From the NCBI GenBank assembly GCA_947629165.1, contig CANRCR010000002.1, positions 4,845-68,844 of the forward strand: a stretch of DNA of 64,000 bases. Direction: 5' to 3'. This DNA is from an uncultured Bacilli bacterium (lineage in GTDB: Bacteria; Bacillota_I; Bacilli_A; RF39; UBA660). Made by a program: the position numbers and the translations under genes. Below, piece after piece: positions 1 to 64,000 of the stretch (the stretch's first letter is position 1; each line of letters starts with the position of its first letter). The notes beneath the pieces were generated by a model, which searched no databases, had not been told where the DNA came from, and saw only the letters and a list, made by a program, of their open reading frames with translations.

Positions 1-597
1 TCGGGATTACTAAAAACATTAAACGATCCGAATAAACCACACTACACGACCTTTGGCGAAGACATGACCGTCACGATGAATCCTAACTTCCGTATGATAA
101 GTGCAGGAAACACGAATGGCGAAGGAGAAAATGAAGAGTTTTCAGCCCGTGCGAAACTCGATGAAGCAGTTTTGGAACGTATGACACCGATTCGTTTTAC
201 ATACGATAATCAAGTCGAAAAACGCATCTTTAGAGAATATGACAGTTGGTATCAATTGTTTATCAATTTCCGGAAAGCCTGTGATTCGTGGGCCAAAGTT
301 CAAGGAAAAGACAGTGCTGCTGGAATTGGTACGACAAGAGATGCCGAAGCCATTGCCAAATATATTTCGAACAACAGTAAAAGTGTCGATGAAATAATGC
401 GTCAAAAATTTATTCAGACTAAAGATGTCGATTATTTAAGTCACTTAGAAAGAGAATTCCGTAAGTTTTACGATATTACCGGTTCGATTGGAGAATTGAA
501 AGAGCCGAGCAATCTAGCGGGAGCAAGTGAAAAATATCTCGCGAAGAAATTCATTTTAAACTGTCAAAAAGGAAGAAAACAAGAACAAAGTAGGTGA
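1..597 (+). CDS. AAA_5-type ATPase, C-terminal fragment; gene continues upstream of window. Paralog of the 28135..29922 ATPase.
   Basis: Frame 1 is open from nt 1. The translated stretch ANTNGEG...RAKLDEAVLERMTPIRFTYD aligns with ANTYGTGSD...RSALDGASLNRFVPIFIDYD in the 28135 ATPase (sensor-2-like region). Confidence 0.55.
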   Translation, partial: SGLLKTLNDPNKPHYTTFGEDMTVTMNPNFRMISAGNTNGEGENEEFSARAKLDEAVLERMTPIRFTYDNQVEKRIFREYDSWYQLFINFRKACDSWAKVQGKDSAAGIGTTRDAEAIAKYISNNSKSVDEIMRQKFIQTKDVDYLSHLEREFRKFYDITGSIGELKEPSNLAGASEKYLAKKFILNCQKGRKQEQSR

Positions 598-601
598 GAA
601 G

Positions 602-1555
602 ATGGGCAAATATCCAAATAATCATTTAACGCATGAAGATTGTATTTTTCCTCCGTATCAGATAACGGTAGGAGGTAAAATTTATCAATTGTATTTATCT
701 CGTTTTAATTCCCTTAATGCCCTTTACGAATATCTAAAAAGTGATCCTCCTACTAATCGAATGGCCTTTCATTCTTTAGCGAGTGAAACGAACGATTTTA
801 ATCATTCTGGAAAAAGTTATAGAGAAGCCGTCGAAGATTTAGTCCGTCCTTTCGATGAAGAATATCAAGAATTCTTAAGTATTCAAAAAAAATTAGGAAC
901 CGCTAAATTACAAAAGATTCATAAGTATGAAACTGTAAAAACCGTTACGGGAGGACATTTAATCATTCCGGATTATATCGCTGGAGCACCGCTTTGTTAC
1001 GAGTCGGAAGAACGCATACAAAAAGCCAAATTTGTGAAAGTAAATGCCACTTTATCGTACCACGCCGCAACCACCAAAAAACAGTTATTTAATCGCACAA
1101 TTATCATGGCAAACTTGATTCAAGCCCTCGAAAAAAGTGGATACAATGTCGATTTTAATACTTTTGAATTTAGTCGTCATAGTGATGAACTTTCTTATAC
1201 TATTATAAAAATAAAGAAACATGGTGGAAGAACGAATATGGAAGCACTTTATCAAACTTCTTGTAAAGTTGAATTTTTAAGAAGAATCCTCTTCCGTGTT
1301 TTAGAAACCTTAGATGTCGAGACCTATTGGGGAAGTACTTACGGTTCGGTCTGCTCTCAAGAATTTGTTCGAGAAGCGCTTAAGTTTGATAAAAAAGATA
1401 TCTATTTCGATCAACCTTCGAGTATGGGAATCCAAGGAAACGATTTAATAGGTGACTTTAATCGAGCTATGGAACACCTCCATTTAGATAATATTGTTGA
1501 TATGGAACGTACGCGAGACCAAATCGAAAAAAATTATAAATTATTACAAAAATAA
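602..1555 (+). CDS. Hypothetical protein, partner of the AAA_5 ATPase; paralog of 29931..30830.
   Basis: Starts 5 nt after the ATPase stop. Shares blocks with the 29931 protein: GxPxCxxSxxxxxKxxxV; ANLIQALEKSGYNVDFNTFEF versus LNLIEYLEKQGYHVNLFTYDF; and C-terminal LRRxLFR. Confidence 0.55.
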   Translation: MGKYPNNHLTHEDCIFPPYQITVGGKIYQLYLSRFNSLNALYEYLKSDPPTNRMAFHSLASETNDFNHSGKSYREAVEDLVRPFDEEYQEFLSIQKKLGTAKLQKIHKYETVKTVTGGHLIIPDYIAGAPLCYESEERIQKAKFVKVNATLSYHAATTKKQLFNRTIIMANLIQALEKSGYNVDFNTFEFSRHSDELSYTIIKIKKHGGRTNMEALYQTSCKVEFLRRILFRVLETLDVETYWGSTYGSVCSQEFVREALKFDKKDIYFDQPSSMGIQGNDLIGDFNRAMEHLHLDNIVDMERTRDQIEKNYKLLQK

Positions 1556-1556
1556 A

Positions 1557-1588
1557 ATATCCACAGCTTTTGTGGATATTTTATTTTC
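1557..1588. terminator. Bidirectional intrinsic terminator between convergent genes.
   Basis: Stem ATATCCACA, loop GCTTT, stem TGTGGATAT, flanked by A-run upstream and T-run downstream. Confidence 0.7.
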
Positions 1589-2420
1589 TTTTTTGTTTCA
1601 CTTTTTCTTCTTTTCTTTTTAGATCGATATAAGATTGAATTAAAGATGTATCATTTAAGCAATGAGAATTCACTTTTCGTATTTCTGGGTCGATATCTTC
1701 CGCTTCTTCATACTTTTCACAAAGATCATCGATTAAAAGATGATAATACTTAAAAGGAACATTTTTAGTTTGAGAACTTAATAAAAGAAAGGCCGCTAAA
1801 TTATCCTGAAAATAATGAACATGACTTTCTTCTCTTGTCTTTTTAAAAAGATGTGCTACCCGGTACATAGCATCATAATTGATACAGTAAAAGGCACCTA
1901 ATCCTGGATTTAAAGTTTTTAACATCTCAAAGTCTGATAAACCGATAAGATCATCTTGGATATATTCTCGAAAAGAGGTAATCATCGAAGTTGAAAAATC
2001 AAGGGAATGCGTATGATCAAAATGATACGGTTTTACATAATCTTGAGAGAGAAAGTTAAGTAAATCACAAATCGAATAAAGCGGATCAGTAGAGGTATTA
2101 TTTTTAACAATTTCAATAAAATGAACTAAAACAGGGGAATTTAAATCAAAATGGGCAAGCGATTTCTTTAATAATTCTTGATAAGAGGCCATATTTAAAC
2201 GGTCTATTTCTTGTCTTTTAACACAATCACTGATGGTCACTAAATCGTGTTGAGAAACGGCCAATGAAAAAATAATATTTCTTAGCGACCGATTGTACTG
2301 TGTTTGATAAACAATTTCCCGCAGGATTTTATGATACGGTTCTAAATTCCCAGGAAGTATTTCCTCGGTAGGAATTAGATAAAATAATTCCGGTAAATAT
2401 TTATTACTTAAATAATCCAT
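1581..2420 (-). CDS. Hypothetical protein (279 aa).
   Basis: Long minus-strand ORF convergent with 602..1555; no recognisable motifs. Confidence 0.5.
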   Translation of the reverse strand: MDYLSNKYLPELFYLIPTEEILPGNLEPYHKILREIVYQTQYNRSLRNIIFSLAVSQHDLVTISDCVKRQEIDRLNMASYQELLKKSLAHFDLNSPVLVHFIEIVKNNTSTDPLYSICDLLNFLSQDYVKPYHFDHTHSLDFSTSMITSFREYIQDDLIGLSDFEMLKTLNPGLGAFYCINYDAMYRVAHLFKKTREESHVHYFQDNLAAFLLLSSQTKNVPFKYYHLLIDDLCEKYEEAEDIDPEIRKVNSHCLNDTSLIQSYIDLKRKEEKVKQKRK

Positions 2421-2480
2421 AGGCGCCTCCTTTTCGTATTATTATAACACAAAAAAGATATGGTATAATATATTTAGAAA

Positions 2481-3029
2481 ATGAGGAAAAATAAAATGGA
2501 AAAAACAAAGCATCTTAATAAAAAAGAAGAACAAATTAGAAAAAAAACTTATCGTTATCTTCTTAAACAAAACACTCCTGATATCGATCAAAAAATGGCA
2601 TTAATCGATCAATTACTTCATCTAGAAAAAAGAGAACGATACCGTTATCTCTACGACTTAATTTGTGACTATTTTGATCAAGAATTTAAAGAAAAAAATA
2701 TTTGTGCTTTTTCTTGTGGTATTTGTAAAAGAAGACAAAGTATGATTGATCAAGGAACCATCAAAGATACCTATCAAAATGGCTGTTGCTACAGTTACCG
2801 CAAAAAAGAACTTTGTAAATACTATGTTGAAGGAAAAGGATGTGCTATAAAAAATATTGCCTGTAAGGTATATACCTGTCATTATTTAAGAAAAAGAGGT
2901 TATCATTACCATGTGAAAGATCTTTACTTTGCTCGTTATTTTTTTAATAAAAAACAATTTTTCTATATGGAGAACACCTTTTTTCAAGATAAAACAATCG
3001 TTCTAAACGGAATTTTAGAAAGAGAATAA
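2481..3029 (+). CDS. Cys-rich hypothetical protein, possible metal/Fe-S binding (YkgJ-like?).
   Basis: Lys-rich N-terminus; cluster CAFSCGICK...NGCCYSY...CKYY...GCAIKNIACKVYTCHY. Confidence 0.4.
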   Translation: MRKNKMEKTKHLNKKEEQIRKKTYRYLLKQNTPDIDQKMALIDQLLHLEKRERYRYLYDLICDYFDQEFKEKNICAFSCGICKRRQSMIDQGTIKDTYQNGCCYSYRKKELCKYYVEGKGCAIKNIACKVYTCHYLRKRGYHYHVKDLYFARYFFNKKQFFYMENTFFQDKTIVLNGILERE

Positions 3030-3121
3030 TTTTTTGAACGTAAATCCATTGTTGAAAAGTACTTTTTTTGATATAATAACGCTAGTAATAGATTGTAGAA
3101 AGTAGTGAAAGGAGTAGTGCT

Positions 3122-3643
3122 ATGGATAAAATAATTGGTTACCAAATTGCGCTTACTTCCCATAGTGGATTGTCGGAATCATCTACCATTGCGGAAAAGA
3201 ACCAAGCTTTACTAGATCCTACGAATCAACAAGCCATTATTGTGCAATATGAAAATGGAAAAGAAGGTTATTTTCGCTCGGTTCAAGAATTACAAAAAGC
3301 GTTAAATGATTATACCCAAGAAGATTTTGAACGTTTAAGAGAACATCAACCACTTATTTTAATAATGACCGACGAAGAGACAAAAATACTCGATCAAAAG
3401 AAAGCGATGGGAACGTTAACAGTAAATACACCTATTTTTGAAGAACTTAATACCCTTTCTCCGGCGGCTCGTGTTTTTCAAAGAATGTACGCTTTAATGA
3501 AAGAACAACTAAAGACTCCGCAACCGGTCATTATCGATTATTTAGAACCTGAAGACCAAGATTTTCCAGATTTAAAGAGAGAAGTAAGACGTTATTTTCA
3601 TCCTGGACCACCAAAAAAAGCACTCGATATAGAAGAACTATAA
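3122..3643 (+). CDS. Hypothetical protein (173 aa).
   Basis: ORF with RBS GAAAGGAG upstream, followed by hairpin terminator. Confidence 0.45.
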   Translation: MDKIIGYQIALTSHSGLSESSTIAEKNQALLDPTNQQAIIVQYENGKEGYFRSVQELQKALNDYTQEDFERLREHQPLILIMTDEETKILDQKKAMGTLTVNTPIFEELNTLSPAARVFQRMYALMKEQLKTPQPVIIDYLEPEDQDFPDLKREVRRYFHPGPPKKALDIEEL

Positions 3644-3645
3644 AA

Positions 3646-3680
3646 ACAAGTAAATATAATAAACTTGTTTTTTTAATTGC
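3646..3680 (+). terminator. Intrinsic terminator.
   Basis: AACAAGT ... ACTTGTT stem followed by TTTTTTT. Confidence 0.6.
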
Positions 3681-3915
3681 CTTTTAGTCGACATAATAAA
3701 AAGATATAGATAAAACTGCAAAGTTGAAATATTCCATCGAAAGATAATACAAGGAGATGTTCCAGATCAATTAGTAGAAAAACTAGTTTATTTATGGAGT
3801 AGTTCCCAAGAAGAAAAATAATTTTTAAAAAGGACAAGGAAGAAAGGTATCTTCCTTGTTTTGTCTATAAAAGCGTGTTAAAATAGAAGAGAATTTAGGT
3901 GCAAGGAGGGATAAA

Positions 3916-5868
3916 ATGTTTCAATTAGTATCGAAATATCAACCGAATGGCGATCAACCGAAAGCGATCGATGAATTGGTGGATGGTATTAATGAAGGAA
4001 AGAAATATCAAGTTTTACTTGGAGCGACGGGAACCGGTAAAACATTTACGATTGCAAACGTTATTCAAAGAGTCAACAAACCGACTTTGGTCCTTGCACA
4101 CAATAAAACATTAGCAGGACAACTTTATGGCGAATTAAAAGAACTATTTCCCAATAACCATGTCTGTTATTTCGTCTCTTATTACGACTATTATCAACCC
4201 GAAGCTTATGTTCCATCGACCGATACCTATATTGAAAAAGATTCTTCTATTAACGATGAAATTGATGAATTACGGCACATGGCAACATCAGCTCTACTTA
4301 CTTATGATGATGTGATTGTAGTCGCAAGTGTCTCTTGTATTTATGGTATAGGAGAAGTAGAAGAATACCGCAATAAAATGCTTACATTAACGGTAGGAGA
4401 TACCATCGACCGAAATGTGGTCTTAACAAAATTAGTCGAAATGCTATACGAGCGAAATGATTATGACTTTAAAAGAGGTAGCTTTCGTGTAAGAGGAGAC
4501 GTTTTAGAAATAATTCCTACCAACGAAAGTAGCAAAGGTCTACGAATTGAATTTTTTGGCGATGAAGTAGATCGTATCAGTGAAGTTGATACGTTAACGG
4601 GAGCTATTTTAACAAATAAAAAAACAGTGAGCATTTTTCCAGCTAGTCACTTTGTAACGAGTGATGAAAAATTAAAGGCCGCCATTAAAACTATCCGTGA
4701 AGAGTTAACAGATCGGCTTGCTTATTTTAAAGAAAATAATAAACTACTCGAAGCAGAACGATTAGAACAACGTACGAATTACGATTTAGAAATGTTAGAA
4801 GAGACGGGTTTCTGTCATGGAATTGAAAACTATTCACGACATATGGCAGGGCGAAAAGAAGGCGAGACTCCGACGACATTAATGGATTTCTTTCCGAAAG
4901 ATTTCCTAATGGTAATCGATGAATCCCATGTAACGGTTCCTCAAGTAAGAGGAATGTATAATGGCGACCGAGCTCGTAAAATGAATCTCGTCGAATATGG
5001 CTTCCGTCTTCCGAGTGCCCTTGATAATCGTCCTTTAAAGTTCGACGAGTTTGAACAAAAACAAAATCAAGTAATTTATGTTTCGGCAACTCCGGGTGAT
5101 TACGAACTTGCTTTAACGAAAGGAAAATTTACAGAACAGATTATTCGTCCGACGGGATTACTCGATCCTTTAATCGAAGTACGTCCTTCCGAAGGTCAAA
5201 TCGATGATTTAATTGGCGAGATTAAAGACCGAATCGAAAAGAATGAACGAACTTTAATTACCACTTTAACAATTCGTATGGCCGAAGAATTAACGGCTTA
5301 CTTAAAAGAATTAGATATTAAAGTAGCCTATCTTCATACCGAGGTAAAAACCCTAGAAAGATTACAAATTATTCGCGATTTACGATTGGGTAAATATGAT
5401 TGTGTTGTTGGAATTAACCTATTAAGAGAAGGAATCGATATTCCAGAAGTAAGTTTAATTGCCATCCTCGATGCGGATAAAGAAGGTTTCTTACGAAGTG
5501 GTAGAAGTCTCATTCAAACGATAGGACGTTGTGCCCGTAATGCGCATGGAAAATGTATTCTTTATGCGGATAAAATGACTGATAGTATGGATTATGCTAT
5601 TACGGAAACTAAACGTCGTCGTAGTATTCAAGAAGCCTATAACCAAGCACATGGTATTACGCCAACGACGATTACGAAAGAAATTCATGAATTAATTAGC
5701 AATGTGGATCACGGAAACGAAAAGAAGAAGAAAGAAAAAGTAAATAAACAAGATCGAGAGTTAATGATCGATCGAATTGAGCAAGAGATGCGTGCTGCAG
5801 CCAAGAATTTAGATTTTGAAAGAGCCATGGAGTTACGTGATTTACTGTTCGAATTAAAAAGTGAGTAA
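3916..5868 (+). CDS. uvrB: Excinuclease ABC subunit B.
   Basis: Walker [11 protein letters not shown], helicase motifs, C-terminal UVR domain ([16 protein letters not shown]). Confidence 0.95.
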
Positions 5869-5873
5869 TTTTT

Positions 5874-6704
5874 ATGAAGTTTAAAAGAATTTATGTTGAA
5901 ATTACTAATCGTTGTAATTTAAATTGTTCTTTTTGTGCAAAGTCAAAACGTCCTTTAAAAGAAATGACTGTGGAAGAATTCCAAACAGTATTAAACGAAA
6001 TAAAGCCCTTTACCAATCATATTTATCTCCATGTAAAAGGAGAACCGTTACTACATCCATACCTCGATCAGATTCTTTCTTGCTGCGATGAAAAAAACAT
6101 GAAAGTAAGCATTACGACGAATGGAACTTTACTTGCAACGCAAGGTCCGAAATTAAAAAATCATCCTTGTTTAACTCATCTTTATATCTCTTTGCACTGT
6201 GAACAAAAAGATCCTGCTTATTTAACTAAAATCTTTCAAACCGTTGACTCATTGCCCGAAAAAATAACAATCATCTATCGTTTTTGGACATTAAAAGACG
6301 GAGAAAATAATTCAAAAATAGTAGATATCGTAGAAAAAATGAAAGAACATTACAAATTAGAGAACGAATTTGTGGAAGAAGTAAAAACACATCAAAATGT
6401 TAAAATAAATGCCCATTGTTACATCGATAAGGCAAAACGCTTTGAATGGCCGGATGAAAAAGGAGAAAATTCTACCGAAGGATACTGCTTCGGAGGAAAA
6501 AGTCACATTGCAATTCTCTCCGATGGAAGTGTAGTACCTTGTTGTTTAGATGGAGAAGGAGTTATTAATTTAGGAAACATTTTTAAAACACCGCTTGTAA
6601 AAATACTTTCCAGTGAACGTTTTCTAAAATTAAGAAAAGGTTTTGAACAAAGAAAAATAACGGAAACTTTATGCTTAAAATGTACTTATAAGAATCGTTT
6701 TTAG
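5874..6704 (+). CDS. Radical SAM / SPASM-domain protein (276 aa).
   Basis: CNLNCSFC (Cx3Cx2C) near N-terminus. C-terminal Cys cluster CFGGKSH...VVPCCLDGEG...LCLKC typical of SPASM/twitch auxiliary clusters. Confidence 0.8.
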   Translation: MKFKRIYVEITNRCNLNCSFCAKSKRPLKEMTVEEFQTVLNEIKPFTNHIYLHVKGEPLLHPYLDQILSCCDEKNMKVSITTNGTLLATQGPKLKNHPCLTHLYISLHCEQKDPAYLTKIFQTVDSLPEKITIIYRFWTLKDGENNSKIVDIVEKMKEHYKLENEFVEEVKTHQNVKINAHCYIDKAKRFEWPDEKGENSTEGYCFGGKSHIAILSDGSVVPCCLDGEGVINLGNIFKTPLVKILSSERFLKLRKGFEQRKITETLCLKCTYKNRF

Positions 6705-6718
6705 AAAAGAGGAGTTAT

Positions 6719-7090
6719 ATGAAGAAAAATGGAATCGTGGAACTTGCATTAATAGGCGTAATTCTTATTTTATTAGGAAGTGTACTTTATATAAGAAATC
6801 AAAATAATCCACCCGTAGAAGAACAAAAACAAGAAGAAGATCCGTATTTAAAATTAGAACAAGAATTAAAAGAAGAAGAGTTATGTCCTTTCATGAAAGA
6901 AATTTATTTAGAGAAAAAACCAACGACCGATCAAGGAATGCTTTATTGTCAGTTTGAAGACCATAATGGAAAGACTATTTATCAAGTAGTAATTAAAGGA
7001 ACCAATGCAGTAATGCCATTAGAAACAGTTCAAATTGATCGCGAAGAACTTTTTCAAAGAATCTTAGAAAAAAAGAAAGAGACGAATTAA
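6719..7090 (+). CDS. Membrane-anchored hypothetical protein (N-terminal TM helix).
   Basis: Hydrophobic segment IVELALIGVILILLGSVLYI followed by a charged soluble region with two Cys. Confidence 0.5.
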   Translation: MKKNGIVELALIGVILILLGSVLYIRNQNNPPVEEQKQEEDPYLKLEQELKEEELCPFMKEIYLEKKPTTDQGMLYCQFEDHNGKTIYQVVIKGTNAVMPLETVQIDREELFQRILEKKKETN

Positions 7091-7182
7091 AAAGCAAGGA
7101 ATTGCTTTTTTTGTGTGGACAAAAGTAAAAAAGTATGCTATAGTAAAAGACTCTGTATAAGAGATGTTTAGGGGGAATCCGT

Positions 7183-7611
7183 ATGACAAAAAGAAGATAT
7201 CAAATTAAAGAACTTTACCTCGGATGGATTGAATACATGGAAGAGGAAATGGAAGATAAAGTAATTGCCTTTCAAGAAGTGAAAGATAAATTTCATCCGA
7301 CACCTATCTATGTTCCCGTTCGTACGAATGTAGGATATCATTATATAAAAACGATGAAACCCTTAAGTGAAACTATCGAAGCTAATAAAAGAGGGAAATG
7401 GATTACGATTCGTGAACTCGATCAAGTTTTACAAAAAGTAAATCAAAATAAAGAAGCAACCTTTATCGTCGTAAGAGAAGAAACTAAACCGGAACCTACC
7501 CTTGAACCAACCGATACCAAACAGTATCTATTCGAAGAAGAAAGAGAAAAACCAAAAGAGAAACCAAAAGTAATGCGTTATCAAGCCAGAAGAAATCGTT
7601 TTATAGCCTAA
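7183..7611 (+). CDS. Hypothetical protein (142 aa).
   Basis: ORF with RBS GGGGGAAT and an upstream extended -10 (TGCTATAGT). Confidence 0.45.
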   Translation: MTKRRYQIKELYLGWIEYMEEEMEDKVIAFQEVKDKFHPTPIYVPVRTNVGYHYIKTMKPLSETIEANKRGKWITIRELDQVLQKVNQNKEATFIVVREETKPEPTLEPTDTKQYLFEEEREKPKEKPKVMRYQARRNRFIA

Positions 7612-7725
7612 CACGTCAAGTGTTTTTCTTTTTGAAAAGAATTACAAACAATAGTTCGATATGATATACTAAAAAAGAAACCACAAAACAAAAGAAAGTG
7701 GTATAATAGAGAACAGGTGATTTAA

Positions 7726-10533
7726 ATGGATAAAATCATAGTAAAAGGAGCTCGTGAAAACAATCTAAAAAATGTGGATATAGAGTTACCAAAGAATAAA
7801 TTAATTGTGATGACCGGAGTATCGGGAAGTGGAAAAAGTAGTTTAGCTTTTGATACGATTTATGCCGAAGGACAACGTCGTTATGTCGAAAGTTTATCTG
7901 CCTATGCGAGACAGTTTTTAGGGGGCACGGAAAAACCGGATGTCGATTCGATTGAAGGATTGTCACCTTCGATTAGTATCGATCAAAAGACGACTTCGAA
8001 GAACCCACGTTCGACCGTGGGAACAGTGACTGAGATTTATGATTATCTTCGTCTTTTGTTTGCTCGAATTGGAACCCCTTTCTGTCCAAATCATCATATT
8101 CCAATTACTTCTCAAAGCGTCGATGAAATTGTAAATAAGATTATGGAACGTGAAGTAGGAACAAAGTTAATTGTTTTATCACCGGTAGTGCATGGCGAAA
8201 AAGGAACGCATAAAGATCTTTTAGAAACTTTACGCAGTGAAGGATATATCCGAGTACGTATCAATGGCGAAATGATCGATTTAAGCGAAGAGGTCACTTT
8301 AGAGAAAAATAAAAAAGATAATATTGATGTCGTAATCGACCGAATTGTTCTAAAAGAAGATAGTCGTATGCGTTTAGCCGAATCAGTCGAAAATGCAATT
8401 AAACTTTCAAAAGGGAAAGTCGTAATCGATTTTGTCGGTGATAAAGAAGTGGTCTTTTCTGAAAACTTTGCTTGTCCATACTGTGATTTTTCTTTACCGG
8501 AATTAGAACCACGGATGTTTAGTTTTAATGCTCCTTTTGGTGCTTGTCCCGATTGTAAAGGACTCGGTGTGAAACTAAAAATGGATCCCGATTTAGTGGT
8601 ACCGGATGGTTCCAAGTCTTTAAATAAAGGAGCTATCAAGACATTGACGGATGATCCAGAAGCACTCGATTTTAAACGACTAGAATGTCTTTGCAAACAT
8701 TATAAAATCGATATGAATAAAGCCTTTGATAAACTTCCTTCAAAACAACAAGAATATATTCTATACGGAAGTGATGAACCGATTCATTTCCGTTATAATT
8801 CAAAAAGTGGAAACCTTTATAACAGTACAGATTACTACGAAGGTATTATTAATAACTTGGAACGAAGATATATGGAAACTTCTTCGACTTGGATTCGCGA
8901 ATGGTTAGAAAACTACATGATTGAAAATGTTTGTGAAACTTGTCACGGTTCGAGATTGAAAGATGATGTCTTATCCGTTTTAGTGGGTGGAAAAAACATC
9001 TACGAAGTAACGTGTATGAGTATTAAAGACTTAAATCATTTTTTCGATCATTTAAAATTAACGCCTTCGCAAAAAGAGATCGCAGATCTTCTAATTAAAG
9101 AAATAAAATCGCGTCTTGAATTCTTATCAAATGTAGGACTCGAATATTTAACACTCAGTCGTTCTGCTGGAACGCTTTCAGGGGGAGAAGCACAACGAAT
9201 CCGATTAGCAACTCAAATTGGCTCGAAGTTAACAGGTGTGCTCTATGTCCTCGACGAACCATCGATTGGACTTCATCAACGAGATAATGAAAAATTAATC
9301 GCTTCCTTAAAAGAAATGCGTGATTTAGGGAATACATTAATTGTAGTCGAACACGATACCGACACGATGTTAGCGAGTGACTATTTAGTCGATGTGGGTC
9401 CGGGTGCTGGAGAATACGGAGGCGAAATTGTTGCCAAAGGAACACCTGAAGAAGTGATGCAAAACGAAAATAGTATTACCGGAAGATACTTATCGGGAAA
9501 AGAAAAGATTGAAGTTCCTTCAAAAAGAAGAAAAGGAACAGGAAAGAAGATTGAAATTAAAGGAGCCGAAGAGAACAACCTTAAAAAAATTGATGTTACG
9601 ATTCCCCTTGGCACCATCACTTGTGTAACCGGTGTATCGGGAAGTGGAAAAAGTAGTCTAATCACGGAAGTACTTTGCAAAGCGACTAAAGTAAAAGTAT
9701 ATAAATCGAAAATTAAACCAGGTAAATACAAATCGATTAAAGGATTGGAAAATATTGATAAAATTGTTGAAATTACACAAAATCCAATCGGTAGAACCCC
9801 ACGCAGTAACCCCGCTACCTATACGGGCGTATTTGATGAAATAAGAGATCTTTTTACAAATACGAAAGAAGCAAAAATGTTAGGCTATGGAAAAGATCGT
9901 TTCTCTTTTAATGTAAAAGGAGGAAGATGTGAAGCCTGTCATGGAGATGGCGTTAAAAAAATCGAAATGCACTTTTTACCGGATGTTTATATTCCTTGTG
10001 AAGTGTGTCATGGAACAAGATATAACCAAGAGACCCTATCGATTAAATATAAAGGAAAAAATATTGCCGATGTCCTCGATCTCCGTGTTACGGAAGCCCT
10101 TAAATTCTTTGAAAATGTACCTCGAATTAAAAATAAATTACAAGTACTAGAAGATGTTGGAATTGGATATATTAAATTAGGACAAAGTGCTACGACATTG
10201 TCTGGAGGAGAAGCTGGACGAGTAAAACTTGCAAAAGAGTTACAAAAACGGCCTACCGGAAAATCACTCTTTGTTTTGGATGAGCCGACGACTGGATTAC
10301 ATTCGGAAGACATTAAAAGATTACTTGCAATATTTGAGAAAATAGTAGATAATAAAGATACAGTAGTCATCATTGAACACAACCTCGATGTTATCAAAGT
10401 AGCCGATTATATTATCGACTTAGGTCCAGAAGGGGGAGACGGAGGAGGAACCGTCGTAACGACCGGTACTCCTGAACAAGTAAGTAAAGTAAAAGAATCT
10501 TATACAGGACAATTCCTAAAGAAAGTGCTATAG
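7726..10533 (+). CDS. uvrA: Excinuclease ABC subunit A.
   Basis: Two ABC modules (GVSGSGKSSL twice, LSGGE signatures) and zinc-finger Cys pairs; 935 aa. Confidence 0.95.
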   Translation: MDKIIVKGARENNLKNVDIELPKNKLIVMTGVSGSGKSSLAFDTIYAEGQRRYVESLSAYARQFLGGTEKPDVDSIEGLSPSISIDQKTTSKNPRSTVGTVTEIYDYLRLLFARIGTPFCPNHHIPITSQSVDEIVNKIMEREVGTKLIVLSPVVHGEKGTHKDLLETLRSEGYIRVRINGEMIDLSEEVTLEKNKKDNIDVVIDRIVLKEDSRMRLAESVENAIKLSKGKVVIDFVGDKEVVFSENFACPYCDFSLPELEPRMFSFNAPFGACPDCKGLGVKLKMDPDLVVPDGSKSLNKGAIKTLTDDPEALDFKRLECLCKHYKIDMNKAFDKLPSKQQEYILYGSDEPIHFRYNSKSGNLYNSTDYYEGIINNLERRYMETSSTWIREWLENYMIENVCETCHGSRLKDDVLSVLVGGKNIYEVTCMSIKDLNHFFDHLKLTPSQKEIADLLIKEIKSRLEFLSNVGLEYLTLSRSAGTLSGGEAQRIRLATQIGSKLTGVLYVLDEPSIGLHQRDNEKLIASLKEMRDLGNTLIVVEHDTDTMLASDYLVDVGPGAGEYGGEIVAKGTPEEVMQNENSITGRYLSGKEKIEVPSKRRKGTGKKIEIKGAEENNLKKIDVTIPLGTITCVTGVSGSGKSSLITEVLCKATKVKVYKSKIKPGKYKSIKGLENIDKIVEITQNPIGRTPRSNPATYTGVFDEIRDLFTNTKEAKMLGYGKDRFSFNVKGGRCEACHGDGVKKIEMHFLPDVYIPCEVCHGTRYNQETLSIKYKGKNIADVLDLRVTEALKFFENVPRIKNKLQVLEDVGIGYIKLGQSATTLSGGEAGRVKLAKELQKRPTGKSLFVLDEPTTGLHSEDIKRLLAIFEKIVDNKDTVVIIEHNLDVIKVADYIIDLGPEGGDGGGTVVTTGTPEQVSKVKESYTGQFLKKVL

Positions 10534-10542
10534 GTGAGAAAC

Positions 10543-10974
10543 ATGGATGAAAAAATAGCAGTTACAAAAAAGAAAAGTATTCCGATATGCATCTTCGAAT
10601 GGGTAATTACGATGATTTGTTATGCACTCGTGTTAGCATTCGTATCTTGTTGTTTTAAATCCCTCTATATCGATCTTAATTATTATGGAATCTATGCACT
10701 GGTTGCGGTAGTAATTATCTACATATTAAATCGAACGATTAAACCGATTTTATTTGCTTTAACCCTACCGATTACAGGACTGACGTTAGGACTCTTTTAT
10801 CCTGTATTAAATGTAATTATTTTAAAGTTAACCGATTGGATTTTACTGGAACACTTTGAACTTACTAATTTATGGATTGCTTTCTTTATTGCAATATTAA
10901 TATCCGTAATGAACATTCTAATCGATGAAATATTGATTAAACCATTGATGAGGAGGATGAAAAAACATGAATAG
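10543..10974 (+). CDS. DUF360/YvlD-like small membrane protein (annotated in databases as phage holin family IV).
   Basis: IKPILFALTLPITGLTLGLFYPVLNVIIL matches the YvlD core IRPILILLTLPINILTLGLF. Four predicted TM helices; ATG with RBS AGGTGAG. Confidence 0.65.
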   Translation: MDEKIAVTKKKSIPICIFEWVITMICYALVLAFVSCCFKSLYIDLNYYGIYALVAVVIIYILNRTIKPILFALTLPITGLTLGLFYPVLNVIILKLTDWILLEHFELTNLWIAFFIAILISVMNILIDEILIKPLMRRMKKHE

Positions 10975-11782
10975 AGGAATTGCACTCGACTTGGGTTTTA
11001 TTCAAATTTATTGGTATTCCCTTTTTATTATGCTAGCCGTTTTAGTAGGATGTGGAGTGATTTATCGAGAAATTCGAAGACAGAAGATCAATGAAGACTA
11101 TTTTATCAATCTTTTGTTTTATGGAATTATCTTCGGTTTAATTGGCGCAAGACTTTACTATGTTGCATTTAACTGGGATTACTATGTAAAATATCCGATT
11201 GAGATACTTGAAATTTGGAATGGTGGACTTGCCATTCATGGTGGAATTTTAGCTGGATTCTTATGGATTCTTTATTACACTCATAAATATAAGGCTAAAA
11301 CAATGAAGACGTTAGATATCATTGCCCCTGGTTTATTGATTGGACAAGCCATTGGCCGTTGGGGAAACTTCTTTAATCATGAGGCTTTTGGTGCGGTAAC
11401 GACCAAAGAAGCCCTTCAAGGAATGGGAATTCCCGATGCCATTGTCGAAGGAATGAATATTGATGGTTTCTATCGTCAACCGACTTTCTTATATGAATCA
11501 ATTTGGAATTTAGTTGGTTTTATTGCCATTTTAATGTTAAGAAAATATAAATATTTAAAAACAGGACAACTCACTGGATTCTACCTAATGTGGTATTCGC
11601 TCGGACGTTTCTTTATCGAAGGAATGCGTACGGATAGTTTAATGTTAGGACCACTTCGTGTGGCACAAGTCGTATCGGTCATCCTTTTTGTCGTAGGTAT
11701 TTTAATCTTTATATTCTCGAAAAAGGGAACACGTTTCGACAATCTATACAAGGAGTCGGATGAAGATGCAATTAGATTTTGA
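10967..11782 (+). CDS. lgt: Prolipoprotein diacylglyceryl transferase.
   Basis: Lgt signature GRWGNFFNHEAFG, multiple TM segments. Confidence 0.9.
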   Translation: MNRGIALDLGFIQIYWYSLFIMLAVLVGCGVIYREIRRQKINEDYFINLLFYGIIFGLIGARLYYVAFNWDYYVKYPIEILEIWNGGLAIHGGILAGFLWILYYTHKYKAKTMKTLDIIAPGLLIGQAIGRWGNFFNHEAFGAVTTKEALQGMGIPDAIVEGMNIDGFYRQPTFLYESIWNLVGFIAILMLRKYKYLKTGQLTGFYLMWYSLGRFFIEGMRTDSLMLGPLRVAQVVSVILFVVGILIFIFSKKGTRFDNLYKESDEDAIRF

Positions 11783-12677
11783 TGTGATAATTATAGGGGC
11801 AGGGGTAGCAGGTATGACCGCTGCTCTTTATTTAAAAAGAGCCAATAAAAAGGTATGTATTTTAGAAAAAGAGATGCCCGGTGGTCAAATTAATCGTACT
11901 TCGACGATTGAAAATTATCCAGGAATCGAGTCGATTACAGGACCAGAACTAGCAGAAAATATGCTTCATCAAATTCAAAAAATTGGAGCCGAGTACCGTT
12001 ATGGCGATGTCGAAACAGTCGTAGTCCAAGAAAATGCGATGCGTGTCGTAACGACAAATGAGATTCTTAATTGCAAATACGTCATCGTAGCGACCGGGAG
12101 AAGTCCTAAAAAATTAAATATTGAAAACGAAGATAAACTTCAAGGGCGTGGTATCAGTTGGTGTGCCATATGTGATGGACCGCTTTATAAAAATAAAAAA
12201 GTTACTGTGGTCGGAGGAGGTGCTAGTGCCCTCGAAGAAGCGCTCTATCTAGCTGCCATTTGCGAAGAAGTAACCATTTTGAATCGTGGAGAAACATTGC
12301 GAGCACCACAATATCTACAAGATAAAATAAAACTAATAGGCAATATAAAAGTCTTATACAATACCATTCCGAAAAGATTTATCGAAGAAGAAAATAAATT
12401 AGGAGCTATCGAAATATACAATCCGAAAGCGGAAGAACGTTCCCTATTAAAAACCGATGCTTGCTTTATTTACATTGGCCAACAACCGAATACCGAGTGT
12501 ATTAAAAACTTTAATATTTTAGATGAAAAAGGCTATATTCAAGTAGACGAATATGGGGAAACGAAAATACCGAATCTCTTTGCAATCGGAGATGTGACGC
12601 AAAAAGGACTCTATCAGATTGTAACTGCTACAGCCGATGGTGCAAAAGTAGCTACTACCATTATTGAACGAAGTTAA
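11760..12677 (+). CDS. trxB: Thioredoxin-disulfide reductase.
   Basis: FAD motif IIIGAGVAGMTAA, redox CAICDG, NAD(P) motif VVGGGASALEEA. Confidence 0.9.
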   Translation: MKMQLDFDVIIIGAGVAGMTAALYLKRANKKVCILEKEMPGGQINRTSTIENYPGIESITGPELAENMLHQIQKIGAEYRYGDVETVVVQENAMRVVTTNEILNCKYVIVATGRSPKKLNIENEDKLQGRGISWCAICDGPLYKNKKVTVVGGGASALEEALYLAAICEEVTILNRGETLRAPQYLQDKIKLIGNIKVLYNTIPKRFIEEENKLGAIEIYNPKAEERSLLKTDACFIYIGQQPNTECIKNFNILDEKGYIQVDEYGETKIPNLFAIGDVTQKGLYQIVTATADGAKVATTIIERS

Positions 12678-12744
12678 GGTTTACATAAAAATAAAAACAA
12701 GATACAATAAAAATAGTAAGAAGTAAAGAGGGTAGGATAAAAGT

Positions 12745-13281
12745 ATGTGGTTTTCTTTATCAAAAAATATTGACATCGAAAAAGTTCATCTTGGACTCGT
12801 TGTAAAAAACAACAAATCACTTATTTTGTATGGTAAAGGAGACCCTTTTGAAATCTATAAAAGATTAGGAAGAATAAAACCTATTTTTGGTTCACAAATC
12901 TGTCGTAGTATTCTATTTGAAGAAAAAGATCAGTTTGGTTCGGATTTACTTTATCAAAACGTCTACTATCCCATTGGAACGAGTAAAGAAGATTATCAAG
13001 AAACGGATCCAAACTTTCAAATTGAACATAATATTTCCTTGTATCCACTTTTTGAAACACTTGACTTACCGATGTCTATGTCCTTAAATAAATTAGAACA
13101 TTATTATCGTACTATCGTATCTAAAAAATGGTTAGAAAAACATCAAGATTACTTTGATTTAGAAGGAAATAATCCCCTTAAATTAGAAAAAGAACTCTAT
13201 TATCAATTATTCTTAATGAGTTCCCATGCGAAAGAACCATCGAAATTAGAACCACATTATCAGTTGATTAAAAAAAGATAA
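12745..13281 (+). CDS. Hypothetical protein (178 aa).
   Basis: ORF with RBS; no recognisable motifs. Confidence 0.4.
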   Translation: MWFSLSKNIDIEKVHLGLVVKNNKSLILYGKGDPFEIYKRLGRIKPIFGSQICRSILFEEKDQFGSDLLYQNVYYPIGTSKEDYQETDPNFQIEHNISLYPLFETLDLPMSMSLNKLEHYYRTIVSKKWLEKHQDYFDLEGNNPLKLEKELYYQLFLMSSHAKEPSKLEPHYQLIKKR

Positions 13282-13317
13282 TACGTTATAATTAAAAAAG
13301 AGTAAAGAGGTGTAACG

Positions 13318-13527
13318 ATGACATTAATGAAACCATTTTTAATTGGTTTAACGGTTGTTTTACTTTTATTAGGAATTGCCTTTCTCGTAAATTATTTACT
13401 TAAAAATAAAAAGATCGATAAAACCAATCCCAAAGCCGTAAGAAACCAAAAATTAAATTTATATTTATCGATTTATCTATTTATTGGAACCATCGTAGTA
13501 GGATGCTTTATCTTTTTAATTTATTAA
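13318..13527 (+). CDS. Small two-TM membrane protein (69 aa).
   Basis: Two hydrophobic helices; RBS AAAGAGGTG. Confidence 0.4.
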   Translation: MTLMKPFLIGLTVVLLLLGIAFLVNYLLKNKKIDKTNPKAVRNQKLNLYLSIYLFIGTIVVGCFIFLIY

Positions 13528-13582
13528 GAAATAGCCAAATGCTATTTTTTTTGTTATAATTAATCCGAAAGAGGTGAAGGCG

Positions 13583-14518
13583 ATGTCTTTTTCGACCACT
13601 ATTAAGAACGAATTAACGCGAATCGATTCCACCCAGTCAGAAAAATTGGCATTACTTTCGGCATTCTTTCGAAATAACGCCATTTATACGACGGATCGAA
13701 TTGAATTGATTACGGAAAATAGTACGGTCGCAAAATATTTATTTCAACTCTTAAAAGATACCTATCAAGTGACGTTACAAATTGAAAAAAGAAAAAATAA
13801 TAACTTTGCCAAAAATAACCTCTATATTATGACCTTACATGAAAAGATGGATTTAATTTTAAAAGATCTTTCAGTAATCAGTGAACGAGGCTATTATCTA
13901 GTAGAACCACAAGATTATATGGTAAGTACAATCGAAGACCAACGAGCGTATTTACGTGGACTCTTTCTAGCCAAAGGAAGTATTAATGATCCAAAAACTT
14001 CGCGATATCATCTAGAATTTTCTATTGATACAAGAGAGGAAGCAGAGTTTGATCAAGATCTACTAAACAACTTTGATTTGAATAGTAAAATATTGACGCG
14101 CGACAAAGGATATATGCTCTATGTGAAAGAAGCTGAAAAAATTGGAGACTTTTTAAGAATTATTAAGGCGACGAGTGCCTTGCTCTACTACGAAGATATA
14201 CGTATCTATCGCGATCATAAAAATATGGCGAATCGTTTGAATAACTGTGAACAAGCAAATATCGATAAAACGATTGAAACTGCGACGAGACAAGTCGAAG
14301 ATATACAGTACTTAATAGATGAAGTGGGTTTAGATCTTTTGGATGATAAGACCAAAGAAGCTGCCAACTACCGTTTAAAATATCCCGAAAGTTCCCTACT
14401 TGAATTAAGCGAGATTATTTCTTTGGAGACAGGAAATAAAATAACCAAATCAGGACTTAATCATCGCTTCCGTAAGATTAAAGAATTAGTGCAACGACTT
14501 AAAGATTCCAAAAAATAA
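13583..14518 (+). CDS. whiA: Sporulation/cell-division regulator WhiA.
   Basis: N-terminus MSFSTTIKNELTR...LALLSAFFRNNA matches WhiA (B. subtilis YvcL MSFASETKKELT). C-terminal HTH; first ATG with RBS AAAGAGGTGAA. Confidence 0.85.
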   Translation: MSFSTTIKNELTRIDSTQSEKLALLSAFFRNNAIYTTDRIELITENSTVAKYLFQLLKDTYQVTLQIEKRKNNNFAKNNLYIMTLHEKMDLILKDLSVISERGYYLVEPQDYMVSTIEDQRAYLRGLFLAKGSINDPKTSRYHLEFSIDTREEAEFDQDLLNNFDLNSKILTRDKGYMLYVKEAEKIGDFLRIIKATSALLYYEDIRIYRDHKNMANRLNNCEQANIDKTIETATRQVEDIQYLIDEVGLDLLDDKTKEAANYRLKYPESSLLELSEIISLETGNKITKSGLNHRFRKIKELVQRLKDSKK

Positions 14519-14543
14519 AAGGTAGCAATCTACCTTTTTGTTA
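14519..14543. terminator. Bidirectional terminator between whiA and clpP.
   Basis: AGGTAG CAA TCTACCT hairpin followed by TTTTTG. Confidence 0.6.
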
Positions 14544-15117
14544 TGATTTCATCGATGAGACCGTAAGTTTTAGCTTCCTTTGCATCGAGAAAATAATCCC
14601 GTTCCGTATCTTGTTCAATTTGTTCGAGCGATTGCCCTGTATTTTGAGCAAGTAGTTGATTGAGTCTTTTTTTCATTTTTAAAATATGTTCTGCCGCGAT
14701 TTGTATTTCCGTCGCTTGACCTTGAGCTCCTCCTAACGGTTGATGAATCATCACTTCGGCATTGGGAAGGGCATAACGTTTTCCTTTACTGCCACAAGAT
14801 AAGAGAAAGGCAGCCATACTTGCAGCCATGCCAATACAAATAGTGGAAACATCACTTTGAATAAAATTCATTGTATCGAGAATAGCCATTCCGGCCGTGA
14901 TAACGCCTCCGGGAGAATTAATATAAAGTGAAATCGTATCGTGATTGAGCGAATCTAAGTACAAAAGTTGAGCCACGACCAAATTTGCCATATCATCATT
15001 AATTTCCCCACTTAACATAACAATCCGATTCTTTAAAAGTTGAGAAAAAATATCGTAACTTCGTTCTCCATTACTTTCTCTTTCCACGACCATCGGCACT
15101 AAGTTCATTTTTATCAC
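14530..15117 (-). CDS. clpP: ATP-dependent Clp protease proteolytic subunit.
   Basis: ClpP catalytic Ser region [11 protein letters not shown], His/Asp context; 195 aa. Confidence 0.95.
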
Positions 15118-15262
15118 CTATTATTATAGTAAGAAAAAAGAATTCATTTTATACGATGAGAAAAGTACAAAAAGAAAAGAAAGTCGACAATAATTCGCTC
15201 TCGACATCCTCTTTTTTTTTCGGCTTATTTATGATACAATGAGCATATAGTAGAATAAGAAG

Positions 15263-16927
15263 GTGTCGGATATGATGGAGAACTTGAAAGTAAAAATAAA
15301 GGATGAAACGGTCGAAGTAGGAAAGGGAACTACGCTTTTAGAGGTGAGCAAATCTTATCAAAAAGACTTTGCTTATCCAATTATTATTGCGAAAGAAGAT
15401 GGAGTCTACAAAGAATTAAGTACGACTATAAATAAAGATAGTACCATCGAGTTCTTCGATTTAAAAGATCGGACCGCGAATCGAATTTATTTAAATGGTC
15501 TAATCTTTTTAACAATTTATGCCGGAAAAGAAGTGTTTGGTTCAAAAACTAACTTCCGTGTCTTACATTCGATTGACAAAGGACTTTATATGGAAACAAC
15601 GGAGACTTTAACCGAAGAAAAAGTTGCCCAATTAGAAGCTAAGATGCATGAAATATCCGAAAAAGAAATGGCTATTACAAAGATGAATGTAACGCGAATC
15701 GATGCTATTAACTATTTTGAAAGCATAGGAGATAAAGCGAAAGCCGACATCATGAAATATAATACAAATACCTATGTCACACTTTATAAATTAGGAAACC
15801 TCTACAGTTATTTCTATAGTTTGATGCCAATTAATACAAAACAGTTAGCATATTTTGAACTAACCTATTTAAATGAACATGGACTTGTCTTACGTTATCC
15901 TACGGTGTATATCAAAGAAGGCATTAAGCCTTATCAACATCGCGAAAAAATATTTACGTTATTTAAAGAATACCGTGCTTGGGAAAAAGTGATGCACTTA
16001 GAAAACGTAAGTGAATTAAATAAAATTGTATCCCAGGGAACTATTAGTGATATTATTCGCATCGATGAAACCCTTCAAAACCAAAAATTACTCGAAATTG
16101 CCCGCCATATCGAAGAAAAGAGAAAAGAAATTAAAATAATACTCATTGCCGGTCCTTCTTCTTCGGGAAAGACGACAACGACACGGAAACTTTCGATGTA
16201 TTTACGTAGTTTTGGCATGAATCCAATTCCAATTTCGATGGACGACTATTTTAAAGAACGAGGAGAAACACCAATCGGACCAGATGGAGAACCCGATTTT
16301 GAATGCCTAGAAGCCGTCGATTTAGATCTCTTCAATCAACAAATGAAAGATCTTTTAAATGGGGAAGAAGTAACTGTTCCAACATTTAATTTCTTAATTG
16401 GAATGAAAGAATATAAAAATAAAATAAAGTTAGGAGAAAATGAATTGCTTTTAATCGAAGGAATTCATGGCCTAAATTCGAATATCTTGACGGATATTCC
16501 AAAATATCAAAAATGTAAAATCTATCTTTCACCACTTACCGCTTTGAGTCTCGATAATCAAAATCGTGTCGCGACGACCGATAACCGCTTGTTAAGAAGA
16601 ATTGTTCGAGATAATAAGACAAGAGGTTACAAAGTCGAAGATACGCTTAAAATATGGTCTAAAGTGAGAACTGGAGAAGAAAAATACATATTCCCATATC
16701 AAGATGATGCGGACTTTACCTTTAATACGGCCTTGATTTATGAATTAGGTGTTTTAAAGACGTATGCCGAACCATTATTATATTCAGTGGATGCTACTTC
16801 TCCTTATTACGAAGAAGCCAAAAGACTTATTAATGTATTACGGGTCTTTTTACCAATTCCATCCGAAGATATTCCAGATGATTCGATACTAAGAGAATTT
16901 ATTGGAAGAAGTTGTTTCCACGAATAA
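15263..16927 (+). CDS. Uridine kinase/PRK-family nucleoside kinase with N-terminal TGS-like domain.
   Basis: P-loop ILIAGPSSSGKTTTTRKL in the C-terminal half; N-terminal beta-grasp-like segment (KVKIKDETVEVGKGTTLLEV). Confidence 0.65.
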   Translation: MSDMMENLKVKIKDETVEVGKGTTLLEVSKSYQKDFAYPIIIAKEDGVYKELSTTINKDSTIEFFDLKDRTANRIYLNGLIFLTIYAGKEVFGSKTNFRVLHSIDKGLYMETTETLTEEKVAQLEAKMHEISEKEMAITKMNVTRIDAINYFESIGDKAKADIMKYNTNTYVTLYKLGNLYSYFYSLMPINTKQLAYFELTYLNEHGLVLRYPTVYIKEGIKPYQHREKIFTLFKEYRAWEKVMHLENVSELNKIVSQGTISDIIRIDETLQNQKLLEIARHIEEKRKEIKIILIAGPSSSGKTTTTRKLSMYLRSFGMNPIPISMDDYFKERGETPIGPDGEPDFECLEAVDLDLFNQQMKDLLNGEEVTVPTFNFLIGMKEYKNKIKLGENELLLIEGIHGLNSNILTDIPKYQKCKIYLSPLTALSLDNQNRVATTDNRLLRRIVRDNKTRGYKVEDTLKIWSKVRTGEEKYIFPYQDDADFTFNTALIYELGVLKTYAEPLLYSVDATSPYYEEAKRLINVLRVFLPIPSEDIPDDSILREFIGRSCFHE

Positions 16928-16930
16928 AAA

Positions 16931-16962
16931 ATTATCCACTATACTTGTGGATATTTTTTTAA
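16931..16962 (+). terminator. Intrinsic terminator.
   Basis: TATCCAC, loop TATACTT, GTGGATA, then TTTTTTT. Confidence 0.65.
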
Positions 16963-17003
16963 TTTGTTATAATAATTAACGTTTATAAAAAGGAGAAGTC
17001 AAT

Positions 17004-18515
17004 ATGAAAAAATGGATGTTTATTATTATTCTTGGAGGATTGTTACTAATTCCATTACCAACGTATGCAAAAGCCTTGCCTAAACTTTATTTCGAAGGGG
17101 ATCTATCTTCCTTAAAAACAAAAAAAGACAATACCAAAGTAACCATTCGTTATACGAGTGATTCCATAAACTTGGAAGGCTATGCAAAAATTAAATTACA
17201 GGGACATTCCTCATTAGATTATGAAAAAAAGAACTACAATATTGAATTCTACCAAGATGAAGATTTAACGAATCAACAAAAAGTTGATTTTGGATGGGGT
17301 GCTCAATCAAAATATTGTTTAAAAGCAAATTGGATTGATAAAACCCATGCACGTAATATTGTAACGGCACGTCTTGTTCAAGAAGTAGAGCAAAAGTATA
17401 ACTTACTAAACGACACACCTCATAATGGTACAATCGATGGTTTTCCGATTGAAATCTACTTAAACGATGAATTCTTAGGATTATACACATTAAATATTCC
17501 AAAAGGTGCATGGCAATTCAACATGGATGAGAATAATCCAAATCATATCGTCTTATCCGCCGAAGATTGGTCAAATGCAGCTTGTTTTAAAGAAGAAGCA
17601 AAAGATTTAAATAGTAGTTGGGCACTAGAAGTGGGCGAAGAAAATGAAGCAACGTTAGAAAAATTAAATCGTGTTATTCGCTTTGTTATCAATAGTTCAG
17701 ATCAAGAATTTAAAGAACAATTTTCATCTTATTTTAATCTTGATGCCGTCCTAAATTATTATGTTTTAACACAGTATGGTTTGCTATGTGATAACGTCGC
17801 TAAAAATATGTTATTAGTAACCTACGATGGAGAAATTTGGTATCCAGTACTCTACGATCTAGATACTGCCTGGGGATCTTCCTCGAGTGGTTTAGAAACC
17901 GTTCATTATGAAAGTACTAAAGATATTGCTAACAATCAATTATTTGAACGGTTAGAAAAAAATTTCCCAAATGAACTAGCCAATCGTTATTTTGCTTTAA
18001 AGAAAGAAATCTTTACGAAGGAACATGTACTAAATCTATTTAATGAATTTGAAAAAAGTATTCCTAAAGAATCTTTTCAGAAAGAACAAGAACGTTGGAC
18101 GGATATTCCCGGTTTTTCAGTAGAACAAATTGCCTCTTTCATTGATGTTCGAACACCGATAGTGGATAAATTTTTCTATGATCTATATACCGATGAAATA
18201 AAAGTAGAAGTAGTTTATGAAGAAAATAAAAATGGAACGGTAACGGCGCGCTTAGTAAGTAACCGCGAAGATGTTTCACTTTGGAAAAACAATAAAACTA
18301 GTTATGATTATGAACATACCTTTACGAAAGAAGGAACCTATACTTTTTATTACCAAGATGGAAATGGCAATCGGAATAGTATCACTGCCACGACGAGTGG
18401 GAATGTACTAACTTCGAGTAGTGAATCGTATGATTTTCTTTTACTAGGACTCTTTGGCATCCTTATTTTTAGTATTCTTTTCTACGGAATCAGAAGAAGA
18501 ATTCGCTATATATAA
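17004..18515 (+). CDS. CotH-family (atypical kinase fold) protein, secreted with C-terminal membrane anchor.
   Basis: Signal peptide MKKWMFIIILGGLLLIPLPTYA; CotH motifs CDNVAKNMLL and YDLDTAWG; C-terminal TM LLLGLFGILIFSILFYGIRRR. Confidence 0.65.
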   Translation: MKKWMFIIILGGLLLIPLPTYAKALPKLYFEGDLSSLKTKKDNTKVTIRYTSDSINLEGYAKIKLQGHSSLDYEKKNYNIEFYQDEDLTNQQKVDFGWGAQSKYCLKANWIDKTHARNIVTARLVQEVEQKYNLLNDTPHNGTIDGFPIEIYLNDEFLGLYTLNIPKGAWQFNMDENNPNHIVLSAEDWSNAACFKEEAKDLNSSWALEVGEENEATLEKLNRVIRFVINSSDQEFKEQFSSYFNLDAVLNYYVLTQYGLLCDNVAKNMLLVTYDGEIWYPVLYDLDTAWGSSSSGLETVHYESTKDIANNQLFERLEKNFPNELANRYFALKKEIFTKEHVLNLFNEFEKSIPKESFQKEQERWTDIPGFSVEQIASFIDVRTPIVDKFFYDLYTDEIKVEVVYEENKNGTVTARLVSNREDVSLWKNNKTSYDYEHTFTKEGTYTFYYQDGNGNRNSITATTSGNVLTSSSESYDFLLLGLFGILIFSILFYGIRRRIRYI

Positions 18516-18550
18516 AATCTGTACATGTAAATACTTGTAAACTAAAGTAG

Positions 18551-18582
18551 TTTTGTGGAAAAAACTACTTTTTAATTATGTT
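18551..18582 (+). terminator. Intrinsic terminator.
   Basis: AAGTAGTTTT GTGGAAAA AACTACTT followed by TTT. Confidence 0.6.
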
Positions 18583-18616
18583 ATACTAAAAATAACATAG
18601 TAGGAGGATGATATAA

Positions 18617-20620
18617 ATGGATTCATGGATACAAGAATTAGCAGATGAATCAAAAGTAGTGGAAAGACTAGAAAGAGATCGCCTTGTTAGAAACGAATTA
18701 CAAAAATTACAAGAAGAGCGTACTAAGATTGGAGTTGCAAATCCGGAAGAGGTTGCTTTATTAGACGCTAAAATAAAAAAACTAGAAGAACTAAAAATGC
18801 CTGATAAAATAAGAGAAATTTTGGAAAAAGATTCCTTACAATTAGAAGAGGACCTTCAAACTGAACTAGCGGATGAAAGAATAGGCCTTACAGCAGGAAA
18901 AGAAATTATCAAAGGATTAAATCAATTTGAACAAAGCCTTTTAAAAGATCCCACAACCGTAAAACTTTTATTAGTACATCACATTTATGCTTTCCTTCAA
19001 GGTAAAGAATATTTGCATAGTCATGGATTAACTACTTCCATTGAAAGCATAGATGAATTACTTGATAAGCTAGTAACAAAGGATACCGCTAGGATTCTAG
19101 TTACTGCAATCGAGGATAATACAATGAAAAAAGTGTTGCCAACGGAGGTTATTCTAAATATTGCGACTCGTTTAAATGCGCATGTTAATTTAATGGAATA
19201 TCCAGAGACATTAAATTATTGGAATCACCGAAATGATCCTGTATCAACCTTGGAACAAACGCTTAAACAGCCTATACAGGTTTTTAGTCCTATTCAAGAC
19301 TTCCTTTTGTTACCTCATCAAATAATGGCTAGTGGATATACAAACCGAATGCATTTAACAAGTCTAGAAAGTATTCCAGGAAGCAAAGAATACATGGAGT
19401 ATTTAGCTCAAGTTAAAGAACACATTAACCAACAAGCTTTAGACACTCAACAACATCTCCAAGAACAACAAAATTTTTCGAATGTGGCAGATGATGGCAT
19501 GTATCGCGTTCATTTCATTAATAAATTACTACAAGATAGCAATTTTCATATGGATATGCAAAAATTTGTAACAGCACACTACTATTTAGAACAAACGGTT
19601 CCTAAAAGTCAAGAAATGGAAGCAACTTTAATGCATGTGCAATCTGCTTATACATCAGAAGAACTACAACGCATCATCGATAGTACCGGTATGATATGTC
19701 CTACTGAAGGACCAAATGCATATGATTTAGTTGAAAAAAGAGATCACGCCCGTGAACAGGCTGCTCTTTTAGATGAAAAAATCGAAAAGAAATGTGCTTC
19801 CTTTGATGTGTTATATCAATATGCCTATGCTGGCAAAAATCCACAGGAATTCCAAAGTGCTGATGTTGAAGAAGAATTCTATCAATATTTCTTAGCTCAA
19901 AAAGGACATGCAAGTGAAGAGCAAAAGAAAAAATTAGAAGAAAGAATTGAGAAATATCGCAAGATTAGCCCTGAAATGGTAGAACATATTTTAAAAGCCT
20001 ATGAAACCTCTGATGTAGTAACGGCATATGACGATTTAGAAGCAGCTAAGGAACAATTAGAAAAAGTGCAAAACGAACCAGTAAAAGGAGGATTCCTTGG
20101 ATTTGGTAAAAAGGAACGAGAACTTGAAAAAGAGAAAAAGGTCGAAGAACAAAAAGCAACCCTTGAACAAAAAAAGCAGGATTTAAAAAAGGCAAAAGAA
20201 AGCGTAGCAAAAGGCCTTACTGAGCAACTTTCTCCTCTTTACCAAGAAATTGTTAAAGTTATTCCTGATGCTAAAGCAGTATATCATCCAAATTTAAACG
20301 AAGAAGTACCATTTACCGAAGTCGACAAGGATGAATTATCAACTACTTATGATGGTCAATTTACGACGAATATTAGTGCTGCCGAAGTGCAAAGAAGAAG
20401 AGCAGATTATCAACGAGAAGCCGAAGAGACGGATACCAAGATTCAATCAATGCTTAGTCACAATCCTGTTTTAATACGTCATGTCAACGATAAAGATTGT
20501 CCTCGAGTTGGTTTCTTAAAAGATATTGTATCCGGTAAATATGCTCAAGATATGTTTGAAAATAAGGTATATAGTGAAATACAAAGTGCCGTTATGGGAG
20601 AAAACTCGAAACAAATGTAA
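18617..20620 (+). CDS. Large charged/coiled-coil hypothetical protein (667 aa).
   Basis: Long ORF, glutamate/lysine-rich heptad-like segments, no TM helices. Confidence 0.5.
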   Translation: MDSWIQELADESKVVERLERDRLVRNELQKLQEERTKIGVANPEEVALLDAKIKKLEELKMPDKIREILEKDSLQLEEDLQTELADERIGLTAGKEIIKGLNQFEQSLLKDPTTVKLLLVHHIYAFLQGKEYLHSHGLTTSIESIDELLDKLVTKDTARILVTAIEDNTMKKVLPTEVILNIATRLNAHVNLMEYPETLNYWNHRNDPVSTLEQTLKQPIQVFSPIQDFLLLPHQIMASGYTNRMHLTSLESIPGSKEYMEYLAQVKEHINQQALDTQQHLQEQQNFSNVADDGMYRVHFINKLLQDSNFHMDMQKFVTAHYYLEQTVPKSQEMEATLMHVQSAYTSEELQRIIDSTGMICPTEGPNAYDLVEKRDHAREQAALLDEKIEKKCASFDVLYQYAYAGKNPQEFQSADVEEEFYQYFLAQKGHASEEQKKKLEERIEKYRKISPEMVEHILKAYETSDVVTAYDDLEAAKEQLEKVQNEPVKGGFLGFGKKERELEKEKKVEEQKATLEQKKQDLKKAKESVAKGLTEQLSPLYQEIVKVIPDAKAVYHPNLNEEVPFTEVDKDELSTTYDGQFTTNISAAEVQRRRADYQREAEETDTKIQSMLSHNPVLIRHVNDKDCPRVGFLKDIVSGKYAQDMFENKVYSEIQSAVMGENSKQM

Positions 20621-20623
20621 AAG

Positions 20624-20648
20624 AAGCCGTTTTAGACGGCTTTTTTTA
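20624..20648 (+). terminator. Intrinsic terminator.
   Basis: AAGCCGT TTTAG ACGGCTT followed by TTTTTT. Confidence 0.7.
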
Positions 20649-20730
20649 TCGTCAAAAAGGCGTCAACTAAAGGGATAAATATTGAATCACAAGGGAAAAA
20701 TAGATATAATGAAGATAATAGAAAGGATAG

Positions 20731-21747
20731 ATGAAAATGGTAAAAGTAGCCATTAATGGTTTCGGAAGAATTGGACGACTCATCTTTCGTTTAATGGATC
20801 AAGATCCAGAAATGGAAGTAGTAGCCATCAACGATTTAACCGATGCAGAACAACTTGCTTATTTACTAAAATATGATACGAATCATCGCAATTACAAAGT
20901 TGATGAAATTTCGTTTGATAACGATGAAATAATCGTGTCAGGAAAAAGAATTAAAGTATATGCTTGTATGGATCCAAAAGATCTTCCATGGGGAGAACTT
21001 GGAGTCGACGTAGTAATGGAGTGTACCGGTAAATTTACCGATGTCGAAAAAGCCCATGCACATATTGAAGCGGGTGCTAAAAAAGTAATTATTTCGGCTC
21101 CTGCTAAAGGCGATGCTAAAACCATCGTTTATAATGTTAATGAAAAAACACTCGATGGAAGTGAGGCGATTATTTCGGCTGCTTCATGTACAACGAACTG
21201 TCTTGCCCCTGTTTTAAAGGTATTAAACGACACTTTCCAAGTAAAAAGAGGTTATATGACCACCGTGCATGCTTATACGAATGACCAAGCCACCTTGGAT
21301 GTTCCACACAAGAAAGGAATTAAAGCACGTCGTGGAAGAGCGGCGGCAGCCAATATTATCCCTGCCTCGACAGGAGCTGCTAAAGCAATTGGCGAAGTAC
21401 TTCCTGAATTAAAAGGAAAATTAGATGGAACGGCTATGCGTGTTCCAGTTCCAACTGGATCGGTAATTGATTTAACACTCGAACTCGGAAGACCAACAAC
21501 AGTAGAAGAAATTAATGCCGCTTTCCAACAACAAGTAAACGAAACATTAAAATTCACAATGGATCCGGTTGTTTCAAGTGATGTTATCGGTCTAAGTTGT
21601 GGTTCTTTAGTGGATGGATTATCGACAAGTGTACTTAACACAACAGAAGGCCAACTAGTGAAGGTCGTTGCGTGGTACGATAATGAAATGGGCTATTCTT
21701 GTCAAATGGTTAGAACCGCAAAATACTTAATGCAAATTGTGCGATAA
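20731..21747 (+). CDS. gap: Glyceraldehyde-3-phosphate dehydrogenase.
   Basis: NGFGRIGR NAD motif, active site SCTTNCLAP. Confidence 0.95.
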   Translation: MKMVKVAINGFGRIGRLIFRLMDQDPEMEVVAINDLTDAEQLAYLLKYDTNHRNYKVDEISFDNDEIIVSGKRIKVYACMDPKDLPWGELGVDVVMECTGKFTDVEKAHAHIEAGAKKVIISAPAKGDAKTIVYNVNEKTLDGSEAIISAASCTTNCLAPVLKVLNDTFQVKRGYMTTVHAYTNDQATLDVPHKKGIKARRGRAAAANIIPASTGAAKAIGEVLPELKGKLDGTAMRVPVPTGSVIDLTLELGRPTTVEEINAAFQQQVNETLKFTMDPVVSSDVIGLSCGSLVDGLSTSVLNTTEGQLVKVVAWYDNEMGYSCQMVRTAKYLMQIVR

Positions 21748-21781
21748 GCGATTGATAAAAGTTGACAATAAGAAAAAATAA

Positions 21782-21808
21782 AAACTATACATTTGGTATA
21801 GTTTTTGT
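21782..21808 (+). terminator. Intrinsic terminator after gap.
   Basis: AAACTATAC ATTTG GTATAGTTT followed by TTG. Confidence 0.6.
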
Positions 21809-21839
21809 TATACTTAATTTATCGTAAAGAGGTGGTAAA

Positions 21840-22292
21840 GTGGAAACTAGACCAAGAGAAAAATGTGGATCAACTTTTGTAATCGATAAAAAAAGAAATA
21901 AAATATTGTTGATTTATCACAAGAAATTTCAAAACTGGATTCAACCGGGTGGTCATTTAAAAGAAGGAGAAACACCACAACAAGGAGCAATTCGCGAAAC
22001 TTTTGAAGAGACGGGTGTAAAAGTTCGGTTGGTAAATGAAAATCCATTTATTATTGAAGAATATAATAATTTTGTAGGAAACTTAATCGATTATCAATTT
22101 TTAGCAGAACCGATTGAAGAAAATCCAGAACTTGTCAATAGTTCAGAAAGTTTTGCTGTTGATTGGTTTTCCCTAGAAGAACTAAAAGAAATTCCTGTTT
22201 TTCCAGATGTAAAGACAAAAGCAAGAATGTTCTTGATTCCTTTGTATAAATTAGCCGAGGGAACACAAGAAAATACCGAAGAGATTTTGTAG
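21840..22292 (+). CDS. NUDIX hydrolase.
   Basis: Nudix box GGHLKEGETPQQGAIRETFEETGV. GTG start with RBS AGAGGTGG. Confidence 0.8.
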   Translation: METRPREKCGSTFVIDKKRNKILLIYHKKFQNWIQPGGHLKEGETPQQGAIRETFEETGVKVRLVNENPFIIEEYNNFVGNLIDYQFLAEPIEENPELVNSSESFAVDWFSLEELKEIPVFPDVKTKARMFLIPLYKLAEGTQENTEEIL

Positions 22293-22352
22293 AATCTCTT
22301 TTTTCTTACGCTTTTTTTTGGTATAATGGAACTAAGATAGTGAGGGAAAAGA

Positions 22353-23537
22353 ATGAAAAGAACGATTAAAGATTTTGATTTAAAAGGAAAAAGAGTATTA
22401 ATTCGATGTGACTTTAATGTCCCTATTAAAGAGGGAAAAATAATCGATGATAATCGTATAAAAGAAAGTCTACAGACGATTAATTATGCGATAGAACAAG
22501 GAGCAAAAGTAATTATTTTCGCTCATCTTGGAAGAGTTAAAGAAGAAGCAGATTTAGCGAAAAATGATATGCGTATGGTAGCAGAACGCCTTAGTACTCT
22601 TTTAGGAAAAGAAATTAAATTTTCTCACAAGACAAGAGGAAAAGAATTAGAAGATGCGGTGGCAAAATTACAAGAACAAGAAGTTTTATTAGTTCAAAAT
22701 ACGCGATATGAAGATTTAGAAGGTAAAAAGGAAAGTAAGAACGATCCAGAACTGGCTACCTATTGGGCTAGTTTAGGAGATATTTATATTAACGATGCCT
22801 TTGGAACGGCACATCGTGCACACGCTTCCAACGTAGGACTTGCTTCTAAATTACCGAGTGGAGTTGGCTTCTTGATGGAAAAAGAACTTGATGCCTTCCG
22901 TATATTAGAAAATCCAGATCGACCTTATACCTTAATTTTAGGAGGAGCCAAAGTAGGTGATAAAATTGGCATTATCGAACATCTTGCTCCAATGGTAGAT
23001 CATATTTTAATTGGAGGAGGAATGGCCTTTACTTTCTTAAAAGCGAATGGAAAAGAAATTGGAAAATCACTTTTAGAAGAAGAGAGTGTTTCGTTCTGCA
23101 AAGATATGCTTACCAAATATGCCTCTAAAATTGTTCTTCCTACCGATTTCGATGTCACGACGGAATTTACGGAAGAAGCAAGTAATCATATAGCTTCAAT
23201 CGATCAAATAAATCCTACAGAAATGGGAATGGATATCGGTCCACAAACAATCGATCAATTTAATCAGATCTTAAGTAACTCTAAAACGATTTTATGGAAT
23301 GGACCTTTAGGTGTCTATGAAATGACGAAATATCAAACGGGTACGAAAAAGACTTTAGAAAATGCCGTTTTAAGTCAAGCAAAAGTAATTTTAGGAGGCG
23401 GAGATATTGTTGCCGCAGCCAGTGAACTAGGTTATAAAGATAAAGTGACGCATGCTTCGACGGGGGGAGGAGCAATGCTCGAATATTTAGAAGGAAAAGA
23501 ATTACCAGGACTTCAAGCCATTCCTGAGAAAGAATAA
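22353..23537 (+). CDS. pgk: Phosphoglycerate kinase.
   Basis: RCDFNVP N-terminal motif, AHRAHAS, C-terminal GGGA motifs; 394 aa. Confidence 0.95.
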   Translation: MKRTIKDFDLKGKRVLIRCDFNVPIKEGKIIDDNRIKESLQTINYAIEQGAKVIIFAHLGRVKEEADLAKNDMRMVAERLSTLLGKEIKFSHKTRGKELEDAVAKLQEQEVLLVQNTRYEDLEGKKESKNDPELATYWASLGDIYINDAFGTAHRAHASNVGLASKLPSGVGFLMEKELDAFRILENPDRPYTLILGGAKVGDKIGIIEHLAPMVDHILIGGGMAFTFLKANGKEIGKSLLEEESVSFCKDMLTKYASKIVLPTDFDVTTEFTEEASNHIASIDQINPTEMGMDIGPQTIDQFNQILSNSKTILWNGPLGVYEMTKYQTGTKKTLENAVLSQAKVILGGGDIVAAASELGYKDKVTHASTGGGAMLEYLEGKELPGLQAIPEKE

Positions 23538-23539
23538 CT

Positions 23540-23992
23540 ATGTTGGAAGTTCGAATCGCTTCTCATCTATCCACGACCGATCATTTAAATCTCAAAAATA
23601 CCCCTTTTAAAGAATTAGGAAAGTCGTTAGACCATTTTTTAACGAGTCCCTCTCTTCCTTACCAGGTAGAAGAATACCTCTTGTTTTTAAGAAAAGGTAA
23701 CCTCGTTGGCTATTCCTATTTAGAAGGAGAAAAAGATTTAAAAAACATGCGTGGTCTATACGAAGTAGACGCTACTGTTTCGATGGAAGAAGAAACGGAA
23801 GTCGTCGAAAAAAGTATACTTTATGCCCTCCATGATTTAGCCATGGTTGATTTTAGTTTTAATCTAAATGGAAAAATGGAACCCTTTCTTCGTGCTGCAG
23901 CCAATCAAAACTTTGATTTTTTAGTAGATAATGATATGATTGTCTATAGCAAGGAATTACCCTTCGAAAAAGAAGATAACAAACAATATTAA
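23540..23992 (+). CDS. Hypothetical protein (150 aa).
   Basis: ORF starts 3 nt after pgk stop; no recognisable motifs. Confidence 0.4.
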   Translation: MLEVRIASHLSTTDHLNLKNTPFKELGKSLDHFLTSPSLPYQVEEYLLFLRKGNLVGYSYLEGEKDLKNMRGLYEVDATVSMEEETEVVEKSILYALHDLAMVDFSFNLNGKMEPFLRAAANQNFDFLVDNDMIVYSKELPFEKEDNKQY

Positions 23993-24006
23993 AGGATTAG
24001 ATAATT

Positions 24007-25017
24007 ATGAAACAAGCAAAACGAAATGGACTCATATTAACACTCATTACATTATTAGTATTATATTTTGTCTTAAAAGATAACTTTGGAGCCGTTGTTG
24101 AAGAACTTCAAAAAGCGAACTTATTATGGATTGGAATTGCTGTTTTAATAACCGTAATTTACGTTATTTTTCAATCGCTTGGATTACATGCTATCATAAA
24201 AAATTATGAAAAAGATTACACTTATAAAAAGACACTTCAACTAACTTTAATTACGAACTTTTTTAATGGAATTACTCCTTTTGCAACCGGTGGACAACCG
24301 ATGCAAGTATATCTTTTAAAAAGAGATGGAATCCGTGTTAGTAGTGGAACAAATATTATTATGCAGAACTTTATTTTATATCAATTAGCTCTCGTTATAT
24401 TTGGACTTCTTGCCTTGGGTCTTAATTATTTCTTTCATATATTTGAAAATTTACCTGTATTAGGAGGACTCATCGCCGTAGGTTTTATTATCAATACCTT
24501 TATTATGATTGGACTTTTTATTATCAGCTTTGGAAAAAGATTTAACCAGTGGTTTATAAAGATTGCAATTAATATGTTAACGGGATTAAAAGTAGTAAAA
24601 GATAAAGAAGAGACACTTGCACGATGGAATGAACGTTTAGAAGTCTTTCATGAAGGGGCAGTCAACTTAGGAAAAAATAAAATGGTCTGCATCAAAGGGT
24701 TCCTTTTTCAATTCTTAAGTCTCTTTTGTCTTTATAGTCTACCATTCTTTATCTTTATGGCGTTAGGTGCTCTCAATGAAGTGAGTCTAGTTCGTTCTTT
24801 AGTAGCGTCTGCCTATATCATGTTAATTGGATCTTTTGTACCGATTCCAGGAGCATCCGGTGGAATCGAATATGGATTCTTACAGTTCTTTGGCACTTTT
24901 GTTAGTGGAGGAATCCTTTCGGCCGGACTACTTTTATGGCGCTTTATTTACTATTACTTCTGGATGATTGTAGGAGGTATTACCTTATCCCTTCGAAAGG
25001 AGGACCAAACACAATGA
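24007..25017 (+). CDS. UPF0104 / LPG-synthase-TM-like (flippase-like) integral membrane protein.
   Basis: Roughly 8 TM helices; motif NFFNGITPFATGGQPMQVYLL typical of the YbhN/UPF0104 family, which often pairs with glycolipid glycosyltransferases. Confidence 0.65.
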   Translation: MKQAKRNGLILTLITLLVLYFVLKDNFGAVVEELQKANLLWIGIAVLITVIYVIFQSLGLHAIIKNYEKDYTYKKTLQLTLITNFFNGITPFATGGQPMQVYLLKRDGIRVSSGTNIIMQNFILYQLALVIFGLLALGLNYFFHIFENLPVLGGLIAVGFIINTFIMIGLFIISFGKRFNQWFIKIAINMLTGLKVVKDKEETLARWNERLEVFHEGAVNLGKNKMVCIKGFLFQFLSLFCLYSLPFFIFMALGALNEVSLVRSLVASAYIMLIGSFVPIPGASGGIEYGFLQFFGTFVSGGILSAGLLLWRFIYYYFWMIVGGITLSLRKEDQTQ

Positions 25018-26243
25018 GAATTGGAATATTTACCGAGACCTATACCCCTTATATAAGTGGGTTAGTAACCAGTGAATTAATGTTAAAAAATGCTTTGGAA
25101 AAAATGGGACACGAGGTATATGTTGTGACAGCAAATCTCGAAAATTACCATTACGATTACGATGAAGAAGAACACGTTCTAAGGATTCCCGGTGTAAAAA
25201 CAGGTATCTATGATTCTCGTCTTACTTCGATTTATCCCATTCAAGCCATTAACAAAGTAAAAAGTTGGAATTTGGATGTCATCCATTCCCAAACCGAATT
25301 TGCGATTGGAACCTTTGCAAGAATTCTTGCCAAACAGTATCATATTCCGATCGTGCATACTTATCACACGATGTACGAAGACTATGTTCATTACATTACC
25401 AAAGGACATTTCAAGCGTTCCAGTAAAAAGTTAGTCGAATATTTAACTTTGTTCTATTGTGATAAAACGATTACAGAGTTGATTGTACCGACCAAAAAGG
25501 CCTATGACTTGTTTAAGGAAAAATACAATGTAGAACGAAATATTCATATTATTCCTACCGGAATTGAAGTAGAACGCTTTTACAAAGAGAATATCCCTCG
25601 AAAAGAAGTTGTTCGCTTAAAAAAACAATATCAAATTAATTCCGGTGATTATGTCGGAATCTTTGTTGGAAGATTAGCCGAAGAAAAGAATGTCGAGTTC
25701 CTACTTGAAATGATCCACAAAATGTATAAAAAACATCCGAATATGAAACTGTTAATCGTAGGAGATGGCCCGGATAAAGAAAAATACGAATCGATTTCAG
25801 AAAAGAATCATACAGAAAAAAATATCATCTTTACCGGAAAAGTAGCGTGGGAAGAAATACCGGTTTACTATCAGTTAGCCGATTACTTTATCACAGCATC
25901 CAAGACCGAAACACAAGGATTGACCGTAATCGAAGCGATGGCTGCAAGTCTTCCAGCGTTTTGTATTGACGACGAAAGTTTTCACTTAGTGGTAGTCGAT
26001 GGACTCGATGGAATCTTTTTTAACACCATCGAAGAAGCCATCGAAAAAGTCATCGATTTATCGGAACATAAAGATAAACAGAAACAACTTGCAAATCAGG
26101 CTCGAATTAAAGCTGATCGCTACAGTGCTCGTTACTTTGCCGAACAAGTATTAGATGTTTATAAAAGAGCCATTCAAACGAAAGAAAAGAATCAATCGAT
26201 TTTCCAAAAGATGTGGAAAAAAGTGAAAGGGGTGTTTCGATGA
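25014..26243 (+). CDS. GT4-family glycosyltransferase, diacylglycerol glycosyltransferase-like.
   Basis: N-terminus MRIGIFTETYTPYISG; C-terminal GT4 fold with Ex7E-type region (TETQGLTVIEAMAASLPA). ATG at 25014 has RBS GAAAGGAGGA 9 nt upstream. Confidence 0.8.
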   Translation: MRIGIFTETYTPYISGLVTSELMLKNALEKMGHEVYVVTANLENYHYDYDEEEHVLRIPGVKTGIYDSRLTSIYPIQAINKVKSWNLDVIHSQTEFAIGTFARILAKQYHIPIVHTYHTMYEDYVHYITKGHFKRSSKKLVEYLTLFYCDKTITELIVPTKKAYDLFKEKYNVERNIHIIPTGIEVERFYKENIPRKEVVRLKKQYQINSGDYVGIFVGRLAEEKNVEFLLEMIHKMYKKHPNMKLLIVGDGPDKEKYESISEKNHTEKNIIFTGKVAWEEIPVYYQLADYFITASKTETQGLTVIEAMAASLPAFCIDDESFHLVVVDGLDGIFFNTIEEAIEKVIDLSEHKDKQKQLANQARIKADRYSARYFAEQVLDVYKRAIQTKEKNQSIFQKMWKKVKGVFR

Positions 26244-26959
26244 AATTATTAGTAGCCAATCACAAGATGAATTTGACCAAAGAAGAAATCACCGCTTATC
26301 TAGATAAAATGCGAAACCATCTACCCGAAAAAGCCGAAGTAGTATTTTGTCCCTCTTTTCCCTATCTCGATTTATTTAAACGAGAAGGATATCAGATCGG
26401 AAGTCAAAATGTTGGCCTCATCGAAAAAGGTAGCCTGACGGGAGAAGTGAGTGCAAGTCAATTACGTAGTGTTGGCGTAACCTATGGAATTGTAGGTCAC
26501 TCTGAACGAAGACAAAAACTGAATGAGACGGACGAAATGATTCGCACCAAAATAGAATTACTCGAAAAAGAATCCATCACACCCATTCTCTGTATTGGAG
26601 AAACTTTAGAAGAACATCTTAATGGAAAGACTAACGAAGTACTCGAACGACAATTGAGTGAAGATTTAAAAAATCATTCCGAAGAAACACTTTCAAAAGT
26701 CGTTATTGCCTATGAACCAATTTGGGCAATCGGTACTGGAAAAATTCCTTCGAATGAAGAGATTTATCAGACAGTAGAGTTTATTCGTTCCGTATTGCAA
26801 AAACACTTCCATCAAACGACAAAAATATTATACGGGGGAAGTATTAATCAAGAGAATATTATAACTTTAGAAACAATCGAAAATCTCGATGGCTATCTCG
26901 TTGGAGGAGCGAGCCTTCATCCAGAAACATGGATATCATTAATAGACCATTTAAGGTAG
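26240..26959 (+). CDS. tpiA: Triosephosphate isomerase.
   Basis: N-terminus KLLVANHKMN; catalytic regions (GHSERR, AYEPIWAIGTG). ATG at 26240 overlaps the GT4 stop (ATGA). Confidence 0.9.
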   Translation: MKLLVANHKMNLTKEEITAYLDKMRNHLPEKAEVVFCPSFPYLDLFKREGYQIGSQNVGLIEKGSLTGEVSASQLRSVGVTYGIVGHSERRQKLNETDEMIRTKIELLEKESITPILCIGETLEEHLNGKTNEVLERQLSEDLKNHSEETLSKVVIAYEPIWAIGTGKIPSNEEIYQTVEFIRSVLQKHFHQTTKILYGGSINQENIITLETIENLDGYLVGGASLHPETWISLIDHLR

Positions 26960-26968
26960 GTGAAAGAT

Positions 26969-27130
26969 ATGATTTTAGATTTTATGGAAGACCTAAATCG
27001 CGAATGGAACCATCTTCAATACTGGTTTGAACAACATTACGATGATCCCCTTCTTTGGACTGGAATTGTAGTAGCAGTTGTTCTATTTATGGCCATTTGT
27101 GCTTCTTATTTAGGAAAAGATAACAAATAA
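26969..27130 (+). CDS. Small membrane protein, 53 aa (not in supplied ORF track, which omits ORFs below 60 aa).
   Basis: ATG with strong RBS AGGTAGGTGAAAG. One TM helix GIVVAVVLFMAICASYL; followed directly by an intrinsic terminator. Confidence 0.4.
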   Translation: MILDFMEDLNREWNHLQYWFEQHYDDPLLWTGIVVAVVLFMAICASYLGKDNK

Positions 27131-27159
27131 AGAAAGAATTGAACCGCTTTCTTTTTTTT
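27129..27159 (+). terminator. Intrinsic terminator ending the gap-pgk-tpiA region.
   Basis: AAAGAAAG ... CTTTCTTT stem followed by TTTTTTG. Confidence 0.7.
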
Positions 27160-27191
27160 GCTATAATAAAAAAATTGAAAGAAGGGATAAG

Positions 27192-28007
27192 ATGGCCTCT
27201 TTTGTAATCCATCACATCGTAGGAGAAAATTTCCTAACATTATTAGATAAAAAATTAGAAATTACTTTAAATCCTATCGAACAAAAACAATTTTTATTAG
27301 GAAACCTAGTGGTTGATTCAACACGTATCTCAAAAGAAATACCAGATAATTTAGATTCCTTTGAAAAACAACAATTAAAAAGAAAAATTGCTTTGGCAAT
27401 TCAAGAAGAAAAAATAAAGACACACTTTCGGAATCCGAACACGGTAGATCAAACGATTCAAGCACCGATTCCAAATCGATTTATTCATAAGTACTACGAT
27501 CTTTTTGATCATAATCCTGCAGTACTAGGATATCTCGTTCATCTTTATACCGATAAATACTTTTTTGATGATCTTTTTAGAGCGACCTTTGAAATGGTCG
27601 ATCGGAATAATAACCCAGTAATATACGATCGGGAGGTCGATCACATTCATATATATAAAACCGGTGAAAATCAGTCACCAAAAAAGTTTTGGAGTGACCG
27701 AGGGATGTATCGGGATTATACCCTTATGAATCATTATTTACTTGACTGCTTCCATACGAAGTTTGATGAGCAAGATCTAATGAAAGCAACTACTTACTTT
27801 CATAATCCTGGAATCGAAGAAGTAGATTTTGAAAACATTGGCCAAGTACTTCATGAAACTGCTTCCTATATACAAGAAAGCAATCAAATGAAAGATGCCA
27901 AACTCCGTATCTTTGATGAAGAAAAGATTCGATCTTTCGTTCCGACCGTATTAAGTCAATTTGTAGATTTATATCCAGATTTAATAGAGAAGACCTTAAT
28001 AAGATAA
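27192..28007 (+). CDS. Hypothetical His-rich protein, possible metal-dependent hydrolase.
   Basis: N-terminus MASFVIHHIVGE; several HxxH/D motifs; 271 aa. Confidence 0.4.
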   Translation: MASFVIHHIVGENFLTLLDKKLEITLNPIEQKQFLLGNLVVDSTRISKEIPDNLDSFEKQQLKRKIALAIQEEKIKTHFRNPNTVDQTIQAPIPNRFIHKYYDLFDHNPAVLGYLVHLYTDKYFFDDLFRATFEMVDRNNNPVIYDREVDHIHIYKTGENQSPKKFWSDRGMYRDYTLMNHYLLDCFHTKFDEQDLMKATTYFHNPGIEEVDFENIGQVLHETASYIQESNQMKDAKLRIFDEEKIRSFVPTVLSQFVDLYPDLIEKTLIR

Positions 28008-28019
28008 GGTCTTTTTTTT
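27991..28019 (+). terminator. Intrinsic terminator.
   Basis: AGACCTTA ATAAGA TAAGGTCT followed by TTTTTTTT. Confidence 0.7.
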
Positions 28020-28065
28020 AAAATAATTGACAAAAAAAGAGATTATTATAAAATAATAAAATATC

Positions 28066-28094
28066 TTGACAAGAGAAGACTTATAGTATAAAAT
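28066..28094 (+). promoter_or_regulatory. Sigma-A-type promoter of the ATPase operon.
   Basis: TTGACA (28066-28071), 17 nt spacer, TAAAAT (28089-28094), about 40 nt upstream of the ATG at 28135. Confidence 0.55.
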
Positions 28095-28134
28095 ACTATT
28101 TGTTTGGTAAGAGCATAGAAAGAAGGGAACGGTC

Positions 28135-29922
28135 ATGAATAATACCATCGTTCGAGATTTCTTCAAAAATGCGATTGAAGAATGTAAAAAGAGTGTTATT
28201 TGTAAAATTCCTTACTCGAAGACGAATCCCATTATTGAAATTCAAGAAGAAGCTTTTTATGATTGGGAAAGTTGTGAATATGTAGTAATTCCTCCAACCG
28301 TACATAAAATTGCTCCGAATGCTTTTCATTGGGACAAGATAAAACTTATTATTTCGGAAACACCACTTCCAAAAGAATATAAAGGAATCGTGCTTCCTTA
28401 TTCCGAATACAGTCAAGCAATTTTAAATATGTTACAACAAATGGAAACAGTAGATCGTAAGATCGACATCCATAGTGAAGATTTAAATCGAAGAAGAGAA
28501 GAGATAAATAATCATATTAATGAAATACTTCAAGCCATGGCCGAAAAAGAACAAGACCTAACTGGAAAAGAACAAGATTTACAAGAATTAGTTCAAAAAT
28601 TAAATGTGGTTCTAGAACAGAGTCAAGGACTTTCGGATACGTTATTAAATCAAATTGAAAAAGAGACGAGTGATCGAATTCAAACAACTTTAAAAGTATT
28701 AGATGAGCACGATCAAAAAGTAAAGGATCAAATAAAAACCATCGAAATGACTGCTCGTCAAGGAACTGCTTCGATGGAAGAAGCTTATCACCAAGCCCAA
28801 AAAGGAATTGAACACTTAACGGATGAGACCATTCGCCGGGTTACCAAAACAATACAAGAAAAACAACGCGAAGCCAAAGAGATAAAACAAAAACTTTCCG
28901 ATATGCTCGATCAATTAAGTGTCCGTGAAGAGGAACTTACCGAAGCCGTTGTCGATCGTGCTGTAGACCGAGTTCGGGAAGAAAATCCTTATAAAAATAT
29001 CAATATATATATCAATAACGTTATTCAAGGAACGGCCCATCGTAAACTAGTTCATAAAAGTTTCGAAAGCGTTGTAAAAATTTTGGGACTTCATCTTCAT
29101 CCTTTGTTAGTAGGACCCGCTGGATGTGGTAAAAACGTTATGCTCGAACAAGCTTCGGAAGCTTTAGGACTCAAGTTCCATTACGTAAACGACGTTACCG
29201 AAGAACATAAGGTAATGGGTTTCGTAGATGCAAATGGAAAATTTCAGAAAACACAGTTCTTTCAAGCTTTCACCGAAGGTGGACTCATGATGATTGATGA
29301 AATTGATAACTCGCATCCTTCGGCATTATTAGCTATAAATGCAGCTTTAGGAACCGGTTTCAACCAATATTTAGCATTCCCGGATGGTAAACTTTATCCA
29401 TGTCATAAAGACTTCTATTGTGCGGCTGCTGCAAACACGTACGGAACGGGATCCGATATGATTTACTGTGGAAGAAGTGCTTTGGATGGAGCAAGTCTTA
29501 ACCGGTTCGTTCCTATTTTTATCGACTACGACAGAGACTTAGAAGAACACCTCGTTCGTAATACCAAGATTTTACCCCTTTACTGGCAAGTAAGATCATC
29601 GATTCAAAAAAATAAGATTCGACACGTTATTTCTACTCGTAACATCGTTAATGCTGACAAAATGATATCGAGTGATAATTTTAGTACGGGCCAAATCTTT
29701 GATATGACAATTATTCAAAGTTTAACAGACGACGATTTAAGAATCATCTTAAATGATATTGTAAAAGGACCAAGTGACCCTGTTATATCGAGTTTTATCA
29801 ACTATCTTCAAACGAACAAAGGAATTTCTTATAAGGAGTATAGCGAAAATAATTACAGTCAAGGAAGACAAAAAACATATTCTTCTGGCTATGGTTACTC
29901 TCCTTATTCGGAAGATTATTAG
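28135..29922 (+). CDS. AAA_5-family ATPase with N-terminal BspA-type LRR unit and ~200-aa coiled coil.
   Basis: Walker A LVGPAGCGKN; Walker B LMMIDEID; sensor-2-like RSALDGASLNRF. N-terminus IEIQEEAFYDWESCEYVVIPPTVHKIAPNAFH matches the LRR_5 repeat consensus. Residues ~95-290 are heptad-rich. Confidence 0.8.
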   Translation: MNNTIVRDFFKNAIEECKKSVICKIPYSKTNPIIEIQEEAFYDWESCEYVVIPPTVHKIAPNAFHWDKIKLIISETPLPKEYKGIVLPYSEYSQAILNMLQQMETVDRKIDIHSEDLNRRREEINNHINEILQAMAEKEQDLTGKEQDLQELVQKLNVVLEQSQGLSDTLLNQIEKETSDRIQTTLKVLDEHDQKVKDQIKTIEMTARQGTASMEEAYHQAQKGIEHLTDETIRRVTKTIQEKQREAKEIKQKLSDMLDQLSVREEELTEAVVDRAVDRVREENPYKNINIYINNVIQGTAHRKLVHKSFESVVKILGLHLHPLLVGPAGCGKNVMLEQASEALGLKFHYVNDVTEEHKVMGFVDANGKFQKTQFFQAFTEGGLMMIDEIDNSHPSALLAINAALGTGFNQYLAFPDGKLYPCHKDFYCAAAANTYGTGSDMIYCGRSALDGASLNRFVPIFIDYDRDLEEHLVRNTKILPLYWQVRSSIQKNKIRHVISTRNIVNADKMISSDNFSTGQIFDMTIIQSLTDDDLRIILNDIVKGPSDPVISSFINYLQTNKGISYKEYSENNYSQGRQKTYSSGYGYSPYSEDY

Positions 29923-29930
29923 GTGATATC

Positions 29931-30830
29931 ATGTATCAAGATGTAGAAAGATATCGTTACAAGGACGACTTAGTTTATGTCAAAAAATTTCAAAATTTAG
30001 ACCAATTTTTAGTAGAAGTAAGAGATAATCGTAATCTAAATCCCATCTTTCAATCGGAACAAAGTACGAACGGAGATGCTTCTTTTACCGAAACAAAGAC
30101 GTACGAAGAAGCTTGGAACTTATGTCGTTTTACCATGAACCAAGGCTTTGACCGATTTTATCAAAAGTTTTGTTCCCTCAATTATAAGATGGATTATCAA
30201 GAGAAAAAAATCGATATATTTAATGTGACCGGGTATGTTCCAAATGTACCGCGTTACTTATTAGGAATTCCTACTTGTATGCATAGTTACCGATTAGAAA
30301 AGAAAGAGGAAACCGTCAGTATTTATATGAATATGGCCTATTCTTGCTATCAAAACAAAGAACAGATTGAAAATCGTGGTATCCTAGTACTCAATTTGAT
30401 CGAATATTTAGAGAAACAAGGATATCATGTCAATCTTTTCACTTACGACTTTGGTACCTGTGACAACGAAAAAATATTGATGATTGTTCCGCTTAAAACG
30501 AAAGATGAAAAGTTAAACATTAAAAAGACGTATTTTCCACTTGTACATCCATCGTTTTTACGAAGACTTCTATTTCGAGCTCAAGAAAAAATGCCGGTAC
30601 AAAGAAAAATGTGGGCATATGGATATGGATCTCCAGTAGAATATGAGGAAGCAGTCAAGTTCTTTGATCAATATCATCGTGAATTTGATAAAGAAAAAGT
30701 CATCTATATTTCGACCCCTAACGAAATGGGAATTAAAGGACAAAACCTCGAAGAAGATTTCGACCATTTCTTAGAAACGATTAATCGAAATTATCAAAGC
30801 CATGAAAAAGCAAAACAAAAAATTAAGTAA
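29931..30830 (+). CDS. Hypothetical protein, partner of the AAA_5 ATPase; paralog of 602..1555.
   Basis: Begins 9 nt after the ATPase stop; sequence blocks shared with the 602..1555 product. Confidence 0.55.
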   Translation: MYQDVERYRYKDDLVYVKKFQNLDQFLVEVRDNRNLNPIFQSEQSTNGDASFTETKTYEEAWNLCRFTMNQGFDRFYQKFCSLNYKMDYQEKKIDIFNVTGYVPNVPRYLLGIPTCMHSYRLEKKEETVSIYMNMAYSCYQNKEQIENRGILVLNLIEYLEKQGYHVNLFTYDFGTCDNEKILMIVPLKTKDEKLNIKKTYFPLVHPSFLRRLLFRAQEKMPVQRKMWAYGYGSPVEYEEAVKFFDQYHREFDKEKVIYISTPNEMGIKGQNLEEDFDHFLETINRNYQSHEKAKQKIK

Positions 30831-30846
30831 AAAAGGAGAAATTGAT

Positions 30847-31764
30847 ATGGAATCAGGAAATATTTGGGGTTCACTTGAAAATACTACCCCATCTGTAATG
30901 GTAGAAAATCGAAAAACACTTTCCGTTAATAACTTGCGCATCTATTTAGCGATGACTCCCACCCAAGAAATAAATAAAGATACATTCTTCGATTACTTTC
31001 GTGAAAATAGTCTAGAAAAGCCTTTAGAGGGAACCGAATACTATTTACCACACGCCCTCTTTCATTATCCGATCGAAGATGAAAAAATACTAGCCATAAT
31101 GGACTTCTTGTTTGAATATACTTCTCCCTATGTATTGACGGAAAAAACCGGAATGAACTATTTACAAAGTATTTTTACAAGACCGGAAGCGCTCGAGGAA
31201 GAAACGATTAAAACGATATTAAAACAAGCGAGCGAAGTAAAAGCAGACTTTAATCATCGCGATAACGAATGGAATACCGTCCTACACTGGGCACTAGTAG
31301 GAAATGGTTACAGTGATAGTATTGATAAATTGTATCCGTATTTTCCTAAAGATTTCTATGTCGCAACAGGACCTCATCAGAATGACTGTGCGATCAATTC
31401 GTTCAATCGGGAAGGAATTACCGTTTATGATTTAGCCAAAATTATTCTAGCTCGGGTAAGTATAACCTTCGAAAATCACGCCAATTTTGATTATTACAGC
31501 AAAGATTGGAGAAGAGTATACGAATCCTATACCGATGGTTATAAATGGGCAAGAGAACCGAATCGCCAAGGAAGATTATTAAATAGTTATTTTAGTCATA
31601 CGATCGGATATAGTCTACGGCATTTAGGAACCGATTCAATGATTTCATTTGACCGTTACCATAATAAAACATATGACATTTGTTTAAGTGATTTTGCACC
31701 CGTATTTCAAACGAGAAAATTAAAAAAGTTAGGTACTTATCACACGCCTGAAACAAAAGAATAG
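30847..31764 (+). CDS. Hypothetical protein, possibly ankyrin-repeat-like; third gene of the operon.
   Basis: ATG at 30847 preceded by RBS AAAAGGAGAA. Segment NTVLHWALVGNGYSDSIDKLY resembles an ANK repeat. Confidence 0.45.
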   Translation: MESGNIWGSLENTTPSVMVENRKTLSVNNLRIYLAMTPTQEINKDTFFDYFRENSLEKPLEGTEYYLPHALFHYPIEDEKILAIMDFLFEYTSPYVLTEKTGMNYLQSIFTRPEALEEETIKTILKQASEVKADFNHRDNEWNTVLHWALVGNGYSDSIDKLYPYFPKDFYVATGPHQNDCAINSFNREGITVYDLAKIILARVSITFENHANFDYYSKDWRRVYESYTDGYKWAREPNRQGRLLNSYFSHTIGYSLRHLGTDSMISFDRYHNKTYDICLSDFAPVFQTRKLKKLGTYHTPETKE

Positions 31765-31789
31765 AAACCGAGAAAGGTTTCTTTTTTTA
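31765..31789 (+). terminator. Intrinsic terminator closing the three-gene operon.
   Basis: GAAACC GAGAAA GGTTTC followed by TTTTTTT. Confidence 0.7.
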
Positions 31790-31825
31790 CGTCAAGTTAA
31801 AAGAAAAAGACGAAATTCGCGAACG

Positions 31826-31891
31826 TTCGACAGAACTTGACAAAACTAGCTAATATCCGCTGTTTCTTTTTGTATTTATTTCGTGTATAAT
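31826..31891 (+). promoter_or_regulatory. spo0A upstream region: candidate 0A box plus promoter elements.
   Basis: TTCGACA at 31826-31832 (reverse complement TGTCGAA, the Spo0A box consensus); TTGACA at 31837-31842; extended -10 TGTATAAT ending at 31891. Confidence 0.4.
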
Positions 31892-31924
31892 GATAATTGC
31901 GTGGTAGTAAGAAAGGAAGAATAT

Positions 31925-32704
31925 ATGAATAAAATAAGACTACTCATGATTGATGATAACGTCGAACTTGTAAAGATGACGGAGGAGTACTTTAAGAATC
32001 ACGCTACAATTGAAATTGCTTTATCGGCAAACAATGGCGAAGATGGACTTAAAATGATCGAAGAAAAACAAGCGGAATACGATGTGCTAGTACTCGACTT
32101 AGTAATGCCCAAAAAAGATGGAATTTCCGTATTAGAAGAAATGCGAAGAAAAGGAATTGATAAGAAAACAATTGTCTTAACCTCGTACAATGCTCCTGAA
32201 ATGATCCGTAAGGTTTCGGAATTAGGAGCCAGTTACTTTATCTTAAAACCATTTGAATTAACGGAATTTGAAAGTAAAATAATCGATTGCACCAGTGCCA
32301 AAGACTATAAACGAAAAGCAATTGATATCTATCATAACAATCTGCAAATATCGATTACGAAAATTCTCCATGAATTAGGAGTACCTTCGCATATTAAAGG
32401 ATATCAGTATATCAGGGAAGGAATCATCATCCTCTACGAACACCCAGAGATTGTAGGCGGTATTACCAAAGAACTATATCCCGATATTGCGAAAAAGTTT
32501 GATACGACCGTATCCCGTGTAGAAAGAGCAATTCGTCATGCCATCGAAGTGAGTTGGAATCGCGGTAATTGGCAATTGATGGAAGAAATCTTTGGTCACA
32601 GTGTCGATATTGATAAAGCCAAACCAACCAATTCAGAATTCGTAGTTACCGTAGCAGATAAATTAAGATTGGAATTTCATAAACAGGGCGCATTTCAAGA
32701 CTAG
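31925..32704 (+). CDS. spo0A: Sporulation master regulator Spo0A.
   Basis: Receiver domain (LLMIDDN ... [10 protein letters not shown] ... K) and Spo0A-specific C-terminal domain ([32 protein letters not shown]). ATG at 31925 with RBS AGAAAGGAAG. Confidence 0.9.
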
Positions 32705-32777
32705 CAGTAATGGTCTTTTTTGTTGGCAAAAAAAGATTTCTATGATATAGTTAAGTTAGTAGTAGGGAGGAATTGGT

Positions 32778-33077
32778 ATGGAACCAAAGAAAAGAATATG
32801 TTATGACCGAAAAGTAGCAAATATAAAATCACAACTAAATAATTTAAAACAGGAGGTAATCGATGCCTTGTATTTAATTGATTCGACGAAAGAGGAAAAA
32901 GATACCGTAGAATTGATGCAAAGCGATGATTACGAACTATTATGTGATCTTTATTTTCGTCTTCCTGGAACGAGACCAACTCCATCACAAGAAGTAAAAG
33001 AAGAAAAAAAGGAAGAAGTAGCCAAACAAAAGGTATTAGGGTTTGGGAAACCGAAAACGATTCTACCGAAGGAATAA
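32778..33077 (+). CDS. Small hypothetical protein (99 aa).
   Basis: Strong RBS GGGAGGAATTGGT before ATG; preferred over the overlapping minus-strand ORF 32740..33126, which lacks an RBS. Confidence 0.4.
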   Translation: MEPKKRICYDRKVANIKSQLNNLKQEVIDALYLIDSTKEEKDTVELMQSDDYELLCDLYFRLPGTRPTPSQEVKEEKKEEVAKQKVLGFGKPKTILPKE

Positions 33078-33194
33078 TCCTTCTTTTTTTTGTCGAAAAA
33101 AGGGAAGTTTTATAACTTTTGGACAATATATTGACTATTATTTTTCGTTGTATTATACTTTAACTATAGTAAAATTGTTGGGAGGTAACGATTT

Positions 33195-34469
33195 ATGGAA
33201 CGAAAAATAATGAATGACTTACTTCGCTGGAAACGAGATGATAACCGTCGCCCATTACTCCTTTATGGAAATAAACAAGTAGGGAAAACCTATACGGTGC
33301 TTGAGTTTGGAGCGAAGGAATATAAATCTTGTGCTTACTTTAACTGTGAAAATAATTTAGAGCTACTAGAAATGCTCAAAAAAGAAAGTAGTATCGATAA
33401 AATAATTTTAAAACTATCAATGCTATCGGGAGAACAGATATTAAAACAAGATAGTCTTTTAGTGTTCGATAACGTCGAAGATATCGAAGTAGTTCGCATG
33501 GTAAAGAGAATCGGTAAAGAACAAAATGCCTATCATGTAATTATGATTACGTCTTCCAAAGATAATCTCAACCAGTTCAAGTCGGAAGAACTTCAATTTA
33601 AATACATGTTTGCCCTCGATTTTGAAGAATACTTAAAAGCCATTAAACAGGAGCAACTCATCGATTTTATTAAAGATTCTTACAAAAATAATAAACCGAT
33701 GCCATTCCATAATATAGCGCTCGATTATTATGAGAACTATATGATGACGGGAGGTTTTCCTGAAGCCGTGGCCACTTCACTTACGAGTGATCAACCACAA
33801 GCTTTAGCTATGGTTCACCAAAAGATTCTAGATTTATACCCAAAAGAGTTTATGCGCCAAGAACAACTAATCGATATGACCAGAGCGTTAGAAGTATTTC
33901 GAATAGTACCTTATCAACTAGTGAAACCCAATAAAAAATTTCAATACGGATTAATGCGTATGGGAAGTCGTGCCAAAGAATACTTTCAAGCCATTGACTT
34001 TTTAAGTAATAATAGTTACCTAAATCGTTGTTATAAGATTACGGAAGTAAAAGCGCCATTGAGTAAAAATAAAGATCCTGAGAGTTTTAAACTCTATGCA
34101 CCGGATACGGGACTTCTTTTTCACATGTTACATTTAAGTAAAATTCGTTACCTTGGAGATAATCGCTTTAAATATATTATCTATGAAAACGCACTTGCGA
34201 GCAGTATTTTAGCGGGAGGCTACAGCTTATATTATTATCAATCGGAAGGGAAAGCCGAAATTTCCTTTGTAGTACAAACTCGTGCTGGAAAAATTATTCC
34301 GATCGAGCTAGTTAATAAAAATGTTGCAAAGGCAAAATCACTAACCTTATTTATGAATAAATTCGATATTCACGAAGCAATTCGTGTTACCGAAGATAAT
34401 TTTAGTATGAAAAAAGGAGTAAAATATATTCCAATTTATGCAACGTTCTGTTTAAAAGACAATTTGTAG
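33195..34469 (+). CDS. AAA_14/DUF4143-family ATPase (COG1373-like).
   Basis: Walker A LLLYGNKQVGKTY near N-terminus; ~420 aa with a C-terminal DUF4143-like region. Confidence 0.65.
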   Translation: MERKIMNDLLRWKRDDNRRPLLLYGNKQVGKTYTVLEFGAKEYKSCAYFNCENNLELLEMLKKESSIDKIILKLSMLSGEQILKQDSLLVFDNVEDIEVVRMVKRIGKEQNAYHVIMITSSKDNLNQFKSEELQFKYMFALDFEEYLKAIKQEQLIDFIKDSYKNNKPMPFHNIALDYYENYMMTGGFPEAVATSLTSDQPQALAMVHQKILDLYPKEFMRQEQLIDMTRALEVFRIVPYQLVKPNKKFQYGLMRMGSRAKEYFQAIDFLSNNSYLNRCYKITEVKAPLSKNKDPESFKLYAPDTGLLFHMLHLSKIRYLGDNRFKYIIYENALASSILAGGYSLYYYQSEGKAEISFVVQTRAGKIIPIELVNKNVAKAKSLTLFMNKFDIHEAIRVTEDNFSMKKGVKYIPIYATFCLKDNL

Positions 34470-34478
34470 GAGGATAAA

Positions 34479-35972
34479 ATGAAACCGTTAGTATTATGTA
34501 TTTTAGATGGATGTGGAATTCGCGAAAGTGAATATGGGAATGCTTTTTTACAAGCTAATAAACCGAATTACGATGCCCTTTTAAGGGAGTTTCCAAACTG
34601 TAAACTAGAAGCCAGTGGTCAAGCGGTAGGACTTCCGAAAGGACAGATGGGAAACAGTGAAGTAGGCCATATGAATATGGGAGCAGGAAGAATTGTTTAT
34701 CAACCACTCGAACTCATCAATAAAAGTATTTTAGAAAAAGACTTCTTTGAAAATGAACATCTAAAGAAAGTTATTCGTCATACCAAAGAGAATCACTCGA
34801 AGCTTCATGTGATGGGCTTGATAAGTGATGGAGGAGTGCATTCGCATATCGACCATTTGATGGCTGTCCTCGATCTTTGTGAAAAAGAAGGAGTCGAAGA
34901 CTTATATCTTCACTTGTTTACCGATGGAAGAGATGTACAACCGACGACTTCTTATTCCTATATTGCCCAAGTGGAAGACAAATTAAAAGCGATCAACCGT
35001 GGTAAGATTGCTTCTATTTCAGGAAGATATTATGCAATGGACCGTGATAATAACTACGACCGCCTATTAAAAGCGTACGATGTAATCGTAAACGATAAAG
35101 GAGAAAAACAACCTTCGATTAAAGACTTTATCGATCAAAGTTATGCGCAAGGAATTACCGATGAATTTTTACTTCCAACGAAGTTCGTCGACGGTGGAAA
35201 TGTCACTGAAAACGATGGTATTATTGTCTTCAATTACCGAAGAGATCGCTTACGTGAATTATTTACGGCAATCACGAACCCAGAATTTAATGAGATGCCG
35301 GTCACTAAATTCCAAAATGTGAAAGTAGTAACGATGTTACCGGTGGTTGAATCCGTCAAAGCGGACCATGCTTATGACAATCCAGATTTAAAGAATTTAC
35401 TTGGAGAGTACCTTGCCAAAGAAGGAAAGTCACAACTTCGAATTGCTGAAACGGAAAAATATGCACATGTTACTTTTTTCTTTGATGGAGGAAAAGAAGA
35501 AGATTATCCAAACGAAAAGAAAATCTTAATTCCATCTCCGAAAGTTGCTACCTACGATTTAAAACCATCGATGAGTTGTAACGAAGTAACGGATGCTCTT
35601 TTAAAAGAACTCGAAAACTTCGATGTCGTTATTTTAAACTTTGCAAATGGTGACATGTTAGGACATACAGGAGTATTAGAAGCGGCTAAATCAGCTATCG
35701 AAACTGTCGACGGTAATCTAGGAAGAATTTACGAAAAAGTAAAAGCCCTAGGAGGTGTCATGTTAATTACAGCCGATCATGGTAACTGTGAAGAAATGCT
35801 CGATGCGGACGGAAACGTTTTAACTTCACATACCACGAATTTAGTACGCATGATTATAACGAAGGAAAATCTTACCTTGCACGATGGTAAATTAGCGGAT
35901 ATTGCGCCAACAATGTTAAAACTTTTAGAACTTGAACAACCGAAAGAAATGACAGGAGTTCCATTATTTTAA
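34479..35972 (+). CDS. gpmI: 2,3-bisphosphoglycerate-independent phosphoglycerate mutase.
   Basis: N-terminus LCILDGCG; NSEVGHMNMGAGRIVYQ; C-terminal metal-binding DHGN motif; 497 aa. Confidence 0.95.
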   Translation: MKPLVLCILDGCGIRESEYGNAFLQANKPNYDALLREFPNCKLEASGQAVGLPKGQMGNSEVGHMNMGAGRIVYQPLELINKSILEKDFFENEHLKKVIRHTKENHSKLHVMGLISDGGVHSHIDHLMAVLDLCEKEGVEDLYLHLFTDGRDVQPTTSYSYIAQVEDKLKAINRGKIASISGRYYAMDRDNNYDRLLKAYDVIVNDKGEKQPSIKDFIDQSYAQGITDEFLLPTKFVDGGNVTENDGIIVFNYRRDRLRELFTAITNPEFNEMPVTKFQNVKVVTMLPVVESVKADHAYDNPDLKNLLGEYLAKEGKSQLRIAETEKYAHVTFFFDGGKEEDYPNEKKILIPSPKVATYDLKPSMSCNEVTDALLKELENFDVVILNFANGDMLGHTGVLEAAKSAIETVDGNLGRIYEKVKALGGVMLITADHGNCEEMLDADGNVLTSHTTNLVRMIITKENLTLHDGKLADIAPTMLKLLELEQPKEMTGVPLF

Positions 35973-35981
35973 AATAATAAA

Positions 35982-36010
35982 TAATCCACCTTTTCAGTGG
36001 ATTATTTTTT
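35982..36010 (+). terminator. Intrinsic terminator after gpmI.
   Basis: AATCCAC CTTTTCA GTGGATT followed by ATTTTTTG. Confidence 0.7.
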
Positions 36011-36011
36011 G

Positions 36012-36041
36012 TTGAATTAATAGAACGTACGTTTTATAATA
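36012..36041 (+). promoter_or_regulatory. dinB promoter with overlapping LexA (Cheo) box.
   Basis: -35 TTGAAT (36012-17), 18 nt spacer, -10 TATAAT (36036-41). AGAACGTACGTTTT at 36022-36035 resembles the Firmicute LexA box CGAACRNRYGTTYC (GAAC-N4-GTTT). Confidence 0.5.
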
Positions 36042-36063
36042 AAAGAAAAGAGGTGATTTCTTT

Positions 36064-37284
36064 ATGGACAAGAAACGAGTTATCTTTCACGTCGATGTAA
36101 ACAACGCTTTCCTATCTTGGACGGCAGTAAAAATGTTACAAGAAGGATCCGAAATAGATATTCGAACGATTCCATCTGTTATTGGAGGAGACGAACAAGA
36201 ACGAAGAGGAATTGTTTTAGCGAAATCACCCGTTGCTAAAAAATATGGTATCACGACTGCCGAAACCCTCTATTCGGCAAGAAAGAAATGTCCTTCTTTA
36301 AAAACATTTCCATCCGACCACGAATGGTACCGCAAAAAGTCACAAGAATTGTATCAATATTTTTTGACGATTACGCCCAATGTAGAACCTTTTTCTATCG
36401 ATGAAAGTTTTCTCGATATGAGTGGAATGACTTATCTTCATAAAGATCTCATTGCCTTTGCGCATGAAATGAAAGATGAAATCTATCGTCGCTTTGGGTA
36501 TACGGTAAATATCGGAATTGCTAATTCGAAACTCTGTGCAAAAATGGCCTCCGACTTTGAAAAACCGAACAAAGTACATACGCTTTTTGACGATGAAATA
36601 GAGACCAAAATGTGGCCTTTACCCGTTTCAGATCTATTTATGATTGGAAAGTCTTCGAGTGAAAAATTAAATCAGCTAGGAATACATACGATCGGTGATT
36701 TAGCCAAAACGGATTTAAATTTACTACGGAAATACTTCAAATCATTTTCGATTACCATGCATAATTATGCCAACGGAATCGACGATAGTTTAGTGGAAAA
36801 AAGAAAGACAAAAAGTAAAAGTATCTCTACGACCGAAACTTTATCCACCGACACAGTGGATAAAAAAGTTTTAAAAAAGATTTTATTAAAACAAGTCGAA
36901 GAAGTAGGAAGAGATTTAAGAAAACAAGGTTTTTATGCATCGACTGTCGCCGTTATCTTAAGAACCAAAGATTTTGTAGACTATTCCCATCAAATGAAAT
37001 TACCCAACGCTACCAACGTAAGTGAAGAAATTTACGAGACGGTTATCCACTTGTTTGACCGTGCCTATCGAGGTGAACCGATTCGTTTGATTGGAGTACG
37101 TCTTGCCGACTTTTCCCTCGAAAAGATAAAACAAGTTTCCTTTTTTGAAAAACCACACGAAGTAGAAAATGAAAAGGTTCAAAAAGCCATGGATGAAATC
37201 AAAGATAAATATGGCGTAACGAGTATTATTCCAGCAAGTCTTTTAAATACGGAAAAAAAGAGCAAGAAAGATAAATTAGATTGA
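36064..37284 (+). CDS. dinB: Y-family DNA polymerase (DinB/Pol IV-like).
   Basis: IFHVDVNNAF N-terminus, catalytic SIDESFLD motif, little-finger domain; 406 aa. Confidence 0.85.
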   Translation: MDKKRVIFHVDVNNAFLSWTAVKMLQEGSEIDIRTIPSVIGGDEQERRGIVLAKSPVAKKYGITTAETLYSARKKCPSLKTFPSDHEWYRKKSQELYQYFLTITPNVEPFSIDESFLDMSGMTYLHKDLIAFAHEMKDEIYRRFGYTVNIGIANSKLCAKMASDFEKPNKVHTLFDDEIETKMWPLPVSDLFMIGKSSSEKLNQLGIHTIGDLAKTDLNLLRKYFKSFSITMHNYANGIDDSLVEKRKTKSKSISTTETLSTDTVDKKVLKKILLKQVEEVGRDLRKQGFYASTVAVILRTKDFVDYSHQMKLPNATNVSEEIYETVIHLFDRAYRGEPIRLIGVRLADFSLEKIKQVSFFEKPHEVENEKVQKAMDEIKDKYGVTSIIPASLLNTEKKSKKDKLD

Positions 37285-37309
37285 CAAAAAAGACTTCCTT
37301 CCATAAAAT
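37281..37309 (+). promoter_or_regulatory. Internal promoter at the 3' end of dinB driving the downstream small gene.
   Basis: TTGACA (37281-86), 17 nt spacer, TAAAAT (37304-09). Confidence 0.4.
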
Positions 37310-37343
37310 AATAAGTTATTCAAGAAGAAAGAAGGACAAGAAT

Positions 37344-37694
37344 ATGAGAGATTTAGAAGAAATTAAAACTGAAAAAGACCAAAAAAGTAGTGAATTAGTA
37401 GATCTTATTGCAGAACTCCTTTCTAGTGGAGAATTGACAGAAGATTTAAAAACACGTTTTATTCAAACGACGACCGATTTATGTTATAACGAAAGAGATT
37501 TTTATGATTTCCGTGAAAAAGTACCTCAATTAGCGGAAGAAAAAGCCGATGAAGTAATTGAAGTAATGCGAAAAGTTGCTCAAAGAGTCGAGGAAACAGA
37601 ACGTGAAAAACAAACCCAAAAAGAAATCAAACAATATTATAAAAGACCTTTTGGTATTCGGATTAATATCCGTTCCAATAAGAAAGCAAAATAG
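37344..37694 (+). CDS. Small hypothetical protein (116 aa), possibly YolD-like accessory to the Y-family polymerase.
   Basis: ATG at 37344 with RBS GAAAGAAGGA; position immediately downstream of the polymerase resembles yqjW-yqjX-type pairs (inference). Confidence 0.35.
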   Translation: MRDLEEIKTEKDQKSSELVDLIAELLSSGELTEDLKTRFIQTTTDLCYNERDFYDFREKVPQLAEEKADEVIEVMRKVAQRVEETEREKQTQKEIKQYYKRPFGIRINIRSNKKAK

Positions 37695-37702
37695 GAATTA
37701 AA

Positions 37703-38338
37703 ATGGAAAATAAATTACAAAATAGTTTAGAAGATGCTTTGAATTTATTACTAAAACAAAAAATGACACCGGAGATAGAACAGACGATTAAAGTGATAAC
37801 TTCCGAGTTGGCGTGGTTAAGTATAGCGCCTCCAACCCAAGAACAAATCCTAGAAATGGCACCTGCTAACCTTGAAGAAGAATATGTAGTAACAAAAAAC
37901 GACGTAAAACAAGAAAGAAAAGGTTTGTTAGAATATTATGAACCGTCGGTAGTGCTCGAAAAAAATGAACGGAAACAGTATTTAAGATGTTTAAGAGCAG
38001 AAATACTAGATCGAATTGATCATGCGCCTAAAATTTATTATGGAGATAGTGAAGACTATACATTTTCGTTTCAATTCCAATTTAAATTGGCGATGGAAGC
38101 AATGGAACAAAAAACGGGAAAAGCTTTTTTCTATCCGGAATTACACCCTTCGGCCTATTTAAATGATTATGCAAAATTAGAAGCACTAATGAATAGTGGC
38201 GCAAGAAGAACCAAGGAATATCTTTATCAACACGGATATCTTACTTATAACCCACGGGAAGTACCTAAAGTACTCGAACGACTTAAAGTAACTGATAAAG
38301 GGAAAACTTATATTAAAACAATAAGAGAAAAAAATTAG
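37703..38338 (+). CDS. Hypothetical protein (211 aa).
   Basis: ORF followed by hairpin terminator. Confidence 0.45.
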   Translation: MENKLQNSLEDALNLLLKQKMTPEIEQTIKVITSELAWLSIAPPTQEQILEMAPANLEEEYVVTKNDVKQERKGLLEYYEPSVVLEKNERKQYLRCLRAEILDRIDHAPKIYYGDSEDYTFSFQFQFKLAMEAMEQKTGKAFFYPELHPSAYLNDYAKLEALMNSGARRTKEYLYQHGYLTYNPREVPKVLERLKVTDKGKTYIKTIREKN

Positions 38339-38362
38339 GCAAAGAAGGATCTTTGCCTTTTT
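38338..38362 (+). terminator. Intrinsic terminator.
   Basis: GGCAAAG AAGGAT CTTTGCC followed by TTTTTG. Confidence 0.7.
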
Positions 38363-38407
38363 GCATAAAATGAAGTGTAAAAAAAATAAAAAAATTATTA
38401 AAAAACA

Positions 38408-38561
38408 CTTGTCAATTAAGGAAAACGTATGCTATAATTGGTTTCGTGTGGCTGCTTAGATGTGGGAGGTTGTCGATACACCCGGATAAGTTGTTCGGAT
38501 GTCATCGGGTTATTCACACGGAGCAAGTCTATACTAGATATAGGCGAAGGGAGGATTTAAA
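38408..38561 (+). promoter_or_regulatory. S10 operon promoter and ~120-nt structured 5' leader.
   Basis: -35 TTGTCA (38408-13), extended -10 TGCTATAAT (38429-37). The leader contains several complementary segments before the rpsJ RBS GGGAGGA. Confidence 0.55.
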
Positions 38562-38870
38562 ATGTCAAAGGAAAAAGTTCGTATCAAGTTAAAAAGTTAT
38601 GAACACGGAATGTTAGATAATGCCGCAACAAAAATAGTAGAAACTGTAAAGAGATCAGGTGGAGAAATCAGTGGACCAGTACCACTACCAACTGAAATTG
38701 AAAAGTACACGATCTTAAGAGCGGTACACAAATACAAAGATTCTCGTGAACAATTCGAGATGCGTACACACAAGAGACTTATTGATATCAAGAATCCAAG
38801 CAAGGAAACAATTGAGGCACTAACTCATTTAGATTTACCAAGCGGTGTTGATATTGAAATCAAACTATAA
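38562..38870 (+). CDS. rpsJ: 30S ribosomal protein S10.
   Basis: Sequence identity to S10 ([15 protein letters not shown]...). Confidence 0.95.
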
Positions 38871-38891
38871 ATAATTTAGGAGGAAAAGGAA

Positions 38892-39677
38892 ATGAAAGGA
38901 ATCTTAGGTAAAAAAATTGGAATGACTCAAGTTTTTACAAAAACAGGTAAATTGATTCCAGTTACGGTTATTGAAGTAGAACCAAACGTAGTAACCCAAA
39001 TTAAAACAAAAGAAACCGATGGTTACGAAGCAATTCAATTAGGCACTCAAACCGTAAGAGAAAAAATCAGTAACAAACCTAAAATGGGTCATACAAAAAA
39101 AGCGAATACAGAACCTAAGCGCTTCTTAAGAGAAATTAGGGGAGTAAACGTTAGTGATTATACGTTAGGACAAGTACTTGATGCCAGCGTATTTAAAGAA
39201 GGCGAAATCGTCGATGTTACGGGTACAAGTAAAGGTAAAGGATACCAAGGTGTTATTAAACGTTGGAATCAAACAAGAGGTCCAATGGGACATGGTTCAC
39301 AATACCACAGAGGTGTTGGATCGATGGGAACCTTATTACCAATGCACGTATTAAAAGGTAAGAAATTACCAGGTCATATGGGAAATCAAACGAGAACAGT
39401 ACAAAACCTTGAAGTAGTATCGGTTGATTTAGAAAACAACGTTATTTTAATAAAAGGTAACGTTCCAGGACCAAAGAAATCTTTAGTTATCATTAGAACG
39501 GCCGTTAAAAAAGGAGAAAAAGTAAATCCTCAAGAAGAATTGATGATTTATGAAGAAGAAGTAGAAACCACGGAAGAAGCTCCTGAAACCGTTGATACTA
39601 ACGAAGCTACTGAAGAGACGACCGAAGAAACAACTGATGAAGCAAAAGAAGAATCATCACAAGAAGTTACGGAATAG
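38892..39677 (+). CDS. rplC: 50S ribosomal protein L3 with unusual ~50-aa acidic C-terminal extension.
   Basis: L3 core ([15 protein letters not shown]...); tail [41 protein letters not shown]. Confidence 0.9.
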
Positions 39678-39721
39678 TAGATGATCGAAAAAACGAATTG
39701 TGATGAAAGGAGGAAATAAAG

Positions 39722-40345
39722 ATGGAAAAAGTAAATCTTTTAAATACGAAAGGTGAAAAACTTAAGGACATTAAATTAAATAAAGAAGTGTTCGGAATCG
39801 AACCAAACGATAAAGTTTTATATGATGCTGTTATTTTAGCAAGAGCATCGTTAAGACAAGGAACACACAGTACGAAAAATCGTAGTGAAGTTAGTGGCGG
39901 TGGAAGAAAACCATGGCGCCAAAAAGGAACGGGTCATGCTCGTCAAGGATCAATTAGAGCCGTTCAATGGGTAGGTGGAGGAAGATACGGAACTCCAGTA
40001 CCTCGTGATTATAGTAAGAAACAAAACCGTAAAGAACGTCGTTTAGCATTAAGAACTGCATTAACGACGATTGCGAATGAAGGAAGAATAATCGTATTAG
40101 ATGATCTTAAATTTAAAACTCCAAAAACAAAAGAAATGCTCGAAGTTTTAAAAGCGTTAAAATTGGATGATAAAAAAGATCTAATCGTTGTAAAAGAATT
40201 AGAAGAAAATACGATTTTAGCATCACGCAACCTTCAAAACGTAATGCTTATGGAGCCAAGTGAAATCAATGCATTAGATTTAGTGGCTTGTGATTACTTA
40301 GTAGTAACCGAAGAAGCATTAAAAACTATTGAGGAGGTGTGCTAG
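39722..40345 (+). CDS. rplD: 50S ribosomal protein L4.
   Basis: L4 sequence ([15 protein letters not shown]). Confidence 0.95.
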
Positions 40346-40347
40346 TA

Positions 40348-40629
40348 ATGGATACGAAGTATTTAGAAATTATCAAAGCACCAGTTATCACTGAAAAAAG
40401 TGGTGTTGCTGCTCAAAATGATGGAAAATATACCTTTAAAGTAGACGTGAAAGCAAACAAGACAGAAATCAAAGCCGCAATTGAAAAATTATTTAATGTA
40501 AAAGTTGAAAGTATTCGTACTATCAACGTAAAACCAAAGAAAAAGAGAGTTGGACGTTATCCTGGTTTAACAAATCGTACTAAAAAAGCAATTGTTAAAT
40601 TAGCTGACGGACAATCGATTGATCTATAG
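40348..40629 (+). CDS. rplW: 50S ribosomal protein L23.
   Basis: L23 sequence; ATG 10 nt after RBS GAGGAGG. Confidence 0.9.
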
Positions 40630-40643
40630 AAGGAGGGTTAACG

Positions 40644-41474
40644 ATGGCAATTAAAGTAAAGAAACCAAATACTCCTGGTCAAAGAGGAATGACTGTTTTA
40701 GATTATTCGGATTTAACAAAGAAACGTCCGGAAAAAAGTCTTACCGAAACACGTAAGAAAAATGCAGGACGTAATAATCAAGGTCATATTACCGTAAGAC
40801 ATCAAGGTGGAGCCGTAAAACGGAAATATCGTATTATCGATTTCAAACGAAACAAATTAGATATTCCTGGTAAAGTGGCTAGTATCGAATATGATCCGAA
40901 TCGTACAGCAAACATTGCTCTTATCAATTACCGTGATGGAGAAAAAAGATACATTATCGCTCCGAAAGGATTAAATGTAGGAGACATGATTGTAAGCGGT
41001 GAAAATGTAGATATTAAAGTAGGTAATGCATTACCAATTATGAATATTCCAGTTGGTACTGTAATTCATAACATCGAACTTCGCCCTGGAAAAGGTGGAG
41101 AACTTGCAAGAAGTGCTGGATCTTCGGCTCAAATTTTAGGAAGAGAAGGTTCTTATGTAATGATTCGTCTTGCGAGTGGCGAACAAAGAAAAGTTTTAGG
41201 AACTTGTATGGCAACGGTTGGAGAAGTTGGTAACGAAGATTACGAACTTGTAAATATTGGAAAAGCCGGACGTACACGTCATATGGGAATTCGTCCTACG
41301 GTTCGTGGTTCGGTTATGAATCCGAACGATCACCCACATGGTGGTGGTGAAGGACGTGCTCCAGTAGGACGTAAAACACCAGTTACTCCTTGGGGAAAAC
41401 CTGCCCTTGGATATAAAACACGTAAAAACAAGATGTCTGATAAATTTATCGTACGTCGTCGTAATAGTAAATAG
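40644..41474 (+). CDS. rplB: 50S ribosomal protein L2.
   Basis: L2 sequence ([19 protein letters not shown]...HPHGGGEGR). Confidence 0.95.
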
Positions 41475-41490
41475 GAAAGGATGAAGAAAC

Positions 41491-41754
41491 ATGGCTAGAA
41501 GTTTAAAAAAGAAACCTTATGTATTCGATCGTTTACTAAATAAGGTAAAAGAATTAAATAAATCGGGTAAAAAAGAAGTTATCAAAACATGGTCACGTCG
41601 TTCCACCATTTATCCTGACTTTATCGGACATACATTTGCTGTACATAATGGAAAAGAATTTATTCCTGTTTATGTAACAGAGGATATGGTTGGACACAAG
41701 TTAGGTGAATTTGCCTTAACACGTAAGTTCGGCGGACATGGCGAAAATAAATAG
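41491..41754 (+). CDS. rpsS: 30S ribosomal protein S19.
   Basis: S19 sequence ([25 protein letters not shown]). Confidence 0.95.
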
Positions 41755-41778
41755 GGTAGAAATTAGGAGGAAAGAAAT

Positions 41779-42114
41779 ATGGAAGCAAGAGCAATTGCAA
41801 AAACACTTCGCGTTTCACCTATTAAAGCACGTCTTGTCGTTGATTTAATTCGTGGAAAGAACGTAAGTGATGCATTAGTTATTTTAACTAATATGAATAA
41901 AAAACCAGCGCGTCTTACTAAGAAAGTATTAGATTCTGCTATTGCAAATGCAGTAAACAATTTAGGAGCAGATCAAAATACACTTTATGTAAAAGAAGCA
42001 AGAGTAGACGCAGGTCCAGTAATGAAAAGAGGAATGTTTGATTCTCGTGGACATATTGGACACAAAGATAAGAGAACTAGTCACATCGTAATTACGGTTG
42101 CTAGTAGAGACTAA
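41779..42114 (+). CDS. rplV: 50S ribosomal protein L22.
   Basis: L22 sequence. Confidence 0.95.
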
Positions 42115-42128
42115 AGGAGGAACGAAAG

Positions 42129-42782
42129 ATGGGTCAGAAAGTAAATCCGAATGGAATGAGACTCGGAATCAACAAAACTTGGGAATCTCGTTGGTATGCT
42201 GACAAAAAGGATTTTAAGAAATATCTTAATAACGATGTTAAAATCCGTGACTTCTTTAAGAAGAACTTAAAAGATGCCGGAATTGCTAAAGTGGAAGTTG
42301 AAAGAAATAATAAGAGAACTGAAATCATCGTTCATACTTCAAAACCTGGAATTATTATTGGTCGTGGGGGAGAAGAAATCGAAAAATTAAAGAAAAAGAT
42401 TTCAAGCCAAATCGATGAAGAAGTTCAAATTTCAATCGTAGATATTAAGAAACCAGACTTAAATGCACAAATCGTTGCAGATTCAATTGCAAATCAAATT
42501 CAAAACAGAGCATCTTTCCGGATGGCACAAAAAAGAGCTATTCGTAATGCTATGAAAGCAGGAGCAAAAGGAATTAAAACGGTTGTGTCTGGAAGATTAA
42601 ACGGAGCCGATATTGCGCGTAGTGAAGGATACTCAGAAGGAACTACTCCTCTACATACCTTAAGAGCCGATATCGATTATGCAACCAGTGAAGCAGATAC
42701 TACTTATGGAAAAATCGGTGTAAAAGTATGGATTTATAAAGGAGAAATTCTTCCTAGCAAAAAGGCTAAAGGAGGTAATTAG
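42129..42782 (+). CDS. rpsC: 30S ribosomal protein S3.
   Basis: S3 sequence with KH domain. Confidence 0.95.
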
Positions 42783-42783
42783 A

Positions 42784-43221
42784 ATGTTATTACCATCAAG
42801 AACAAAATACCGTCGTGTTCACCGTTTACCTTATGAAGGACATTCAAAAGGGAACACGAAATTAGATAAAGGTGACTATGGTCTTGTAGCTAAAGAAGGA
42901 GCTTGGATCACAGCTAACCAAATCGAAGCAGCACGTGTTGCAATGACGCGTTACATGAAACGTGGAGGAAAAGTATGGATTAATATTTTCCCACACATGC
43001 CTATTACGAAGAAACCAGTTGGTACTCGTCAAGGAAAAGGTAAAGGTAACGTAGAAGCATGGGTTGCCGTTGTAAAAGAAGGAAAGATTTTGTTTGAAAT
43101 CGCTGACGTGGATGAAGCAACAGCACGTGAAGCTTTAAGATTAGCAGCACACAAACTACCAATTCAAACAAAATTTATAACAAGAGAATCTGAAAATGGT
43201 GGTGAGAAAAATGAAGGTTAA
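42784..43221 (+). CDS. rplP: 50S ribosomal protein L16.
   Basis: L16 sequence ([14 protein letters not shown]). Confidence 0.95.
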
Positions 43222-43408
43222 GGAAATTAGAGAACTAACCACTGAAGAAATCAACCAAAAGTTGAAAGAATCAAAAGAAGAATTATTCAATTTGCGTTTC
43301 CAACAAGCAACGGGTAATCTAGAAAAACCTTCAAGAATAAGAGAGTTAAGACACACAGTAGCAAGAATGAAAACAGTTCTTCGCGAACGTGAATTAAACG
43401 AAAAGTAG
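43211..43408 (+). CDS. rpmC: 50S ribosomal protein L29.
   Basis: L29 sequence ([18 protein letters not shown]); start 43211 or 43196. Confidence 0.9.
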
Positions 43409-43418
43409 GAGGGGCAAA

Positions 43419-43679
43419 ATGGAAAATAGAAATGCAAGAAACCTTGTTGGAAAGGTTGTAAGTGATAAAGGAAATAAAACCGTTACAGTATTAGTAGAAA
43501 CTTATAAAAAGGATCCAAAATACGGAAAACGTGTTCGTTATTCAAAGAAATATGCTGCACATGATGAGTCCAATAAAGCAAAAGTAGGAGATGTTGTTCG
43601 TATCGTTGAAACAAAACCAATTTCAAAAACGAAACATTTCTATGTAGCTGAGATTGTTAAAGAAGCAGTTATTATCTAA
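43419..43679 (+). CDS. rpsQ: 30S ribosomal protein S17.
   Basis: S17 sequence. Confidence 0.95.
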
Positions 43680-43701
43680 ATTAGGTGAAGGAGGATAAAT
43701 T

Positions 43702-44070
43702 ATGTTACAAACAGAAAGCCGTTTAAAAGTAGCAGATAACTCTGGTGCGAAAGAATTATTAGTTGTTCGTGTCATGGGTGGAAGCAAAAGAAAATTTGGA
43801 AATATCGGTGACGTTGTTGTTGGAACAGTAAAGAAAGCCACACCTAATGGAACAGTAAAAAAAGGAAAAGTGGTAAAAGCCGTAATCGTTCGTAGTGTAC
43901 AAGGAGTACGAAGAGAAGACGGAAGTTACATCAAGTTCGATGACAATGCCTGCGTTATTATCAGAGATGATAAGAGTCCAGTAGGAACTCGTATCTTTGG
44001 ACCTGTAGCACGGGAACTTCGTGATGCAGATTATATGAAAATAGTATCTTTAGCTAAAGAAGTGCTATAA
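43702..44070 (+). CDS. rplN: 50S ribosomal protein L14.
   Basis: L14 sequence. Confidence 0.95.
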
Positions 44071-44084
44071 GGGAGGATATATTT

Positions 44085-44393
44085 ATGAACTTTAAAGTAG
44101 GAGATAAGGTTAGAGTAATCGCCGGATCTAGTAAAGGTAAAGAAGGTAAAATTATCAAAACCTTAAGAGCGGAAAACAAAGTTATCGTTGAAGGTGCTAA
44201 TATCGTCAAGAAACATATGAAAGGAAATGGACAAGTAAGTGGTGGAATTCAAGAAGTTTCAGCACCTATCCATGCTTCGAATGTAATGATGATCGATCCA
44301 AAGACGAAAAAAACTACTAGAGTCGGTAAAAGTGTAGATAAAGATAATAAAAAAGTTAGAATTGCAAAAAAATCAAGCGAAAAGCTTGACTAG
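44085..44393 (+). CDS. rplX: 50S ribosomal protein L24.
   Basis: L24 KOW-domain sequence. Confidence 0.95.
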   Translation: MNFKVGDKVRVIAGSSKGKEGKIIKTLRAENKVIVEGANIVKKHMKGNGQVSGGIQEVSAPIHASNVMMIDPKTKKTTRVGKSVDKDNKKVRIAKKSSEKLD

Positions 44394-44411
44394 TTGGAAG
44401 GAGGGTAATTT

Positions 44412-44951
44412 ATGAACCGCCTAAAAGAAAAATACTTGAAAGAAATTATTCCAAGTTTAACAAAGAAACATAATTATAAAACCGTTATGGAAGTTCCAAA
44501 ATTGGAAAAAATCGTAATCAATATGGGAGTAGGAGATGCTACTCAAAATTCGAAATTAATCGAAGCTGCTGTAAAAGACCTCGAAGTAATTTCAGGACAA
44601 AAACCAGTGGTTACGAAAGCAAAGAAATCCATTGCCGGATTCAAAGTAAGAGAAGGACAATCGATTGGATGCAAAGTAACACTTCGTGGAGACAATATGT
44701 ATACCTTCATGGATAAATTATTTTCAATCGGACTCCCTCGTGTAAGAGATTTCCGTGGAGTTAGCCCAAGAGCTTTCGACGGAAGAGGAAACTACACCTT
44801 AGGAATTAAAGAACAATTGATTTTCTCAGAAATTGAATTCGATAACGTCGTAAAAGTTCGTGGTATGGATATCGTATTCGTCACGAGTGCTAAAACAAAT
44901 GAAGAAGCCTATGATTTGTTAGACGAATTAGGAATGCCTTTCAGAAAGTAA
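44412..44951 (+). CDS. rplE: 50S ribosomal protein L5.
   Basis: L5 sequence. Confidence 0.95.
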
Positions 44952-44965
44952 TTGGAGGATAATTT

Positions 44966-45151
44966 ATGGCAAAGAAAAGTATGATTGTAAAAGCAAATCG
45001 TCCAAAGAAATACAAAGTACGTGAATATACACGTTGCCAAAGATGTGGACGTCCACATGCAGTAATGAGTAAATTTGGCGTATGTCGTATTTGCTTTAGA
45101 GAATTAGCTTATAAAGGACAAATACCAGGTGTAAGAAAATCAAGCTGGTAA
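44966..45151 (+). CDS. rpsZ: 30S ribosomal protein S14 type Z (zinc-binding).
   Basis: 61 aa with CxxC...CxxC (CQRCGRP...CRIC). Confidence 0.95.
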
Positions 45152-45173
45152 TTTGGGAAGGAGGAAAATTAAA

Positions 45174-45575
45174 ATGGCTGTAGTAACAGATACTATCGCA
45201 GATATGCTTACGAGAATTCGTAATGCAAATCAAATGCGTTATAAAGAAGTTCATGTTCCTGCTTCTAAATTAAAACTAGAACTTGCTAAGATTTTAAAAG
45301 AAGAGGGATTTATTGAAGATTACAAGGTGTTAAAAGACACGGCTCAAGGAGAGATCCTTTTAACACTAAAATATGGACACAATAAAGAAAGAGTAATTAC
45401 AGGATTAAAACGTATTTCGAAACCAGGATTACGCGTATATGCAAAGAAAGAAGAAGTACCTAAAGTACTTAATGGTTTAGGAATTGCTATTATCTCTACC
45501 TCAAAAGGTATTATGACTGATAAAGAGGCTAGACGCCAAAATCTTGGTGGAGAAGTATTAGCTTATATCTGGTAA
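45174..45575 (+). CDS. rpsH: 30S ribosomal protein S8.
   Basis: S8 sequence; ATG at 45174 follows RBS GGAAGGAGGAAA. Confidence 0.9.
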
Positions 45576-45599
45576 TTAAAAATATAAGGAGGTGTCAAT

Positions 45600-46139
45600 A
45601 TGAGTCGTATTGGTAATAGAAAACTAGTAGTGCCAGAAGGTGTTACGGTAGAAGTTGCAAATGATGTTGTTACCGTTAAAGGACCAAAAGGAACGCTTTC
45701 TACGAAAGTTGATAATAAAGATATTACAGTAGAAGTTTTGGATAAAGAAGTTCTTGTTAAAAGAAGTAATGACGAAATTAAAACGAGATCGATGCATGGT
45801 ACCGTAAATGCCAATATACATAATATGATCGAAGGTGTTACAAAAGGATACGAAAAAGCCTTAGAGATTATCGGTGTTGGATATCGTTTCACATTAAAAG
45901 GAAATACGTTAGTCATCAATGCGGGATTCTCACATCCTGTTGAACTAGCTATTCCGGAAGGTATTAAAGTAGAATCCCCAAGTAATACAGAGATTACCAT
46001 TAAAGGGATCGATAAAGTACAAGTAGGAGAATTTGCTGCCAATGTAAGAAAGGTTAAACAACCAGAACCTTACAAAGGAAAAGGAATTCGTTATAAGGAC
46101 GAACAAGTTCGTCGTAAAGAAGGAAAGAAAGCTGCTTAA
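45600..46139 (+). CDS. rplF: 50S ribosomal protein L6.
   Basis: L6 sequence. Confidence 0.95.
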   Translation: MSRIGNRKLVVPEGVTVEVANDVVTVKGPKGTLSTKVDNKDITVEVLDKEVLVKRSNDEIKTRSMHGTVNANIHNMIEGVTKGYEKALEIIGVGYRFTLKGNTLVINAGFSHPVELAIPEGIKVESPSNTEITIKGIDKVQVGEFAANVRKVKQPEPYKGKGIRYKDEQVRRKEGKKAA

Positions 46140-46176
46140 TCAAGTAGCAAAATAAGTAAGAAGGGAGAGTTTACTT

Positions 46177-46533
46177 ATGATTAAAAAAGAGTCACGCAAC
46201 AAGATGCGTCTTACTCGTCACGAACGTGTTAGAGAAAATCTTAAAGGAACACAAGAAATGCCTCGCTTAAATGTATTCCGTTCGAATAAGAATATTACTG
46301 CTCAAATTATCGATGACGAGACCGGTTCCACTTTAGTAAGTGCATCCAGTATGGAATTAAACTTAAAGAACGGTGGAAATAAAGAAGCTGCTACAAAAGT
46401 AGGAGAACTCGTTGCTGAAAAAGCACTTAAAGCTGGAATTAAAACAGTAGTATTTGATAGAGGTGGATATCTTTATCACGGTCGTGTAGCGAGTCTTGCA
46501 GAAGCTGCACGTAATAAAGGATTAGAATTCTAA
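46177..46533 (+). CDS. rplR: 50S ribosomal protein L18.
   Basis: L18 sequence. Confidence 0.95.
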
Positions 46534-46546
46534 TAGGAGGGTATTT

Positions 46547-47062
46547 ATGCAAAACAAACACATGGACCCAAAGAAACAAGAAAAGCAATTAGAAGAACAA
46601 GTTGTCGAAATCAAAGCCGTAACGAAAGTAACGACTGGAGGACGTCAACGTAGATTCTCTGCGACAGTTGTTGTTGGGGATAGACATGGTCAAGTAGGAT
46701 TAGGTATCGGAAAAGCTGCCGAAGTCCCAGATGCAATTAAAAAAGCAATTCAAGCTGCAAATAAAAATCTAGTTAAAATACCGCTAGTAGAAGATAGAAC
46801 AATCGCTCATGAAGCAATGGGAGTATCAGGAGCTGCCAAGGTTATGTTAAAACCTGCTTATGCTGGTACTGGAGTTATTGCCGGTGGAGCTGTTCGTGCT
46901 ATCCTCGAGTTAGCTGGAGTCCACGATATTCTTTCTAAATCACTTGGTTCAAGAACAAAACTTAATATGGCAATGGCCACAATTAATGCACTAAAATCAA
47001 CGAAGACAGTCGACGAAGTTGCAAAACTAAGAGGAAAAACAAAAGAGGAGATTTTAGGATAA
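46547..47062 (+). CDS. rpsE: 30S ribosomal protein S5.
   Basis: S5 sequence; its stop overlaps the rplO start (ATGA), with no rpmD in between. Confidence 0.95.
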
Positions 47063-47505
47063 TGAAGTTACATGAATTAAAGAAAAATGAAGGAGCAACG
47101 TTCAAAGCAAAAAGATTAGGACGTGGTTCTGGTAGTGGTTTAGGAAAGACAAGTGGAAAAGGACACAAAGGACAAAACGCACGTAGTGGTGGAGGAGTTC
47201 GCCCTGTATTCGAAGGTGGACAATTACCATTATATCGTCGTTTACCAAAGAGAGGATTCAGTAATGCGAAGTTTAAATTAACTTATGCCGTTATTAATCT
47301 AGATGATTTAAATCAATTTGATGATAAAACAGTGGTAACTCCTGCTTTATTGAAAGAAAAAGGTTTAGTAACCAAAGAGTTATGTGGAATTAAAGTATTA
47401 GGAGATGGCGAATTAACGAAAAAGTTAACAATCCAAGCAAATAAATTCTCTCGTAGTGCTTTAGAAAAAATTGAAAAGTCAGGTAGCAAAGCTGAGGTGA
47501 TCTAA
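47062..47505 (+). CDS. rplO: 50S ribosomal protein L15.
   Basis: L15 sequence. Confidence 0.95.
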
Positions 47506-47506
47506 G

Positions 47507-48790
47507 ATGTTTCACACGATGAGACAAATTTTTGCCCCAACGAACAAAGACTTAAGAAAAAGAATTTGGTTCACGTTAGGAGCATTATTGATCTTCATTG
47601 TAGGTACTTCGATTCGGATCCCCGGAACACCCAAGATTGATGGAAGTCTAGGTTTCCTTGAATTAATCAATGCGATGGGTGGAGGTGCCTTAAAACAGTT
47701 CTCCATCTTTGCTCTTGGTGTTATGCCGTACATTACGGCTACCATCATTATGCAATTATTGCAGATGGATATCGTTCCCTACTTTAGTGAACTTGCAGAT
47801 CAAGGTCCAGTAGGACGTCAGAAAATAAATCAAATCAGTCGTTATATGGGTATTGCTTTTGCATTTATCGAAGGATTTGCTTTCGCCTATGCTTTCATGG
47901 GAAAAACGGCAAGTGCCTTTGACTACTTATATGTAGCAACGATTCTTACGGCTGGTACTGCATTTACTTTGTGGTTGGGAGATCAAATTACACAAAAAGG
48001 AATTGGAAATGGCGTATCGCTTATCATCATGGCCGGAATTATTTCGACCCTTCCAACGATGTTTATTGAAGCATTCCAAGGATTAGTTCTTAATTCAAAT
48101 ATTAATAATATTTTAGGAATTGCTTTATTTGTAGCTTTCGTCATTGTATATTTCTTAATTATTATCGGTGTTATATGGGTACAAGAAGCAGATCGTAAGA
48201 TTCCTGTACAATATGCCAATAAATCGACTAGTTCGTATGGTGGACAACAGTCATTCATGCCAATTAAAATCAATGCGGCAGGAGTAGTGCCTGTTATCTT
48301 TGCTTCGACGTTCTTATCGATTCCTGCAGCTATTGCTCAATTTATTGGAAATACCGATTTCTCAAATTTTGTAAATCAATATTTATCTTATACAACACCC
48401 GTTGGTTTCCTTATCTATGTTGTATTAATATTCTTCTTTGGATATTTCTATACATTCATTCAAATGAAACCAGACGAGTTAGCCAAAAACTTACAAAATA
48501 ACGGTGGATATATTCCAGGAGTTCGTCCCGGAAAAGATACCGAAGACTATGTAAGTAAAGTGCTTTCGAGATTAACGGTGGTTGGATCACTCTTCCTTGT
48601 TATTATTGCTGGACTCCCAATTCTATTCACAGCAGCGATGGGATTAATCGATGGAATTAATTTATCGAGTAGTGTTACCATTGGTGGTACAGGACTATTA
48701 ATCGTTGTTGGAGTAGCGTTAGAGACCTACAAGCAATTAGAAGGAAGTTTAGTAACGCGTAGTTATAAAAAGGGATATAGTAGAAGATGA
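47507..48790 (+). CDS. secY: Preprotein translocase subunit SecY.
   Basis: 10-TM SecY sequence; 427 aa. Confidence 0.95.
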   Translation: MFHTMRQIFAPTNKDLRKRIWFTLGALLIFIVGTSIRIPGTPKIDGSLGFLELINAMGGGALKQFSIFALGVMPYITATIIMQLLQMDIVPYFSELADQGPVGRQKINQISRYMGIAFAFIEGFAFAYAFMGKTASAFDYLYVATILTAGTAFTLWLGDQITQKGIGNGVSLIIMAGIISTLPTMFIEAFQGLVLNSNINNILGIALFVAFVIVYFLIIIGVIWVQEADRKIPVQYANKSTSSYGGQQSFMPIKINAAGVVPVIFASTFLSIPAAIAQFIGNTDFSNFVNQYLSYTTPVGFLIYVVLIFFFGYFYTFIQMKPDELAKNLQNNGGYIPGVRPGKDTEDYVSKVLSRLTVVGSLFLVIIAGLPILFTAAMGLIDGINLSSSVTIGGTGLLIVVGVALETYKQLEGSLVTRSYKKGYSRR

Positions 48791-49446
48791 AAAATATTAT
48801 TTTATTAGCCGTTCAAGGGGCTGGAAAAGGAACCCTTGCTAAAAGATTAAGTAGTAAATATGGTTATGTTCATATTTCGATGGGAGACATTTTAAGAGAA
48901 CGTTCAAGCGTCGAGGATGAATTAGGAAAAAAGATTAAAGATTTAATCGATAATGGTTTATTTGTACCAGATGATATTATCTTTGAAGCAATTTCTTATA
49001 AGATTTCTCAAAAAGAATGTGAAAACGGATATATTCTAGATGGTTTCCCAAGAAGTATGGAACAAGCAATTGGCTACGATGCACTTTTAGAAAAATTGAA
49101 CAAAGATATCGGAATAGTCATTAATTTAACGATTCCTTCCGATTTGTTAAAAAACCGAATTCTTGGAAGAAGAACCTGTAAGAAATGTGGAGCCATCTAC
49201 AATATCTACAGTGATACACTATGTCCAAAAGAAGACGGTATTTGTGATAAATGTGGTGGAGAACTCGTACAGCGAGAAGACGATAATGAAACGTCACTTA
49301 AAAAGCGAGTTGATACGTACTTTGAAGTAACGGCACCACTCGTCGATTATTATAAAAATAAAGGAATATTATATGAAATCGAATCGATCGACAGTGATGA
49401 AACACTTGCCCAAGTGGATGCGATTTTAGAAAAATTAGGTGATTAA
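48787..49446 (+). CDS. adk: Adenylate kinase (zinc-lid type).
   Basis: P-loop GAGKGT; LID Cys pairs CKKCG...CDKCG. Confidence 0.95.
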   Translation: MKNIILLAVQGAGKGTLAKRLSSKYGYVHISMGDILRERSSVEDELGKKIKDLIDNGLFVPDDIIFEAISYKISQKECENGYILDGFPRSMEQAIGYDALLEKLNKDIGIVINLTIPSDLLKNRILGRRTCKKCGAIYNIYSDTLCPKEDGICDKCGGELVQREDDNETSLKKRVDTYFEVTAPLVDYYKNKGILYEIESIDSDETLAQVDAILEKLGD

Positions 49447-50194
49447 AGTGATTAGTCTAAAAAGCGATCGAGAGATTGAATTATTAAGAAAAGCTGGTCA
49501 TATTGTTTACTTGACCCATCAGTATTTAAAGCCTTATGTAAAAGAGGGAATAACCACCAAAGAGTTAGATCGACTTGCCGAGGAATTTATTCGTTCCCAA
49601 GGGGCTACTCCTTCTTTCAAAGGATACGAAGGTTTTCCAGCTACCTTATGTACAAGTGTTAATCAACAAGTTGTACATGGAATTCCTGGAAACTATCGGT
49701 TAAAAAATGGAGATATTATTTCCATCGATATTGGTGCCTGCTACAAAGGCTACCACGGTGACTCTGCTTGGACGTATGCCGTAGGCGAAATCGATGAAGA
49801 AAAAAAGTATCTTATGGAACATACCGAAAAAGCGTTGTTTCAAGGACTTGCCCAAATTAAACCGGGCAATCGAATTGGAGATATTGGTCATGCAATTGAA
49901 ACTTATGCCAAAGAACATCATTTAGGGGTTGTCGAAGAACTAGTCGGCCATGGGGTAGGAACGAATGTTCACGAAGAACCAGATGTTCCAAACTATGGAA
50001 GACCCGGTACGGGACCACTCTTACGCGAAGGCATGGTAATTGCCGTCGAACCAATGCTTAATTTAGGAAGCAAAGAGATATGTATGTTAGATGATGATTG
50101 GACCGTCGAAACAATGGATGGAAGCCCATCGGCACACTTTGAGCATACCGTTGCGGTTACCAAAGATGGCTACCAAATCATGACAGGAGAGTGA
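49439..50194 (+). CDS. map: Methionine aminopeptidase type I.
   Basis: MAP metal ligands (D..D..H..E..E context); 251 aa; GTG start. Confidence 0.9.
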
Positions 50195-50198
50195 TAAT

Positions 50199-50414
50199 AT
50201 GGCTAAAGATGATACCATAGAAGTCGAAGGAAAAGTACTTGAAATTCTCCCCGGTGGAAAATTTAAAGTAGAACTTTCCAACGGACATATGATTGAAGCT
50301 CACGTTTCTGGTAAAATCCGAATGAATTACATTCGCATTCTACCAGGGGACACAGTAACGATAGAATTATCGCCATACGATTTAACACGTGGGCGTATAA
50401 CCTATAGAAAATAG
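50199..50414 (+). CDS. infA: Translation initiation factor IF-1.
   Basis: IF-1 S1-like sequence; 71 aa. Confidence 0.95.
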
Positions 50415-50424
50415 GAGGGATATT

Positions 50425-50538
50425 ATGAAAGTAAAACCATCAGTAAAACCAATTTGCGCAAAATGCAAAGTTATTAAACGTCATGGAAGAGTAATGATCA
50501 TTTGCTCGAATCCAAAACACAAACAGAGACAAGGATAA
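50425..50538 (+). CDS. rpmJ: 50S ribosomal protein L36 (37 aa; not in ORF track, which omits ORFs below 60 aa).
   Basis: [37 protein letters not shown]; RBS AGGAGGG. Confidence 0.9.
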
Positions 50539-50553
50539 TAGGAGGTGTAGGAT

Positions 50554-50919
50554 ATGGCACGTATTAAAGGTGTAGACATTCCAAACGATAAACAAGTAGG
50601 AATTTCCTTAACTTATATTTATGGAATTGGAAGAAGTCTTGGAAGAAGAATTGCAATGGATGCAAAAGTAGATCCAGAAAAGAAAGTAGCAGATCTTGAT
50701 AGTGACGAATTAAATCGTGTTCGTGACGAAGTTGCAAAACATATGGTAGAAGGAGATTTACGTCGTGAAGTTTCAATGAACATTAAGACGAAAATGGAAA
50801 TTAATTCCTACCAAGGTACTCGTCATAAAAAAGGTCTTCCAGTAAGAGGCCAAAGAACCAACCGTAATGCTAGAACGCGTAAAGGTAAAGGTAAGACGGT
50901 AGCAAATAAGAAGAAATAA
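50554..50919 (+). CDS. rpsM: 30S ribosomal protein S13.
   Basis: S13 sequence. Confidence 0.95.
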
Positions 50920-50951
50920 TAATTGAGTATTCATAAAAAGGAGGTAAGAAT

Positions 50952-51335
50952 ATGGCTTACAAATCGAGAAAAAGAAAAGTAAAGAAGAACGTTCCAGAAG
51001 GAATTGCACATATTCATTCAACATTTAATAATACGATTACTACAATTACCGATAAAGAAGGAAATGCCATCTCTTGGGCATCGAGTGGAGCTTTAGGATT
51101 TAAAGGTAGTAAAAAATCAACTCCATTTGCTGCAGGTCTTGCAGCCGAAGCCGCAGGAAAAGCAGCTTACGATTTAGGAATGAGAAAAGTTGAAGTATAT
51201 GTAAGAGGATTAGGACCAGGTCGTGAAACAGCTATTCGTTCTTTACAAACGGCAGGATTAGAAGTAACGGCAATTACCGACGTTACACCAATCCCACATA
51301 ACGGATGTCGTCCACCAAAACGTCCACGTGGATAA
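50952..51335 (+). CDS. rpsK: 30S ribosomal protein S11.
   Basis: S11 sequence. Confidence 0.95.
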
Positions 51336-51353
51336 AATAAGGAGGGAAGTTTC

Positions 51354-52304
51354 ATGTTACAATTTGAAAAACCAGTCTATAAAATTACAGATTATGTAGA
51401 AAATAATTTTTTTGGAAAGTTTGAATTAGAACCATTAGAGCGCGGATTCGGAACCACTTTAGGAAATGCACTACGAAGAGTTATGTTATCATCACTTCCA
51501 GGAAGTGCAATTAGTAGTGTTAAAATTGAAGGTGTTTCACACGAATTCCAAACAATTGATGGAGTTATCGAAGACGTTGCACTTATCGTATTAAATTTAA
51601 AAGGAATTGTAATTAAGAATCATTCGAACGAACCAAAGACGATTCGTTTGAACGCTTCAGAAGAAGGAGTCGTAACGGCAGGAATGATCGAACATGATGC
51701 CGATATTGAAATTATGAATCCGGATCAAGAAATTGCAACCTTAGCAAAAGGCGGAAAATTAGTTATGGAAATGACCGTAACTAATGGCCGTGGATACGTA
51801 AGAAGTGAAGAAAACAAAAAATTACTTGATAACAAAAAAATGGGAACGATTGCCATTGATTCCCTATACTCTCCTATCGAGCGTGTATCTTATGAAGTAG
51901 AACCTGCTCGTGTCGGACAAAATGAAAACTATGACCGTTTAATTTTAAATGTATGGACAAACGGTTCAATGAAACCAGAAGAAGCAGTAGCATTAGCTGC
52001 TCGTATCTTAATCGAACACTTTGAATTGTTGACCGACTTAAGTAAGATTGCAGATATGACAGGACTTATGATTGAAAAGACAGAAGATCCAAAAGTAAAA
52101 GCATTAGAGACTACAATCGAAGATTTAGACTTCTCAGTACGTGCTTACAACTGCTTAAAGAGAGCTGGAATTCATACCTTACAAGATTTAGTTAATAAAT
52201 CAGAAAACGATATGATGAAGATACGTAATCTAGGAAAGAAATCACTAAAAGAAGTATTAGACAAGATTCGTGAACTTGGACTAGCATTACGTGAAGATGA
52301 CTAG
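51354..52304 (+). CDS. rpoA: DNA-directed RNA polymerase alpha subunit.
   Basis: RpoA NTD/CTD sequence; 316 aa. Confidence 0.95.
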   Translation: MLQFEKPVYKITDYVENNFFGKFELEPLERGFGTTLGNALRRVMLSSLPGSAISSVKIEGVSHEFQTIDGVIEDVALIVLNLKGIVIKNHSNEPKTIRLNASEEGVVTAGMIEHDADIEIMNPDQEIATLAKGGKLVMEMTVTNGRGYVRSEENKKLLDNKKMGTIAIDSLYSPIERVSYEVEPARVGQNENYDRLILNVWTNGSMKPEEAVALAARILIEHFELLTDLSKIADMTGLMIEKTEDPKVKALETTIEDLDFSVRAYNCLKRAGIHTLQDLVNKSENDMMKIRNLGKKSLKEVLDKIRELGLALREDD

Positions 52305-52325
52305 AAGGAAGGAGAAGCGATTAAA

Positions 52326-52670
52326 ATGGCATATAGAAAATTAGGAAGAGTAAGTAAACACAGAAAATCTATGTTAGCCAACCTTACCATCGATCTTATT
52401 AAGAATGAAAAAATTGAAACGACAGAAACACGTGCAAAAGAAGTTCGCAAATGTTTAGATAAAATGGTTACTTATGGTAAAAAAGGTGATTTAGTATCAC
52501 GTCGTAAAGCAATTGCTTTCTTACATAATGATGCCGAAGTAGCAAAGAAAGTTTTTGAAGATTTAGCCGTTCGATATAAGGATCGTAAGGGTGGATATAC
52601 AAGAATTTTAAAGATGACGGAACGTCGTGGTGACGATGCATTAATGGTTATCTTAGAATTAGTAAAATAA
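52326..52670 (+). CDS. rplQ: 50S ribosomal protein L17.
   Basis: L17 sequence. Confidence 0.95.
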
Positions 52671-52703
52671 GGCCTAAAAAGGTCTTTTTTTTGTGCTGTT
52701 TTC

Positions 52704-52732
52704 TTGACGAGAAAAAATGAAGTATTTATAAT
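52704..52732 (+). promoter_or_regulatory. Consensus-like sigma-A promoter upstream of the six-paralog array.
   Basis: TTGACG (52704-09), 17 nt spacer, TATAAT (52727-32). Confidence 0.55.
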
Positions 52733-52771
52733 AGAGTGTTATCGAATTAGGCCGATAGAATGAGGTGGACG

Positions 52772-53647
52772 ATGACAAAAGTGGAATTGACTTTACTCGA
52801 TCGAAATCAATTAATGGGAAAAAGTTGTTTAAAAGTTATTAATTCCTATGGCAGAAAGGCATCCATTACTGATTTAGCGATTTTAATGGGTGGTTTTGTT
52901 TCTTGTGACGACTATACGAGAGAAGAAAAAGATCAATCGATGGCTTGTGGAAAATATTGGACACGTACGATTTCTCCGGAACAGAAAGTAACCTATATCG
53001 ATAGCAACAGTTTAGATTGGGAATCGGAGATGTACTATCGTAACCGGTCCATTCGTCCTATGATAGAAAAAATAGAGTGGACGAGTGCTTTAAAATCAAA
53101 AGTAAAAATCGATTCACTTGGAATTCCAGAAATAAATTTGGGAAGTTATCCGCAACAAATCGTCGATGATAAACAAAATACCGTTTTAGAGTTCCTTTAC
53201 CATGCCGGCTATTTGATGAAAACAAAAAAACATTACACTTTTGATGACATAGAACATCACCGGGATTTCGAAACCGGTTTTACCTCTGTTATCTATCCGA
53301 GTTACCAATTAGAAAACGATACCTTTATCCGTGTATTAGGACATCCCGATGCTGGGTTTTATCTATCGAATAGTAAATCGGTCGAAATAGGGAAACCGTA
53401 CTGGATAAAAATAAGCCCTGTCGCTTGGCTTGTAGACGAAACTACAGGTATATTAATTTCCAAACGAAATTTATTATCTGGAATTCATTTTGCTAAAAAG
53501 AATAGCCAAGTAAACACTTTCGAAGACAGTTTCTTAAAAGAATACCTAGATACCTATATGCAAAAAGAATTGCTAATAGAAATATCTCCGACCTCTATTT
53601 TGGAAGAAAATCCGAAATTAAAACAGTTTATTTATCGAAAATACTAA
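52772..53647 (+). CDS. Paralog 1 of a tandem six-member uncharacterised family.
   Basis: Shared family motifs LTLL, GIRP-like, WIKISPVAWLVD, SKRNLLSG, C-terminal KQFIYRK. Start could instead be 52760. Confidence 0.6.
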   Translation: MTKVELTLLDRNQLMGKSCLKVINSYGRKASITDLAILMGGFVSCDDYTREEKDQSMACGKYWTRTISPEQKVTYIDSNSLDWESEMYYRNRSIRPMIEKIEWTSALKSKVKIDSLGIPEINLGSYPQQIVDDKQNTVLEFLYHAGYLMKTKKHYTFDDIEHHRDFETGFTSVIYPSYQLENDTFIRVLGHPDAGFYLSNSKSVEIGKPYWIKISPVAWLVDETTGILISKRNLLSGIHFAKKNSQVNTFEDSFLKEYLDTYMQKELLIEISPTSILEENPKLKQFIYRKY

Positions 53648-53672
53648 AGAACAAATGAAAGGAAGTGCTCGT

Positions 53673-54548
53673 ATGAACAATATCACCTTAACCCTTTTAA
53701 CATTAAAACAAGCCGATCGAACGGATGGTCTTCAAGTACTTCGTAAAGCAGGACCTGCTTTTCATACCGATTTAAGTATTTTGAACAGTGTATATCGCGT
53801 AAGAGAAAACTATTATACCAATGCTTTTGAAGACGAGCCTTTTGACTATTTCAGTTCCTTTTTTACGAAAACAGAAGATGGTGATTTAGATGTCTATTGT
53901 TATGATGAGATACAATCAACGGCCGTTTATCGTTGGGCAACCGATCGTGGAATTCGTCCGGTAATTAATGATCCCAAACTCTACGATGCCCTTGTTCAAA
54001 AGAGAAAACCAGGACGAAATGGAACCTACGAAGTGGAATTTGGAGTTTATCCACAGTACTTTGCTTCCATCGAAACAGGTAATGAGCTAGAGATGCGATA
54101 TGAATGTAATGACTTAATTACGACTGATAAAAAATATACGATTATGCATCCAACAGGATCAGGAGAAATGCACCCAGTCGCTTTGGAAGAATATCCCGAA
54201 TACGAATACCAAAATGATTATTATATCCGGTACACCGCATTTGATGAAAGTGCTGTCTTTGCTAGCAATGGTCAAGCTGTTTTGAGAGATAATGATTATT
54301 GGATTAAAGTAAGTCCTGTGCTTTGGTTACTAGATGAAGAAACTAAATTACTTATTTCTAAACGTAGTTTAGTTTCGGGAGTTCGTTTTAATAGTAAACC
54401 ATATTCCGGTGATTTTGAAACTACGGAAGTCAAACAATTTATAGACACCTATCTTACTCCGAATCTTTTTGATAAATCTGAACCGAAAGATCGGGTACTA
54501 AAACAAAATGAATCGCTAAAACAGTTTATTTATCGTAAAAATATATAA
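53673..54548 (+). CDS. Paralog 2 of the six-member family.
   Basis: NITLTLL; GIRPVIND; YPQY; WIKVSPVLWLLDEETKLLISKRSL; NESLKQFIYRK. RBS AAAGGAAG precedes ATG 53673; 53655 also possible. Confidence 0.6.
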   Translation: MNNITLTLLTLKQADRTDGLQVLRKAGPAFHTDLSILNSVYRVRENYYTNAFEDEPFDYFSSFFTKTEDGDLDVYCYDEIQSTAVYRWATDRGIRPVINDPKLYDALVQKRKPGRNGTYEVEFGVYPQYFASIETGNELEMRYECNDLITTDKKYTIMHPTGSGEMHPVALEEYPEYEYQNDYYIRYTAFDESAVFASNGQAVLRDNDYWIKVSPVLWLLDEETKLLISKRSLVSGVRFNSKPYSGDFETTEVKQFIDTYLTPNLFDKSEPKDRVLKQNESLKQFIYRKNI

Positions 54549-54564
54549 AAATGAAGGAATACTT

Positions 54565-55464
54565 ATGGAACCAAATATAAAATTGATTTGCCTATCAAAA
54601 AGTCGATTATCGAGTTATCCCAACTCGTCCTTAATAAGAACAGGACGTTGTTTTAGTACGGATTTAAATGCTTTATTAGGAACGGTAAAAGCAAACGATA
54701 GCGAATCCTATCAAGACGAACCACTTCGTATGGTTGGAAGATATTGGCTTACGACGCCCGATGATGATAGTGATGTCTATACTTCGGCTGCTACAATTAG
54801 GGATAGTGAAGAATTTGCCCCTACCTATCGTTGGTCAAAAAAATCGGGTATACGTCCTGTTATCGATAATAAAGAAATTTATGATGAATTATTTTATCAA
54901 CGACAAAGTGGAAGAAATGGAACCTACGAAGTGGCCTATGGCACCTATCCACAGTATTGTGAAACTATTGAAAAAGAGAAAATACTCGAAGAAAAATATC
55001 ACGAAGGAAAACTCGAAATAACCGATAAAGTGTATACCTTTCAAAACACGAAATATCTAGGAGAAAACGATGATTTTGTCCCCCAAGCATATAAACAATA
55101 TTATTATCAAGGAAACTACTATATTCGGTTTGTTGCTCCCCAAAATTTAAACTTTTTGCTTTCAAATAAACAACCCATATACCAAGGTACACCCGTCTGG
55201 ATAAAAGTAAGTCCTGTTATGTGGTTCTTGGATGAAGAATTTGAGCGATTAGTATCCAAACGAATTTTAATAAGTGGTATTCAATTTAATCGTAATCCTT
55301 ATTTTGGAGATTTTGAAAAAACCATTTTATATAGATATATGAATATGATTTTAAATGCGGATCTCTTTGATAAAAGACTAAATCAAAAGAATAAAGTTAT
55401 TTCAGAAAATGAAAGTTTAAAAAAATTGATTTATCGTAAATTACCTTATAAGAAAGAGGATTGA
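54565..55464 (+). CDS. Paralog 3 of the six-member family.
   Basis: YWLTT; GIRPVIDN; YPQY; WIKVSPVMWFLDEE; SKRIL; NESLKKLIYRK. Confidence 0.6.
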   Translation: MEPNIKLICLSKSRLSSYPNSSLIRTGRCFSTDLNALLGTVKANDSESYQDEPLRMVGRYWLTTPDDDSDVYTSAATIRDSEEFAPTYRWSKKSGIRPVIDNKEIYDELFYQRQSGRNGTYEVAYGTYPQYCETIEKEKILEEKYHEGKLEITDKVYTFQNTKYLGENDDFVPQAYKQYYYQGNYYIRFVAPQNLNFLLSNKQPIYQGTPVWIKVSPVMWFLDEEFERLVSKRILISGIQFNRNPYFGDFEKTILYRYMNMILNADLFDKRLNQKNKVISENESLKKLIYRKLPYKKED

Positions 55465-55466
55465 GT

Positions 55467-56351
55467 ATGAGTGAAATCGATTTAACACTTTTATCTAAAA
55501 AGGAAGTATTTGGTCCCGGCGGTTTAGATATATTTAGAAAGCATTCAGCAAAAGCTTATCTTACTGATTTTGGATATGTTACAGGAGCCGAGAATACCCA
55601 TTACTATACGGAAGATGAAACCGTTTCCGAGATGGATGATCGACCCCTTCGAATTACGGCTGATTACTGGCTACGTTCTTCGAATCCTTACGGATATCCC
55701 CATTTTGTTTATCTTAATGGTAGCATCGACAGTATCTATGGCGGATTGTTAACTAAAGGAATTCGTCCGATAATTCAAAATCCTACCTGCTTTGATGAAT
55801 GGATGTCAAATCTTACTCCCGAGGAATTACAAAAAGGCGAATTTATTTACGGAACTTACCCACAATGGTTGGTTCCAACGGAAAAGGCCTGGTTGCTCGA
55901 AAGAAATTTTAACCGTGGACTTTTAGATAAAACAAGAAAGACTTATACCATCAACGGCTATAAAAAAGAACTATTTTACCCGTTATCGATAAATGAATAC
56001 AGTTTCGAAGAAGAAAAATATGTGCGGGTTGTTTGTGAACACTATTCACCTTATAACTTTTTGTGTGATTCCAATTATCAAATGATCGATCGAAACATTG
56101 CTTGGATAAAAGTAAGTCCTGTCTATTGGATGATTGATTTTCCAAGTAAAACCCTCGTATCGAAACGCGTTTTATTAGGAGGAATTCCTTTTTATAAAAC
56201 AAGTAAAAAAGAATTTGCGTCGTCCGAAATAAAAACGTTTTTAGATAGATACATGAGTGCTGACTTATTTGACCAAGCAAGATACTCGAAAGATGGAATC
56301 TTATCTCAAAATGAAACTTTAAAAAAGTTAATTTACCGAAAAAAACTTTAA
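55467..56351 (+). CDS. Paralog 4 of the six-member family.
   Basis: MSEIDLTLL; YWLRSS; GIRPIIQN; YPQW; WIKVSPVYWMID; SKRVLLGG; NETLKKLIYRK. Confidence 0.6.
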   Translation: MSEIDLTLLSKKEVFGPGGLDIFRKHSAKAYLTDFGYVTGAENTHYYTEDETVSEMDDRPLRITADYWLRSSNPYGYPHFVYLNGSIDSIYGGLLTKGIRPIIQNPTCFDEWMSNLTPEELQKGEFIYGTYPQWLVPTEKAWLLERNFNRGLLDKTRKTYTINGYKKELFYPLSINEYSFEEEKYVRVVCEHYSPYNFLCDSNYQMIDRNIAWIKVSPVYWMIDFPSKTLVSKRVLLGGIPFYKTSKKEFASSEIKTFLDRYMSADLFDQARYSKDGILSQNETLKKLIYRKKL

Positions 56352-56367
56352 GAAAGGAGCAATAAAT

Positions 56368-57249
56368 ATGGATGTGAATTTAGGCTTAATAACGACACGT
56401 TATATTAGACCTGGAAAAAATCAATTAGAAATCTTTTCCAAATATCATGCGGTATCTTCTGCAACCGATTTATATCTCCTTACCGGTGGTCATTATTATA
56501 AGACGGGTTCTAGGGATCCAGATAAAAGAATGTTAAGTGCTTATTGGTTAGCTAATTCCGATAGTGATGGCGATGTTTTAATTATGAAAAATGACACCCC
56601 AAATACGTTTGCAGCAATTCGAGGTGATGCTCGTGTTGGTATACGTCCTATGTTTCAAGCGGATAGCGAATTGATCGAAAGAATCCAACCGGAAGAACCG
56701 AATCAAGATGGAGTTTTCGAAGTGGAATTTGGAAATTATCCCCAATTTCTTGAAAATGCGTACACTTCGATAGAATTAGAAGATGCGTATAAGAAAGACG
56801 GATTATGTGACACCCAAAAAACGTATACTTTTAATCAAGAAAATATTTCGATAAGCCAAAAAGGAATAACTCCCTTTAGTCCTGCTGTATATCACGAATA
56901 CGAATATAATAATCAAAAATATATCCGGTTTATTTCCTACGGAAACAACGAAAGTAGAGAAAGTGTCTATGGTAGGTCCTTAGAACGAAAAATTTATTGG
57001 CTTAAAGTAAGCCCTGTTATTTGGTTAATGGATCCTTCTACACAAATACTCGTATCGAAAAGAACTTTACTTGCTGGAATGCGTTTTAATAGAAAGTATT
57101 ATCGCGGAGACTTTTTATCTACGGAAATAAAAGCATATTTAGATCAGTATATGACCAAAGACTTATTTACGACGGAGGATGTTCCTAAAAATCGTATTTT
57201 AAGTGAGAACGATATGCTTAAAAATTTTGTTTATCGAAAGAAAGTGTAA
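56368..57249 (+). CDS. Paralog 5 of the six-member family.
   Basis: YWLANS; GIRPMFQ; YPQF; WLKVSPVIWLMD; SKRTLLAG; NDMLKNFVYRK. Confidence 0.6.
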   Translation: MDVNLGLITTRYIRPGKNQLEIFSKYHAVSSATDLYLLTGGHYYKTGSRDPDKRMLSAYWLANSDSDGDVLIMKNDTPNTFAAIRGDARVGIRPMFQADSELIERIQPEEPNQDGVFEVEFGNYPQFLENAYTSIELEDAYKKDGLCDTQKTYTFNQENISISQKGITPFSPAVYHEYEYNNQKYIRFISYGNNESRESVYGRSLERKIYWLKVSPVIWLMDPSTQILVSKRTLLAGMRFNRKYYRGDFLSTEIKAYLDQYMTKDLFTTEDVPKNRILSENDMLKNFVYRKKV

Positions 57250-57262
57250 AAGAAGGAAAGAT

Positions 57263-58150
57263 ATGGAAGATATTGATTTAACTTTATTAGAAGGATGCCA
57301 TGTAAGAGAAGGTAAACGCAAATTAGATGTTTTAAGAAAATATGGTATTTCAGCCGTAAATACAGACTTTTGCTTTTTAACGGGCTCGATAACATATGCA
57401 GGAATGAAACCAGATGAACCGGATGGATTTGACAAGGTGGGAGCCTACTGGTTACGGACTTCCGATAGTTATGGCGATAGTTATTATGTCGAAAATGATC
57501 GTGTCGAAAATAATGCGTTTCATGGAGATCGTTCATTTGGAATACGTCCAATTATCAATAATCCTATGTTGTATGATCGCCTGGAAGAAGAAAAAGAACC
57601 CGATGTGAAAGGAACTTTTTCTGTTGCCTTTGGCGAATATCCTCAATTTGCCGTTTCTAAAGACATAGAAGAAAAACTTGAAAGCTGTTATCAAAAGAAT
57701 CAAATAAAAACTACCAAAAAAAATTATGTTTACGATATTGGGTATGATGACTTTGATCCTCATACCCTCGAAGAGTACTATTTTGAAGATGAAAAATACG
57801 TTCGTATGGTTCCAAGGTATAATCGTAACCAGTTTTATCTTTCAAACGGGGTAGCCATGGCGGAAAATCAAGTTTTTTGGATAAAAGTAAGTCCGGTTAT
57901 TTGGTTATTAGATGAGAAGAAAAAACTACTTGTTTCCAAACGTTGTTTAGTAGGAGGGATTGCTTTTAATAACACCTATTATTACGGTTGCTTTGCCAAG
58001 ACAAATATAAAAAAGTATATGGATACCTATTTAACACCGAATATTTTTGATTCAATCGATTTAAAGAAAGATCAAATCTTATCGGAAAACGAAGCCTTAA
58101 AAAGTTTTGTTTATCGAAAAAATTTATTTCAAACGAGTAAGAGAAGATGA
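57263..58150 (+). CDS. Paralog 6 of the six-member family.
   Basis: MEDIDLTLL; YWLRTS; GIRPIINN; YPQF; WIKVSPVIWLLD; SKRCLVGG; NEALKSFVYRK. ATG 57263 with RBS AAGAAGGAAAG; the longer ORF from 57203 overlaps paralog 5. Confidence 0.6.
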   Translation: MEDIDLTLLEGCHVREGKRKLDVLRKYGISAVNTDFCFLTGSITYAGMKPDEPDGFDKVGAYWLRTSDSYGDSYYVENDRVENNAFHGDRSFGIRPIINNPMLYDRLEEEKEPDVKGTFSVAFGEYPQFAVSKDIEEKLESCYQKNQIKTTKKNYVYDIGYDDFDPHTLEEYYFEDEKYVRMVPRYNRNQFYLSNGVAMAENQVFWIKVSPVIWLLDEKKKLLVSKRCLVGGIAFNNTYYYGCFAKTNIKKYMDTYLTPNIFDSIDLKKDQILSENEALKSFVYRKNLFQTSKRR

Positions 58151-58175
58151 ATTGAAGTCTTCTTCTTTTTTTGAT
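58143..58175 (+). terminator. Intrinsic terminator closing the paralog array.
   Basis: GAAGATGA ... TCTTCTTC imperfect stem followed by TTTTTTTT. Confidence 0.55.
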
Positions 58176-58202
58176 ATAATGAATACAAGGTAGGATGGTA
58201 GT

Positions 58203-59303
58203 ATGAGTAAAAAAGAAAAAAAAGTAGATAAAAATGAAACAAAAGTAGATAAAAAAGGCAAAAAAAAGAAGGTTAATATAGTTTTAATTGCCATTATCGT
58301 AGGAGCAGGATTATTAATTGGTGTAGGAGCTTGGTTCCTATTGGGAGGAAATAATAAAGAAGATTTAAAAGAGGAAACGCCGGCTGTTGAGCCAACCCCA
58401 ACGCCGACACCGACACCTACATTAAAAATTGTTGATGTGAATAGTAAGAGTAGACCTTATGCAGTAATGATTGATAATAACGTAGGAAATAGTAACCATG
58501 TAGGATTATTAGATGCTTATCTCACTTATGAAATTATCGTCGAAGGTGGACTTACCCGTATTATGGCCGTGTATAAAGATACCAATACCGAATTGATTGG
58601 ACCGATTCGTAGTTCGAGACATTATTTTCTCGATTATGCTTTAGAAAATGGCGCTATATACGGACACTTTGGATGGAGTAGTTTTGCCCGTAATGATATT
58701 AGTGCTTTAAAAGTAAACAATATTAATGGAATGTCTAACGGTGGAAATGCTTATTGGCGAGATAAATCGATTGCTTCTCCACATAACGTATTTACTTCGA
58801 TGGAAAGTTTAAAGACAAGAGCGAGCGAATTAGGTTATCCTTTGACGGGAGATCAAGGACTACTATTAAATTATAGTATCGAAAACCTCGATATAAATGA
58901 AAAAGAAAATGCGGTCCCAGCGAATCAAGTGCTCGTTCGTTACAGTGCTTCGCAAACGCGAGGATATACGTACGATTCCGAAAATAAAGTTTATTTAAGA
59001 AATATGAATGGAAGTGCCCATGTCGATAAATTGAGTGGGACCCAATTAAGTTATAAAAATATTATCATCGAACAAGTAGAAAACTACACGCTCGATAAAA
59101 AAGGACATCAAGATTTAAGAAATATCAAATCTGGAAAAGGTTATTTTCTAACCAATGGATATGCGGTTCCAATTACTTGGAGTAAGAGTGCTCGTAAAGA
59201 TAAGACCGTCTACACTTATGCCGATGGAAGTGAAATTACCGTAAACGATGGACGAACCTTTATTCAAATTGTTCCTACATCTTACAATGTTGCTATCGAA
59301 TAA
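58203..59303 (+). CDS. DUF3048 (YerB-like) protein with N-terminal TM anchor and PT-rich linker.
   Basis: TM segment IVLIAIIVGAGLLIGVGAWFLLG; (PT)n linker; motif RPYAVMIDNN typical of DUF3048. Confidence 0.65.
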   Translation: MSKKEKKVDKNETKVDKKGKKKKVNIVLIAIIVGAGLLIGVGAWFLLGGNNKEDLKEETPAVEPTPTPTPTPTLKIVDVNSKSRPYAVMIDNNVGNSNHVGLLDAYLTYEIIVEGGLTRIMAVYKDTNTELIGPIRSSRHYFLDYALENGAIYGHFGWSSFARNDISALKVNNINGMSNGGNAYWRDKSIASPHNVFTSMESLKTRASELGYPLTGDQGLLLNYSIENLDINEKENAVPANQVLVRYSASQTRGYTYDSENKVYLRNMNGSAHVDKLSGTQLSYKNIIIEQVENYTLDKKGHQDLRNIKSGKGYFLTNGYAVPITWSKSARKDKTVYTYADGSEITVNDGRTFIQIVPTSYNVAIE

Positions 59304-59366
59304 GGATAAGAAAAGGCTAGAAATAGTCTTTTTGTTTTGTTATACTATTAGTAGGGTGGTGGTAGT

Positions 59367-60122
59367 ATGAAAGTTTTAATCACCGGAGCATCGAGTGGAA
59401 TTGGAAGAGATATGGCCAAATATTTAAGTAGTCAAGGCCACGAACTATTTTTAGTTGCGCGTGATAAAGCGAAATTAGAAGAATTACAGCAATCACTTAA
59501 AACAAGGACGACCATTATTGTTATGGATCTAACCGTCACAAGTAATGTGAAATCACTTTATGTCGTATGTAAAAATGAAAATATTGACCTTTTAATTAAC
59601 AACGCTGGCTTTGGCTTATGCGGTAATTTTACGGAGACCGATAATAATCGTGAACTCGAAATGATTGATTTAAATATTCGGGCAGTACATCTCTTAACCA
59701 AACTATTCTTAAAAGATATGAAACGTCGAAACCAAGGCTATATTTTAAACGTAGCTTCTTCGGCTGCTTTCTATCCAGGACCATTAATGGCTACTTACTA
59801 TGCTACTAAGGCCTATGTATTAAGATTAACCCAAGCTATTTACTATGAATTAAAAAAAGAAAAATCGAAAGTAGTAGTATCTTGTCTTTGTCCAGGACCA
59901 GTCGATACCAACTTTAATAAAGTGGCTAACGTTCATTTTTCAGTAAAACCCATGAAAAGTGAAAAGGTAGCAAAATATGCGATTGATCAACTTTTAAACA
60001 AACATAAATTGGTAATTGTTCCTGGATTTAAAATGAAATGTGCGCATTTCTTTAGCCGTTTTGTAAGTGATAAGACATTAATGCGTTTTGCCTATCGAAT
60101 TCAAAAGAAAAAAATGGAATAA
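59367..60122 (+). CDS. Short-chain dehydrogenase/reductase (SDR) family oxidoreductase.
   Basis: TGASSGIG cofactor motif; catalytic YxxxK (YYATKAY). Confidence 0.85.
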   Translation: MKVLITGASSGIGRDMAKYLSSQGHELFLVARDKAKLEELQQSLKTRTTIIVMDLTVTSNVKSLYVVCKNENIDLLINNAGFGLCGNFTETDNNRELEMIDLNIRAVHLLTKLFLKDMKRRNQGYILNVASSAAFYPGPLMATYYATKAYVLRLTQAIYYELKKEKSKVVVSCLCPGPVDTNFNKVANVHFSVKPMKSEKVAKYAIDQLLNKHKLVIVPGFKMKCAHFFSRFVSDKTLMRFAYRIQKKKME

Positions 60123-60148
60123 AATAGAGGGAAGAGAGGAAGAACAGA

Positions 60149-60589
60149 ATGAGTGAACTAAAATATTTAATTATTCCCGTAATCAGTGTCATTTTAGCCC
60201 AAATTGTAAAATTTTTGATAGAAACCATTATGACCCGTAAATTTGATTGGCCAAGATTATTTAATGGAAATGGAGGAATGCCAAGTTCGCATACGGCATT
60301 TACATTTTCGTTAGCCATGGCAGTGGGGCTCGGAGAAGGATTTAGTAGTGCCATCTTTGCAGTTGCTTTAATTCTTGCCTGCATTGTTGCCTACGATTCG
60401 ATGGGATTACGAATGGAAAGTGGAAAACAAGCGGTAGCCATTAACTTATTGATGGAAAAAACATTAAAAAAAGAAGAAAAAAAAGAGTATAAAAAATTGC
60501 AAGAACGACTCGGTCATAAACCACTTGAAGTCGTTGCCGGAGCCATCTTTGGTGCTTTTGTCGCCTATTTATTGATGATGGTTTTGTAG
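60149..60589 (+). CDS. Divergent PAP2-family membrane protein (YuiD-like).
   Basis: GMPSSHTAF motif; 3-4 TM helices. Confidence 0.7.
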   Translation: MSELKYLIIPVISVILAQIVKFLIETIMTRKFDWPRLFNGNGGMPSSHTAFTFSLAMAVGLGEGFSSAIFAVALILACIVAYDSMGLRMESGKQAVAINLLMEKTLKKEEKKEYKKLQERLGHKPLEVVAGAIFGAFVAYLLMMVL

Positions 60590-60612
60590 ATACCATTGAG
60601 GGGGAAATAAAA

Positions 60613-61278
60613 ATGGAAGAAAAAATATTAGATGAATTAGCAACTTTAGTATTACAACAGAAAATCGATATCGAAAGATATCCACAATTAAAACAAGATA
60701 TGAAAGACTTCGCCTATCAACAGTATGAAAGTACGCAAAACCATTACGAAGTAAAGTCGATGGGAACGAGAAAAGACTTAGATAATACGGTGGTGGATGG
60801 CTATTTCCAAGCCCACTACTTCGAAAGTTTAGGTCAATCTTGGAGGCCACTCGGCTATTTGAAAAAAGAATATCAACAAAAAGAAGAGGAAGGATTAAAT
60901 GAGTTTCTTGCCCCTTATTGTTTTGCAAGTGATCAGGAAAAAGAAGATTTTGATAAAGAACTAAAACATCAAATACTATCTATTTTAGCCTACGAAGGAA
61001 GTGGCACCATCGAAGAAGTGGTAGGAGAAGCTTACTTTCGGACAATGCTATTAACAGGCAAGGATTGGGTAACGGATCAACAAGAAGTAAAAAAGACTTA
61101 CTGGAAATATGCTGGAAAACCAGTTCCACTCGCAGAAGTTTATCAAATGAAACTAAATACGAGTGTAGAAAAACTAACCCAAGATGGACTTTGTACCCTA
61201 TTAGGGGATAACGGAGTAAAAAGAGACGTCGATTTAACGTACGAAGGTAGACAATACGTATATCATCCTAAAAGATAA
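60613..61278 (+). CDS. Hypothetical protein (221 aa).
   Basis: ORF followed by terminator hairpin AAGCAAT ATA ATTGCTT TTTT. Confidence 0.45.
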   Translation: MEEKILDELATLVLQQKIDIERYPQLKQDMKDFAYQQYESTQNHYEVKSMGTRKDLDNTVVDGYFQAHYFESLGQSWRPLGYLKKEYQQKEEEGLNEFLAPYCFASDQEKEDFDKELKHQILSILAYEGSGTIEEVVGEAYFRTMLLTGKDWVTDQQEVKKTYWKYAGKPVPLAEVYQMKLNTSVEKLTQDGLCTLLGDNGVKRDVDLTYEGRQYVYHPKR

Positions 61279-61325
61279 AGAAGCAATATAATTGCTTTTT
61301 TCTTTTGAAAAGAAAGAAAAAAGGA

Positions 61326-61354
61326 TTGAGTATCCCCGGCTTTTCGAGTATAAT
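61326..61354 (+). promoter_or_regulatory. Sigma-A-type promoter for ecfA1.
   Basis: TTGAGT (61326-31), 17 nt spacer, TATAAT (61349-54). Confidence 0.5.
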
Positions 61355-61381
61355 AATAGAACGAGAAAAAAGGTGTATGAG

Positions 61382-62191
61382 ATGAAGAGTATCATTCGCA
61401 TTACAAATCTAGATTTTTCTTATGAAAAAGAGAAAGTATTCTCTTCCTTTTCGATGGAAATTAAAGAAGGCTGCTTTACAACTATTATAGGACCGAACCA
61501 AAGCGGAAAAACAACCTTAATTAAATTGATGGCAGGATTACTTCCTAATCAAGAAAGTGTCATTTTAGAACATCAATACATCGAATCCGATAAAATGGAA
61601 AATGCAGCGCAAGAATTAGGCGTAGTGCTTTCCGATATTGAAAATAAATTTTTATTTAACGAAGTCTATCAGGAACTTTGTTATCCATTAGAAAACTTAA
61701 ACTACTCCAAAGAAGAAATCGAAAAAAGAATTCAAGAAATAAGTGATCTTTTGGAATTAGAACCTTTACTCGATAAACGAATCGAACGATTGACTTCGAC
61801 TGAAAAAAAGAAAGTGTTCTTTGCCCTTGCTCTTTTACACCATCCTAAACTTTTACTATTAGATAATCCTTTTGCAGGACTTACTGAAAAAGAACGCGAA
61901 AAGATGCGAAAACTCTTAAAAAAACTAAATCAAAAAGAAGCGATGACCATTGTTTTAGCGACTAACAATTTGACCGATATTTTAGAAAGTGATTATGTCT
62001 ATGTGCTAAATAAAGGAAAAATTTGTATGGAAGGAGAACCTTTGTCGGTTTTACAAGAAGAAAAAATCTTAAATCAAATCGGTTTAGAACTTCCATTTAT
62101 GGTAGATCTTTCACTAAAACTCAAGTTTTACGAAGTGTATGATCGAATTGAGACAGATATGGATCGGATGGTGAATGATCTATGGAAATAA
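61382..62191 (+). CDS. ecfA1: ECF-transporter-type ABC ATPase EcfA1 homolog, with degenerate catalytic motifs.
   Basis: Walker A GPNQSGKTT is intact. Signature is LTSTEKKK (not LSGGQ), Walker B LLLLDNP (no catalytic Glu), H-loop position has Asn. Synteny rplQ...ecfA-ecfA-ecfT-truA. ATG 61382 with RBS AAAAAGGTG. Confidence 0.7.
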   Translation: MKSIIRITNLDFSYEKEKVFSSFSMEIKEGCFTTIIGPNQSGKTTLIKLMAGLLPNQESVILEHQYIESDKMENAAQELGVVLSDIENKFLFNEVYQELCYPLENLNYSKEEIEKRIQEISDLLELEPLLDKRIERLTSTEKKKVFFALALLHHPKLLLLDNPFAGLTEKEREKMRKLLKKLNQKEAMTIVLATNNLTDILESDYVYVLNKGKICMEGEPLSVLQEEKILNQIGLELPFMVDLSLKLKFYEVYDRIETDMDRMVNDLWK

Positions 62192-62994
62192 GATTAACCA
62201 ATTTAAATTATCGCCATCACGAACAAAATATCTTTACGCGTTTAAATCTTACGTTAGAAGGACCTAAAATAATCGGTATTATGGGAGAGAAAAAGACACA
62301 ACTATTAAAGTTAATCGATGCCATAAATCTTCCTAATAAAGGTTCGATTTACTTAGACGATGAAAAATTACAAAAAGATAATCTTACTAGTTTTCGTCGT
62401 AAGGTAGCGTTAATAACGCAAGAAGTAAAAGATCAATTCTTTGAAAGTACCGTCGAAGATGAAATGAAATTTTTAGTATCCGTCATGCATTATAATGCCA
62501 AAGATTTGACGAAACGAATGAGAGATGCACTAAAGATGGTAGGACTAGACGATACGTATCTTTCCAAAAATATGAGCACCCTTTCGTCAGGCGAACAAAA
62601 ATTAATTCAGTTAGCGGTAAGTTTACTTTATAATCCGAAAGTGATTTTGTTAGATGATCCGATGATCTATCTTGATTATCCAAGAAAAAAGAACTTAATT
62701 CGCCTATTAAAACGATTAAAAGAAAAATACGACAAGACCATTATCATTGCTAGTAACGATAGTAATTTCTTATATCCCCTCGTCGATGAAGTAGTAATTC
62801 TTCATCACCAAAACAGGGTTATTCAAGGAAGTAGTGAAGAAATCTTCCAAGATGTAAAAATGTTAGAGAAACAGCATATTGAGATTCCCTATCTCGTAGC
62901 CTTTACCGAAAAGGCGAGAGCAAAAGGCGTCCGATTATCGTACCATAAGGATATTCGCGACATTATAAAGGACATTTATAAACATGTGGATTGA
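62182..62994 (+). CDS. ecfA2: EcfA2 homolog with degenerate Walker A/B and H-loop.
   Basis: Walker A GIMGEKKT (second Gly replaced by Lys); Q-loop ITQE present; signature LSSGEQ; Walker B ILLDDP; H-loop Asn. Confidence 0.65.
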   Translation: MEIRLTNLNYRHHEQNIFTRLNLTLEGPKIIGIMGEKKTQLLKLIDAINLPNKGSIYLDDEKLQKDNLTSFRRKVALITQEVKDQFFESTVEDEMKFLVSVMHYNAKDLTKRMRDALKMVGLDDTYLSKNMSTLSSGEQKLIQLAVSLLYNPKVILLDDPMIYLDYPRKKNLIRLLKRLKEKYDKTIIIASNDSNFLYPLVDEVVILHHQNRVIQGSSEEIFQDVKMLEKQHIEIPYLVAFTEKARAKGVRLSYHKDIRDIIKDIYKHVD

Positions 62995-63625
62995 TCGAAG
63001 TTGGATGAAAAACATTCACCCGGTAAGTAAGATATTAAGTAGTATTCTTATGGTCGCGACAATACTACTGATCGATAAAGCATTTTACTTACTTATCGTC
63101 CATGTACTTTTCTATTTCTTAGTCGAAGAACATCCGTTATTAAGAAAATGTATTATGTTATCGCTTGTTTTTAACGTATTTGCTGTTTTTTTACCAATCT
63201 GGTTAGGACTTAATAAACTGATTCTTTTAATTGCCTATTTCGGATTTATCTTGAAAGATAGTACTTTAGAAAAGGGAATGTATTTGATTGAACAGATATT
63301 ACCCGTAAATAGTAATATGGCAATAACTTTGACGAATGGACTCTACTTATTACGCCTTATCAAGACGAACTATCTTCAATTAGAACAAATTCAAAAAAGC
63401 TATGGTCTAGAAAAGAATCTACCACTTCAAATAAAAATGTTAAAACAAGCTAAAAAACAGGCAAAACTAGAAATGAACGAAGTTAAAATACTACAAAAAT
63501 TACGCTTTTATGGAGCCTATCCACGAAGAACCAAAATAAAACAATATCCTTTTGAAGTATGGGATCGAAACTACTTGATGAGTCATCTTTTATTCTTGAT
63601 TCTATCGATCATAATGGGGAGGTAA
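62984..63625 (+). CDS. ecfT: Putative ECF transporter T component (short, divergent).
   Basis: Polytopic membrane protein in the canonical ecfT position before truA; 213 aa (shorter than typical EcfT). Confidence 0.5.
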   Translation: MWIDRSWMKNIHPVSKILSSILMVATILLIDKAFYLLIVHVLFYFLVEEHPLLRKCIMLSLVFNVFAVFLPIWLGLNKLILLIAYFGFILKDSTLEKGMYLIEQILPVNSNMAITLTNGLYLLRLIKTNYLQLEQIQKSYGLEKNLPLQIKMLKQAKKQAKLEMNEVKILQKLRFYGAYPRRTKIKQYPFEVWDRNYLMSHLLFLILSIIMGR

Positions 63626-63627
63626 AA

Positions 63628-64000
63628 ATGCAACGTTATTTAATTACATTTTCTTACGATGGGACTAACTTCGCAGGATTTCAAAAACAACCGGGATTAA
63701 GAACCGTCGAACAAGAACTAGAAGAAGCACTCACGTTCATTAATCAAAAAAAGAAAACATCCCTCGTCGCATCGGGAAGAACCGATGCAAAGGTACACGC
63801 TTTACGACAAAAGGCGCACTTTGATTTAGCAGTAACGATTACCGATAATAAACTAAAAAGAGCACTGAACAGCAATATAAGTGATGAAATTCATGTCTTG
63901 GAGGTAGAAAAGAAAGAACCTTCGTTTCATGCTCGTTACCAAGTCAAAGAAAAGAAATATTGCTATTTACTGAATGTAGGAGAATATAATCCACTACTTC
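63628..64000 (+). CDS. truA: tRNA pseudouridine(38-40) synthase TruA, N-terminal fragment; runs off window end.
   Basis: MQRYLITFSYDGTNFAGFQKQPG ... GRTDAKVHA catalytic Asp region. Confidence 0.85.
   Translation, partial: MQRYLITFSYDGTNFAGFQKQPGLRTVEQELEEALTFINQKKKTSLVASGRTDAKVHALRQKAHFDLAVTITDNKLKRALNSNISDEIHVLEVEKKEPSFHARYQVKEKKYCYLLNVGEYNPLL

Follow-up and report, generated by a model that had tools for sequence, protein, structure and literature searches.

A second, diverged AAA_5 ATPase–DUF7192 gene pair in an uncultured gut Bacilli bacterium and its likeness to MoxR-type remodelling machines

What use might a bacterial chromosome have for two diverged copies of a gene pair that is abundant in phages? 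The question is raised by the 64 000 nt stretch of contig CANRCR010000002.1 analysed here (the window), in which an ATPase gene at 28135 and a partner gene at 29931 were thought to be matched by a second, paralogous pair at the left edge. The second pair was confirmed, as both of its genes (ATPase-1 and partner-1) are homologous to the 28135/29931 pair (ATPase-2 and partner-2) far beyond chance. The second copy as such is a solid but modest finding.

The window holds only the 3′ end of the ATPase-1 gene (1..597, plus strand), which encodes an AAA_5, MoxR-type AAA+ protein. Frame 1 is open from base 1, meaning that the gene continues past the edge. The initial annotation was right about the homology of this fragment and short on its length: the 177 residues given were counted from the first ATG, at position 64, and the fragment comprises 198 codons plus a TGA stop. 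It aligns with residues 412–529 of ATPase-2 (25 % identity, 126 aa, E=1e-8), and the alignment takes in the previously quoted block R..LD.A.L.R..PI...YD. The fragment begins shortly past Walker B and takes in the rest of the protein: sensor-1 (SAGNT), the SARAKLDEAVLERM block with its Arg, and a helical lid at the C-terminus. Both Walker motifs and an N-terminal helical/coiled-coil region of ~470 aa lie upstream of the window. On its own, the 198 aa fragment had no Pfam match, and it matched the phage family phrog_249 with E=1e-12.

The full 777 aa ATPase-1 was recovered from a sister contig, L002, that is 98.7 % identical to window positions 1..5284. The full-length protein matches Pfam AAA_5 (28.6 bits, cut-off 22) and carries the Walker A motif GPSGCGKS and the Walker B motif LGLDEFD. 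No match of ATPase-1 to the C-terminal lid domain of CbbQ/NirQ/NorQ (PF08406) was found. Its AAA+ module aligns with that of ATPase-2 over 243 aa (26 % identity, E=2e-23), so the similarity extends past the short blocks noted initially. The ATPase-1 C-termini of the window and L002 differ by 12 synonymous and 0 non-synonymous changes. The contig closest to the window, L001, shows a single mismatch in 2489 bp, and there ATPase-1 has an in-frame 141 bp deletion that removes Walker A, which suggests that copy 1 of the window strain may be ATP-binding-deficient.

Partner-1 (602..1555, plus strand) is a 317 aa DUF7192 protein, matching Pfam PF23822 at 67 bits (curated cut-off 27 bits) and phrog_1909 at E=7e-25. 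It aligns with partner-2 over 281 aa (31 % identity, E=1e-31), including the paired segments LIQALEKSGYNVDFNTFEF and LIEYLEKQGYHVNLFTYDF, and its pN/pS against L002 is 0.11. At the junction with ATPase-1 (592..604, plus strand), read from the sequence, a Shine–Dalgarno-like AGGTGA overlaps the TGA stop (595–597) and the partner-1 ATG follows at 602; the 4 nt gap suggests co-translation of the two genes from a single mRNA. A terminator-like hairpin with an 18-pair stem and a T-run (1549..1587, plus strand) overlaps the partner-1 stop, between the convergent genes 602..1555 (plus strand) and 1581..2420 (minus strand). As a candidate 3′ end of the operon this hairpin is only suggestive, being a single match where shuffled sequences give 1.7 such matches.

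The locus of copy 2 begins with U2 (27192..28007, plus strand), which encodes a 271 aa protein of no recognised family, without Pfam or PDB matches; homologues with 37–42 % identity lie upstream of copy-2-type pairs in loci L034 and L037. ATPase-2 follows (28135..29922, plus strand; 595 aa), with an AAA_5 match of 36.9 bits against the cut-off of 22 and a phrog_249 match of E=1.6e-53. Its Walker B reads MMIDEID and its Walker A GPAGCGKN (residues 327–334), in which Asn replaces Ser/Thr; the CbbQ_C lid scores 19.1 bits, below the 20.6 cut-off. Partner-2 (29931..30830, plus strand), the 299 aa DUF7192 paralogue of partner-1, matches Pfam at 111 bits and phrog_1909 at E=2e-39, and has a series of orthologues from 96 % down to ~40 % identity. 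The third gene, G3 (30847..31764, plus strand; 305 aa), had been described as ankyrin-like, and its Ank_4 match falls below threshold (E=0.039, 14.8 bits against 22.7). Comparison with locus L039 indicates that G3 more likely starts at the ATG at 30847 than at 30802, which would give 320 aa. Downstream of the copy-2-type pair, homologues of G3 occur in L034 (as a tandem pair), L035 and L036, and are missing at L037, L009 and copy 1.

We next consider how the two copies are related. They are ~30 % identical to each other, as distant as each is from phage homologues, and each has its own orthologues at 41–68 % identity. The copies are ancient paralogues of different clades and not a recent duplicate. 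The initial annotation proposed to look for the same leucine-rich repeat and coiled-coil N-terminus in both ATPases; this check failed, as the N-termini are not homologous by hhalign and the LRR_5 match of ATPase-2 is sub-threshold (17.5 against 27.7 bits). The N-terminal 460 residues of ATPase-1 are instead homologous to the N-termini of a TelA-type group of ATPases described below (hhalign probability 99.8). Matches of the ATPase N-terminus to apolipoproteins and keratins were rejected as coiled-coil composition. A dN/dS comparison between the two pairs is not meaningful, because synonymous sites are saturated at 26–31 % amino acid identity, and strain-versus-strain comparisons were used in its place. 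These gave pN/pS values of 0.077–0.099 for U2 (0.077), ATPase-2, partner-2 (0.099) and G3. Together with the values for copy 1, they show purifying selection on both copies; the second copy is real and selectively maintained.

A scan of genome contigs with a single peptide pattern, EFLRRILFR, returned only 25 loci, and the genome of the window was not among them. In bacteria, an ATPase gene and a DUF7192 gene stand side by side in 21 of 21 loci of the copy 1 type (type I), in five of five TelA-type loci and in all copy-2-type loci examined. Upstream of ATPase-1, outside the window, lies a conserved and translationally abutting gene of ~440 aa, X1, and every one of the 19 type-I loci with enough upstream sequence has the order X1–ATPase–partner. 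Copy 1 does lack the third gene of copy 2, as noted initially, and no G3 homologue adjoins it; however, it has in X1 a conserved neighbour of its own, which was not visible to the initial annotation because it is outside the window. A third architecture in related metagenome-assembled genomes has the order TelA (PF05816)–X′–ATPase–partner, strictly so in five loci, and copy-2-type pairs accompanied by U2 and/or G3 were found in L034, L035, L037 and L039. By hhalign, X1 is a homologue of X′ (probability 97.9, E=4e-13). Pfam searches with X1, X′, a further neighbour (Y621) and other neighbours returned no families, and no domain could be recognised in X1, U2 or G3. BLASTP and hhalign showed no relationship of X1 to U2 or G3, nor of Y621 to TelA. 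A reading of X1 as the equivalent of G3 at copy 1 was rejected. Given the diverged chromosomal architectures, the two copies are best seen as old paralogues that presumably serve different clients, and not as redundant duplicates.

The same two families are found side by side in phages. The two genes adjoin each other in each of the four phage lineages checked, namely Staphylococcus Kayvirus GH15, Clostridium phage CS266P3, mycobacteriophage Jobypre and Listeria phage P70, and 305 phage records match the family. ATPase-2 is 32 % identical to ORF047 of Staphylococcus phage GH15 (333 aa, E=6e-57) and is closer to phage ATPases (183–187 bits) than to ATPase-1 (92 bits); the rare GKN form of Walker A is common to ATPase-2 and the Kayvirus and Clostridium phage ATPases. 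DUF7192 is a large family, with 9264 clusters at 50 % identity matching at E≤1e-3. Our literature searches found no paper on DUF7192 and nothing specific on the function of the Kayvirus pair.

The AlphaFold2 model of ATPase-2 has an overall pLDDT of 59.5 and is good only in the AAA+ core: residues 1–93 are poorly predicted, 89–281 form long helices and the AAA+ module spans ~290–560. The best Foldseek match of this core is CbbQ2 (6l1q_A; E=1.7e-12, TMt 0.71, rmsd 4.0 over 261 columns), and TMt values are 0.70–0.76 against NorQ chains and 0.75–0.77 against cso-CbbQ. At the profile level, the ATPase family matches the midasin AAA ring (E=8e-12), CobS (5e-4) and CbbQ (1e-3) in the PDB. A similar likeness of ATPase-1 to solved MoxR ATPases may be inferred through its homology to ATPase-2.

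The partner-1 model is confident (pLDDT 84.4, pTM 0.79) and has a ~140 aa N-terminal subdomain followed, from about residue 143, by elements in a VWA-like order (beta1-alpha1-beta2-beta3-alpha2/3-beta4-alpha4-beta5-alpha5-alpha6). Its top three PDB matches in Foldseek are the NorD VWA chain G of 9qh6, 9qhd and 9qhe, with E=2e-6 to 1e-4 and probability 1.00 but TM-scores of 0.25–0.31 and an rmsd of ~10 Å; the fold match is therefore carried by the 3Di E-value and probability, because the TM-scores are low. In a viral library the model matched DUF7192 proteins (TM 0.5–0.77) and then phage CobT-like/VWA proteins (E=3e-7 to 1e-4, probability 1.00). None of the Pfam VWA models matched the partner. 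Sequence searches of the PDB were without result for the partner profile and for ATPase-2, U2 and G3. Family alignments contain no conserved Asp/Ser set corresponding to the MIDAS motif DxSxS...T...D; after the putative beta1, partner-1 reads N-A-T-L-S-Y and partner-2 N-M-A-Y-S-C. The residues that are invariant across the family are S61, R227, R228, E235, Y247 and G248 (partner-1 numbering). The models of ATPase-2 and partner-1 thus find their best match among known protein-remodelling machines in two subunits of one solved complex, NorQ–NorD. In the most likely reading, the pair is a MoxR-type AAA+ hexamer working with a MIDAS-less, VWA-like adaptor. The proposal that ATPase and partner form a functional unit is supported by these models, by conserved adjacency and by purifying selection on both genes.

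These results led us to the explanation that we consider probable, in which an AAA+ ring and a MIDAS-less VWA-like adaptor, encoded in a chromosomal operon X1–ATPase-1–partner-1, remodel a specific client. Window positions 1..1555 would be the distal two-thirds of this operon. ATPase-1 is a MoxR-class AAA+ protein of the CbbQ/NorQ type (AAA_5) with a long helical/coiled-coil N-terminal extension, and partner-1 would be a compact VWA-like DUF7192 protein without the MIDAS metal site. By analogy with NorQ–NorD, CbbQ–CbbO and CobS–CobT, the ATPase would form a hexameric ring on which one partner molecule docks, and ATP hydrolysis would act through the adaptor to remodel or assemble the client protein. 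In NorQ–NorD, docking involves a finger of the VWA protein that enters the central pore of NorQ (PMC13036017). NorD requires its MIDAS to bind the client but not to bind NorQ (PMC9976466), so an adaptor lacking the site could still dock on the ring. The client or co-factor of copy 1 is most likely X1, the product of the co-conserved abutting gene, and that of copy 2 may be U2 and/or G3; these are guesses from gene order, and none of the three has a recognisable domain. Homology, conserved adjacency, purifying selection and the fold matches are observed here; the ring, the docking, the remodelling by ATP hydrolysis and the choice of client are inferred. The module, of a kind that abounds in phages as a short ATPase with DUF7192, is kept by uncultured gut Bacilli in at least three diverged chromosomal architectures, two of which are in the window.

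An alternative is an anti-phage or envelope-stress (Ter-like) conflict system, in which the pair would be a sensor-switch that governs an effector (X1, U2 or G3), possibly in concert with TelA at the membrane. The molecular mechanism could be identical, and only the biological role would differ. TelA and the vWA protein TerF are proposed sub-membrane Ter components that block phage or xenobiotic entry, and MoxR–vWA pairs occur in predicted conflict systems (PMC7824862); both points favour such a role, as does the strict TelA–X′–ATPase–DUF7192 order of the sister architecture. The modules also occupy variable contexts, with several paralogous types per genome, and phage–host exchange is seen in the GKN motif shared with Kayvirus and Clostridium phages. 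However, X1, U2 and G3 showed no effector domain, whether nuclease, protease, TIR, pore or other, and the syntenic position of copy 2 (tpiA ... spo0A) is conserved between species at 68 % partner identity, unlike typical defence islands. Neither PADLOC nor NCBIfam was informative for any of the proteins: in PADLOC-DB 2.0, only ATPase-2 had matches, of a coiled-coil type in its helical N-terminus (LmuB and ZorA, E of 1.5e-5 or weaker) that we regard as noise, and neither partner, the ATPase-1 fragment, U2, G3 nor the X-type neighbours matched. On balance, we regard a conflict role as unlikely.

That the pairs are decaying prophage remnants without host function seems to us very improbable. The abundance of the family in phages, the phrog_249 and phrog_1909 matches, the greater proximity of ATPase-2 to phage ATPases than to ATPase-1 and the P-loop deletion in L001 are all consistent with such an origin. 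However, pN/pS is 0–0.11 for all genes of both loci, and orthologues with a conserved operon structure span 41–68 % identity. No phage structural, integrase or lysis genes adjoin either copy, whose neighbours are uvrB, tpiA and spo0A, and the phage ATPases are without the long, lineage-specific N-terminal extensions of their bacterial counterparts.

We give equally little weight to a McrBC-like system, in which DUF7192 would be a McrC-type pore-inserting partner with a PD-(D/E)XK-like nuclease that cleaves nucleic acid. McrB rings are structurally similar to NorQ and CbbQ, and McrC also inserts into the pore (PMC9976466). Weak Foldseek matches of the partner to PD-(D/E)XK and cap-snatching endonucleases (E=0.03–0.1) have a probability of at most 0.13, against 1.00 for VWA proteins; the invariant S, R, R, E, Y and G residues do not include a D...(D/E)xK set, and the ATPase is of the AAA_5 class, without McrB GTPase signatures. 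Least credible is a CobS/CobT-type cobaltochelatase motor: the 'porphyrin biosynthesis' annotation of phrog_249, the CobS profile match and the phage 'CobT-like' matches of the partner model point that way, but the PHROG label is an inherited annotation and not a tested function, the partner is ~300 aa without MIDAS or CobT-specific sequence match, the best structural matches are CbbQ and NorQ and not CobS, the hosts are small-genome gut Bacilli, and a CobN-like gene occurs in none of the ~40 neighbourhoods examined.

The remodelling explanation would give a mechanistic handle on DUF7192, as the adaptor subunit of a NorQ/CbbQ-type AAA+ motor, and corrects the inherited 'porphyrin biosynthesis/CobS' label on the phage ATPases. 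The same ATPase–DUF7192 module is carried by the therapeutic-phage genus Kayvirus. Three bacterial operon types are defined, with X1/X′, U2 and G3 as conserved candidate clients, making the hypothesis directly testable. We tentatively speculate, with more doubt than conviction, that DUF7192 is an unrecognised MIDAS-less branch of VWA adaptors that always accompanies a CbbQ/NorQ-like motor, that phages carry the minimal pair, and that it was domesticated at least three times in gut Bacilli (in X1-, TelA/X′- and U2/G3-linked operons) as a new envelope-associated stress or anti-phage switch and not a cofactor-insertion chaperone.

Among known systems, viruses offer a parallel in the MoxR ATPase and vWA co-chaperone encoded by Acidianus two-tailed virus and jumbo phages, a pair proposed or shown to assist virion (tail) assembly (PMC7824862). 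The vWA partners in those viruses are canonical, and some are fused to metallopeptidases. Ter/TelA systems (TelA, with the vWA proteins TerF/TerY) share the theme of TelA with a VWA-like protein: every TelA-type relative of copy 1, with its homologous X protein and ATPase N-terminus, has a TelA gene in front of it. Neither window copy adjoins TelA, and TerB, TerC and TerD genes are absent here; an AAA_5 ATPase is not known from Ter systems. The phage pairs of the phrog_249 'CobS-like' ATPase and phrog_1909/PF23822 (GH15 ORF047/ORF046) belong to the same families, with the same gene order and adjacency, but their ATPases (~340–400 aa) lack the long N-terminal extension of the bacterial proteins, and the phage loci are without X1, U2, G3 and TelA. 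CbbQ–CbbO, the Rubisco activase (6l1q, 5c3c), provides in CbbQ2 the best structural match of the ATPase-2 core, and CbbQ also works with a VWA adaptor; however, the CbbQ_C lid match of ATPase-2 is weak, CbbO is large and contains a MIDAS, unlike DUF7192, and no Rubisco or carboxysome genes lie near the present pairs. NorQ–NorD, the MoxR AAA+/VWA chaperone for FeB insertion into nitric oxide reductase (9qh6, 9qhd), differs in that NorQ is a bare AAA+ module of ~30 kDa, whereas the present ATPases carry helical/coiled-coil N-terminal extensions of 290–470 aa, and in that NorD (~70 kDa) has an N-terminal domain, a linker and a MIDAS-bearing VWA domain, whereas DUF7192 is ~35 kDa and has no MIDAS; nor genes are absent here. 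Nevertheless, the genes for NorQ and NorD are likewise neighbours, the core of ATPase-2 can be superposed on NorQ, and the best PDB matches of the DUF7192 model are NorD VWA chains from the same entries.

At the left edge of the window, frame 1 is open from base 1 and runs for 198 codons to a TGA stop at 595-597. This is the 3' end of ATPase-1 (1..597), for which the 177 residues given in the initial annotation were counted from an internal ATG at 64. The sequence AGGTGA overlaps the stop codon, and partner-1 follows from an ATG at 602 to 1555 (317 aa). By BLASTP, the ATPase-1 fragment aligned with the 595-aa ATPase-2 of copy 2 (28135..29922) at 25% identity over 126 aa (E=1e-8), and partner-1 with the 299-aa partner-2 (29931..30830) at 31% identity over 281 aa (E=1e-31). 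Both alignments are far beyond chance and contain the two blocks originally quoted. The observation of the initial annotation, that a second ATPase and partner pair homologous to copy 2 lies at the window edge, is upheld, as is its main interpretation, that the two genes form a functional unit.

The locus upstream of the window was reached through database sequences: a search for proteins identical to partner-1 returned an ENA contig (L001, 2994 bp), and a 99%-identical cluster representative led to a sister contig (L002, 8503 bp). L002 is 98.7% identical to window positions 1..5284, with the downstream genes in the same order and uvrB last. Here, a 439-aa gene without a Pfam family (X1) ends one base before the start of ATPase-1, which is 777 aa in length, carries Walker A (GPSGCGKS) and Walker B (LGLDEFD) motifs and is followed by the DUF7192 partner gene. 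The full-length ATPase-1 matched ATPase-2 at 26% identity over 243 aa (E=2e-23); this significant similarity is confined to the AAA+ module, and by hhalign the two N-termini are unrelated, so that the suggestion of a shared N-terminus did not hold. Copy 1 does lack the third gene of copy 2, as had been proposed, but it has a different third gene, X1, outside the window.

Over 2489 bp, L001 and the window have just one mismatch (2488/2489 identical). ATPase-1 of L001 lacks 47 residues, exactly the segment that includes Walker A (GPSGCGKS) and that is kept in all 11 homologues and in L002. Relative to L002, the deletion is of 141 bp, in-frame and between GAAT microhomologies (L001:~317-326; L002:2899-3039); the junction falls ~180 nt before the window begins, and so beyond the window sequence, in a contig with only 1.66x coverage. 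The deletion could be genuine strain variation or artefactual; if genuine, copy 1 of this strain would encode a P-loop-less ATPase. Beside copy 1 are a convergent 279-aa gene (1581-2420, minus strand) and a gene for a 182-aa Cys-rich protein with several CxxC/CC clusters (2481-3029, plus strand). Neither product had a family match, and both were seen only in two near-identical strains; these genes are outside the conserved module.

A BLASTP survey of six-frame ORFs from ~40 fetched loci revealed three bacterial architectures. The MAGs that carry them are all from uncultured gut organisms, classed as 'Bacilli bacterium', Candidatus Coprovivens or Erysipelotrichales-type. In type I (window copy 1), ATPase-1 and partner-1 were paired in 21/21 loci, preceded by X1 in every locus reaching far enough and by a further gene of ~620 aa in about half. 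Type II (window copy 2) consists of the pair with, variably, an upstream gene (U2, 27192..28007) and the third gene, G3; one locus (L034) is syntenic with the window from tpiA to spo0A, with 68% partner identity and two tandem G3 genes. In type III (five loci: L008:3446-8891, L029, L030, L031 and L033), TelA (PF05816) precedes a ~407-aa gene (X'), an AAA_5 ATPase of ~720 aa and a DUF7192 protein of ~296 aa. X1 and X' are homologous (hhalign probability 97.9, E=4e-13), as are the N-termini of the type I and type III ATPases (probability 99.8), while the ATPase-2 N-terminus, U2 and G3 had no hhalign match to X1, X' or either of those N-termini. In profile searches, the helical N-terminal region of ATPase-1 (L002:1482-2900) matched apolipoprotein A-IV, apolipoprotein E, apolipophorin-III and keratin in the PDB (E down to 2e-5), probably reflecting coiled-coil or amphipathic-helix composition; these matches still deserve mention, since the sister type is linked to TelA (membrane stress).

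The three bacterial partner clades and the phage partners share ~25-34% identity with one another, against 41-68% within clades; the duplication is thus much older than these species, and the paralogy of the two copies is ancient. The two modules are ~27 kb apart in the window, whereas in one MAG (L009:517-7951) a divergent, phage-like relative of the copy 2 pair is directly upstream of X1, ATPase-1 and partner-1, giving tandem modules.

G3 does not follow the pair in L037 or L009, and is thus a variable accessory. Its two tandem copies in the related species (L034:7909-9741) are 41% and 38% identical to the window protein. The 320-aa ORF from 30802 shares its first 29 nt with the 3' end of the partner-2 gene; in a 96% identical strain (L039), the orthologue is annotated from the counterpart of the ATG at 30847 (305 aa), probably the genuine start codon. 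The 'ankyrin' label derives solely from an Ank_4 match of 14.8 bits (cut-off 22.7). Downstream (31883-34469) are spo0A, a 99-aa ORF and an AAA_14/DUF4143 ATPase, in synteny conserved across species. Given spo0A in this setting (Response_reg and Spo0A_C domains, read in the L034 and L039 orthologues), the host is a Spo0A-bearing member of the Bacilli, though a relative's scaffold is only ~1.0 Mb.

Both partners belong to DUF7192 (67 bits for partner-1 and 111 bits for partner-2, cut-off 27) and to phrog_1909, labelled unknown function; the ATPases belong to AAA_5 and phrog_249, labelled 'porphyrin biosynthesis', i.e. CobS-like. PADLOC and NCBIfam returned nothing meaningful for the module components, and our literature search found no paper mentioning DUF7192, a family of 9264 clusters at 50% identity (E<=1e-3; 6363 at E<=1e-10). 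Against the PDB, the ATPase-family profile matched the midasin AAA ring (E=8e-12), CobS (5e-4) and CbbQ (1e-3). The AlphaFold2 model of partner-1 (58 homologues) was confident (pLDDT 84.4, pTM 0.79), and its best three PDB matches were all chain G, the NorD VWA domain, of NorQ-NorD cryo-EM structures (9qh6, 9qhd and 9qhe; E=2e-6 to 1e-4, probability 1.00), followed more weakly by vWF-A1, TRAP, factor B and Ku. In a viral library, DUF7192 proteins came first (TM 0.5-0.77), ahead of phage CobT-like/VWA proteins (E=3e-7 to 1e-4). From residue 143, its secondary-structure order is consistent with VWA topology; because the TM-scores to NorD are low (0.25-0.30), the predicted VWA assignment is probable rather than proven. 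ATPase-2 was modelled poorly at the N-terminus and well in the AAA+ core (pLDDT 70-88), which was closest to CbbQ2 (6l1q_A, E=1.7e-12, TMt 0.71, rmsd 4.0) and resembled the NorQ chains of 9qh6/9qhd (TMt 0.70-0.76). The two gene products therefore correspond to both subunits of a single solved machine.

ATPase and DUF7192 genes are also neighbours in four phage lineages: Staphylococcus phage GH15 (ORF047/046), Clostridium phage CS266P3 (genes 43/44, order swapped), mycobacteriophage Jobypre (134/132, with one small gene in between) and Listeria phage P70 (gp51/gp52). ATPase-2 resembles the phage ATPases more (183-187 bits to GH15) than it does ATPase-1 (92 bits). The Ser/Thr of Walker A normally coordinates Mg2+; in ATPase-2 the motif is GPAGCGKN (residues 327-334, window 29113-29136), with Asn at this position. 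This unusual GKN is common to all copy-2-type orthologues, the L009 pair, GH15 (Kayvirus) and CS266P3, and is replaced by GK[ST] in ATPase-1, the TelA-type ATPases and the mycobacteriophage and Listeria phage homologues.

We consider it likely that the pair is a MoxR-type (CbbQ/NorQ-like) AAA+ motor with a MIDAS-less VWA-like adaptor, working as NorQ-NorD does. The ATPase would form a ring, the DUF7192 adaptor would dock on it, and ATP would drive remodelling of a client; the gene conserved alongside the pair (X1 in copy 1) would encode the likeliest client or co-factor. A Ter-like or anti-phage role of the same machinery is rather unlikely, although the TelA-linked sister type and the published TelA/vWA and MoxR-vWA conflict systems (PMC7824862) speak for it. 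That the modules are prophage remnants is very improbable: the neighbours are housekeeping genes, and selection maintains both loci. Between the window and L002, the ATPase-1 C-terminus shows 12 synonymous and no non-synonymous differences, and partner-1 seven and three (pN/pS 0.11); against L039, pN/pS is 0.077 for U2, 0.080 for ATPase-2, 0.099 for partner-2 and 0.091 for G3. On these substitution patterns, both loci are selectively maintained. A McrBC-like nuclease is just as improbable, and a cobaltochelatase is the least probable reading.

The pair is probably a variant of the known MoxR/VWA kind. The bacterial ATPases have helical/coiled-coil N-terminal extensions of 290-470 residues that are absent from NorQ, CbbQ and the phage proteins. 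Unlike canonical VWA partners, DUF7192 proteins do not conserve the MIDAS (DxSxS...T...D) in alignments of diverse members; invariant across 52 such members are S61, R227, R228, E235, Y247 and G248 (partner-1 numbering), within the motif (S/E)FLRRxLFR...E...GYG. NorD MIDAS mutants retain NorQ binding and fail at the client step (PMC9976466), and the ring contact is a NorD finger inside the NorQ pore (PMC13036017). An adaptor without a MIDAS could accordingly keep its contact with the ring and would bind its client in another way; we infer that the Arg-rich helix of DUF7192 is the client surface.

Follow-up and report, generated by a model that had tools for sequence, protein, structure and literature searches.

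DGR-diversified CLec sensors are known in MoxR-vWA conflict systems (PMC7159879; PMC10907252), and the NTP-dependent 'ternary' systems of this type, in which FGS/C-type-lectin domains serve as sensors (PMC7159879, Kaur et al. 2020; PMC10907252, Dore et al. 2024), are among the closest known counterparts of an array of six paralogous genes found in a 64-kb stretch of DNA, here called the window. The relatives of these genes share the main ingredients of the MoxR-vWA systems. They encode an AAA+-like ATPase together with a VWA-like protein that carries a peptidase domain, a third, small protein and a module of lectin fold, and some of their loci also have a DGR; the targets are likewise predicted to be cytoplasmic. 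However, it is the ATPase and not the vWA protein that carries the lectin-like module in the relatives, their VWA protein belongs to the DUF2201 metallopeptidase type, and neither VMAP or iSTAND nor a listed effector domain was recognised. They occur in Bacillota-like MAGs from gut and rumen instead of cyanobacteria, Chromatiales or actinobacteria, and the window contains stand-alone modules with no other component of such a system.

The literature treats DUF6273 (PF19789) as a C-type-lectin-like domain that is targeted by DGRs (PMC10743442; bioRxiv 10.1101/2024.10.15.618418). It occurs in gut phage DGR targets (the 'tentaclins', Mtd-like proteins) and in the N-terminal domain of the IgA peptidase from Thomasclavelia ramosa. 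The family studied here shares with it the motifs LLS...E, YWLRS, G(I/V)RP, W.VL/LLxSK..L and YL..F and, in DGR-linked members, a variable region (VR) just before the (G)xRP motif. It differs in that its two halves are swapped and a conserved ~75-aa insertion follows YGxYPQ, in having neither signal peptide, Ig-like stalk nor phage context, and in that the VR of the permuted members lies near the N-terminus of the protein and not at the C-terminus. Canonical DGR proteins such as Bordetella phage Mtd and Treponema TvpA offer a further parallel, since there, too, a lectin-type fold that binds ligands accommodates very extensive variation at a defined loop, and the relatives show the same adenine-specific TR-to-VR differences. 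In contrast, the window has no RT, Avd or TR, and its diversity consists of six fixed paralogs under purifying selection. Tandem divergent paralogs without signal peptides, with multi-module and ankyrin associations, are also described for immunity families such as SUKH. The present family resembles such poly-immunity loci in these features, including the fusions, and in its rapid change of copy number, but has no adjacent toxin or secretion genes and no sequence relationship to them. To our knowledge, neither fusion to an ATPase nor DGR targeting has been described for immunity proteins.

The six-gene array

Six consecutive open reading frames (52760-53647, 53655-54548, 54565-55464, 55461-56351, 56368-57249 and 57203-58150) lie on the plus strand 3′ of rplQ (52326-52670), the first opening 89 nt past the rplQ stop codon. 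Their coordinates and alignment bear out what a sequence-only reading of this DNA had proposed, six same-strand paralogs downstream of rplQ, and the motifs named there are all present and in register across the six copies. Starts backed by a Shine–Dalgarno sequence (52772, 53655 or 53673, 54565, 55467, 56368 and 57263 for copies 1 to 6) match the genes as called in a second strain (291, 297, 299, 294, 293 and 295 aa), so that product length varies only between 291 and 299 aa. Paralog 1 (52772-53647, 291 aa) begins with an ATG behind a GAGGTGG Shine–Dalgarno sequence, 12 nt into its open reading frame; it matches the family HMM with an E-value of 8e-123 and is the most divergent copy, its nearest relatives being found outside the array. 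Paralog 2 (53655-54548, 297 aa) has an alternative start at 53673 with an AGGAAG Shine–Dalgarno sequence. Paralogs 3 (54565-55464, 299 aa) and 5 (56368-57249, 293 aa) use the first codon of their open reading frames. Paralog 4 (55467-56351, 294 aa) has an ATG preceded by AAGAGG within a frame that opens with a TTG at 55461, and paralog 6 (57263-58150, 295 aa) an ATG preceded by AGAAGG within a frame that opens with a GTG at 57203, inside paralog 5.

All six paralogs are intact in the second strain (L097), and dN/dS between the two strains ranges from 0.03 to 0.20 (0.15, 0.16, 0.03, 0.20, 0.09 and 0.18 for paralogs 1 to 6). The six genes are real, functional and under purifying selection. Pairwise identity is 29-40%, slightly higher than the 25-35% first estimated by eye. 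At the DNA level, repeats with a period of ~898 nt are just 60-80% identical and confined to the conserved blocks. The copies are therefore old duplicates without recent gene conversion, in agreement with the view that they did not arise by recent duplication. None of them has a transmembrane helix or a signal peptide, as had been noted before; the Kyte–Doolittle hydropathy does not exceed 1.02 in any 19-residue window.

The ribosomal alpha operon ends in an intrinsic terminator directly after rplQ (52669-52694, plus strand), a hairpin AAGGCCU/AGGUCUU followed by a U-run that was called by the terminator scan (−10.1 kcal/mol, z −2.66). It is followed by a sigma-A-type promoter for the array (52704-52732, plus strand), where we found the predicted TTGACG-17 nt-TATAAT arrangement; with 11 of 12 consensus positions, it is the top site in the scanned region 52200-59500.

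Family placement and fused relatives

In their native form, the six copies gave no significant match in Pfam, NCBIfam, PHROGs or PADLOC, as anticipated by the sequence-only reading, which could place them in no Pfam or DUF family. This holds for the native sequences but not after permutation of the two halves. The gathering cut-off of DUF6273 (profile length 172) is 23.5 bits, which none of the six copies reaches; copy 4 alone gives a match below it (16.1 bits, E 0.01), with residues 10-105 aligned to profile positions 87-168. The native-order family consensus does not match the model at all, while a permuted consensus, in which the C-half precedes the N-half and the insertion is left out, reaches 24.8 bits over positions 3-168 of 172. 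A permuted consensus built from the six window copies alone gave no DUF6273 match. Nature provides the same arrangement in the two-module protein P0009, where a match of 26.3 bits (profile 5-170) spans the junction of the modules at residues 214-375. P0176 scores 29.1 bits, and DUF6273 is matched by 4 of 77 family members. The full profile is matched solely when the halves are reordered or where two tandem modules meet, and the segments matched in native order are not colinear: the N-terminal ~100 residues correspond to profile positions 82-168 and the C-terminal ~65 residues to positions ~3-80. On these profile alignments, the family is a circular permutant of the C-type-lectin-like DUF6273. 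The predicted order of a module is LTLL...YWLRS...GIRP (DUF6273 ~82-168), then the ~75-aa insertion, and then WIKVSPVxWLLDE...SKRxL...YLDTY, the canonical N-terminal part. The insertion is conserved and beta-rich, with the motifs YGxYPQ, TxKxYT and EYxYxxxxYIR.

An AlphaFold2 model of paralog 6 (pLDDT 80, pTM 0.80) had the IgA peptidase named above as its closest structural match; Foldseek searches of PDB and BFVD returned nothing at E ≤ 0.001. Searches of PDB sequences with profiles A1 and A3 yielded low-information matches alone (a hemopexin-like Y.F.G.KY.R motif and eS31), which we discarded. The family is large: clustered at 50% identity, it has 2,122 clusters that pass E ≤ 1e-3 and 699 that pass E ≤ 1e-30, and gut and rumen metagenomes are their main source. 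A phage origin was considered and rejected, with no relatives in an IMG/VR scan and no phage genes near the array.

The relatives' neighbourhoods, an inspection of which had been suggested for toxin, defence and phage genes, had no toxin gene next to the related arrays examined; they did reveal a DGR and an operon of an AAA+-like ATPase and DUF2201. In these gut and rumen Bacillota-like genomes, the module is the N-terminal domain of a protein of ~630 aa, the C-terminal half of which is an AAA+-like ATPase. This half stays below threshold in Pfam (19.9 and 16.5 bits, cut-off 22) and was labelled from its Walker A, Walker B and NRF motifs together with an hhalign E-value of 0.007. About 46 of 97 loci have a three-gene operon in which the module-ATPase gene is followed by genes for a 130-aa protein without Pfam or PADLOC match and for a metallopeptidase/VWA-like DUF2201_N/DUF2201 protein. 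PADLOC recognised none of the three proteins, and the reverse transcriptase of the relatives matched only generic RT models. One locus (L105) was considered as a case of a stand-alone module working with a separate ATPase and was rejected, since its break interrupts the ATPase domain (HMM positions 68/69) and marks a frameshift in a fused gene.

In 15 related loci, a reverse transcriptase (RVT_1, E 4e-20) is encoded upstream together with a bAvd-like open reading frame. Pairs of a template repeat (TR) and a VR were present in seven of the related loci, five of them distinct (L022, L032, L039/L042, L064/L065 and L094), and 84 of 105 mismatches were at TR adenines. The hypermutated loop lies between WW(T)xS and RPAL, and the VR, at codons ~68-109, maps by HMM alignment onto a variable segment of the window paralogs. 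In paralog 6, this segment comprises aa 67-93, between YWLRT and IRP (57461-57541, plus strand); its equivalents in paralogs 1 to 5, on the same strand, are at 52970-53050, 53874-53951, 54757-54849, 55680-55760 and 56557-56640. Mean pairwise identity in its 22-residue core (KVTYID...RNRS in copy 1, A1 columns 85-110) is 14.6% compared to 30% overall, the 8th lowest among 298 sliding windows; the segment is not unique in this respect, other loops of the paralogs being equally divergent.

All paralogs end in a tail with the motif (E/Q)NxxLKx(F/L)(I/V)YRK, located on the plus strand at 58085-58120 in paralog 6 and at 53606-53641, 54504-54539, 55405-55440, 56307-56342 and 57205-57240 in paralogs 1 to 5. 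Among the sequences examined, this motif is confined to the family, where it occurs in members from the window species, in those of the L011 array and in P0220. More generally, the C-terminal tails are conserved inside an array and different from array to array. Related arrays have 2, 3, 4 and 9-10 copies, and two loci whose ATPases are 90% identical (L014 and L028) have 10 and 6 family genes, respectively. Arrays are the rule in this family and their turnover is fast. Multi-module proteins and associations or fusions with ankyrin repeats also occur.

Possible functions of the array

The reading that we favour, and to which we give about an even chance of being right, is that the array constitutes a germline repertoire of cytoplasmic ligand-recognition modules belonging to a conflict system and built on the permuted DUF6273. 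The six genes would encode stand-alone modules, each a circularly permuted DUF6273 with the ~75-aa insertion, transcribed from a strong constitutive promoter beside the ribosomal alpha operon. They would represent six fixed specificities that differ most in the loop hypermutated in the relatives, the array being the germline counterpart of DGR hypermutation, and the common C-terminal tail may dock the modules onto a shared partner. The analysis itself shows the anatomy of the genes, the purifying selection, the permuted relationship to DUF6273, the fusions and operons of the relatives, and the TR/VR pairs with the position of the VR; we infer the binding function of the window copies, their conflict or anti-invader role and the docking via the tail, the defence role being read from architecture. 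Diversification of an anti-phage or conflict type had been one of the initial suggestions; it is the one best supported by the relatives. No known defence-system model in PADLOC was matched by the six copies. The family's most conserved residues sit in the insertion, to which this explanation gives no role.

The 64-kb window contains no homologue of the relatives' ATPase half (HMM search), of the 130-aa protein or of the DUF2201_N/DUF2201 VWA protein, and the partner of the window modules is hypothetical for this reason. Neither a reverse transcriptase (HMM built from the relatives' RTs) nor a TR-like repeat of the variable segment with TR-VR adenine differences is present in the window. The sole AAA_5 gene of the window, 23 kb away (28135-29922, 595 aa), was rejected as a partner, its product having only motif-level similarity to the fused ATPase half; nor does BLAST relate it to the AAA_5 gene that precedes the L014 and L028 arrays.

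A more far-reaching version, which we consider unlikely, is a gut Bacillota system in which the permuted lectin-fold module is used in two interchangeable modes, either DGR-hypermutated on an AAA+ ATPase with a VWA-metallopeptidase, or as germline paralogs that plug into a shared machine via their tails; a location behind the alpha operon, seen in three lineages, would secure constitutive expression. If true, bacteria would offer a parallel to the choice between receptors encoded in the germline and receptors diversified somatically. The family also allows hypermutation by a DGR to be compared with tandem paralog arrays as two natural routes to diversity in binding. A large family outside the curated models (~2,100 clusters at 50% identity) now has a predicted fold, a putative variable binding loop and a recurring set of operon partners, and these partners (the AAA+-like ATPase, the 130-aa protein and the DUF2201 VWA/metallopeptidase) are absent from defence catalogues such as PADLOC. 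Should the conflict role be confirmed, the MoxR-vWA/DGR sensor concept would reach beyond cyanobacteria and purple sulfur bacteria to Firmicutes dominant in the gut, and the modules would serve as compact scaffolds of ~290 aa in which the hypervariable loop has been mapped.

Classically, MoxR-VWA pairs work as chaperone and co-chaperone, and a CoxD-CoxE origin has been discussed (PMC7159879). The modules might act as substrate adaptors for, or regulators of, a chaperone ATPase of the MoxR/CobS type and its VWA partner, in everyday maturation of proteins or assembly of complexes instead of conflict, with different paralogs for different endogenous clients. The position of the arrays among housekeeping genes with no mobile-element genes nearby, the purifying selection on all copies and the stable copy number in two strains would fit such a role. 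However, hypermutation of the binding loop by a DGR in the relatives is hard to square with fixed endogenous clients, and copy number changes rapidly among close relatives in a family of patchy, lineage-specific distribution. We rate this alternative as rather improbable.

We attach a still lower probability to a poly-immunity locus in which each paralog would counter a different polymorphic toxin of competitors. Tandem divergent signal-less paralogs, multi-module fusions and the ankyrin-repeat association speak for it and an immunity repertoire had been among the early proposals, but no toxin, LXG/WXG, Rhs or secretion gene lies beside the window array or the related arrays examined, no toxin domains were detected in the arrays L011, L012, L014 and L001, and the AAA+-like ATPase fusion, the VWA/metallopeptidase operon and the DGR targeting are not features of immunity proteins. 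It is very unlikely that the proteins are enzymes or self-contained sensor-effectors with a catalytic, possibly nuclease-like insertion (YGEYPQ, TGKxYT, EYEYxGKKYIR) and a lectin-like part providing substrate specificity; the enzyme family previously envisaged found no counterpart in any enzyme fold or family match. Least probable of all are surface or spore-surface adhesins, reaching their place by non-classical export or by mother-cell deposition on the forespore, since for all that canonical DUF6273 is extracellular (IgA peptidase, phage receptor-binding proteins), that Spo0A is encoded and that related loci lie near sporulation genes, the paralogs have no signal peptide, transmembrane segment, anchor or cell-wall-binding domain, their promoter is sigma-A-like and not of the mother-cell type, the relatives are fused to a cytoplasmic-type ATPase, and the nearby sporulation genes occupy conserved chromosomal positions, not the same operons.

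Surroundings and 3′ end of the array

Family members adjoin rplQ in three lineages, while others adjoin lepA, prfB/tilS or tgt. A functional tie to translation genes was nevertheless rejected as not general, since the neighbours are unrelated at L103, at L104, at L106 and at most of the fused loci. In the window, the array is surrounded by rplQ and by genes for a DUF3048 protein, an SDR, a DUF212 protein and two ABC ATPases (probably ecfA). Neither rRNA nor tRNA genes nor Rfam matches are present in the window. The organism encodes Spo0A. As to the terminator proposed after the sixth copy, a hairpin with a U7 run does exist (58134-58173, plus strand), overlapping the stop codon of paralog 6, but it is A/U-rich and weak (−10.5 kcal/mol, z −1.14) and was not called by the terminator scan. 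This hairpin overlaps a promoter-like site for the next gene, that of the DUF3048 protein, at 58152-58180.

The six-gene array downstream of rplQ

The array comprises six + strand ORFs at 52760–58150, straight after rplQ (52326–52670), as the sequence-only reading had described. The copies can be aligned end to end with all the shared motifs named in that reading in register; their divergence is real, although the 25–35% identity estimated by eye becomes 29–40% when measured pairwise. The DNA repeats with a period of ~898 nt, but only the conserved blocks do so, at 60–80% identity, which argues that the six copies are old and have not been homogenised and bears out the earlier remark that they are not recent identical duplicates. 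Shine–Dalgarno-backed starts on the + strand at 52772, 53655 or 53673, 54565, 55467, 56368 and 57263 (copies 1 to 6) match the gene calls of 291, 297, 299, 294, 293 and 295 aa in L097, a second strain of the window species. Since all six genes are intact in both strains, with dN/dS values of 0.03–0.20 between them, they are functional genes under purifying selection. Two antisense ORFs, at 55951–56280 (− strand, 109 aa) within paralog 4 and at 57231–57551 (− strand, 106 aa) within paralogs 5/6, lie opposite genes under this selection.

The near-consensus sigma-A promoter noticed earlier (TTGACG-17-TATAAT, 52704–52732) is found between a convincing terminator after rplQ (z −2.7) and copy 1. The terminator proposed after the sixth copy fared less well: a hairpin is present 3′ of copy 6, but it is weak (z −1.1) and was missed by the terminator scan. 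No hydrophobic segment was detected in the six copies, in agreement with the reported lack of TM helices and signal peptides. Further 3′ are genes for a DUF3048 protein, an SDR, a DUF212 protein, a 221-aa ORF and two ABC ATPases, the latter probably ecfA/ecfA′ from their ABC_tran matches, which are the sole evidence. The organism has a GC content of 35% and encodes Spo0A. No tRNA gene or Rfam family reached threshold in window 1–64000, ribosomal-protein leader RNAs included, despite the presence there of the S10-spc-alpha block of ribosomal protein genes.

Relationship of the family to DUF6273

The earlier view that the family cannot be placed holds for the native sequences, which matched no curated family. 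Their only lead was a sub-threshold match of copy 4 (residues 10–105) to the C-terminal half of DUF6273 (Pfam PF19789, profile 87–168). DUF6273 was matched by 4 of 77 diverse family members. Where match coordinates are available, for copy 4 and the related protein P0176, the C-terminal half of the profile is covered by the N-terminal part of the protein. The family consensus in its native order gave no match to DUF6273 at E ≤ 1. When the C-terminal block (WVEVSPVKWL...YLDTYL..DL) was moved ahead of the N-terminal block and the insertion cut out, the permuted family consensus matched DUF6273 in one stretch (profile 3–168 of 172) with 24.8 bits, above the cut-off of 23.5, and to this extent the family is no longer unplaceable. 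P0009, a natural two-module protein, matches DUF6273 on residues 214–375 (profile 5–170, 26.3 bits), a region spanning the end of module 1 and the start of module 2. Judging from these profile matches, the family is a circularly permuted, insertion-bearing relative of DUF6273. The six window copies by themselves gave a permuted consensus with no match to DUF6273, and they are thus divergent members.

In two papers DUF6273 is characterised as C-type-lectin-like and as a target of diversity-generating retroelements (DGRs) in gut phages (PMC10743442; bioRxiv 10.1101/2024.10.15.618418). We consider it very probable that the six copies are lectin-like, DUF6273-related binding modules, as predicted here. 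The AlphaFold2 model of copy 6, one of the fold checks suggested earlier, is compact (pLDDT 80, pTM 0.80); Foldseek retrieved nothing significant. The family's most invariant residues are in the insertion that separates the two halves (YGEYPQ ... TGKxYT ... EYEYxGKKYIR), to which no relative could be assigned.

A word-indexed search recovered just 4 relatives; an exhaustive HMM search returned 2,122 clusters at E ≤ 1e-3, of which 699 also passed E ≤ 1e-30. Members fall into two main length groups, one of about 300 aa and one of 550–1,000 aa, the longer proteins having two or three modules or else C-terminal extensions (coiled coil, ankyrin, DUF4116). Sources that name these proteins call them 'hypothetical protein [Bacilli bacterium]'. 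The related loci stem from metagenomes and MAGs of human gut, rumen and rabbit origin, and a scan of 2.9 million viral contigs turned up no relative.

A module-fusion operon and a retroelement in related loci

In 97 related loci, ORFs were called, family members flagged by HMM and their neighbours clustered. About 46 of these loci have one operon in common, in which gene 1 (~630–660 aa) joins a family module to a C-terminal half, gene 2 (130 aa) has no Pfam match and gene 3 (480–570 aa) encodes DUF2201_N (putative metallopeptidase, E down to 7e-34) plus DUF2201 (VWA-like). The fused C-terminal half carries the motifs GPSSEGKS (Walker A), VFLDE (Walker B), IVAAGN and LFNRF, and aligns with a bona fide AAA_5 protein (hhalign E 0.007). 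We call it AAA+-like (AAA_5/MoxR-type), with the caveat that its matches to Pfam AAA_5 are sub-threshold (19.9 and 16.5 bits, cut-off 22). The 130-aa protein (L057 5752–6141; L018 5748–6146), also without a PADLOC match, has a Walker-B-like 'ILVIDNID' and an 'IVVTA' strand in its consensus without a P-loop, and resembles a degenerate fragment of an AAA+ core. At another locus (L105 6001–7892), what appeared to be separate module and ATPase genes is a fused gene with a frameshift inside its ATPase domain (HMM positions 68/69), which reflects a misassembly or a pseudogene.

Directly upstream of the operon, 15 loci carry a reverse transcriptase (RT) gene (RVT_1, E 4e-20), which in 7 of them is preceded by a further small ORF, one member of which gives a sub-threshold bAvd-like match. 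The template repeat (TR) sits between this small ORF and the RT, and the variable repeat (VR) is inside the module gene, at codons ~68–109, corresponding to the loop between WWT(K/R)(T/S) and (A/V)RPAL. TR/VR mismatches fall at TR adenines in 84 of 105 cases (e.g. 16/17, 12/13 and 11/13), and differences confined almost wholly to adenines in this way are the signature of a DGR. Complete cassettes with bAvd-like ORF, TR, RT and target are present at L022 5931–9926 and also in L032, L039/L042, L064/L065 and L094. Unusually, the VR there occupies the 5′-proximal part of the target gene, and this gene encodes a cytoplasmic fusion of module and ATPase, not a surface protein.

MoxR-vWA conflict systems carry DGR-diversified lectin-fold sensors, and the operon of the relatives, together with its DGR, resembles these systems in architecture but differs from them in domain arrangement and host range (PMC7159879; PMC10907252). 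As to the suggested check for defence genes among the neighbours, no non-RT component of the operon matched PADLOC. In the relatives, the hypervariable loop is a DGR target, and the module stands at the head of an AAA+-like ATPase working with the VWA/metallopeptidase protein. The 64-kb window encodes no RT and no homologue of the ATPase half, the 130-aa protein or the DUF2201 protein.

Stand-alone arrays and their genomic sites

Stand-alone modules of ~300 aa typically form tandem arrays. There are 2 copies after rplQ in L001/L002, 3 full-length copies and an 89-aa fragment in L012, 4 copies ahead of lepA in L011, and a stand-alone copy or copies adjoining the full operon in L018, L020, L021 and L057. 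L014 has 9 copies plus 1 ankyrin-fused and L028 has 5 plus 1 ankyrin-fused. In each case a gene pair precedes the array, one gene encoding an 868-aa protein and the other a separate AAA_5 ATPase. These ATPases are 90% identical while the family genes number 10 and 6, which points to fast array turnover. In the two closely related genomes (L014 1623–16680; L028 3–11592), the large protein of this pair is unannotated, and an ankyrin-repeat protein and the module-ankyrin fusion stand at the array end in L014 and ahead of the last module in L028.

Window copies 2–6 find their best matches in one another, indicating a lineage-specific expansion, and copy 1 is nearer to outside members. Among the six paralogs, the core equivalent to the VR has a mean pairwise identity of 14.6% against 30% overall (8th lowest of 298 sliding windows), with other loops being similarly variable. 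The C-terminal tail, (E/Q)NxxLKx(F/L)(I/V)YRK, is among their most conserved blocks. Each array has its own conserved tail, NDIDSIFEEAINRMNEIN in L014 and L028, and that of the window recurs in the L011 array and the related protein P0220 but nowhere else among the sequences compared. Loop divergence combined with array-specific tail conservation suggests a putative variable binding loop with a putative constant docking element. The role judged likeliest for the array is that of a germline-encoded set of recognition modules, acting in the cytoplasm as part of a MoxR-vWA-like conflict system, a prediction that we regard as evenly poised between right and wrong. Some weight is also given to the modules being endogenous chaperone adaptors, immunity proteins, enzymes or surface adhesins.

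Family members lie immediately 3′ of rplQ in three settings. The first is the window species (52326–52772 in the window; also L016 and L097). The second is L057 (3097–5644), whose RpoA is 70% identical to that of the window and in which the full operon and two further modules follow rplQ. The third is L001/L002 (L001 8160–9842), with 43% RpoA identity, two stand-alone copies and a genome that is presumably diderm because of its AsmA/Mla genes. The placements in the window and L057 could go back to one ancestral event; that in L001 is probably independent. Because most family members lie elsewhere, we read the rplQ site as one favoured for insertion or expression and not as a sign of ribosomal function, and the end of the alpha operon may be a hotspot of this kind.

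Elsewhere in the window, a four-gene cluster at 27192–31764, just upstream of spo0A (31883–32704), contains a 271-aa ORF, a 595-aa AAA_5 protein, a DUF7192 protein and a 320-aa ORF. The 595-aa protein combines a coiled-coil N-terminal half, with weak PADLOC LmuB/ZorA coiled-coil matches, and an AAA_5 domain. Similarity between the 595-aa protein and the ATPase half of fused family members is at the motif level only, and the cluster may be an unrelated ATPase-based system. A gene for an AAA_14/DUF4143 ATPase (33195–34469) lies between spo0A and the phosphoglycerate mutase gene.

Follow-up and report, generated by a model that had tools for sequence, protein, structure and literature searches.

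Degenerate catalytic motifs in both ATPases of a conserved ECF energising module from a clade of uncultured gut Bacilli

ECF modules are commonly seen as obligate ATP-hydrolysing motors of vitamin uptake; many Firmicutes cannot live without them, which are pursued as antibiotic targets. In their cycle the S-component is expelled when ATP binds, and the module is reset by hydrolysis. Solitary S-components and ECF-independent carriers (BioY alone) can manage uptake without ATP energising, by facilitated diffusion and metabolic trapping. The described systems closest to the locus presented here are the group-II EcfA-EcfA'-EcfT modules of L. brevis (4HUQ, 4RFS) and L. delbrueckii (5JSZ, 8BMR, 8BMS). 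In EcfT, coupling helices 2 and 3 (CH2 and CH3) each end C-terminally in an X-Arg-X anchor, and CH2 docks to EcfA, CH3 to EcfA' (PMC10368641). The ATPases have an acidic groove residue that binds the Arg of EcfT, and a Q-helix motif, X-P-D/E-X-Q-Phi, which follows the Q-loop (PMC6828968). In the engineered E169Q/E'171Q double mutant ('2EQ', 8BMS) ATP is bound and the dimer closed without any hydrolysis, and each of the two substitutions alone already leaves the module with an ATPase not above background and without transport (PMC10368641). Exporters of the TM287/288, CFTR, TAP1/2 and BmrCD type have natural replacements, in one NBD, of the H-loop His and of the Walker-B Glu, the latter frequently by Asp; their degenerate site binds ATP nonetheless and keeps the dimer together. 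A literature search for degenerate ECF ATPases or for RF39 together with ECF found nothing relevant.

The locus lies in a 64-kb stretch of DNA from an uncultured Bacilli bacterium (64,000 nucleotides, referred to as the window; all features are on the forward strand) and consists of three overlapping genes, A1 (61382-62191, 269 aa), A2 (62182-62994, 270 aa) and T (62984-63625, 213 aa), with 10 nt shared between the A1 stop and the A2 start and 11 nt between the A2 stop and the T start. Upstream are found rpoA (51354-52304), recognised by phmmer against the rpoA of a related locus (L001) with its Pfam RNA_pol_A families, and rplQ (52326-52670), encoding ribosomal protein L17, identified from its translation and from Ribosomal_L17 in the same related locus; an insert separates rplQ from A1, and T is followed by the 5' part of truA (63628-64000), which runs off the window. 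The order rpoA-rplQ-…-A1-A2-T-truA-rplM-rpsI is kept in about 70 related species (rplM-rpsI being shown in loci L002 and L006), and rplQ-ecfA-ecfA'-ecfT-truA-rplM-rpsI is the standard Firmicute slot of group-II ECF genes, into which the window fits up to truA at its edge. The top NCBIfam matches are ECF_ATPase_1 (TIGR04520, 6.9e-52) for A1 and ECF_ATPase_2 (TIGR04521, 8.7e-46) for A2, with scores of about half the equivalog cut-offs (176.5 vs 315 and 156.2 vs 330 bits, respectively), which sets them apart from group-II modules proper. Resemblance to the latter is seen not only in the rplQ-truA slot, but also in the fold, an AF2 model of A1 (pLDDT 89.5) reaching TM 0.90 to the EcfA1 chains 8bms_A and 6zg3_F (0.88-0.90 with 7nnt_A included), and in the alignment of A1 to EcfA1, which is full-length up to the C-terminal LWQ (LW(K/Q)) and includes the group-II C-terminal helices (LELPFMVDLSLKL…DMDRMVNDLWK, 62084-62188), where conservation within the family is highest. 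By position, A1, A2 and T are orthologous to ecfA1-ecfA2-ecfT, the housekeeping energising module of group II. The preliminary description of this stretch, which had reported lost catalytic motifs in both ATPases of an ECF-type pair, left room for these genes not being ECF components at all; the family matches, the A1 fold (TM 0.90), the gene order and the homology of T described below refute this.

Motif positions in both ATPases were taken from phmmer alignments to PDB chains (EcfA/EcfA' of L. delbrueckii and L. brevis, CbiO of C. perfringens). In A1 the Walker A (GPNQSGKTT, 61490-61516) is intact, with its K43 present in 118/118 homologue clusters, and 116 of the 118 keep D161 of the Walker B (LLLLD161-N162, 61850-61867) and likewise the groove acid E98, which corresponds to D105 of L. 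delbrueckii and is a further trait shared with group-II modules. Walker A and the Walker-B Asp are all that remains of the canonical catalytic set: N162 aligns with the catalytic Glu (E169 of L. delbrueckii EcfA1, a column occupied by Gln in the engineered mutant chain 8bms_A), LTSTE (61790-61804) stands in the LSGGQ/LSFGQ column, the H-loop reads ATNN (61958-61969) instead of ATHD/ITHD, with Asn for His, and in the Q-loop and Q-helix (LSDIENKF, 61628-61651) Ser84 replaces the Gln and the X-P-D/E-X-Q-Phi motif is degraded to D-I-E-N-K-F, lacking both Pro and Gln. The position of the Glu is taken by Asn in 89/118 clusters, a Glu being found only in three canonical outliers. With its P-loop and Mg-binding Asp intact, A1 is predicted to bind ATP in the absence of the catalytic residues.

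A2 deviates differently. Its P-loop is GIMGEKKT (62275-62298) vs G-H-N-G-S-G-K-S, the Gly preceding the Lys being replaced by Lys; the Walker B is ILLDDP vs ILDEP (ILLD-D, 62644-62658), with Asp for Glu; and the H-loop is ASND (62749-62760) vs VSHN, the Asn for His being shared by 37/39 of the T-bearing relatives. Only the Q-loop Gln, the LSSGE signature (62581-62595) and the Walker-B Asp are left of the canonical set; signature, Q-loop and most of the Q-helix (E-V-K-D-Q-F in the window, P-x-E-Q-F-F in most relatives) link A2 to the group-II module. GIMGEKKT and ILLDDP are present in 4/4 population variants of the A2 protein; since these four variants come from different samples, the oddities of A2 are real, and sequencing error is ruled out for both the Asp-Asp and the Lys-Lys-Thr. 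The Glu to Asp exchange is confined to the species of the window, where the codon is GAT, compared with GAA (Glu) in the closest species, and Asp-Glu is found in 38/39 T-bearing relatives. The alignments bear out the normal Walker A of A1 as well as all the motif changes which the preliminary description had listed (signature, Asn for the catalytic Glu and Asn for the H-loop His in A1; Lys for the Walker-A Gly, Asp for Glu and Asn for His in A2), and its own reservation that Glu and His may only be shifted does not hold, as both are truly missing when aligned to L. delbrueckii, L. brevis and CbiO.

Two composite nucleotide sites would be expected from this pair. Site I would bring the P-loop and Mg-binding Asp of A1 opposite the intact LSSGE and the D-loop of A2; it may have been kept so that ATP can bind and the dimer can close and, without catalytic base, Q-loop Gln and H-loop His, would represent a natural counterpart of the engineered E169Q trap. 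At site II the P-loop GxxGxKKT, the Asp-Asp and the H-loop Asn of A2 would face the LTSTE of A1, so that both faces appear degraded. A complete canonical motif set is absent from both sites. The earlier claim that both composite sites are impaired is a fair reading, because E169Q or E'171Q alone suffices to abolish ATPase and transport (PMC10368641). It should be noted that the lack of ATPase activity is deduced from the motifs alone, with no biochemistry, and that retained ATP binding likewise is an inference. Comparison with the 2EQ mutant shows the same exchange of the Glu for an amide or a shorter side chain in both subunits; the state in the window, however, is natural, fixed and selected, and includes additional changes in H-loop, signature, P-loop and T anchor. 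The TM287/288, CFTR, TAP1/2 and BmrCD type of proteins, similar in their natural Glu and His replacements, keep one canonical site, whereas the window has none, and they are exporters, whereas the window module is of the ECF importer type. Moreover, in the TM287/288 type the degenerate site lies opposite a degenerate signature, while in the window the A1 site faces an intact one and the A2 site a degenerate one.

The third gene had been noted before as a short putative T component. This holds true, the 213 aa being about 40-50 aa fewer than the 250-265 aa of canonical EcfT, and its identity is that of a highly diverged EcfT. Searches of Pfam (CbiQ, PF02361) and NCBIfam with the window T and three relatives gave no match, even with E up to 10, and a profile of 25 T relatives did not find EcfT in the PDB; homology was therefore shown profile to profile through the T of a sister lineage, which gives 1e-25 against Pfam CbiQ and 1e-37 against the EcfT of L. 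brevis and is aligned to the window-type T by hhalign with 98.8 % probability (E 4.7e-17) over the full length of 215 columns. Foldseek of the T model revealed no significant match, with CbiQ chains alone exceeding TM 0.4 (0.41-0.43, probability about 0.4). Word-indexed protein searches with T, as single sequence or profile, returned 2-4 matches only, and an exhaustive phmmer search gave 19 relatives, none of them a full-length canonical EcfT, all with 209-217 aa apart from a repetitive 3,100-aa match and an 82-aa fragment. The canonical pair of X-Arg-X anchors is incomplete in T: at the end of CH2, K-S-Y-G (63395-63406) replaces S-R-G, with Tyr for Arg in every window-like species, and the CH3 anchor L-R-F-Y-G (63500-63514) keeps its Arg, as in the group-II module. 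This pattern agrees with the Q-helix being lost in A1, the partner of CH2, and kept in A2 (PxEQFF), the partner of CH3. The N-terminal half of CH3 (63410-63466), formerly hydrophobic, is rich in Lys and Gln, its mean hydropathy having changed from +1.23 in canonical T to -0.92 in the degenerate clade. EcfT would thus have co-degenerated with the ATPases, by loss of the EcfA1-docking Arg and by charging of the CH3 half that faces the S-component; an altered coupling to S-components is inferred from this.

Since neither site has the catalytic set and EcfT appears to have co-degenerated, the module would most likely be an ATP-binding-dependent switch or scaffold. We lean, if only slightly, towards the reading of A1-A2-T as a functional and constrained complex, which is unable to run the canonical two-site hydrolysis cycle and instead responds to the binding of ATP, hydrolysis being absent or extremely slow; such a complex could gate or merely dock its partners rather than power uphill vitamin import. 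The present role of these proteins is probably other than normal ATP-driven transport.

The degenerate state was found in more than 110 protein clusters and in about 65 GTDB species, forming a large clade of uncultured gut Bacilli, which is at least partly the GTDB order RF39; the bacterium of the window is probably of RF39 type as well. The order RFN20 had been suspected at first, but RF39 is where GTDB, in print, places the only member that has a name. The related loci were collected via A1 peptide patterns and species lacking both A1 and A2 therefore stay invisible. In a neighbour-gene tree the canonical lineages are basal. Values of dN/dS, computed by Nei-Gojobori, are 0.03-0.21 (A1), 0.008-0.23 (A2) and 0.06-0.20 (T), much like those of the neighbours truA and SDR, and for the NBD cores omega is 0.01-0.08 in T-bearing species and 0.07 in canonical relatives. 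Purifying selection acts on A1, A2 and T alike. Such a module, kept and constrained, is not found in the solitary S-component systems, which have no A/T module at all. That we are looking at relics in decay (incipient pseudogenes), retained merely as spacers or as a means of translational coupling in a ribosomal-protein operon, could be suspected from the progressive loss of motifs, from the shortening and repeated deletion of T, and from a reduced length of A1/A2 in a handful of lineages (L064, L065, L076, L079), yet we can give this next to no credence: about 70 species have intact frames of constant length, dN/dS stays at 0.01-0.25 in all groups tested including those without T and is comparable to truA, the substitute residues (Asn162, the CH2-anchor Tyr, LTNSE) are themselves conserved, and the C-terminal domains are nearly invariant. 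On dN/dS, the pseudogene hypothesis is rejected.

A different objection is that the motor still works, with site I permanently occupied by ATP in a structural role, comparable to heterodimers of the CFTR, TAP or TM287/288 type, and slow hydrolysis at site II, by A2, sufficing for the uptake of micronutrients in the nutrient-rich gut. We find this doubtful, although it cannot be dismissed, as A2 of the 39 T-bearing species conserves the P-loop Lys and the following Thr/Ser (39/39 each), the Q-loop Gln (39/39), Asp-Glu in the Walker B (38/39) and the D-loop Asp (38/39), with a signature of L-S-x-G/S-E, and its T-binding Q-helix PxEQFF is retained together with the CH3 Arg anchor of T to A2. Constraint on the NBD cores equals that of canonical relatives, a degree of conservation that would fit a working motor just as well, and ABC heterodimers in which one site has degenerated are a well-documented class (PMC3971661). 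Judged by its motifs, the entire clade may keep a weak one-site ATPase because A2 has Walker-B Glu, Q-loop Gln and P-loop Lys-Thr in 38/39; even in the window the Asp might support slow hydrolysis, and Asn could partly replace the H-loop His. However, site II of the relatives is off consensus, with the pre-Lys Gly of the P-loop changed to N/Y/K, the His gone in 37/39 and LTNSE or LTSTE as partner signature; the window species has lost the Glu of A2 too; EcfA E169Q alone stops the model module; the hydrophobic half of CH3 to which the S-component docks is gone; and 28 related species do without T.

The last point deserves attention. T is absent, with A2 abutting truA, in 28 of 71 species (Clostridium sp. 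CAG:451 has such a T-less pair), and bootstrapped NJ trees with Dollo counting indicate about 4-8 independent losses, after which A1-A2 persisted with a dN/dS still at 0.1-0.25. The module of the window would represent one stage in a trajectory of the whole clade, leading from a canonical module to a catalytically degenerate one with short T, and then to loss of T with the A1-A2 dimer kept. One may speculate further that EcfA1-EcfA2 is a pseudo-ATPase heterodimer for nucleotide binding or sensing, whose selected role requires neither transport nor EcfT and rests largely on the near-invariant C-terminal domains and the site of A1 P-loop and A2 signature, the window species representing a final membrane-tethered stage before T is given up. 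This proposal is tentative and we consider it possible rather than likely; if true, the motor of an ABC importer would here, for the first time, have been exapted into a soluble protein without catalysis.

The search for partners and for further ECF genes bears both on the preferred switch or scaffold and on another explanation, namely that elsewhere the genome encodes one more ECF module, a canonical one, or transporters of another kind for vitamins, leaving the ancestral copy free to specialise or to regulate, much like a paralogue. No other ECF-type ATPase is present in the 64-kb window, whose sole other ABC match, a 935-aa ORF (7726-10533), is probably UvrA, nor within ±10 kb of 77 related loci, one of which contains an unrelated ABC ATPase (L023). 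No S-component-like genes were seen in the window, an Rfam scan of it revealed no riboswitch or RNA suggesting an S-component, and the small multi-TM ORFs of the 77 loci belong to just two families, that of T and an unrelated one, with no S-components. Nothing direct supports a second module; some Firmicutes such as Listeria have more than one module or alternative subunits (PMC9973259). RF39-type genomes are small (1.5-1.9 Mb, PMC7301438) and the strong purifying selection on the present copy would be left unexplained. We therefore regard this explanation as unlikely, but neither a residual slow ATPase nor a second canonical module in the remainder of the genome can be excluded.

If the module is indeed a binding-dependent switch or scaffold, a whole clade has fixed mutations equivalent to hydrolysis-dead ones under strong selection, nature's own test of what an ECF complex can do when it merely binds ATP, and the finding bears on a possible second, transport-independent role of EcfAA'. 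It also affects metabolic reconstructions of RF39-type gut bacteria, which are small-genome auxotrophs and for which the presence of an ECF transporter is now equated with the presence of vitamin uptake.

Upstream of A1, a promoter-like element, TTGAGT-17-TATAAT (61326-61354), was recognised by a consensus scan (10/12), a consensus match only; it is preceded by an A/T-rich hairpin with a T-run at about 61281-61308, and AAGGTG precedes the ATG start of A1.

The ecfA1 and ecfA2 positional orthologues, A1 (61382-62191, forward strand, 269 aa) and A2 (62182-62994, forward, 270 aa), overlap by 10 nt, A2 and the ecfT orthologue T (62984-63625, forward, 213 aa) overlap by 11 nt, and the A1 ATG is preceded by the Shine-Dalgarno sequence AAGGTG. 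The ECF assignment of the preliminary description is borne out by agreeing lines of evidence: ECF_ATPase_1 and ECF_ATPase_2 are the top-ranked NCBIfam families for A1 and A2, respectively; the AF2 model of A1 (pLDDT 89.5) matches EcfA1 chains with a TM of 0.90 over its full length, group-II C-terminal helices included; and the gene order, identical in contigs carrying the same proteins, runs rpoA, rplQ, six paralogous ORFs, DUF3048, SDR, DUF212, a 221-aa ORF, A1, A2, T, truA, a 114-aa ORF, rplM and rpsI. The housekeeping ecfAA'T module of Firmicutes has its standard place here; the system is a homologue of the group-II ECF module at that module's own locus. It also falls below the curated family thresholds (A1 and A2 score about half of the NCBIfam cut-offs), and the catalytic and anchor criteria for such a module are not met. 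No further ECF-type ATPase was found within the window; a second canonical ECF module elsewhere in the genome remains conceivable and is judged quite improbable.

All positions at which catalytic motifs of both ATPases had been said to be lost were confirmed by phmmer alignment to solved structures, for A1 to C. perfringens CbiO (3GFO), EcfA2 (4MKI_B) and L. delbrueckii EcfA1 (8BMR/8BMS/5D3M). In A1, Walker A (GPNQSGKTT) is intact, Ser84 replaces the Q-loop Gln, the signature reads LTSTE and the H-loop ATNN, and Walker B is D161-N162, with N162 in the column of L. delbrueckii EcfA1 E169, a residue changed to Gln in the engineered chain of 8BMS. A2 aligns with a GIMGEKKT P-loop (Lys instead of Gly before the Lys), an Asp-Asp Walker B and ASND at the H-loop, and retains the Q-loop Gln and the signature LSSGE. 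Because these A2 states are common to all four population variants, which come from different samples, and the nearest species reads GAA at the window's GAT codon, they are real and fixed.

The A1 state is common to more than 110 protein clusters (90 % identity) in a protein search, and scanning the GTDB species representatives by pattern gave 77 loci, 73 with the A1-A2 gene pair, from uncultured gut 'Bacilli' or 'Tenericutes' MAGs, Ca. Scybalousia, Ca. Faecenecus (GTDB order RF39; PMC8035907) and Clostridium sp. CAG:451. Loci were retrieved via A1 peptide patterns, so that species without A1 and A2 altogether are invisible. Among 118 clusters, A1 always keeps K43 and nearly always Asp161 (116), and the Glu position is Asn in 89. 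When A1, A2 and T were extracted from every locus, a graded series emerged. Canonical motifs with a T of 250-254 aa occur in loci L036, L039 and L044-046. About 40 species resemble the window: their A1 has an intact P-loop and an LT(N)SE signature and lacks the Q-loop Gln and the His, their A2 carries a GxxGx[N/Y/K]K[T/S] P-loop, an LSxGE signature, the Q-loop Gln (39/39), Walker B Asp-Glu (38/39, the sole Asp-Asp being the window) and Asn for the H-loop His (37/39), and their T measures 212-222 aa. In 28 further species A2 abuts truA, T is missing, no T-like ORF was found within ±10 kb, and the motifs have decayed further (in the CAG:451 group, A1 GANNSYKTL and A2 GITGENSKE). A few lineages inside this last group have both ATPases shortened.

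Some loci deserve separate mention. L064, L065, L076 and L079 are long-branch lineages of uncertain tree placement, with an A1 of about 233-238 aa and an A2 of 226-257 aa abutting truA; L076 and L079 also have a deletion of the A2 P-loop region. An intermediate, L043 (9992-12352), already has the A1 signature LTNGQ with DEA and ITH still in place, an A2 without Q-loop Gln and with SQD at the H-loop, and a T still of 254 aa with both Arg anchors. The subclade of L041 (2337-4541), L042 (9962-12217), L049, L038 and L040 represents a second decay route with steps in different order: the A2 P-loop matches GxxGxGKT perfectly and Asp-Glu is present (in L042 also the His), the A1 signature is wholly lost (LYSFL/LFLFL), both Arg anchors are gone from the T of L041 and L042, and their three sister species have no T.

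Within eight species groups, dN/dS (Nei-Gojobori) was 0.03-0.21 for A1, 0.008-0.23 for A2, 0.06-0.20 for T and 0.07-0.14 for flanking truA. At every stage, conservation is highest in the C-terminal segments LGLELPFMVDLSLKL…DMDRMVN.LWK of A1 and …VKLSYHKDIRDLIKDVYKHV of A2. Low dN/dS rules out pseudogene status for A1, A2 and T, and decay without function is contradicted. The NBD core is as constrained in T-bearing degenerate species (omega 0.01-0.08) as in canonical relatives (0.07); in T-less species it is relaxed to 0.14-0.27, with the C-terminal domains still at 0.06-0.16. A neighbour-joining tree built from six flanking proteins places the canonical lineages at its base, and Dollo counts from the full data and from 60 bootstrap replicates gave 4-8 independent T losses (mode 5-6). 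That the EcfA1-EcfA2 dimer serves a transport-independent function is a more radical idea, which we consider possible but unlikely.

Neither Pfam nor NCBIfam has a match for the window T, which belongs to a tiny family (19 relatives among 1.84 billion representatives); a 25-sequence T profile did not find EcfT in the PDB, and the AF2 model of the window T (4-sequence MSA, pLDDT 77.6) gave no significant Foldseek match, the only ones with TM >0.4 being CbiQ chains. Profile-profile comparison links it over its full length to the T proteins of the canonical sister lineages (98.8 % probability, E 4.7e-17), which themselves match CbiQ (1e-25) and L. brevis EcfT (1e-37). In canonical ECF systems the X-Arg-X end of coupling helix CH2 anchors in EcfA, that of CH3 in EcfA' (PMC10368641). 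All window-like T proteins have Tyr at the CH2 Arg and retain the CH3 Arg; the A1 Q-helix motif is degraded, yet its groove acid E98 (L. delbrueckii D105) is conserved, and A2 PxEQFF is mostly present where T exists and lost where T is missing. Judged by these residues, the anchor changes in T mirror those in the ATPases. Mean hydropathy of the CH3 N-terminal half is +1.23 (hydrophobic) in canonical T versus -0.92 (35 % charged) in the degenerate clade.

Site I, in which the signature and D-loop of A2 face the P-loop and Asp161 of A1, would by inference keep all parts for Mg-ATP binding and dimer closure and none for hydrolysis, resembling the engineered E169Q trap; a single E→Q mutation in either subunit of a model ECF module abolishes ATPase activity and transport (PMC10368641). 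Site II, where the A1 signature meets the P-loop, Walker B and H-loop of A2, is deviant on both faces. In the window species its Glu is lost as well, and for TM287/288 an E→D change in the degenerate site is reported to prevent hydrolysis (PMC3971661). A slow one-site motor running on A2 is the main rival, and the A2 of most relatives could still support it; we hold this motor to be rather unlikely. From the motif states of both sites we therefore infer, with a slight leaning and no data on ATPase or ATP-binding activity, that the window complex binds ATP and hydrolyses little or none, with altered S-component coupling, as a binding-dependent switch or scaffold toward the T-less state. We propose that its mode of action comes closest to that of the 2EQ module (EcfA E169Q/EcfA' E171Q, 8BMS) or of the degenerate site in heterodimeric ABC exporters; unlike such exporters, it has no consensus site. 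In full-text literature searches, neither catalytically degenerate ECF modules nor RF39 ECF systems turned up.

Directly upstream of A1, the 221-aa ORF (60613-61278, forward) has no Pfam or NCBIfam match and is confined to the window lineage and its closest relative, L006. At its 3' side, 61281-61354 holds an A/T-rich hairpin plus T-run, followed by a promoter-like TTGAGT-17-TATAAT (61326-61354, forward), which suggests that A1-A2-T-truA may have its own promoter. Six tandem paralogous ORFs (52760-58150, forward, about 293-316 aa; no Pfam match in the two examined) lie between rplQ and the DUF3048 gene, and L006 carries only two copies; they belong to an unknown family that has expanded specifically in this lineage, within the ribosomal/rpoA operon region. 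Among related loci, an extra ABC-type ATPase within ±10 kb of the module occurs only in L023 (17219-18118, forward; 299 aa, weakly similar to A1 at 65 bits). Elsewhere in the window, a 4-TM 'Phage_holin_4_2' family ORF (10534-10974, forward) overlaps the start of lgt, and a CotH-kinase-family gene (17004-18515, forward) is found in this otherwise small-genome gut bacterium. Nearly all clade species (L006-L079) have the short-chain dehydrogenase gene (adh_short; 59367-60122, forward, in the window) somewhere between rplQ and A1, immediately upstream of A1 in most of them, T-less ones included, and 1-2 kb upstream in canonical relatives.
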